Made by a program: the position numbers and the translations under genes
The notes under the pieces: model-generated
Databases searched by the model: none
What the model saw: only the letters and a program-made list of their open reading frames with translations
What the model was told of the DNA's origin: nothing
Assembly: GCA_054600435.1 (NCBI GenBank)
Contig: BAAIJX010000008.1
Coordinates: 682,001 to 715,046, forward strand
DNA: 33,046 nucleotides
Direction of reading: 5' to 3'
Source: Neophaeotheca triangularis
Taxonomy: Eukaryota
In this document: piece by piece, positions 1 through 33,046 of the stretch
How the letters are laid out: every line of letters starts with the position of its first letter
Numbering within the stretch: the first letter of the stretch is position 1

Positions 1-639
1 GCATGGGATCGAATCATTCCTCGATCGCCTTCCTGCTCTCCTTTACACGAGAAGCGTCCCTGGCTGAAGATAGATTAAAACAAGGCGAGACATGAGTAGC
101 ACTGTTTCTCGGTATGCTCGTAGAGGCTCCTTTCTATATTGTCGGAAGCGGTAGTAATGGGCACATGTTGGGGTTTGCAAGCTTCATTTTATCAATTTTT
201 CGAGCTTTTCGCCTTCGACTCTCTTCCATCTTCACCTCACTCACTGTCAGTCGTTGCCATCAGGTGCCTCTCGCGCGAGGTGCATCTCAGTCACTCGACG
301 TGAGGTCCCGAGGTCGGCGGTCGGCCTTTGATGACTCGACAGACACCGAGACTGCCCCGCCCCCGCCCTGTCCTGTCTGACACCTTCAGAACAGCTCTTT
401 CACGTGCCAGTAGGTATGTACGGTACAGGTACCTAGTAGTCTTCACCCAGACCAGAGACTACCCTGGAGCCTTGAGGTGTTGTTCCAACCTAACCTCCCA
501 CTTCTACTTGACCCTCCGACCTGTGACTCAACATTCTCTCCACCATCTAACAATCTTCCGAACTTGGCCCAATACCATCAAATTACCTTATCATCCAAAT
601 CTCACAACCACCGCATCACCACCTCCCACCAACCCCACC

Positions 640-1798
640 ATGCAAAACATACTCCACACCGCACTCGACTCCCTCCGCGACCGTTTCGCCCCCCTCAACC
701 ACACCTCCAACTTCCGAACAACGGGCCAACTGACCCCCGAAGAATTTCTCCTAGCCGGCGACTTTCTCGTCTACAAGTTCCCCTCCTGGTCCTGGGCCGA
801 CGCCGCCACGCCTTCGAAACGCGTCGATTACTTCCCCCCGGGGAAACAATATTTGGTAACGCGCGGCGTGCCCTGCCACAAACGCATCAAGAACGATGAC
901 TTTGCGGGCGCCGCGGATGGCGAGGACCAGCTTGTGCGAGATATGTTGGCGGGTGAGGCGGGCGGGGAGGATGAGGGGTGGTTGAAACCCGCTGGCAAGG
1001 GGGACAGGGGCGGTATGAGCAGTAGCGCGGAAATGAGGAGGGATGTTAGGACCGTGGATGAGGCGGGGAATGTTGGGGAGGAGGGCGAGGGGGAAGAGGA
1101 CGAGATACCGGACATGGAGGATGAGGATGATGGGGAGGCTATTATTCGTGATGTTGCGCCGAAGAAGGGGGAGGATGGGTGAGTGATGCTATCGTCCTTG
1201 GAAATTGCTGCTGAGTGAGTGCTTGCTAAATGCTTTCGACAGACTCCGCAGCTATACTCTCTACATCACCTACACACCGTACTACCGCACCCCCCGCCTT
1301 TACCTTTCCGGCTATGACGCAGCGACAAATAAACCCCTCCCACCTCTGAGCATGATGGAAGACATTGTCGGTGACTACAAAGACAAGACGGTCACGCTCG
1401 AAGACTTTCCCTTCAGCAACCCACCGATCAAAACCGCTTCCGTCCACCCTTGCAAACACGCCTCCGTCATGAAAGTCCTCCTCGACCGTGCCGACGCAGC
1501 CCTCAAGATCCGTCTAAACAAAGCCTCCAAGAACGGTGAGAAACCATCAACTCAAGGCTTAGAGGGACTCGTAGACCAAACCTCCAACCTCGACATCAAC
1601 AAAGCCGCCGCCTCTTCGCCTTCAAAGACCGGCAGCGACAATGGCAAAGGCGGCGACGCGGATTGGGAAGTCTTGGACTCGGACTCACAGCAGGAACAGG
1701 AAAGCGCTATCCGCGTCGATCAGTACCTTGTCGTTTTCCTGAAGTTCATGGCTTCGGTGACGCCGGGTATCGAGCATGACTTCACCATGAGCTTGTAA
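640..1798 (+). CDS. ATG3: Autophagy E2-like conjugating enzyme Atg3; exons 640-1178 and 1243-1798 (364 aa)
   Basis: Atg3 motifs [39 protein letters not shown], acidic flexible region, [12 protein letters not shown], catalytic SVHPCKHA and C-terminal [27 protein letters not shown]. Intron 1179-1242 (GTGAGT..GCTAAAT..CAG, phase 2) joins the two ORF-track pieces in frame. Confidence 0.95.
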
Positions 1799-2604
1799 CC
1801 ACGCTCGGGCAAGAAGCTTTTGGGCCTGTCGCAGTGGGTTGACTTGATATCCGGGGTGGATTATCCTCGCGAAGTGGGCTGGATGGAGATTAGGAGGCTT
1901 TGGCAGGAGCCGTCATGACTGTTGGTATCGATTCCATAGGTATTTCTGGGTTGTTATGTGGGTTATGATGGGTATGGCGGTATGAATTATGAAAATGTGA
2001 TAGGTGGGCCATGGGAATGCATTGCCGGCGTTCTCCTAGGCGTTTTGGGCTGCTGTTTCATCGAGATACCATAGCCTTCAGCGGATAGTGAGCTGCCGAT
2101 TGAATGGAAGGGCTTTGATTCACGTTAGTCGCGCTATATCACGGTACCGAGTCGGAGCATACACGCCCGACTCGGCATTATTATCCTCCTGGCCTCGTAA
2201 CGAGGTAATGTCCACCTTTTTTGACCGCTTTTTACCCAATTCTACCTAGGTAGGCGTGGCAGGCCTTCTTATAGTCTTTCTAGCCCAACGTCAGAAGCTT
2301 CTCCCGCTAGTATTGTCGCCGGGTCAGGGGGACTGAAGATCACCCGCATCGGACCGCAAAGCCGCGCGCAACCTTGACGAGTTAAAGTTCCACGTCACTC
2401 GCCGGAGCGGACTTTCACCGAGGGTCTCGTCAGGCAGTTCAGGGTCTCTCACCTGCAGCTGCAGCAGTCTCTCTCTCTCCCTTTTGATCGACCGCATACC
2501 TAGATACATCCTCACCACCAATCCCCGCCCTTCCTTCGCCCTGGAGTTCTCCCCGTGCATGCCCAGTCACCTCGGATGCGCTGTCCCTTCCACCGCAACC
2601 AAAC

Positions 2605-3975
2605 ATGTCCGACGCCCAACATTTCGCCTCTTCACCTCCCCCGCCGCAGGAACAGCAGGAGCAACAGCAGAAAGCCCGACCCAAAAGTCCCCCTCTTGCT
2701 TTCGAACCAACTTCCAACGACGCGCTCGCGCCTTTGATCTCGCCTCCTCCGCAAAGCACCACTTTTGCTTCACCTCCGACTTCCGCGATGGGTAGAAATA
2801 GTCCGCCATTGGGTGAGGGCCAGGACTTGCAAGTGATAGTCGATCAGCAATACAATGCCATCACGCGTCTGCACGAGGCTTTCGCTGCTGAGCGACAGTG
2901 TTGGGCATTAGAGAAGGAGAGGTTACACCAGCGGATCGGGGGTTTAGAGAGGTTGCTAAGGCAAAGAGATAATGGTCATAGGTACACAGAGCCACTGCAA
3001 CTACAGAGAGGGAAGCCTGCTAAAACAGATGCTGCTAGCCCGGCCAAATCGCCAGCCGCTTCGCCTACCAATGGTCGCAGCATCGCTTCCCCTCAAGCAC
3101 GTGCCGTCAATGCCGGAGCACCACGTCTTCCTAGCATCGCAGAAGACGAGAATATCCAGCCCTACTCCCTCCCGAACAACCCGGAAGCTCAACCAGCGCC
3201 TCAAACCATCGACCTTCCCTCGATGACCTCTATAACCGAAGAGCCCCCGGCCGCTGAGGGTAGACGCAGCAGCGTTTCTTTCAACACCACCACGGACGGC
3301 ACCAACGGCGACGTTCTCGTAGACGAAGTCCCCATCTCCCCACCGACCAGCGCGCGCGCCCTTTCCCCACCACCAGCGGCCAACACCGAGCTAGCGGGCC
3401 ACACACCGCTCAAAACCTCCCGCCCTCCGACCCCACCACCCGCCAAACACCTCCTCGCCGACGAAACCCTCGATGACACCCCAACCCGCACCAACACCCA
3501 CATCAACACCCTCCTGACCCAACAATCCCTCGAAGGCTCCTCCGACGACCCCGCGCTAACCGGCCCCCTCAACCTCCCCTCCCTCCCCTGCGCCCCGGAC
3601 CAAACAAACTTCACCATGGAAGCCCTCTCCGCCCGCCTCCAATCCATCTCCGCATCCCCCGAAACCCACTTGCCCCACGTCTTCACCTCACCCAGCCCCG
3701 GTCTCGCTCCTCTACCCAAATCCCAAAACTCCTCCAACAACCACAAGACGCTTTCGGACTCCGTCGACCGCCCTAGCCAGGCTATGAGCCCGCTCAGCTT
3801 GACCGGTAGTACCGATGCCATGGCTGCCATGGACGCTGTAGCGGATGGCGAGGACGCACGCTTGGACCTGGACGGTGGCGAAAACGGCGGGATCAGGTTG
3901 AAGAAGAAGGTCAGTACGAATTTTGGAGCGCCTTTTGGGAGTCTAGGGGGGTTTGGGGGAAGGAAGTTTTCTTGA
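2605..3975 (+). CDS. Uncharacterised Pro/Ser-rich disordered protein with short N-terminal coiled coil; probable in-frame intron 2982-3038
   Basis: 456-codon ORF with ATG in AAAC-ATG context. Heptad segment ITRLHEAFAAERQCWALEKERLHQRIGGLERLL; C-terminal motif IRLKKKVSTNFGAPFGSLG. GTACAC..GCTAAAA..TAG 57-nt intron candidate. Confidence 0.8.
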   Translation: MSDAQHFASSPPPPQEQQEQQQKARPKSPPLAFEPTSNDALAPLISPPPQSTTFASPPTSAMGRNSPPLGEGQDLQVIVDQQYNAITRLHEAFAAERQCWALEKERLHQRIGGLERLLRQRDNGHRYTEPLQLQRGKPAKTDAASPAKSPAASPTNGRSIASPQARAVNAGAPRLPSIAEDENIQPYSLPNNPEAQPAPQTIDLPSMTSITEEPPAAEGRRSSVSFNTTTDGTNGDVLVDEVPISPPTSARALSPPPAANTELAGHTPLKTSRPPTPPPAKHLLADETLDDTPTRTNTHINTLLTQQSLEGSSDDPALTGPLNLPSLPCAPDQTNFTMEALSARLQSISASPETHLPHVFTSPSPGLAPLPKSQNSSNNHKTLSDSVDRPSQAMSPLSLTGSTDAMAAMDAVADGEDARLDLDGGENGGIRLKKKVSTNFGAPFGSLGGFGGRKFS

Positions 3976-6217
3976 TAGGTGGTGTCAGGCTTGTGGAGGG
4001 CTGTGTGAGTTGTGTTGTATTGGAATTGAGTGGGTGGTTGTGGGTAGTTTGAAGTTGTGCTGTGTGTGTTGGCACCATGGAATCTTTTCATTTTGTCGCT
4101 AGGGCTAGAGAAGACTGATACCCCCTCTATGCATTTGTTTTTGAATCTGTTATTGGATATTGGTATTTCTGTTCTGGAGTTGGACGTATGCTTTGGGGTG
4201 AGGAAGTTTTCGCTTCTTTCCTTGCGCGCTAGACGGACCTTGAGGATACTATGAGAAGGTGGGAAGGAGAGCCGAACTACTTGAGGTCGGCGGGGATGGT
4301 AAGTGGTTCGGCTGCTGGCCAGGATGCACAAGTCTTAAGGGGGCGCAGTCGCAAACGGAGGAGAGCGCATCAGAACAAAACACACGGCAAGGCAGGCGAC
4401 ACCAACGCGACACTCTCTGGAGATTGGGATATTGGACACTTTTTCCACGACAATCGATGGCAGCACCCAAATGAGCCAATCTGTCGTTTGAGAGGCATCG
4501 AGTCAGGTGGCTCTCGCTGGAAACCCCCGTTACCCGCTTGAAGAGCATTCACCGACGGCATGCTATGTGTATCGACAATAACAAGGCAGCTGATCGCGGG
4601 GTTTGGGGGCAGACGGGCAGAGAAGGGAGACCCATGATCCCACCCGTGTGTTGCCACGTTGGGGTTGCACTTCCCGATGAGGTACACGGGACTGAGATTG
4701 CTGGGATGCAGGCACGGCGCAGGAACGGAAATAGCATGCTGACCGCTGCTGATAGCTTGGGGTTTCAATATCTACTCAGCCGTTGACGACGTTGTGTTCT
4801 GGCTTTTCAAGGCCGCCTCTGATCGCTTTCGCCCCAACAATCGAGCCGTGAAAGCGTGCAGACCTGCGAGAACGTCACTCAAGAACCGCAAGAGGCCTCT
4901 GGCGAACATGTTGCGTGAGCATGTAAGACAGCGGTAAGCAGCTGGCCGGTACGCGTGACTACCACGAGCATCTGCCGTGGCTCTGGGGGTCGAACTCGTG
5001 TGGCTTTATGCTGTACTACCCTTTCTCCGACGCTGTTCAGTGGTCGTGCTCTCGAGCTTTGCTCAAGTTCCCGCCCTGAGCTCGAGTCGGGAGCCTTCAC
5101 TGCCAAATCGGGTTGGAAGAGGAACTAACTACATCATTGCCTCTTGGAAATTCTACGAGAAGTTGCATCGACCCAAAGACGTAGACACGCATTGTACCAG
5201 ATACAAGCGTGTCTCGGACTTGACGAGCACACCTTGAGACTCCAAGACGGGCAGCCGGCAGCACTACACAACACAACACTCAATGGCAAGATCGCCTGCT
5301 ACGACCGTTGCACCCCAGCCATGCCGTGGCTTGCTACTCCTCGTCCCTTGTAAGAACGTGCCGACCGGGTTCTTTCAAGCCTTTCGGCACCGATTTCAAT
5401 TCAGCACCATTTCCAGGGTTGCAGGAGGGGTTGACAACGTTCGTGCTCGGTAGCGACGGGTTCCTGCAGGTCACACGATTTTAATATATATATCGGGATC
5501 TTACTCGCTCCTGGTCTGTAGCGCGAGTTACTTGGATGTATTTCTGAGCACCACGCATCCAAGGTTTTGCACTTACTTCTGGGTCGAAAAATATTGTTGT
5601 TGCCAATGCCTGCCGTCTTCAAAACTGTAAGACATGGTTCATGAAGTGCAGTGGCAACTTACCATACTATTTGACCATTCAACTTTTACACACCTCGAAT
5701 GCGGAACGGTTTCTGTATTAGCCGTCTGATCTTTCTGGAAGGGGTACCACAAGGTATCCAGCCTGCATCGCCATGGCAGAATACGAACTCCAGCACCTGC
5801 AGGAGGTCAACGTCGACCCAGCGTTCATTCTCGTGACTGCATCTCTATCTCCCAGCCGGGTATATCGAGGTCCCCACATACGCAACCATGCTCCGAGTAT
5901 AGCATTCGGGTGCTTCAACGGGCCTATGGACTGCAGAGACTCAGGGCTCCGTCCGACCCAACATCACTACCTCGACACCGCAGCCAATTTTGAACGCTGT
6001 TGAGATCATGTTGTGTCCGACCTGGTCAAATGCGGTGTTAAGTATGCTAGTTGTCACGCCAGGCGGCCAGAAGACGTAGAGCATCTGTTCGGATACAAGA
6101 AGGCTCGCAAGGCCTCTCACCGTACAATGTTTGCACGTCAGCGATCGTTGTCGCCTTCTCCCACACTCGCTTTACAATCGTTCAATTTCCACCGACGTTC
6201 GTTGACTTAGATCCAAC

Positions 6218-9200
6218 ATGACGAAGCTAACGCTTTTGCTCACCGCCCTCTATGTCTCCTCAACGCTAGCCTCACCTTGGAGGGGCTCCCGCTTCTTCAA
6301 GCGTGAGGTCGATGCACCCAAAGGATACGGCGAAGAGCATGGCAGTCATGGCCCACCTGCTGAATCCTACGGTGGCGGCACCGAAGACTCTGGGCATTAT
6401 CCGACTGAGACCATCCCGGGCTACGGCGATCAAACCACGTGCGAGGCTTCCACTGTCTACAAGTACAAGAAAGGCGCTACTACCACTGAGACTGTCTCAT
6501 TGCCTGGCACGACCATTTACCAGACCGCTACTCCCGTGGTGTCAGTCGTTACGTCGGAGGTCATCCGTGATGCATCCACCGTCACGCAAGAAGGTTCCGC
6601 GTCCACTGTCACCCTTGGAGGCGAGACCTCCTACGCTACTCAGACCGTCACCGAGCAGGGTGAAGGCTCCACCATAGTCTCGGTTTCAACCGTGACTGTC
6701 GACGGCGGCCCGGTGACAGCGTGCGCTACCACCGAGGTCAACGAGCAGACCGAGTTCATTACCCGCACAGCACCAGGGTGGAACAACACTCTCACAGCTA
6801 CTCGGTTCGTTACGGTGACGCAACCTGGTGAGTTATTGTCCACGTAGGAGACTTGTTCAAAACTGATTTGGGTATCAGGAAGCACCGTCGTCAGCCACCG
6901 AACCGTCACCCAAGATGTCACGGAAACGGAGGTCTCCACTGCTCCAGGCACCACGGTGACCGAGACTTCTATCGATCAGCAGACTCTGACAGAAACCAGC
7001 GTGGTCTCGCGGCCAGGTGAGTGCGATTTGAGATGAGATCTCGAGTGCACGTATGTTTGCATAGGAACCATGGCGCTAACGACCTGCAGCCTCTACTAGC
7101 ACGGTCTATCAGACCGTCACAGTCAGCGATGTCCTTACCTCGACCGCTGTCATCACTGAGGCACCAAGCACCGTGACGTGAGTTGTAATTCCTTTCCCAA
7201 AGCACATCAAAGGCTCTGTTTTCGTCCAATCATTTCGTAAACGCATTCGTTGCCGTAGCAAAGCCCTTCCCTTCCCATCTGAAGTCACCCATGAATCCTG
7301 AGCTGACGCGATGTTAGGGAGACCATCAGAACTACGATTGGTCCGAGCACGGAAACAGAGACAGAGACTATTCCCGCCTCGGTCATTACTAGACACACCA
7401 CTGTCACGGTCCCAATTACTACGACGACAACGGTAAACCTCTGACCGTTGATCTCGCTTAGGGATGATCACAGCTAACTCATTTCCAGATTACCTCTGCC
7501 CCGGAGACTATCACTTCCACCGAGCAACTACCCGGGACCACCGAAATTGAAACCAGGACTCTTCCAGCTTCCACGGAAACACGTTTTGAAACAGTAACAA
7601 ATGACTTGACTAGCTTCACGACGGTAGGTCGAATTCTTGCACCGCAATCATTATTACAGCCAGACGTGCTGACTTTTGTTCAAGGTCACGGAGGCACCTA
7701 GCACCATCTTCTCGACAGTAACTCAGCCCGCTGGTCCTCCTCGCACCGTTGTCGAGACAACTACTCTACCAGCATCCGTGCGGACTGAGTTTGCTACGGT
7801 AAGTGGCGCTAGTAATACTTGCAAGACGATCTGCAGCTAATGCCGTTATCAGGTCACTACAGAAATTACAGAGGTCGTGACCAGCACATTGGCGCCGTCT
7901 ACTCATACCCAGACCCAGACTCTACCCGCGAGCACCATCGAAGTCGAAGAGACAATCACGCTTCCTGGAGCCGTCACGACACACTTTGTCACTCGTACAG
8001 CGGCCCCTGAGACGGTGGAAGTCACTGAATTTGAGACCATCTCCCATGCGATCACGCAAGTATTGGTGCGTTTCTACCTAATACGGTGCTGTTCAAAAAG
8101 TCAAGAGCTAACGACGAATTGAAAGACCCTTACAGAAGCCCCAGAGACCATCGTACAAACAGTTCCAGCCACCGCCGTGTGTTCAGATGTCACCGTAGTT
8201 GAGACTGCGACCATCACCTCTTTCCGACAATCGGAGTGCCCTTCAGACGTATCTGTCAATCCCGTTACACCGCCCCCAATTGAGACCGTAACCTTTACAG
8301 CTCCTGGAGAGACATGTCCGCCGGCCGCAACTCCACCTGCAATCTACACGGTATACATAACTTCCATTGCATCTGGAGAGACATGTCCGCCGCAAGCAAC
8401 TGTAACGGAGTCCGTTCCCGCTATCGAGACTTGCCCACCCGCTGAGACGGCGCCTCCTGCATCAGTCTCCACGGTCTATGTCACTTCTGTTCAAGAGACC
8501 TCATGTCCGCCTATTGCCACCGTTACCCAGCCTGGGCCGCCTGCGGAGTCATGCCCACCACCTCAAACTCCAGGTATTCCCGCAGAACCCTCAACCGTTA
8601 CAGTGACAACTGTCGAGCTTTCGCAATGCCCAAGCCAGCCAGCAACTGACGTTGTTCCCCCGATGGCTACCACCGTCTTCGTGACTTCCGACTGCCCGGC
8701 CCAGACTTTCACCGCTCCCACGCCGCCAGCGTCTGTATCAACGGTTACAGAGACCGCCCTCGAGACGGTGACCTCTGTCCGCGATGAAGAATGTCCCGCT
8801 ACACCGCCCGCGGGCCCACTTCCTCCACCGTCTACATTTACGATCACTGAAACCTCCCGCGAGACGGTCACCTCCGTTCAAAGCGACGACTGTCCCGCCA
8901 CGTCACCTGCCGGCCCGATTCCCCCAGCATCTACGATCTACTTGACCTCCACAGCCGCCGGCATGAACGGCACCGTCACGTACACCCAAACGCTCACCCA
9001 GCCCGGCGAAATCACAACCGAGACCGCACCAGCTAGCCCCACAACCGTCTTTGCGACCTCGTACACGACCAAGTATGCAACCAAGTACGAGTCCCAGAGC
9101 TGCGAAGCCGTGACAACCACAATCAACACTTGCGACACCCCAGCCGGACCGATACCATACCAGCCAAGCCCGACCACAACCTGCACCACCGACTCAACGG

Positions 9201-9466
9201 TAGGCGGACCCGCCGGCAAAACGAGCACGCCAGTCGCACCTCCCACTAGCGAAGAGACACCCGAGAAGCCCGAGCCCTCGACACTCGCGGCTCCAGCCAC
9301 GAGCACGGAAGACGTCCCAGAGAGCTACGAAACTCTTGAAAACCAACCCCCAGCCTATGCAACAAGCACGCAAGCAGCGCCGCCCGCGTACGAGACTGCA
9401 CCGGTTGCTTCCGCCACTGGAGAGCCAGCTGGTTACGATGATGAAGAGAAAAAGACAGGTAAGTGA
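6218..9466 (+). CDS. Secreted Thr/Pro/Val-rich mucin/adhesin-like protein with Cys-Pro repeats; exons 6218-6827, 6879-7016, 7090-7177, 7318-7432, 7489-7623, 7685-7798, 7853-8065, 8126-9466 (~917 aa; 3' end uncertain)
   Basis: Signal peptide MTKLTLLLTALYVSSTLA followed by a dibasic FFKR. Seven GT..AG introns give one continuous Thr-rich frame (2754 nt, divisible by 3); most have a clear CTAAC/CTGAC/CTAAT/CTGAT branch site. Confidence 0.82.
8300..8930 (+). repeat. Degenerate coding repeats (T-V-x-V-T...[ED]x-C-P-P/A-x-T-P-P) in the secreted protein
   Basis: Exact 20-mer CTGGAGAGACATGTCCGCCG at 8304 and 8373; near-duplicates ETVTSVRDEECPATPPAGP and ETVTSVQSDDCPATSPAGP; about nine CP units. Confidence 0.75.
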
Positions 9467-10058
9467 GAAAGAAAGAAAAGCGACGTTCCCTTGATGAGTT
9501 ACGAAAATTACGGTGATGGGATGAATTGAGCGAGCATAGATATTGCGACAACTGTGATGACTGAGAGGATGATAAAGTCTACCTTTTTTTTTTCTAATAC
9601 TTCTATGGGGGAGAGGGAGCGCTCGGGTCGAGCAGCTTGCCGGTTTTGGGTGGGGCTTGGATGGGTGGGTAGTTAGTATGGATATTGGAATGGTTGGTGT
9701 TGTCATCTATGTCTACCGCTTGTTCTTTGTTAACGCTCGCTGGGAATGCTCGCTTGTAGTTGCGGTGTTCCCGTGGTAGGCAGAAGATACCGTTATGACA
9801 GGGCAACGTGATTGTCCTTTTCACCTTCGGCTACAACTGAAGGGATCAGTCTGTGATCCATCTTTACCATCGCGCTTCTGGAATACAACTTGTATAGAAC
9901 ACTTGCCAGCTCCGTTCGAACACCACCATGGCGCCAGCGTCAGCACCGACCCTTAGTATCATAGGAATATGACTTATCTCTCATAGGTAGCCCACAATGC
10001 CTCTCCAAACTAAGTCCTTCTCAATGCCCCTCTTCTACCATCAGCGCGTCCTACCTCC

Positions 10059-10617
10059 TTACGACCCATCCCCCCAAACACCCACAACCCCCATAACAAA
10101 TCCAACCCCACTAACCGCACACCTAGCAAACTCCCCCAACTGCAAGCCCCTCGCATACCTCTCCACCTCCTCACCATTAACCTCTCCCAAACCCCTCCCC
10201 TCGACCTCAAAAACCCTCCCCTCCTGTTTAAAAGTACTCTGGAAAATGCCCATAACTCCCGAACCCGCAGCCACAGCGCTCGTCCAGAGGAGATAGGGGT
10301 GCCGGGCTCGCGCGGGCGAGAGGTAGAAAGCCAGGGCCAAGGAAGTAGTGGCGAGGGTGCTGAGGGTGCGGATGTGGAGGTTGGCTAGGCGGGTGGTGAC
10401 TGCGAGGGTGTGGGCGGCGGGTTTGGCCGAGGGTAGCGTGAGGAGCGAGGGCAGAGAGAGCGTTGAGAGGGTGTAGGAGACGCCCTGGGTGGGAAGGGGT
10501 GGGGTTAGGTTTTTGGGGAGGTGTGTAGCGGGGTTGGGGGTTTGGGGGACATACGGTTAAGAGGCCTAGGCTTACTGTGCCTATGAACTTGCAGAGGGCG
10601 ACTGCTGATGGTGCCAT
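10059..10617 (-). CDS. ATG33: Atg33-like mitochondrial outer-membrane mitophagy protein; exons 10617-10555 and 10484-10059 (162 aa)
   Basis: MAPSAVALCKFIGTVSLGLLT|GVSYTLSTLSLP...SPARARHPYLLW...VNGEEV...MGVVGVWGDG resembles the filamentous-fungal Atg33 family as I recall it. 70-nt intron GTATGT..CCTAAC..CAG, phase 0. Confidence 0.8.
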
Positions 10618-10811
10618 GGTTGGCGGTCGTGTTTGGTCGATCGTCCTGATTGTGGGGATAAGGGCGAGGACGAGAGAGGCGTGCTTGAAGGATGATGAGA
10701 GAGGAGGCAAGAAACGCCAGGACGGAGGACTTGATTGACCTCATGGCCCATTGGCCGTCCGGTGACCCTTGCGCCGCCCCCCGCCCCTCCGCATTTCCCC
10801 CGCGACTTGAC

Positions 10812-11020
10812 GATAAGCTGATAAGGGCTCGGAAGTCTATCCTATCTCGGCAATGACGATGAGGTCAGACACTTGACCTGGCTCTCAGTACCCGGACACC
10901 TCGAAGAGTCTGTCTCGTAATTCACCATCACAGTGCACCGTCGCTACTAGTTACGAGGTAGGAGGTAGGAGAGAGGTTTCCGTTACCTGGCCTTCGGTAG
11001 AAACAGCCGCAAGACCTCGG
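10812..11020. promoter_or_regulatory. Divergent ATG33/SPS19 promoter with tandem GATAAG and a CCTCGG (FarA/FarB-type) element
   Basis: GATAAGctGATAAG at 10812-10825; CCTCGG at 11015-11020, ~150 nt upstream of the SPS19 ATG. Confidence 0.4.
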
Positions 11021-11168
11021 CTGGCCGCTTAACAACCTCACCCCTTAAGAAACACTCGAAGAAACTGATATACAGCAGCGATCCTCGAAACCTCCAGCAC
11101 CCATCACAACCCCCGAGCAATCCTCTAGGAGACCCTCCAAGCCAACCCCCGACACCATCTCCGCCAGC

Positions 11169-12113
11169 ATGCCCGTCCCCCGCGCCGACTACCTTTCCCC
11201 AACCTGGGCCGAGAACCTCTTCTCCAACAAAGTCCTCTTCTGCACCGGCGGCGCCGGCACAATCTGCTCAGCCCAAACCCGCGCCTTCGTAGCCCTAGGC
11301 GGCAACGCCATGATCATCGGCCGGAACCCGGACAAAACCACCCGCATGGCCGAAGACATCGCAACCGCCCGCCCAAACTCCCGCGTAATCGGCCTCGGTA
11401 ACATCGACGTGCGCGACGCTGCCGCTCTGGCCAAAGCCGCCTCCCACTGCGCCCAAGAACTCGGCGGTATCGACTTCGTCATCGCGGGCGCCGCGGGCAA
11501 TTTCCTCGCGCCCATGTCCCAGCTCAGCGCCAACGCCTTCAAGTCCGTCATGGACATCGATGTCCTCGGCAGCTACAACACCGCCAAAGCCACTTTGTCT
11601 TACTTGCAAGCTTCGGCGAAAAAGCACCCAAACACCTCCTCCCCGGCCGGCACTCTGGGTACGGGAGGCAGAATACTCTTCATAAGTGCCACCTTCCATT
11701 ATCGCGGCCAGCCGCTACAAGCGCACGTTTCCGCCGCCAAGTCGGCCGTCGACCAGATCTCCCATTCGGTAGCAATGGAGTACGGCCCGTACGGTATCAC
11801 TTCCAACGTCATCTCTCCCGGTCCGATCGAGAATACCGAGGGCATGGAGCGCTTGAGCAAGTCGGACCCGGAGAGCGTGAATGCGAATAAGAAAGCTATA
11901 CCGTTGGGGAGGTGGGGCAGTGTTAGGGAAATTGCGGATGCCATGGTTTATTTGTTCTGTGGGGCGGGCAGTTATGTTAATGGACATGTGCTTGTTGTGG
12001 ACGGTGGTGCGTGGAGGACGAGTGGGAATGGCATGGGCAGTTGGGAGTATCCGGATTTTTTGCTTGGGGGTGGGGAGATTGAGGGGGTTAAGGGAGGAAA
12101 AGCGAAGTTGTAG
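11169..12113 (+). CDS. SPS19: Peroxisomal 2,4-dienoyl-CoA reductase (SDR family)
   Basis: TGGAGTIC Rossmann motif, IAGAAGNF, NAFKSVMDIDVLGSYNT, QAHVSAAKSAVD, SNVISPGPI..TEGMERL, IPLGRWG, VNGHVLVVDGGAW; ends in PTS1 tripeptide AKL; intronless. Confidence 0.93.
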   Translation: MPVPRADYLSPTWAENLFSNKVLFCTGGAGTICSAQTRAFVALGGNAMIIGRNPDKTTRMAEDIATARPNSRVIGLGNIDVRDAAALAKAASHCAQELGGIDFVIAGAAGNFLAPMSQLSANAFKSVMDIDVLGSYNTAKATLSYLQASAKKHPNTSSPAGTLGTGGRILFISATFHYRGQPLQAHVSAAKSAVDQISHSVAMEYGPYGITSNVISPGPIENTEGMERLSKSDPESVNANKKAIPLGRWGSVREIADAMVYLFCGAGSYVNGHVLVVDGGAWRTSGNGMGSWEYPDFLLGGGEIEGVKGGKAKL

Positions 12114-12653
12114 TTCAGGTCATGACTGTGTGGCTATGAAGAGCGCTGGGTAAAATTATGTAAACCTTGGAAGTGTACGCGATGCGAGAGAGTAGTGGGG
12201 TGGATAGAGGCGATGTCCCGGCGGCTGAGAGGTTGCAACGTCCAGCAGGTGGTCTTGAATGGACACTATCAAACATGAGTTAGGCGAGACACGCTGAGCT
12301 TTGGTTTCCAAACCCGAGAGGACAATCTAGAGCACTGGAGAAACCGAAGCAAGATCTAGATGGGCGAGCATGAAAGAAACGCAATTGATCAACAAAGCGA
12401 GCGCATGTATCGATTTATAGTAGTAGTAATAACCTTTGCGCACGCATGCCACCACCGGCGACGCTTGCAAAACCGACTGGAATGTTTCTCGCAAAAATGC
12501 CTCCCAAAAAGTCCTCCCACCGCCTCATAGTCAGGGCTTCGCCTCTTCCGTCATGAACTACTCTCTGTGGCGAGGGCTCAGGTAATCCTTCACGCCCATC
12601 CACCACGGCACGTGCTCGTACGCCTCGACGTGCTGATACTCAGAGTCGGAGTC

Positions 12654-15600
12654 CTAGTCCGCCTCTTGACCAGCAGCATCGACACGCCCCGTCCCCCTTC
12701 GCTCTCCACCACCATACTCATCCCCATCGCCGAGATGGATATCAACAGCCTGCGTATCCTCGTCACGGTTGCTCGTACCAACCTCATCATCATCGTCAAA
12801 CATCATCCTCTCGCCCCCATCATCGCGGTCATCGAAGTCGTTGAAATTGGAAGTCGGGGTGTTGGCATAACCACGGCTGCCGCCCTGCCAATCGCTAAAG
12901 CGCTCGTCGTTGGAGCGGTCCTCGGCAAAAGTCGCAGTCGTGCTAGCAGCATCGTCATCGTCGTCCTGGCCAGCAGCAGCAGCTTCGTCGATATTCTCGA
13001 AACCCCAAGAAGCGCCTCCAGAGGGGAAGTGGTTCGCGAAACCACCGCCATCTTCGCCCTCGCCGAAACCCTCGTCCTCTTGCTCGGCGTTCTCAGCTTC
13101 CCTCCCCGTCTGACCGGTTCCCGCTGCGATCCTTACTCCCCTCCCTGCTGCGGCTGAAGTTCCACCAGCGCCGTCGGCTCTGGGAAGCGCCGCTCCCAGT
13201 TGCGTGTGGTTCCCCGCTGCGGCTCCTGCCCCGTGAAGAGAAACGCTCGACGACCCACGAGCCTGGCGAGAGGAAGAGGCTGGATCGCCGAGCCGGGCTT
13301 CCCCCGAGTCGGATTCGTCGTTGACGTCTTTGGATGCCAGCTCATCTGTGGCTTCGACGGCTGGCTCAGCTGGAGGTGGGTTGCGGCTTTCTTCGACAAT
13401 GTCTTGCAGGTACTTGGGTCCCAGGGGCTTATCGGAGCGGCGACGGTAGAAGAGTAGGTACGCGGCCGGCGAGTGCACCTTGATGGCAGAAGTCTTGGAG
13501 CACGAACCGTCGTTATAGTCGTACCAATGGCCATCGTAGAAGTTTTTGGCCACGGCAGTGTAATGCCCTACGCCAAGGCCGCCGTAGTGGTTGTCGACAG
13601 CGAAGAGGTCGTAGAGGTATTCTTTGCCGTCTTCTTTGCAGCCAATGCGCTCGGTCATGTCCAGACCCTCGACAGGGTAATCCACGAAGACGTCGATTTT
13701 GTCTCGTATACTTCTATTACCACCGAAACGCTTGAGATGCACGACCAGGATATCTGGGATCGTCCAAATCTCTAACGTCTTGGTTGCGCGACGCTGCTCT
13801 TTGCAGCGGTTGCAGTACCAAGTATTGTCCTCTGTCAGGATTTCGGGCTTGCTGGTCGTTTGGAAGCACTCTTCAAGGTCTATGCCGTTCTTTTTACGAG
13901 CAGCACGCTTGTTTTGCTTAGCCTCGAGCTCAGGGTCAGAGACCTTGGGTAGATTTTTCGGCTCAGGCGCCGAGCGCCACACTCCGTCGCCGAAAACCGC
14001 ATTCATCGCGTCGGTAGACCAGTCAAGTACGATGCATTCGCCGAGCTTGATGTAGTACGAGCCTTCGGTTTCTTGTTGAAGCTTCGACGGCACGACTTGG
14101 CCCGTCAGAGTGCGAGAAGATTGGGCGTTACGCAGAGGAGCCTTGTTGCTGTTAAGTGTGTTGCCGAACTTGTGACCACGCTGCTTCCCGTAGGTCTGTT
14201 TTTTTCCTTTCTTGCTTTTCTGGAACTTGTCCTTCTTGCCGTTCTTCTTACGACCGCCTCGGGCGTCGTTATCCACGACACTTGGCTGCATCAAGGTCTT
14301 CACTTCGGGTAGTTCGCTGTCATCGTCAGAATTCGCAAGACTGTTTGGAGAGTCGCCGGTGGTCAGGCTGGGTGTCTCTTCGTCGACGTCACTTTCCTCA
14401 GTCTCTGCGGTTTCTTGCCTCGAACCACTGCTGCCGGAGTCCTTCAGCGACGACGAGCTAGAGTCGAGTGAATTGCGCCTTTCAGGAGCCCGCTGCACCC
14501 GCTGGGACATGTCACGGACTGAGTTCTTATCGAAGCTGTCCATGCCGTTCGGCTGCCATCTCTGTTCCAGGTTGGTGGCGTAGTTCATCGTGAACATGCC
14601 TTGCAACCCAGGTGGGACGAAGTAGTCGTCGTTCCAGAAGCCCTCAGGAACCGGGTTAACAGGCGCCGTGGCGTCATGCGAAGCCGGAACGCCATTATTT
14701 GAGTCACCCTGCCCTTCTCTGTTGACTGAGACATCCACCATTCCGTCTTCCGATGGCACTGAGTGGTCACTAACCCGCGCAGACTCTTCACTACTCGTCT
14801 GCTCGCCATCGGTAGCCGTGTCGGCAAAGGTGGATGTCTTGCGTGAAGCTTGATCCTCCTCCAACAGAATCTCTCTGTTCGAAAGCTGTACCGTGGCGAC
14901 GAGGATCTTCTTCAAGATTCTGTTGTAATCCTGAGCTTCTTCACGCGAGACTACAATCTGAACTGGGTGCAGCGCCGCTTCTTGACGTTCATATCTCGAA
15001 GGTGAACGGCTGAAGACGCTGACGACCATACGATCGGCAGCTTGATCATCCATATCCGGGATAAGCTGCTCTTTACTCCTGCCGTAGAACGATGGTTTCC
15101 CTTGACGAGTGACGTTCGTTGGCGCCGCTTCAAGCTCGAAAATGTAAATGTGATCATTGTGCTGGATGTTTGCCTCGGCGATGGTCGCCTTGTCGTCGTC
15201 AAAAGTCTTGTAGATTTTGCGGGAGTACACTTCCACCATCCACAGACGGTCTGGGTCGCTGATGCCGTGCTTTGCACCAATCTGCGCCTTGACCTGCTTG
15301 ATGGTAGCGCTTCTATCGATGTCGAGCTGGTGCTGCACTGGGCGGCCCAGCATTGGAACGAACGCGATCGGGTGCAGGAATGTGTGCTCGATTGGTAGTT
15401 GCACAGTGAGCAGAGAGAAAGGATCGAACGTGACACTGGTCTTATCGCAGTGCGAACAGTCCATGGTGTTCTTGTAAAAGCCATTGAAGAGGTCCATTGC
15501 GATCGAAGAGTTGCGCTTGGAGTGGATGTCACGGTACTGGTCCCCAAGCTCGACGATTGCCTGCGGGTCGTGAACGGTCTTGTCGTCAGACTCCGGATTC

Positions 15601-17645
15601 TCAATGTACGGCTTCTTCATGATTCTATTGAGATCTTCATGCAAAGCGTCGACAAGGAAACTGAGAAACTCCTGCGAGTCTTGCTGGCCATAACCGGAAA
15701 AAAGTGGTGCACAATGACCGAGCGCAGCTTTGAAATTCCTAGGTGCGAATGCTCCCAGGGACTTCTCGCTGTAGATGCCTTCAAGAACTCCGGCGTAAGC
15801 TTTCGCCATCGTCCCTCCATGGCCTAGTACGTTGTTGGCGTTGATCTCTTCCTTGTATTTGCCGGCTAAGAAGTACAAGGCGAGCTCTTCAACACTGCGG
15901 ATGCACTGCAAGGCAGAGTTCATGTAGCAGGTGTTGCCGAGGTTGGTGAGACCGATTGTGCCTTTGGTTCGGCCGTCTTTGCGAGCGCGACCTCTGGTCA
16001 TGACGCCGCCTGGAGCAGGACTGGTCCGACCGGAGGCAGTAGTTGAAGCTGGTTGTGACTGTACTTTCTTGGGCGGAGCGACTTTCTTGCTGTCAGACTG
16101 AAATTCGCCGCCACCTGGTCCACCGAGCTGCTCCTCTAGCACGAGTGTCGTGTCTTCGAAAAGACCGAACATGTCCATTGAGCTTGTGCCGTTGTACTTC
16201 TCATTCATCGTTTCGTCCTTTGCGTCGACAAACTCGAGATCCACACCCACTTCCATCTTGCGAAAAGCAGGCTGCTCGACGACGAGCTTGGTAGAAGTGG
16301 TATCCGGCTTCGGTGAGCTTGCACGAGACTTTGGAGGTGAAGTTGTGTAGTCCGAGGTGTTGTCCACGGGATTGTCATCACCTACATTGGCCGGGTCCAG
16401 CAATTTCCAGATCTTGACCTTGGTGCCACGCGGTATACTGGCAGCTTCCTTGCTCCTCTTAAGAAAGGTCTGGAATCGTTCAGTCCGCGAAGAAACGAAG
16501 CGAGCAGCATCGTCGGGAGTCGACTGGCCACGGCCCTTGCGCTCTTGCTTGAGTCTAAGAGCAGTAGCAGAGTCGCGTGGCGAAAGCGACCTTGGATTCC
16601 CAGGCTGTGGGACCTTGCGAACCGTGAAAACAGGCGGGTAGATCTCGTAAAGTATGTTGACAGCAGGCGGGTCTGCAGTGTTGCGCGCGTAGCGGGCGAT
16701 CGGCTCCTGTCCTTCGGCAAGATGATACCAGCCAATGATGAGGTCCCACGCCTGCTTCGACATGATCTCAAAATCCTGCGAGGTCGTCAAGCCAGGCCGA
16801 AGCGGAATGAAGGGGTGATCGTGTATGTCGCGAAGAGAGTCGGTGAAGCTTCCCTCCACAGCAATGTCGGAATTGTCGATTGGCCCAATGTTGCCCTCCC
16901 TCGCTTCTTTCGGATATTCAGAGTTACCCTTTCCATCTGTACTCCGGGAGTAGACACGACTTAGCCACTTCGCAGAGATCAGGTAGCCTCTAGACCCAGC
17001 GTCCGGTTCCTGCATAGCGACTTCCGTGACCTTGCGAATCTGCTCATCAATCTGCTGCTGCGTGGGTTCACCCGCATGATCGCGTTCAGAGTACGCCGGT
17101 GGCTTCTCATCCACGTCAATGGAACCATTCGGCGCACTCTCCCCGTTCCCAGCACCTGTCTCTTGAGTATCCATCGCATCCACTCCAGCCGCATTCTCAA
17201 TCTCCTCCATATCATCCGCTGTCCTCTTAGCCGGGCTGTGGCTCCTCCTCAGACCCTCCCTAGCTTCCGACTGCTGCTGCTCCGCCATATCGAAACTTGC
17301 GCCCCCACTCTCAGTCTCACTAGCAATGTCAAGTTCCACAAGTCTTCCACTGGGAGAGCTGTCCTCCTCTTTGCCGAATTCCTGATGCCCGCCCTTCAAA
17401 CCTCCTCCCTGCAAGAACGAAGGCACAGGCGAAACAGAGACGGAAGATTGCTCCAAGCGCGGTGAAGGCGAATCGCTCTCGGAAGCGTAGCCCGGGTGCG
17501 GGCGCGGGTTGTTGTTTGTGGGGAAGAGCCTGCGCTTCTTCTGCGAAGGCGACGAGGAAGCCGTCGTGGCGGTTGGGTTCGGCGGTGGCGAGGGCCCCGC
17601 CGACGTGGTTCCGGTGTGGTCTTGGGAAGTTTCGGCTTCGCTCAC
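12654..17645 (-). CDS. UBP12: Ubiquitin C-terminal hydrolase, Ubp12/USP4-11-15 type (DUSP domain plus split USP domain); start uncertain (first in-frame ATG 17288, frame open to 17711)
   Basis: Cys box GLTNLGNTCYMNSALQC, FSGYGQQDSQEFL..LHEDLNR, CxxC pairs, LVVHLKRF, His box YDLFAVDNHYGGLGVGHYTA, AAYLLFYRRR; DUSP-like YLISAKWL..GPIDNS..AWDLIIGWY. Confidence 0.93.
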   Translation of the reverse strand: MSEAETSQDHTGTTSAGPSPPPNPTATTASSSPSQKKRRLFPTNNNPRPHPGYASESDSPSPRLEQSSVSVSPVPSFLQGGGLKGGHQEFGKEEDSSPSGRLVELDIASETESGGASFDMAEQQQSEAREGLRRSHSPAKRTADDMEEIENAAGVDAMDTQETGAGNGESAPNGSIDVDEKPPAYSERDHAGEPTQQQIDEQIRKVTEVAMQEPDAGSRGYLISAKWLSRVYSRSTDGKGNSEYPKEAREGNIGPIDNSDIAVEGSFTDSLRDIHDHPFIPLRPGLTTSQDFEIMSKQAWDLIIGWYHLAEGQEPIARYARNTADPPAVNILYEIYPPVFTVRKVPQPGNPRSLSPRDSATALRLKQERKGRGQSTPDDAARFVSSRTERFQTFLKRSKEAASIPRGTKVKIWKLLDPANVGDDNPVDNTSDYTTSPPKSRASSPKPDTTSTKLVVEQPAFRKMEVGVDLEFVDAKDETMNEKYNGTSSMDMFGLFEDTTLVLEEQLGGPGGGEFQSDSKKVAPPKKVQSQPASTTASGRTSPAPGGVMTRGRARKDGRTKGTIGLTNLGNTCYMNSALQCIRSVEELALYFLAGKYKEEINANNVLGHGGTMAKAYAGVLEGIYSEKSLGAFAPRNFKAALGHCAPLFSGYGQQDSQEFLSFLVDALHEDLNRIMKKPYIENPESDDKTVHDPQAIVELGDQYRDIHSKRNSSIAMDLFNGFYKNTMDCSHCDKTSVTFDPFSLLTVQLPIEHTFLHPIAFVPMLGRPVQHQLDIDRSATIKQVKAQIGAKHGISDPDRLWMVEVYSRKIYKTFDDDKATIAEANIQHNDHIYIFELEAAPTNVTRQGKPSFYGRSKEQLIPDMDDQAADRMVVSVFSRSPSRYERQEAALHPVQIVVSREEAQDYNRILKKILVATVQLSNREILLEEDQASRKTSTFADTATDGEQTSSEESARVSDHSVPSEDGMVDVSVNREGQGDSNNGVPASHDATAPVNPVPEGFWNDDYFVPPGLQGMFTMNYATNLEQRWQPNGMDSFDKNSVRDMSQRVQRAPERRNSLDSSSSSLKDSGSSGSRQETAETEESDVDEETPSLTTGDSPNSLANSDDDSELPEVKTLMQPSVVDNDARGGRKKNGKKDKFQKSKKGKKQTYGKQRGHKFGNTLNSNKAPLRNAQSSRTLTGQVVPSKLQQETEGSYYIKLGECIVLDWSTDAMNAVFGDGVWRSAPEPKNLPKVSDPELEAKQNKRAARKKNGIDLEECFQTTSKPEILTEDNTWYCNRCKEQRRATKTLEIWTIPDILVVHLKRFGGNRSIRDKIDVFVDYPVEGLDMTERIGCKEDGKEYLYDLFAVDNHYGGLGVGHYTAVAKNFYDGHWYDYNDGSCSKTSAIKVHSPAAYLLFYRRRSDKPLGPKYLQDIVEESRNPPPAEPAVEATDELASKDVNDESDSGEARLGDPASSSRQARGSSSVSLHGAGAAAGNHTQLGAALPRADGAGGTSAAAGRGVRIAAGTGQTGREAENAEQEDEGFGEGEDGGGFANHFPSGGASWGFENIDEAAAAGQDDDDDAASTTATFAEDRSNDERFSDWQGGSRGYANTPTSNFNDFDDRDDGGERMMFDDDDEVGTSNRDEDTQAVDIHLGDGDEYGGGERRGTGRVDAAGQEAD

Positions 17646-18427
17646 GCTAGGTGGAATGGTATCGGAGAGTGAAGGGTTGGCAGCCTTTGGGAGACGGCTA
17701 AGGGTTGTCGATTACAGCAGGGTACGGTTAATTGTTGTGTCTACGCGTGGAAGCCTATAGCGTCGAGTGAAACGTTCAAGATGTTTTACCAAAGGAGGAG
17801 CATCAAAAGTTCTCTGCGTAACGCGAGAATGAGCGTAGGTGCAGGTGGTGTGGCAGCACGCGAGGTCGCAAGGTCGGTGCTGGTGGGCAAAAACGCTGGT
17901 TTGGCTCAGTGACGTTGGAACTTTCGTTTGCGGTGGTTCGGCCCTTCTTCGGGAAACGGCGTTTCGCAATCCAATGTCAAATCTGGGGAAGGTAGGGCGC
18001 GGAGTCAGGGGGAGATCAAATATAGCCAAGCACTGCCTACGGTGATTCAAGAATAGCTGAGGGCGCGAAGGTGAGGTTTGGAGGAGTAGTGAAATTTTTG
18101 GTTGCGAGAGTCATACTCCTTGCGCCTTCCTCGAGTTATTGCATCTTGCAGGACTCAATCCCAAGTTCACCCATCGTAGTCTGCTGTCTCCATCATGAGC
18201 TTGTCGCAGGCGCACAATAGTGAAAATGTCGTTCGGCTTCACTCGTGAGACTACCACGTGGACAATATCTTGAAATTGCTCTGGTACATAAGTACGACAT
18301 AGCTAGCAGCTGTTAATTGAGCCTACTATGGGCTCTAGACCAGGGCGAAGAGTCTAGGCTTCGTTGACTCCGTCATTCACTCTCGCCAATCATGATCCTC
18401 AGGCGTCTGGCAGATGGATAGATCTCA

Positions 18428-20374
18428 TCACTTCTTGCCGCCTGCACTCCCCATCCACGAAAACGCGCTCGCTCCCCCAAGCGGATTCGACTTAGTCTTA
18501 GGCTTTTCTACAGCAGGAGCGGCCGGGCCAAGACTTGAATTCTCTACCCTCATACCTCCATCCCCTATAGCTCCGAAAGCCTTTCTGGAATCTTCGCCGG
18601 CCCCAGCTGAACGCTGTTTCCCTTCCTCAAAGAACCTGCTCCTACCATCGCCAGCGCTGTTAGTGCTCGTCGACATAGTAGCTGGAGCTGCGGAAGTAGC
18701 GGAAGAGAGCGAACGCGATGTTGTTTTGGGTTTGAGCACTTTCATGCCCGTGTCCCTTCGTTGGGCGGGGTTTGAAGAGTCCCTGTTGCGGCTTGCGGCT
18801 GCCCAGTCGAGGCTTGCATTGGCTTGGGCCGTGCTGCTTGGTGTTGTCGCCGAGGCGGAAGTGCGCCAGTTGCTCCAAATGGCAGGGCCGCTGCCTGTGC
18901 GTGAAGGGGTGCCTTGCTGAGCTGCAGAGTCTGACGTCTGCTCTGCGCTGCCTTCTGGGCGGGTGTTTAGCAGCGACAAGGGAGGTCGAGAGTTATTCAA
19001 CTGCATACTTGTGCGATGCGCTTCACTATCCGGAGTGCCGATATTGCCACCCCTTGTCGAGTCGTATGCTGACCCTTCTGCGGCAAGAGCACCTGGCGGG
19101 CGATACTTGCCTCCCAAGGGAGGACTTGCAGCAGCCGAGGACAACGAGACTGCAGAGCTGCCTTGACCGAGTCCGTTCAGGTATGGCTGTGGTGTGGCCG
19201 TTGGCTGCTCAAGGTCCGCCTGCGGCCTTTGACCGCTTGTGATATAGAGGTCCTTGAATGCGACTTCCCGCTCTGGGCGTACAAGTGGTATACTCAGCTT
19301 ACTCCTGTCATCATCAAATAGTGATATGCTATTAGACGAGAACAGAATGTCCGCGCTGTGGGCCCTGAGCGTGTCGCTGCCAATAAATATTTGGATCGAT
19401 TGGTCATTAGCAGCACCAGACTCGACCACTCGGAAATCAACGGTCAAAGTTGGCAGTTGTGGAACCGGGCTGTTCGACCTTGACGATGCAGGGTGTGGAA
19501 TGGCTTCGGGAAAATACACCGGTAATTGCACAGACCTGACGCCGTCATCGCTCGACACGATACTGTCCTCGAAGCCAAGTTTCTGTATCAACCGCAAGTC
19601 AAGGTACGAGCTGTACGAACCCGTGCAGACGGCTGCATAAAGGAGCGCATCGTGCTTGAAGTTGGTGTTCATCCAGCATCGGATAATGGCAGGCACAGAA
19701 CCGAGCAATAACATGCCCGGCGCGAAGCCAGGTGTGTCCAGTGGCGATCTACTCGAGTCTCCAAAGCTGTAACCTGTCAGACTGTTGGCGCGGCCAGAAG
19801 CAGCAGAGCGCATGGAATGGGCGGAGCTGGCCCTGCCATCGGACTTGTGCGACCCAGATCGCTCGTTCATTTGAAGGCCGCCAAGTCCGCTGCTAGTCCG
19901 TGAAAGGTAGTCGACAGATGGTCTGGAAGAATGTGCCGAGTAGCCCTGGTTGGCGGTCTCGTCAAAGCGCACGCTGTTTGCGCGCGAGGCCGCGCCCATC
20001 CCTCTGCGTGGCTCCTCCTCCGGGTCCAAATGCAAGCTGCTCATCAGGTTGTTGGCCTCGTCGTCAAAGTTGCGAAATTGGTCGGCCGGGGGATGTTGCA
20101 GGGGAGCTAATTCGGTAAGTGTTAGCCATGCCCGGACTTTGAGGATGACAGCATACCCACCCTGCTGAGGCGTCCCACTAAGCACGCCTGGAAAAGGACT
20201 GGTGTTACCCCAGACGCTTTTCATACGAGCATCGTCATCCAACTTTCTCTCCACCCGTGCCAGTCGCTCTGAATGCTCAGCTTGCACCTGCTGTACCCTT
20301 CCTACGTCGCCCTGTAAACGCCAAATGTCGTGATTGCTAGAGCCGGGCGTAAAAGCTGCGCTTTGCGGATCCAT
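18428..20374 (-). CDS. Uncharacterised protein: N-terminal coiled coil, Ser-rich linker, retropepsin/Ddi1-like domain with Cys at the catalytic position, disordered tail; probable in-frame intron 20160-20107
   Basis: 648-codon ATG ORF; LLYAAVCTGSYSSYLDLRLIQKLG...IFIGSDTLRAHSADILFSSNSISL; 54-nt GTGGGT..GCTAAC..TAG intron candidate. Confidence 0.85.
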   Translation of the reverse strand: MDPQSAAFTPGSSNHDIWRLQGDVGRVQQVQAEHSERLARVERKLDDDARMKSVWGNTSPFPGVLSGTPQQGGYAVILKVRAWLTLTELAPLQHPPADQFRNFDDEANNLMSSLHLDPEEEPRRGMGAASRANSVRFDETANQGYSAHSSRPSVDYLSRTSSGLGGLQMNERSGSHKSDGRASSAHSMRSAASGRANSLTGYSFGDSSRSPLDTPGFAPGMLLLGSVPAIIRCWMNTNFKHDALLYAAVCTGSYSSYLDLRLIQKLGFEDSIVSSDDGVRSVQLPVYFPEAIPHPASSRSNSPVPQLPTLTVDFRVVESGAANDQSIQIFIGSDTLRAHSADILFSSNSISLFDDDRSKLSIPLVRPEREVAFKDLYITSGQRPQADLEQPTATPQPYLNGLGQGSSAVSLSSAAASPPLGGKYRPPGALAAEGSAYDSTRGGNIGTPDSEAHRTSMQLNNSRPPLSLLNTRPEGSAEQTSDSAAQQGTPSRTGSGPAIWSNWRTSASATTPSSTAQANASLDWAAASRNRDSSNPAQRRDTGMKVLKPKTTSRSLSSATSAAPATMSTSTNSAGDGRSRFFEEGKQRSAGAGEDSRKAFGAIGDGGMRVENSSLGPAAPAVEKPKTKSNPLGGASAFSWMGSAGGKK

Positions 20375-21459
20375 CGCACGAAGAACTCATTCAAAGTCTC
20401 GAGCAATCTTTCGATCGCTGGTGATGAATGCGCCCCACTGTGAATATTCCAGGTAACGCAGCCTGCTTGCGATATGCTGCTTATTTCCTCCGCCCAAGCA
20501 CAGCTTGCGGCTGCGTGCCGCTTCTCTGTATTTTTCTCTTATGCCACGATTGCTAACGATGATGTTAATGTGTTGTAAGCTATAGCAATGCCGAATCTAC
20601 TACGCTAGTGGGTGATGTAGCCGGCTGAGTTGTAGACCGGATCCGTTCAGGTAGGGGATCGTTCTTCAATGTAGTTCCGGAAGACCAATCTGCCTATAGA
20701 GGCGAGCGTGGGCGTGCAGCAACTATACTTGAGCGATGTTGACCACTGGTGAGGGTTGCTGGGCGGAGAGGGGATCGTTGGAGGTTTGTAGGCGGCGTCT
20801 TCACGGTGCTCTTGTGATGATACAGAAGATGCAGAGGTTCTGGATTGGTGCTTTGGGACAACGTTGCTGGGCGAGCTCGAGGCAGCGAGGGAGGGCGAGT
20901 AAATGGTGGTGATTAGGAAGTAGTGATGTATGTGATGTATTGCAGAAGGGCAGGTGGATGCACTCTCCCGCGAGTCAACTTCGGGACAGGAAGTTCTAAA
21001 ACGGCGCTAGCATTCGCTTAAGCAACCAGTGGCGTTCTTCACGTGGGGGAGGTGGATCCCAATTGTGCTTCACCTTCACCTCACCTCTCCTCGCCTTCCT
21101 TCACTTCACACTATCTTTGGATCAATTTCTAGCTTACCCAATGCACTTTTTCGTATGCAATAACACCAACCCTCGACGCACCGTCTGAAGTGCTGTCGGT
21201 GATGTGACACGGCCTGGTGTCGAGCCCCCCTATTCAGGCCATTCAACCAGCCTCCACGGACCGACTGTTCACACTAGGAACATGAAGGGTATAAGACAAA
21301 TAGCAAAGTTACCCCCGGCCACGCTTGACTCAATCAGCATCGCAAAGTGGACCTCAATCCGGCGAATTGATATTTGGTGACTGCGACTTTCACTCCGTCG
21401 AACTGCTCTTGGTCTTGACCGGAGCTAAGAAATGTGAGCGAAAGCCCGACACTATAGCC

Positions 21460-21750
21460 TTAGTTGAAAAGGTTTAAAAGCAAGCTATGTAATACTGTCA
21501 CGAGCGGGATCTGTCGTCTAGACACTGCTGCCCTGGTCGCAATCGAGCTTGCCTCTAGCCTTGTTAGAAAATACCGTACGGCCAGCCCCTTAACGCCTGC
21601 CACCCCGACGTAGCATAATTGTATAAGATCTCTAGCTTCCTACACCTAGGCTAGGATCTATTAAATCGCCTCTATCTACGCTGTGCAAAACGTCTAGCTA
21701 TCTTTATAAACCGTATACATCATTATCTATAAACGTAAAAACTTTGTTCT
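21460..21750. mobile_element. Possible RIP-mutated repeat/solo-LTR relic
   Basis: Local AT- and TpA-rich patch (CTAG, TATA, TAAA clusters) unlike its flanks; TGTCACG at 21496 resembles an LTR start. No TSD or second copy found. Confidence 0.3.
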
Positions 21751-22120
21751 TTTTAGCGTCCAATCCGTCTTCGTGATTTCAATGAGTGGCGTTAGACCAG
21801 TCCTTATTTGCGGATCAGGGGTAATGATGTCTGGAACTGCGCCGGAAGTAGGGAATGAACAAACAAAAGCGACGGCCCGTCGTCTGTTTTTGGTAGAGAC
21901 TGCAGAACATTCAAAAGTCTCTTGAACCGCAGGAGGTACGCCGGTCAATCTGTGGTGGTTATGCAATCCGAGAGCGTAGATTTGTCGCGGCAGGATAGCA
22001 TGCTTTCGCCTGTGAGTATATGAGATAAGAGACAAAACAAGAGGAGCGTAGTGCAAGAGCGAAGGCTGCACAACACCAGTCCACAACGCCAACCTAACAA
22101 TGCCTTCGAAATATCCTTTC

Positions 22121-22142
22121 AAAAAGAAAAGGAAAAAAAAAA
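22121..22142 (-). terminator. Oligo-T Pol III-type terminator
   Basis: Minus strand reads T10-CC-T4-C-T5 immediately after the closing stem of the putative ncRNA. Confidence 0.6.
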
Positions 22143-22378
22143 CCGGGAGGGCTTGGACTGCTATCCGATGACGCAGCTACGACCGACTTTGCCGGGAATT
22201 GAACGCAGGACGTTCGCTTCCGAAAGTGGCTTGATTCTTAACTTCGTATGGCCAGCTTAGCGCGAGAATTGAACGCAAGCGTTCGCTTCCCTAAAGCGGC
22301 CGAAATCAGTTACTCTTACGCCCTGCTCCAGGAGGGGCACGCTCCGAGCGCGCATCACTGGTACCACGAGGCCCCGGT
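22142..22378 (-). ncRNA. Putative RNA polymerase III-transcribed structured ncRNA of unknown family (~237 nt)
   Basis: On - strand: ATATAT ~30 nt upstream (22410-22405); 5' ACCGGG pairs with 3' CCCGGT just before a T10 run; A-box-like TGGTACCAGTG near the 5' end; two GTTCAATTC B-box-like motifs in duplicated hairpins. Confidence 0.65.
22196..22290. repeat. Imperfect direct repeat (26 and 25 nt), each containing a hairpin
   Basis: GAATTGAACGCAGGACGTTCGCTTCC (22196-22221) versus GAATTGAACGCAAGCGTTCGCTTCC (22266-22290). Confidence 0.95.
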
Positions 22379-22856
22379 TATGACTAAGTGCGCTGTCGGG
22401 TGGCATATATTGTGTTGGATGTATGAAGAGGCGCTCGGGCCCCTAGACAACATTTTATTGGGCTCAGCGCCTTAGGCATTACTTACTTCAACTTGCTTTG
22501 TGGTCTCTTTCACTTTGTGGTGCAGTTGCCTAACTTGCCCTTCACTCCGCCCGCTATTCACTGGCTTCTCCAGAGTTCAATGCTTCTTGATATTGGTTTG
22601 TTTTCATTCAGATTAGCTTCATTGGCAAGTGGCAGCGCGACCTCAGTACAGTCTACACTCCGGTGTGTCACAGCTAGCAGGTTCTTCATTCCCGCTCGGT
22701 CCCTACTCCAATCTCCCCCGTAGCAGATTTGAATAGTAAGAAGTTGGGACCTTACGCACTAGCCACGCAGTAGGTATCTACCTTCTCTCAGCATACCTGT
22801 GTCGTGCAACTCCTTTTTCCCTTGTGTCTGAAATCGTGGAATAGAAGCCACTTACT

Positions 22857-23479
22857 ATGGCAGAAGACAACGAAAACGACGACGTCGGCTCGGACGGCAT
22901 GGCGCCTCTAGAGAGCGAGACAATTTCGAGCTCTCGTCTCCCAGCACGCACCGAGCCTCGCCAGTTCCTCCACCCCGCTGCGCGCGAACAGGAAGCCATA
23001 AACGTCAGGCTCCAAGAAGAGCATCTATCGTTCGAGGCGAAGCGCATTGCCGAAGGCCGTGGACACGAAAACCAGGTAAGCCCTAGCCGTACCTACCCAG
23101 CACTTACAAGCTTGTAACCATGCCTGACCGTCACGCCACATAGTACACCACCGACCAACTCGCGGCAATGAACAAAGAAACCCGCCTCTTAGTCAAACGC
23201 TGGCCAGCAAATTGGGAAGCCCAACTCCGCAACAAGTTCTTTCCCTTCGAAATTCCCTCGGGCGAGCTCACGCGCACTATGCTCCAGTGTTTGGCGACCC
23301 TATCGCGTTTCCTAGATGAGCCGAGCAAATTGAAGACCATTGTGGAGGCCTACTATGGTAAAGAGGCGCTGGAGAGGAAGCCGAAGAGGGAGCTGAAGCC
23401 GGTCGATGTTAAGGTGGTTATGGAGGTCTGGTTAGGTATGGAATGGACTGATATTGCTAGGAAGGGTCAGAGGGAATAG
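22857..23479 (+). CDS. Hypothetical protein; exons 22857-23075 and 23144-23479 (184 aa)
   Basis: Intron CAG|GTAAGC..CCTGAC..TAG (68 nt, phase 0) fuses ORFs 22857 and 23168 in frame; acidic N-terminus and helical-looking C-terminal half. Confidence 0.7.
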
Positions 23480-24923
23480 CGGGTTCCGTGTAGCGTCCTC
23501 GGCGGGATGCGGAAGATCCGGGGGTCGTTCACTGTGCTAGCGTTTGGTTGACAGCCGACGAGCAATGCGACGGGCCGGGGGGGTTCACTGCGTGCGGGAC
23601 GATGTTCAAAGACGCCGGGAGTCGTTCAAGTAGATGAACATCAGCTTGACGCAGTGGAGGCGTTTGCCTAAGGTCGTCTCTCTCGTGATTTCCAAGCCAT
23701 TTTCTCGGTCCGATAGTGATGGTAAAAACACAATACCATGCTAAAAACCTATTGGGAGCCAAGAGACCTCCTGTCGGCCTGGCACATATCGAGGCGGCAC
23801 ATGGCTGCTCTTGCAAGAAATCTGAGAGAAGTATGGGATAGTAGCATGCTTTGCAGACTTCACTCGATGTCTTCGGATAAAAGTGGACCACTCCGGGCTT
23901 GCGGGCACTGTTCCCAATGTGGCGAGGGATTCGATGGAGAAAGGACGGCCGAAGCCGCCCGGCTTTCAGCCCTGAGTATCTAGGTACCTACCTCCTACTA
24001 GTAGTCCAGCGTGTCACTGAGCGGGGGGATACACAGCAGGGCATGTGGGACAATGTCAATTGAACGTCACCTCAACATTTTCAGGTTCTTAAGTTGTCTG
24101 CAATCACACCTGGGCAGCCTTCACGGGGCGACAGCTTGATTCCATTGTAACACCTCACTGTGAGACGGCGGGCTAACGCAATGGCGAGTGCCAGCTACTG
24201 TATCTGTACCTGCCCATTCACGGCTGGCCAAGCTGCGGCAACAATTGCGCGGCATGTGTAGGACGGCGCCAACGCCATGGGAGGAGGCACAGGTACTCCC
24301 CTCAACATCAACCTCACCGGCTTCCTCCTTCCAAGATAATTATCAGTGTTGCCTGACACCTGCAGCTTTGAGTAGTCACTTCAAGACCTATAGGTGCCCA
24401 TTCCACCCCCTCTTGCCTCGCTTTCATTCCTTCACCTTCACATTGAGAAACCACAACCATCTAAGTACCCATCGATACTGCGGACAAACAACTCGCATGT
24501 AGGTAAGCTATCTACCTTAATGTGCACGACACCACCGCCATGCCAGCAAATCTAGGCACGCACCCAACACCTACACCTCTATCTCAACCCTCGCGTCCGT
24601 CTGGCTAGCCTACATACATGTCCTCGCGCCCCAAGCAAACCGTCCGAGACCTGCGCACCTCCTACGAGACTCGTCTCACCGCACAAGCCTCATTTCAATC
24701 ATTGTCAAACTCCAGAGCAATCGCTAACACGACTATGGCACCTAAAAAGAACCTGTACCCCTCCTACTCCCATCCTTTCTCAAATTCAATCGACGACCTC
24801 GTGTCCAGCCCCACGTCTTTCCTTAACCCGTCTAGGACAAACCAACAGCCGCTCGCCAGTCCAACGCCAACTTGGATTGGACCCGTCATTCAATCAAGAC
24901 CCGCTACTCCCGGAGCGAGCACC

Positions 24924-26361
24924 ATGAAGCAACCGACCACCGTTCACTACACCTCCTCCGGTCTCAAGCCTCCCGTCTTCATCATCACCAGCTTGAGCGA
25001 GCCACAATGGGACGTAGTAGAGATGGAGCACTCCAAAAACGCCAAGGGTGAGCATGAGTTTACCAAGACGTTCAATGCTGAGCCGGGTCAGTACCAATAC
25101 AAGTTCAGGCTGGGTCCAGGAGATTGGTGGGTCTTCGACGAAGACAAGCCTACTGTAGACGATGGATTCGGCAACAAGAACAATCTACTCACCGTGAAGC
25201 CACAACCTTCGCAACCCGCCAAGCCATTGGATCAGGAAAGACTTACGCCTGGCCTTGGCGGACAGAGAGTATCTATTGATGCCGCACCAACTCCAGCTGG
25301 AACCACCCCTGCACCACTAATGGGCCACGAATCCTACTTTCCACAGCCCTCCAAGTCGGAGGAATCAGCAGCACTCACACCAGCTCCCGCCCCTCTCTTG
25401 TGGCACGAAACCAACGTTCTACCACCAGCTCAATCGGAGTCTTTTGGTACCCATCCGCCGATCACCACAAACGACGAAGGCTCTGTCCACCCTCTCCTTC
25501 CCCACGAAGCCCTCTCTCCCGATACGGCCGAGCAACATCACTCTCCTCTCTTCCGCCACGAATCCAACGGCCTGCACAACCGCCACGACGAGCCAGAAGA
25601 CCTCTCACCATCCAAATCCACCAAGACGCACAAGCAAGTTCAGGAAGAAGCGACCCACACCGATCATCACCTCCTCGACAAATTTCCTACCGACGAGCAG
25701 GGTATCTTGGACACTCTGCGCAGGGCTTCCGGGCAAGCATCGCTGGCCGAGGGAGCCGCGGATGCTGGTGCGAAAAAGTCACCAGAAAGCAGAGCCGTGA
25801 GCGATGGCTCAGTGACAGCACTGGAAAGCGTCAAGGAGGATGAGGTTGCGGAGGGACAAAGCCATATCCACGACTCAGTAACAGTAGACCCCAGACCCAA
25901 AGCACCCGCGACACCGCCTTTGACACCAGCCGAAGGCAAAGAGCCCGAGAGCAGGAACGCTTCCGAAGACGATGCCACGCGGCGCGAAGAGCGCGAGCAA
26001 GCGGAACTCGATGCCGACAAGACCGTCGCTGCGAGCAAGGGAGCGCTGCAGTTGGCCATGTGGTTCGTGACAGCGATTTGGCAGTGGCTGGTGCTTTTCG
26101 CCCGGGGCAAGAAACCTGTGCCGTAAGTGTCAGTTTGACTCTATTGGAATTGTTTGTTGAGTATTCAAAAAAGCTTGCTGTACCTATGAGGTCCCGTGTG
26201 GCCTGTTTTGGCAGTTTTCTTCTTGAGCTTTTGTGCTTAGCTTACTGTGCGCCTTTTCGCTGACTTGTACCGGGGGTCTGTTTGACAGGTTGATCGCTGC
26301 TATTAGTGGTTTGGTTATGGGTATGGCTTTGAGGAAGGAGAAGAACGCGACTGGGGCTTGA
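24924..26361 (+). CDS. CBM48/AMPK-beta glycogen-binding-like domain protein with hydrophobic C-terminus; exons 24924-26122 and 26289-26361 (423 aa; upstream in-frame ATGs from 24618 possible)
   Basis: PPVFIITSLSEPQW...EPGQYQYKFRLGPGDWWVFDE..TVDDGFGNKNNLLTV matches the AMPK1_CBM pattern (YQYKF..G.W....P...D..GN.NN). ACC-ATG context at 24924; intron GTAAGT..GCTGAC..CAG at 26123-26288. Confidence 0.8.
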
Positions 26362-28282
26362 AGGAAAGGGTGCTGATGTTGCTGCGAGCTTTTCGTGTAT
26401 GTCGAAAGGGGGAAGTGGAGAGTGAGGTGACTGAAAAGAGGGGCGTGACTCGAGAATTACCCAATAGCGGATTGGCTTTATGATACCTATTTGGCAGAGA
26501 GTATTTTGCCTTTGGTTTCTCTCCGCCGTCTTCTGCGGTCTCTCTTCGCGCTGCTGTGTCGGTGGTTGTCTACTGCGCAGGATGTCTCCGCTTGCGAATA
26601 TCGTGCCCAGACCGCACACCTTGCTAACATCAATATCTTTTGCTATCATCACGCAGTCTTGTATTGTGAGGTCGCCGTCCGAGAGTGAGAGGAATTGTGG
26701 TAGCCGCGACTCATTTCCGCTATCGTTCAATGTCTCGTCGGCCCCCTTCCGTGGTGGCCTACAAGCTTCTGAGTCCCGATGGCCTTCAAGGTTTGTCGTG
26801 TTGAGAGCTCACTTACAGTACTTTGCCAATCTTCCATTTTCGGGTGGTTGCAAAGTTCCTCGGGGCCTACTGAACGTCCTTGCTGCCGTGTAACTCCTTG
26901 CCCTTCTCGCTCCTAGTGCTTCAGCGCCGCGTACTAAGGTATGTTTGTATCTTTTAGCCTTGGAAAAGATAAGTCGGCCATATCTACCCCCGACAGAGGC
27001 TTATTACTGTAGAAGCACATCCTTGCAAGTCCAACGAGCCCACGTGTTGAAACGGGCACTAGCAGGCGGGATCTTTGGCCGGCAAGTTGCCCCGTAACCT
27101 TTGGAAGCGTCCAGGACTTCACGTCGTAAACATGCGTGCGTCTGTAGTTGAAGAGCTGCATCTAGGATACGGAAAAGGGTTTCATATAACCATTAAAAAT
27201 GCTCCCGCCTTCGAAGGTCACCCGTTCATAACCCGGTTCCCAGCCGGTTGGTAATTCACCCGGCCCTAACGCGAGCCGGTAGGTCTCCGACCTCCGACGT
27301 GCAGTGGACGGACGGGACTCTATTAACGTCGTGCCCTTTTTGCCGTTTCGATGTGCCGATTTACACCGAAATGCGAGCAACACTGTCAGGTACAAAATCT
27401 CCAGTAGTGTGTGACTGCTCAAGATGCTAGTCTGCAAAAGCGGCGGGAGATGCAATAGCAAGGAAGAGTACCTCTTGGTATGGTAGGTCAAGCCGGAGTA
27501 GAGGATTCTCGGCAAGTCACGGGGCTAGACAGCCATCACGAATCACGATGTACGATGTACGAGGTGCCCCGAGAGGCTAGAGCAACGACAAGCGAACGGC
27601 TGCCAAGGAGGAGCATGCGCGGTGGTGGGCGGGGATCCACCAGGCGAGGGGCTGCAGCCTACCATTATCATTGTAGCCGTACAAGGCACCTGTGAGGCTA
27701 CCACCTAATGACCTTTCTAACGTTAGTACAGCTTGTCAGGTAAGGTACCTACCTCCATTTAGCCTTGTATGCCGTACAGTGTGCCAGTGCTCCCGTACGT
27801 GCCGGTAACGCACATCGCGCGCTTTTCCTTGTCCGGCGCTTTCTCGAGCTACAGTAACGTTAACGTTAAACCCGAGTTCACCTCGAGGCAGGCTGAGCTG
27901 ACTACTGAAAGGATACCGGCACCACCCACCAGGGCACCTTCTAGCGCCGTCGACTTTGTACAGAGAGAAGGAGAAAGAAATTCTTCAGGTCCCGCTGACT
28001 GTTCGGATGAGCTGCATGACTAGCCTGTCTCTTCTGAAAAAAGCTGGTACCCGGCCTCCGCTCACGTTTGCGACCGCGCTCTAGCAAAGAAAACGACAAC
28101 CCCTCTCAAAGGCCACTCACCTTTCAACTACGCTATACCTTGACGCGCAAATACACGCACCGCGGGATTACGCCTCGCCTGCTGCAGCAGCAAGACGGCT
28201 CGAGTCAGAAAGCCTTCCGACGACCCTCGGCTCTCTCTTGCTTCCCCAGGTCTTATCGATCAAGCCTTGATAAAAAGCTGCA

Positions 28283-29283
28283 ATGGCTTACGAGCAGAAC
28301 GAAGTGGAGCCCTTTTTCGTCGTTCCCGACGCCCTCACCACGCCTGCCAGCTCATCCTCCAACGAGTATCAGTCTCGTACGCGACCACATCTCTCTCAGC
28401 GAGCCAGATCGAACTCTCACTAACTTACTTTCCAGCCTACCCGCCTCAAAATGCGAGCTGGAACGCCCCCACGCCCGGGCGGAACGACTCGAACAGCGCA
28501 TCGCGACAGGGTCTCGCAGATAATCGGAGCTGGCTGAACGGACCGCAAATCGAATCTGCACCCACGCAAGAGGCGTGCGGTTCCTTCCCAGGCGACCTTC
28601 GGAGACCAGCTGCTTGTCTAGACTACTCGAGGTGTCCGAAAGACCAAGCTGGCTTCCCTATCCTCTGCCGGCCGGCTCAATCACCAATGCCCAACAACTC
28701 AGCCAGTTCGGGACCTTCGTCACGCCCGCACCACCACAGCAGCTCCCCCAAAGAGCCCGAAGCCGCTCAATCAGAGCCACACAAACCAATGCAGAACTCC
28801 GGCGCCAACGAACCCGCGTCAACCACCTCGGCAACCGCACCCACCACCACCGCAACATCAACCACCGGCCGACCCGCTCCCTCAAGAGCAGCCCCAAGCC
28901 GTTCCAGGCGAGACTTCGCGCCCTCCAAACCGGGCCAACGCGTCCCACACAACCTAGTAGAGCGGCGGTACCGCGACAACCTGAACGCGCAAATCGAAGA
29001 ACTGCGCAGCAACCTGCCCTCACTGCGCGACGCCTACAGCTGCAACAACGACGTCGAAGACTGCGTGGTGCCGCCGCGCATCCCCTCCAAAGCCGTCGTC
29101 ATCTCGACCGCTTCCGACTACATCAAGCAGCTGGAAGCCGAGCAGGCGCAATTGCTGGAGCGCAACCAGGCGCTCGTGGAACAAGTCGAGGGCTTGCAGA
29201 AATTGGTCAAGTGCGACGATTGCTCTGTTCTGCGCTATTTGAGCAGTCTGAGCGTGGATGCGCAAGCGCAGGGGCAGCCTTGA
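28283..29283 (+). CDS. SREBP-type bHLH-ZIP transcription factor without membrane anchor; exons 28283-28376 and 28436-29283 (313 aa)
   Basis: PHNLVERRYRDNLNAQIEELRSNLP...SKAVVISTASDYIKQLE followed by Leu heptads. 59-nt intron GTACGC..CACTAAC..CAG supplies an ATG start. Confidence 0.85.
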
Positions 29284-29816
29284 TTGGGTGAGAGATGGGG
29301 GTGTGATTGGTTGGCTGGTGCACTTGTATGTACAGCGTGAGTTCTGGGTGTTTTTTTGGTTTTCTTTTTGGGTGGGTGGGGGTGGGGGTGGCAAACGCGA
29401 GGAATCTGTCCATGATGCCCCGCCCCCTGGAGTGATTCGGCGACGCGGTGTTTGGCGTTTTCCTCGGACGCAAGGGATCTCACGCCCGCCTGGGGGGGAG
29501 GGGAGCTGGGATAAGGATTTTTCAACGTGCGATTGTGTATGTGCTGGACCAAGCACGAGGTTCTCTTTCCCTGCAGAGAGGGAGGAGGAGGAGGAGGATG
29601 AAGAGGGGATGTTACGATTTCCGCTTGCTTTTTTTTTTTTTTTTTCGCTCTTCAGACGAGAGTCGTGGAATGTCTGTTTTGGATACAACGACGTGCTGCT
29701 AGGCGTTTTCTTTGTATAGAGTTGGTCGGAAAGGAAGGTTGGACTCTCACGCCACTGGTCGTTCGTTCGCGCGCGTGATGCGAGAGTTCAATATTGCATT
29801 ATTAGGGAGATAGGAA

Positions 29817-29849
29817 GGTAGGTAGGTAAGTAGGTAGGTAGGTAGGTAG
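29817..29849. repeat. (GGTA)n tetranucleotide microsatellite, imperfect
   Basis: ggtaggtaggtaagtaggtaggtaggtaggtag. Confidence 0.9.
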
Positions 29850-31909
29850 ATGTCCGGAGCGCTAGCTAAAGGGGCTACGAGTACCAAACCACGTTTTGCG
29901 TTTTACAGTAGCCCCGACGGGTCTTGAGGGCGAGATTACTGGTGCTCTAGACTTGAGTGTAAAGGTGCTCGCTCGGGCTGTGGAGATGTCGCGGGCGTGT
30001 CACGTGTGTCAGGCCACTGGGCGGGCTTTTGGAAGCTAGGTAATGAAAAACTGTAGGTCTGTCTCGGGGGAAAGGCCAGCGGTTCGACGAAGCCTTTGCT
30101 CGTGGAACTGCGGGCCGGGTGTGTTACGACGAAGGAAGATGGAAGCTTGGCTTGGGTGCTGCGAGCAATAATAATAGGGAGTGATTTTGGCAAAGGCTGT
30201 TGAAGGCTAGCTAGGGATTTGGAGGGAGGTGTTGTTTGTGAATAGTGTATGGCATAGGGCACGTTTGCTGCTTCGGAAATGGAAACCTTGGTTCTTTTTT
30301 GTCCGTTGAGGCTGGTGTTGTTGTTGCGCGTTTTGATGGTCTGCCGCCTGAACATGGCTGCGTTATACTACTTTGGTGTGCGTTGTCACGGCTTTGTCAC
30401 GCTACTGGGCAAACCGTATGGAAGAGTCAAGACGGTTCGCGCTCGGGAATAATAAGGGGGGTCCCGGCGAGACGGGAGTCCGGGATGAGGTTCTGGGGAC
30501 TGTGATGCTTCGAGGGAGGTATCGGAAGGGAAGGGAAGGGGGGGGGGAGGGAAGGGTAGGGTAGGGAAGATTCGGGGGGAACCGGCTTCGCTGGCCGTAT
30601 GCAGGTTCCAAGTTGTCGAGAGCGAGTTTGATTCGCTACCTATGGCTATCTTGTCAATGGCGCTAAGTTCTGGATGTCTGTGTCTGCAGGAGAGGAGCTA
30701 GGGAGAAGGTGAGGTGGCAGAAGTAGAGGTTGACCTGCGCCGGCAAAACTAAACTTTACTAGCGATCAACAACATCACCTCGTCACGGTTGGATACCTTA
30801 GCTACTGACATTGGAAACGTCGACGATGATGCTACACCACGCAATAATAATATTAATACCAATATTAATGGCAGGGCATGATGGTTGCTGCTGTCATGAA
30901 ATAATGAGCAATGAGCAACGACTGACGTTCGTGTGATTATTGCCACCGCCGCAAACCCGAATCTCAAGATCGGCGACACACTCGGTGGCACTACAGAAAA
31001 TCCCTCTTGACCACAAAGTGGGCCGAAAACGCTGGCGTCAACCACAATGCTGGAAAGACCGTGGCGTGACACGGCACACTATGCCTTGTGGACCATGATT
31101 ATGAACATGGTGCTACTATGTTTGTATAGCAGCAAAAGCGTTGCGATTACGCCTCAGGGGCAATAATAATGGAATTGCCTTTGCGGCCGCCGAAGCGCGC
31201 CGGATAACTCTACGCGCTCTAATTGCACCGCGCACGAGTACGGGAGCCATTTCCGGGAGTCTTGTTACTACTACTACTCTTACCAGCAGCCTTACGAAAC
31301 TTGCCAACGTTATTGAACAGTGCTTGACTTCAAGCGATCCCTACTTTTTCAGCCGAACTGAAAAAGCACAGAGAGAAAAAAAAAAAGACCTTCAAGATCT
31401 AGATCGTGACATGCAGCACTACTACGATACGCATACCCCCCCCTTTTCGCTACCGGATCTCGCAATCAACACCCTGTCGACCACTAAACACCGGCCCTGT
31501 CGCTCTTCTTCTGCTATCTACTAGCTCCGCGAGCGCGACCGTTGCGTGACTTTCCGTCCTCTCTTCTCACTCTAACTTTCTTAAGCTTGGTCGATGATAA
31601 CGAGAGAGATCATGGAGGTAGGCATCCTGCAGAGATTGGGCGAGCTATCGTGACTCCCAACTATCGTGTGACTACTCGCTTCTCCGAAGTCCCAACAGGT
31701 AGGGTTCTGCTGCCAACGGAATGGGCTGAGATGAGGTGGTGGTTTTGTGTATAAGAGGTTGGTCGAGGTAGGTTGATTGTCTCTCTTCTTCTCTCTCCTG
31801 TCCATCCAGCACACTTTCCCAAGCTTTCGCCCCCCCCCGAACTCCATCGCTTCAGCGTAATCGCCGGCTCAAACGCACGAATCCTTTACCAACGAATTCA
31901 CCTCTTAAT

Positions 31910-31980
31910 CCCAACCAACCAACCAACCAACCCACCAACCAATCCAATCTAAATCAACCCAACCCAACCCAACCCAACCA
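31910..31980. repeat. (CCAA)n/(CCCAA)n simple repeat in the probable 5' UTR of the small ORF
   Basis: cccaaccaaccaaccaaccaacccaccaacc...aacccaacccaaacccaacccaacca. Confidence 0.85.
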
Positions 31981-32031
31981 CAACGCCAAACCCACACTCC
32001 CAAACCACACCAAAGCAACCAAAACCAAAAA

Positions 32032-32283
32032 ATGTACTGCTCCATCCCCATCCTCGACGCGCGCAGCCCCGTCAGCAAGAGCGCCAAATCCAGCCCCACC
32101 AGCTCGCGCAGCAACAGCACAGCACCGCCGAGCCCCGAAACCAGCGCCGCCGTCACCGAAGCCACGGGCGCCGCCGACATGACCGCTCCCGCCGTTTCCG
32201 GCCGCAGGTGGTCGGCCTCGGTGGAGAAGCTCTTTGGCAGGAGGGAGAGCAACTTCAAGGCTTATAGGGATTATGAGTTTTAA
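32032..32283 (+). CDS. Small Ser-rich hypothetical protein (83 aa)
   Basis: AAAA-ATG context after a C/A-rich leader; strong C-ending codon bias shifting to G/T-rich at the 3' end, as in the neighbouring genuine genes; G/T-rich 3' UTR-like sequence follows. Confidence 0.6.
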   Translation: MYCSIPILDARSPVSKSAKSSPTSSRSNSTAPPSPETSAAVTEATGAADMTAPAVSGRRWSASVEKLFGRRESNFKAYRDYEF

Positions 32284-32970
32284 AGTTAAAAAAGACAGGA
32301 AAAAGAGCGGTTGGGAGGCTGATTCGGGGAGGATTATGCTGATGATGGTTTGAATGGAGAGGGGGACTGGGGTAATGCAGTGGTGGCTTTGCCATGGCCA
32401 CATGACTGGCCACGGGCACCGGTTTCGAGCGAGCGTTTGTCTTTTGTTTTCACGAAGCAAGCGTGGCGTTTTTTGCTTGCTTTTCTTTTTTGGGACTCGC
32501 GAGGGGTTTTTTGAGCGTTTCTGTTCTCAGCGTTGGGCAGGCGGGTTATATCTTTGACGACGATGATGATGGGTGTAGCTAATGTCTAAGCTGTTTCAAA
32601 AACGGAAATGTAACATTTTACCTCCCTGCCTACCTTGCCCTGTTGATTGTGAGAGAGTGGGAATGGTTCAACCCCGTCTTGTGTTCTTTTTCGTTGTGTT
32701 GAGGATTCCCTTTTTCGGGAGTTTTGGAAGACTTGGTCTCCCGGCGCAAGAGGTGGCAGATTCTGGCATGTCTGCCGTCGATTCCTTGGGGTAGCGGATA
32801 GGGGAGAAGCAGCAGAATGGGGTGAAGCGCTAGACGCGGGGAGGGCGATGACTAGCCCGGGAGTGAAGGCCGCGATGGAAACAGCGCAGTCATTGTTCAC
32901 GCTACTCTTTTCCAATGCGCATCAAGAAGCTATAGCGGCGGTGCTCAGAGGGAAGCTTGGCATAGAAGCT

Positions 32971-32995
32971 GGGGGGGGGGGGGGGGGGGGGGGGG
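32971..32995. repeat. G25 homopolymer followed by an A/T-rich end
   Basis: 25 consecutive G, then almost pure A/T to the window end. Confidence 0.95.
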
Positions 32996-33046
32996 TAAAA
33001 ATAAAAAAAAAAAATTTAAGGTTTATTTTGGAAAAGTATAAAAAAA

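Follow-up and report, generated by a model that had tools for sequence, protein, structure and literature searches.

A putative single-copy Pol III gene for a structured non-coding RNA with two duplicated hairpin arms in an intergenic region of Neophaeotheca triangularis

On the minus strand of the window, by which we mean the whole analysed stretch of 33,046 nucleotides from N. triangularis, a compact intergenic unit was found that may well be a single-copy, lineage-restricted Pol III gene. Its putative transcript would be a structured non-coding RNA (ncRNA) of ~240 nt from an undescribed family. We assign this reading a probability of about 0.5; drawn from one genome and a single close relative, the evidence makes the interpretation a plausible one. 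A more tentative extension of it is that the unit could represent the first member of a hitherto undescribed family of structured Pol III RNAs in filamentous ascomycetes. Such RNAs would carry the B-box word within a duplicated helix, offer two identical protein-binding modules and form the scaffold of a dimeric RNP, with a standing like that of the animal Y, vault and 4.5S RNAs. The motifs from which a first-pass annotation had deduced the unit were confirmed from the sequence at their places on the minus strand. The features considered below are compiled in Table 1.

The unit occupies a non-coding intergene, which is bordered by a minus-strand ORF (652 aa, 18428-20386) on one side and by a plus-strand ORF starting at ~22845 on the other. 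The flanking ORFs thus lie on opposite strands and point apart, which makes the intergene a divergent one. An ORF scan of the locus yielded no ORF of more than 78 aa crossing the unit, and the use of P0001 (75 aa, 22248-22472, plus strand) as a query for spurious ORFs over the locus in relatives gave no candidate. The proposed RNA body is bounded by the TATA-like box at -30 and by the T10 run; within these bounds there is no T run of four or more, the longest internal one having three residues. The gene content of the window is eukaryotic and comprises an Atg3-like gene split over two ORFs, a USP-type deubiquitinase, an HLH protein, an SDR and an AMPK-CBM protein (24609-26126). The earlier designation of the unit as a fungal ncRNA gains indirect support from these eukaryotic genes with split ORFs and from the size of related assemblies, which at 32-36 million letters is in the range of a fungus.

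In order to determine the copy number, a check which the first-pass annotation had proposed, the contigs of three DNA runs of one study (X1, X2 and X3) were matched to a 1.5-kb stretch at a likeness of at least 80%. X1 is the probable source assembly and X2 a relative with ~95% identity. One of the 56,312 contigs of X1 fits the stretch at this threshold and spans the unit unbroken. Of the 124,999 contigs of X2, two adjoining ones fit; they meet at the T run and represent one locus. X3 leaves the stretch uncovered and carries no information either way. At a likeness of at least 80%, the unit therefore appears to be single-copy in X1 and in X2, and no second copy was detected in the window.

Table 1. 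Features of the candidate unit. Positions are those of the window, and RNA numbering starts at the proposed transcription start.
Feature	Position	Strand	Remarks
TATA-like box ATATAT	22405..22410	-	-32 to -27 from ACCGGGG starting at 22378
Proposed RNA body	22138..22378	-	RNA 1 = 22378; ~237 nt plus short U tail
Terminal stem P1, 5' strand ACCGGG	22373..22378	-	predicted to pair with RNA 232-237, P 0.75-1.0
A-box-like word TGGTACCAGTGA	22355..22366	-	RNA 13-24
5' hairpin GCGCGCU-CGG-AGCGUGC	22337..22353	-	RNA 26-42
Arm 1	22250..22301	-	RNA 78-129; long irregular hairpin with 2x2 GC/AA internal loop and CUUG loop
B-box-like word 1 CGTTCAATTCT	22265..22275	-	RNA 104-114; 9/10 compared to GGTTCRAnYCY (hand count)
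Arm 2	22181..22230	-	RNA 149-198; sister of arm 1
B-box-like word 2 CGTTCAATTCC	22195..22205	-	RNA 174-184; 9/10 compared to GGTTCRAnYCY
3' hairpin	22157..22177	-	RNA 202-222; present in MFE structures of the reference and of the X2 variant
Terminal stem P1, 3' strand CCCGGU	22142..22147	-	runs into the T run and uses its first T
Terminator-like T10, then CCTTTTCTTTTT	22121..22142	-	T10 itself 22133-22142

The promoter-like and terminator-like signals were compared with those of known Pol III genes. For the tRNA genes of S. pombe and plants, a TATA element is located at -30/-24; box A (TRGYnnARBGG) is usually found at approximately +12 to +22 and box B (GGTTCRAnYCY) at +54 to +64 (PMC7279448, excerpted text). 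The ATATAT box of the unit was present, as previously noted, ~30 nt 5' of ACCGGGG. Besides this place, its sequence occurs in the window in a single cluster only (5484-5488). The A-box-like word TGGTACCAGTGA, of which TGGTACCAGTG corresponds to positions 22356-22366 of the minus strand, matches box A in seven of the nine specified positions without a gap and in eight of nine if one extra base is allowed (hand count). A relaxed A-box pattern with the extra base has 32 matches in the window; because it is so common, the word is weak evidence if taken alone. The A-box-like word of the first-pass annotation was recovered, at +13; its agreement with the consensus is weak.

In both B-box-like words, CGTTCAATTCT and CGTTCAATTCC, the one mismatch to box B is the first G, which is replaced by a C. 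The pattern.GTTCRA.YC has six matches over both strands of the window, two of which fall into the unit. With starts at +104 and +174, the words lie at a greater distance from the A box than is usual (+54). They are 70 bp apart and both are located within the duplicated hairpin module of ~50 nt. At the other end of the unit, the terminator-like T10 run was found where it had been described; it directly follows the terminal stem. Runs of at least eight T residues occur five times in the 33-kb window, both strands considered. Poly(dA:dT) runs are frequent in fungal intergenic DNA, and the T10 run alone is therefore little proof. The joint placement of TATA box, start, terminal stem, T10 run and two B boxes is unlikely to arise by chance; a rough estimate, which was not computed, is well below 1 in 1000.

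The internal duplication of the arms is real. A local alignment of RNA 79-123 with RNA 149-192 gave identity in 38 of 46 columns and a score of 46, compared to 13 ± 2.2 (maximum 21) in a shuffle control (n = 500). Two occurrences were counted for the module GAAGCGAACG-N(3-5)-CGTTCAATTC, compared to an expectation of zero from 100 shuffles. TRF reported an A/T-rich run only and did not pick up the 70-nt duplication. The two long sister arms of the first-pass annotation were thus recovered, and each arm alone folds as it had been drawn; 5/200 shuffles folded equally well. For arm 1, the minimum free energy (MFE) was -21.2 kcal/mol on the minus strand (z -2.04) and -17.7 kcal/mol on the plus strand (z -1.34). 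For arm 2, the corresponding values were -15.6 kcal/mol (z -2.03) and -15.0 kcal/mol (z -0.93). The poorer folding of the plus strand mildly favours an RNA made from the minus strand over a DNA palindrome.

The stems of the arms are short and interrupted, with ~17-18 pairs including the 2x2 loop. GAAGCGAACG is the pairing partner of the B-box word in both arms, leaving the 2x2 GC/AA internal loop. Furthermore, the complementary strand of each arm contains a weaker B-box-like word, CGTTCGCTTCC, which matches in 8/10 positions (hand count). It had also been claimed that the stems flanking the core differ between the copies and still pair in both. This applies to one compensatory pair, G82-C124 in arm 1 compared to A152-U193 in arm 2 with the adjacent bulge retained (hand reading of the folds), and to one C-to-U wobble change, and does not extend beyond these. 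The proposal that the duplicated element is a B-box or protein-binding module fits the sequence in that a 9/10 match to box B is present in each arm.

For the whole molecule, the predicted fold agrees in part with the one originally drawn. The closing pair ACCGGG/CCCGGT corresponds to a 6-bp terminal stem (P1) with the high pair probabilities given in Table 1. The second closing helix, GTGATGCG/TGCGTCAT, can be written as 8 bp, three of which are G-U pairs; its ensemble probability is 0.003, and a penalty of 3.7 kcal/mol results if it is forced together with P1. This helix is not supported by the folding. The same holds for the small GCCC..GGGC hairpin, which had a z-score of -0.40 when folded alone and a probability of 0.0 in the whole molecule. 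Located at RNA 41-59, it competes with the 5' hairpin at RNA 26-42, for which pair probabilities of 0.81-0.99 were computed in the reference and of 0.66-0.82 in the X2 variant. The model prefers a long-range helix, 55-59/227-231, by which the terminal stem is extended. Of 200 shuffled sequences, 30 fold as well as the full-length molecule, whose z-score of -1.15 does not set it apart from chance. Being imperfect palindromes that resemble each other, the arms are also able to pair mutually: cross-pairing of the arms dominates in the reference (P 0.88), and the local arm hairpins dominate in the X2 variant (P 0.64-0.77). Due to this alternative arm-arm pairing, the architecture is ambiguous and only partly determined.

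The comparison with X2 gave a modest signal of constraint. Relative to the window, the RNA body differs by five substitutions and one inserted base in 245 nt, and both flanks together by 62 substitutions in 1253 nt (body compared to flank, Fisher p 0.025). The 89 nt immediately upstream of the start carry ten substitutions (22419-22467; p 0.001), and the ATATAT box is identical. The divergence thus falls from the proposed start onward; an equally unchanged stretch also extends over ~50 nt past the T run (22083-22132). Numbered along the RNA, the body shows C2U, an insertion at 23/24, C42U, C44U, U74C and U156C. In the MFE model, C2U and C42U retain wobble pairs, the former with G236 in P1, and C44U and U74C fall on unpaired positions; in arm 2, a U-A pair is broken by U156C if the register does not shift. 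These changes are compatible with an RNA under constraint and are weakly informative. With one relative of ~95% identity as the sole homologue found, the comparison falls far short of a covariation test.

None of the known RNA families was recognized in the unit. With Rfam 15, no match was obtained for the whole window at the gathering score, and no relevant match for segments of 751 and 261 bases with permissive filters and E up to 10. The matches at E up to 10 were noise, namely U6atac (10.8 bits) and sR14 (8.7 bits), both on the opposite strand. ARAGORN predicted no tRNA, whether introns were allowed or not, and the covariance models of tRNA and 5S rRNA found nothing at E up to 10. Likewise, no match to the models of SRP, RNase P and MRP RNA was obtained in the 261 and 751 bases, even with permissive filters and E up to 10. 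That the first-pass annotation could not match the unit by eye to tRNA, 5S, U6, SRP or RNase P/MRP cores agrees with the results from Rfam 15 and ARAGORN. By eye, the unit showed neither a UGUAAU Alu motif nor CR-I or CR-V. Readings as an H/ACA RNA, a C/D RNA, an RNase P RNA with CR-I/CR-V or a heat-shock element were dropped after inspection by eye against the respective consensus patterns.

Judged from these motifs, expression of the candidate gene could proceed as follows. TFIIIC would bind to one or both B-box-like words (RNA 104-114 and 174-184) and to the weaker A-box-like word (RNA 13-24), and TBP/TFIIIB would be aided by the ATATAT box at ~-30. Transcription would start near A22378 and end within the T10 run. 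In the predicted fold the ends are paired, with the 5' hairpin, the two sister arms and the 3' hairpin in between; the two arms would stem from the internal duplication. Because the B-box word of each arm faces its complement GAAGCGAACG in a helix, both blocks would be constrained twice, as promoter DNA and as part of an RNA helix. Such a double constraint would explain why these blocks are identical in both arms, whereas the loops and outer stems have drifted. With respect to function, we infer that the RNA may be a stable scaffold on which one RNA-binding protein is bound as two copies or as a dimer. This protein would sit on the repeated GC/AA internal-loop modules, and the closed ends together with the U tail would protect the RNA. 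Complementary end regions are described to lengthen the lifetime of small RNAs (PMC3440375, excerpted text). The Pol III gene reading of the first-pass annotation is favoured by the distances between the signals, by the lack of an Rfam or tRNA match, by the single copy and by the lower divergence; two of its proposed helices are not supported by folding.

Several other explanations have to be weighed. The unit could be a TFIIIC-binding cluster of B boxes without a stable transcript, that is, a chromatin boundary resembling ETC/COC sites, where TFIIIC binds without Pol III, or a palindromic DNA element of another kind in a divergent promoter region. Two B-box-like words 70 bp apart, accompanied by the weaker word CGTTCGCTTCC on the complementary strand of each arm and situated as B-box consensus matches between diverging ORFs, would fit such an element; B-box-like words in a divergent intergene are common to the candidate and to ETC/COC sites (PMC3395662, excerpted text). 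A function at the DNA level would account for the lower divergence, too. An ETC site, however, needs neither a TATA box at -30 nor a terminal stem nor a T10 run, and all three are present here at gene-like distances. Together with the A-box-like word they make the candidate a complete gene-like unit, unlike ETC/COC sites. Hairpins of ~50 nt that fold better on the minus strand are not required of a DNA site either, and we consider this explanation unlikely. For yeast ETC sites, a conserved 10-base extension 3' of the B box is reported in the same excerpt (PMC3395662). Equally unlikely appears to be a precursor made by Pol III, the two arms of which are processed to small RNAs similar to milRNAs instead of residing in a stable RNA. 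In Neurospora, the most abundant milRNAs are Pol III-dependent, their loci are mostly intergenic, and milR-1 has TATA-like elements (PMC3547838, excerpted text). The candidate with its two ~50-nt hairpins in a Pol III-like unit resembles the N. crassa loci, as an intergenic hairpin-forming unit with possible TATA-assisted Pol III transcription. Differences are that A and B boxes are lacking at the milR-1 locus, that the stems of the candidate are short and interrupted (~17-18 pairs including the 2x2 loop), and that closed ends and extra hairpins are more like a stable RNA.

An explanation without any function assumes a chance coincidence of motifs around a 70-bp local duplication that became fixed in intergenic DNA. 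The full-length fold is ordinary (z -1.15), the A box is weak and the conservation is modest; moreover, the preceding search by eye entails a look-elsewhere effect, which counts in favour of chance. Against this stand rare features at fixed distances, i.e. the TATA box, a terminal stem directly before the T10 run and two 9/10 B words, as well as the fall of the X2 divergence at the proposed start. Coincidence therefore appears quite unlikely. The unit might also be a relic or a domesticated copy of a tRNA- or 5S-derived SINE. It contains internal A- and B-box-like words, and some short words in it seem 5S rRNA-like. SINEs related to tRNA and 5S rRNA are known from Aspergillus fumigatus (PMC5063351, excerpted text). 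One locus at a likeness of at least 80% in each of the two assemblies argues against a young SINE family. In addition, no direct repeat flanks the unit (22050-22450), where the sole family of direct repeats is the internal one; on the transcribed strand the unit ends in a T run, with no A-rich or LINE-like tail; and the tRNA and 5S models gave no match at E up to 10. A SINE origin is thus improbable. Finally, the RNA could be a very diverged member of a known family, with SRP RNA closest in topology and RNase P/MRP RNA next to be considered. The SRP and RNase P RNAs of fungi are Pol III products. With SRP (7SL) RNA the candidate would share, besides the polymerase, the closed ends and a central pair of neighbouring hairpins. 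This topology, with a closing helix and two hairpins side by side, resembles that of an SRP S domain, and the word GGAGCAGG at RNA 50-57 may resemble SRP helix 8. Yet none of the SRP, RNase P and MRP models matched even at E up to 10. In contrast to helices 6 and 8 of SRP RNA, the arms are paralogous copies of each other, and Alu-domain or helix-8 motifs were not seen, which renders this origin highly improbable.

If the unit is indeed a single-copy Pol III gene for an RNA with a duplicated module, it would add a further RNP to those of filamentous fungi. To our knowledge, the Pol III products of fungi form a short and seemingly closed list, consisting of tRNAs, 5S rRNA, U6, SRP RNA, RNase P RNA and a few oddities from yeast. 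The candidate would also be a clear case of the same bases being constrained by a promoter and by an RNA structure. Should it be bound by TFIIIC without being transcribed, it would exemplify an ETC-like boundary of a filamentous fungus. Among known systems, type 2 Pol III genes with a TATA box, such as the tRNA genes of S. pombe and plants, are alike in having a box B, a TATA element at ~-30, an oligo-T run and paired ends, and their internal box A near +12 has a weak counterpart in the A-box-like word (PMC7279448, excerpted text). Unlike tRNA genes, the candidate gave no tRNA match, its RNA would be about three times longer, and in place of a single B box near +54 it carries two, at +104 and +174. 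Boxes A and B, a TATA-like box at -31/-24 and a narrow taxonomic range characterize the small Pol III RNAs 4.5SI and 4.5SH of rodents (PMC7279448, excerpted text). They are ~100 nt long, belong to an unrelated lineage and have no sequence similarity to the candidate, which contains an internal duplication and is a putative RNA. An ascomycete precedent for an unusual Pol III unit of composite nature is described in the excerpt of PMC2566860; in contrast to that unit, neither half of the candidate is recognizable as a tRNA or a 5S rRNA.

Searches for similar RNAs were directed at the literature and at metagenomes. Among the matches listed for new Pol III RNAs of filamentous fungi there was no like RNA, and a full-text search for the motif words returned unrelated topics only, with no paper on a fungal RNA gene among the matches listed. 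A metagenome scan with the module pattern, for which exact words were required and a collection poor in fungal DNA was used, yielded 73 loci. A second module, or a further GTTCRANNC at a distance of up to 150 nt, was present in none of the 73. When the whole candidate was compared to these loci by means of blastn, only the module itself was matched, plus scattered stretches of 12-18 nt with E-values of 0.9 or worse. ARAGORN found no tRNA in the 40 loci to which it was applied. The scan thus yielded no homologue. In both of the loci checked (L005 and L001; Pfam), the module lies inside a bacterial thiolase gene. Three of the 20 loci scanned adjoin bacterial 23S/5S genes, and a CCT or CTT spacer is present in 45 of the 73.

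At the 3' end of the candidate Pol III-type unit, the window was compared with X2, a related assembly. Both X2 contigs covering the unit end at the T/A run at 22131-22134, where they would meet, and they give no length of this run for the X2 strain. Past the T run, the window and X2 are identical over the next 50 nt (22083-22132), where about 2.5 differences would be expected at the rate of the flanks. Because this segment is also free of X2 differences, the conserved block may continue beyond the proposed 3' end of the candidate RNA.

B-box-like words also occur on the opposite strand of both arms, the two sister hairpins of the unit. Each reads CGTTCGCTTCC and carries a C in place of the conserved A of the B-box consensus. 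TFIIIC could in principle bind at the arms in either orientation. On the plus strand at the arms, the CGTTCGCTTCC words are accompanied by neither a TATA element nor a T run. The sole full match to GGTTCRANNCC within the window is GGTTCAACCCC, around which ARAGORN detected no tRNA and Rfam gave no match.

Other features of the window, including the strand opposite the arms of the candidate unit
Feature	Position	Strand	Basis
Atg3-like gene, two ORFs (304-1182, 1187-1798)	304-1798	+	Pfam Autophagy_act_C
T run, at least 10	9584-9593	+	pattern search of window
B-box-like word CGTTCGCTTCC, opposite arm 2	22211-22221	+	8/10 consensus positions (hand count)
B-box-like word CGTTCGCTTCC, opposite arm 1	22280-22290	+	8/10 consensus positions (hand count)
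T run, at least 10	29629-29645	+	pattern search of window
T run, at least 10	31376-31386	-	pattern search of window
GGTTCAACCCC, full match to GGTTCRANNCC	32665-32675	+	pattern search of window
T run, at least 10	33003-33014	-	pattern search of window

Besides the T10 of the candidate unit, the window contains four T runs of at least 10 nt. An Rfam search of the entire window, these four sites included, yielded no matches.

Exact-word searches with the module, the two-word motif present once per arm, can be misled by bacterial thiolase coding sequence. In both loci checked with Pfam, among the 73 metagenome loci returned by the module scan, the opposite strand of its 23-nt form encodes E-L-N-E-A-F-A within thiolase genes.

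In the Atg3-like gene the Autophagy_act_C profile runs on from the first ORF into the second, consistent with a frame change between them, probably at a short intron.
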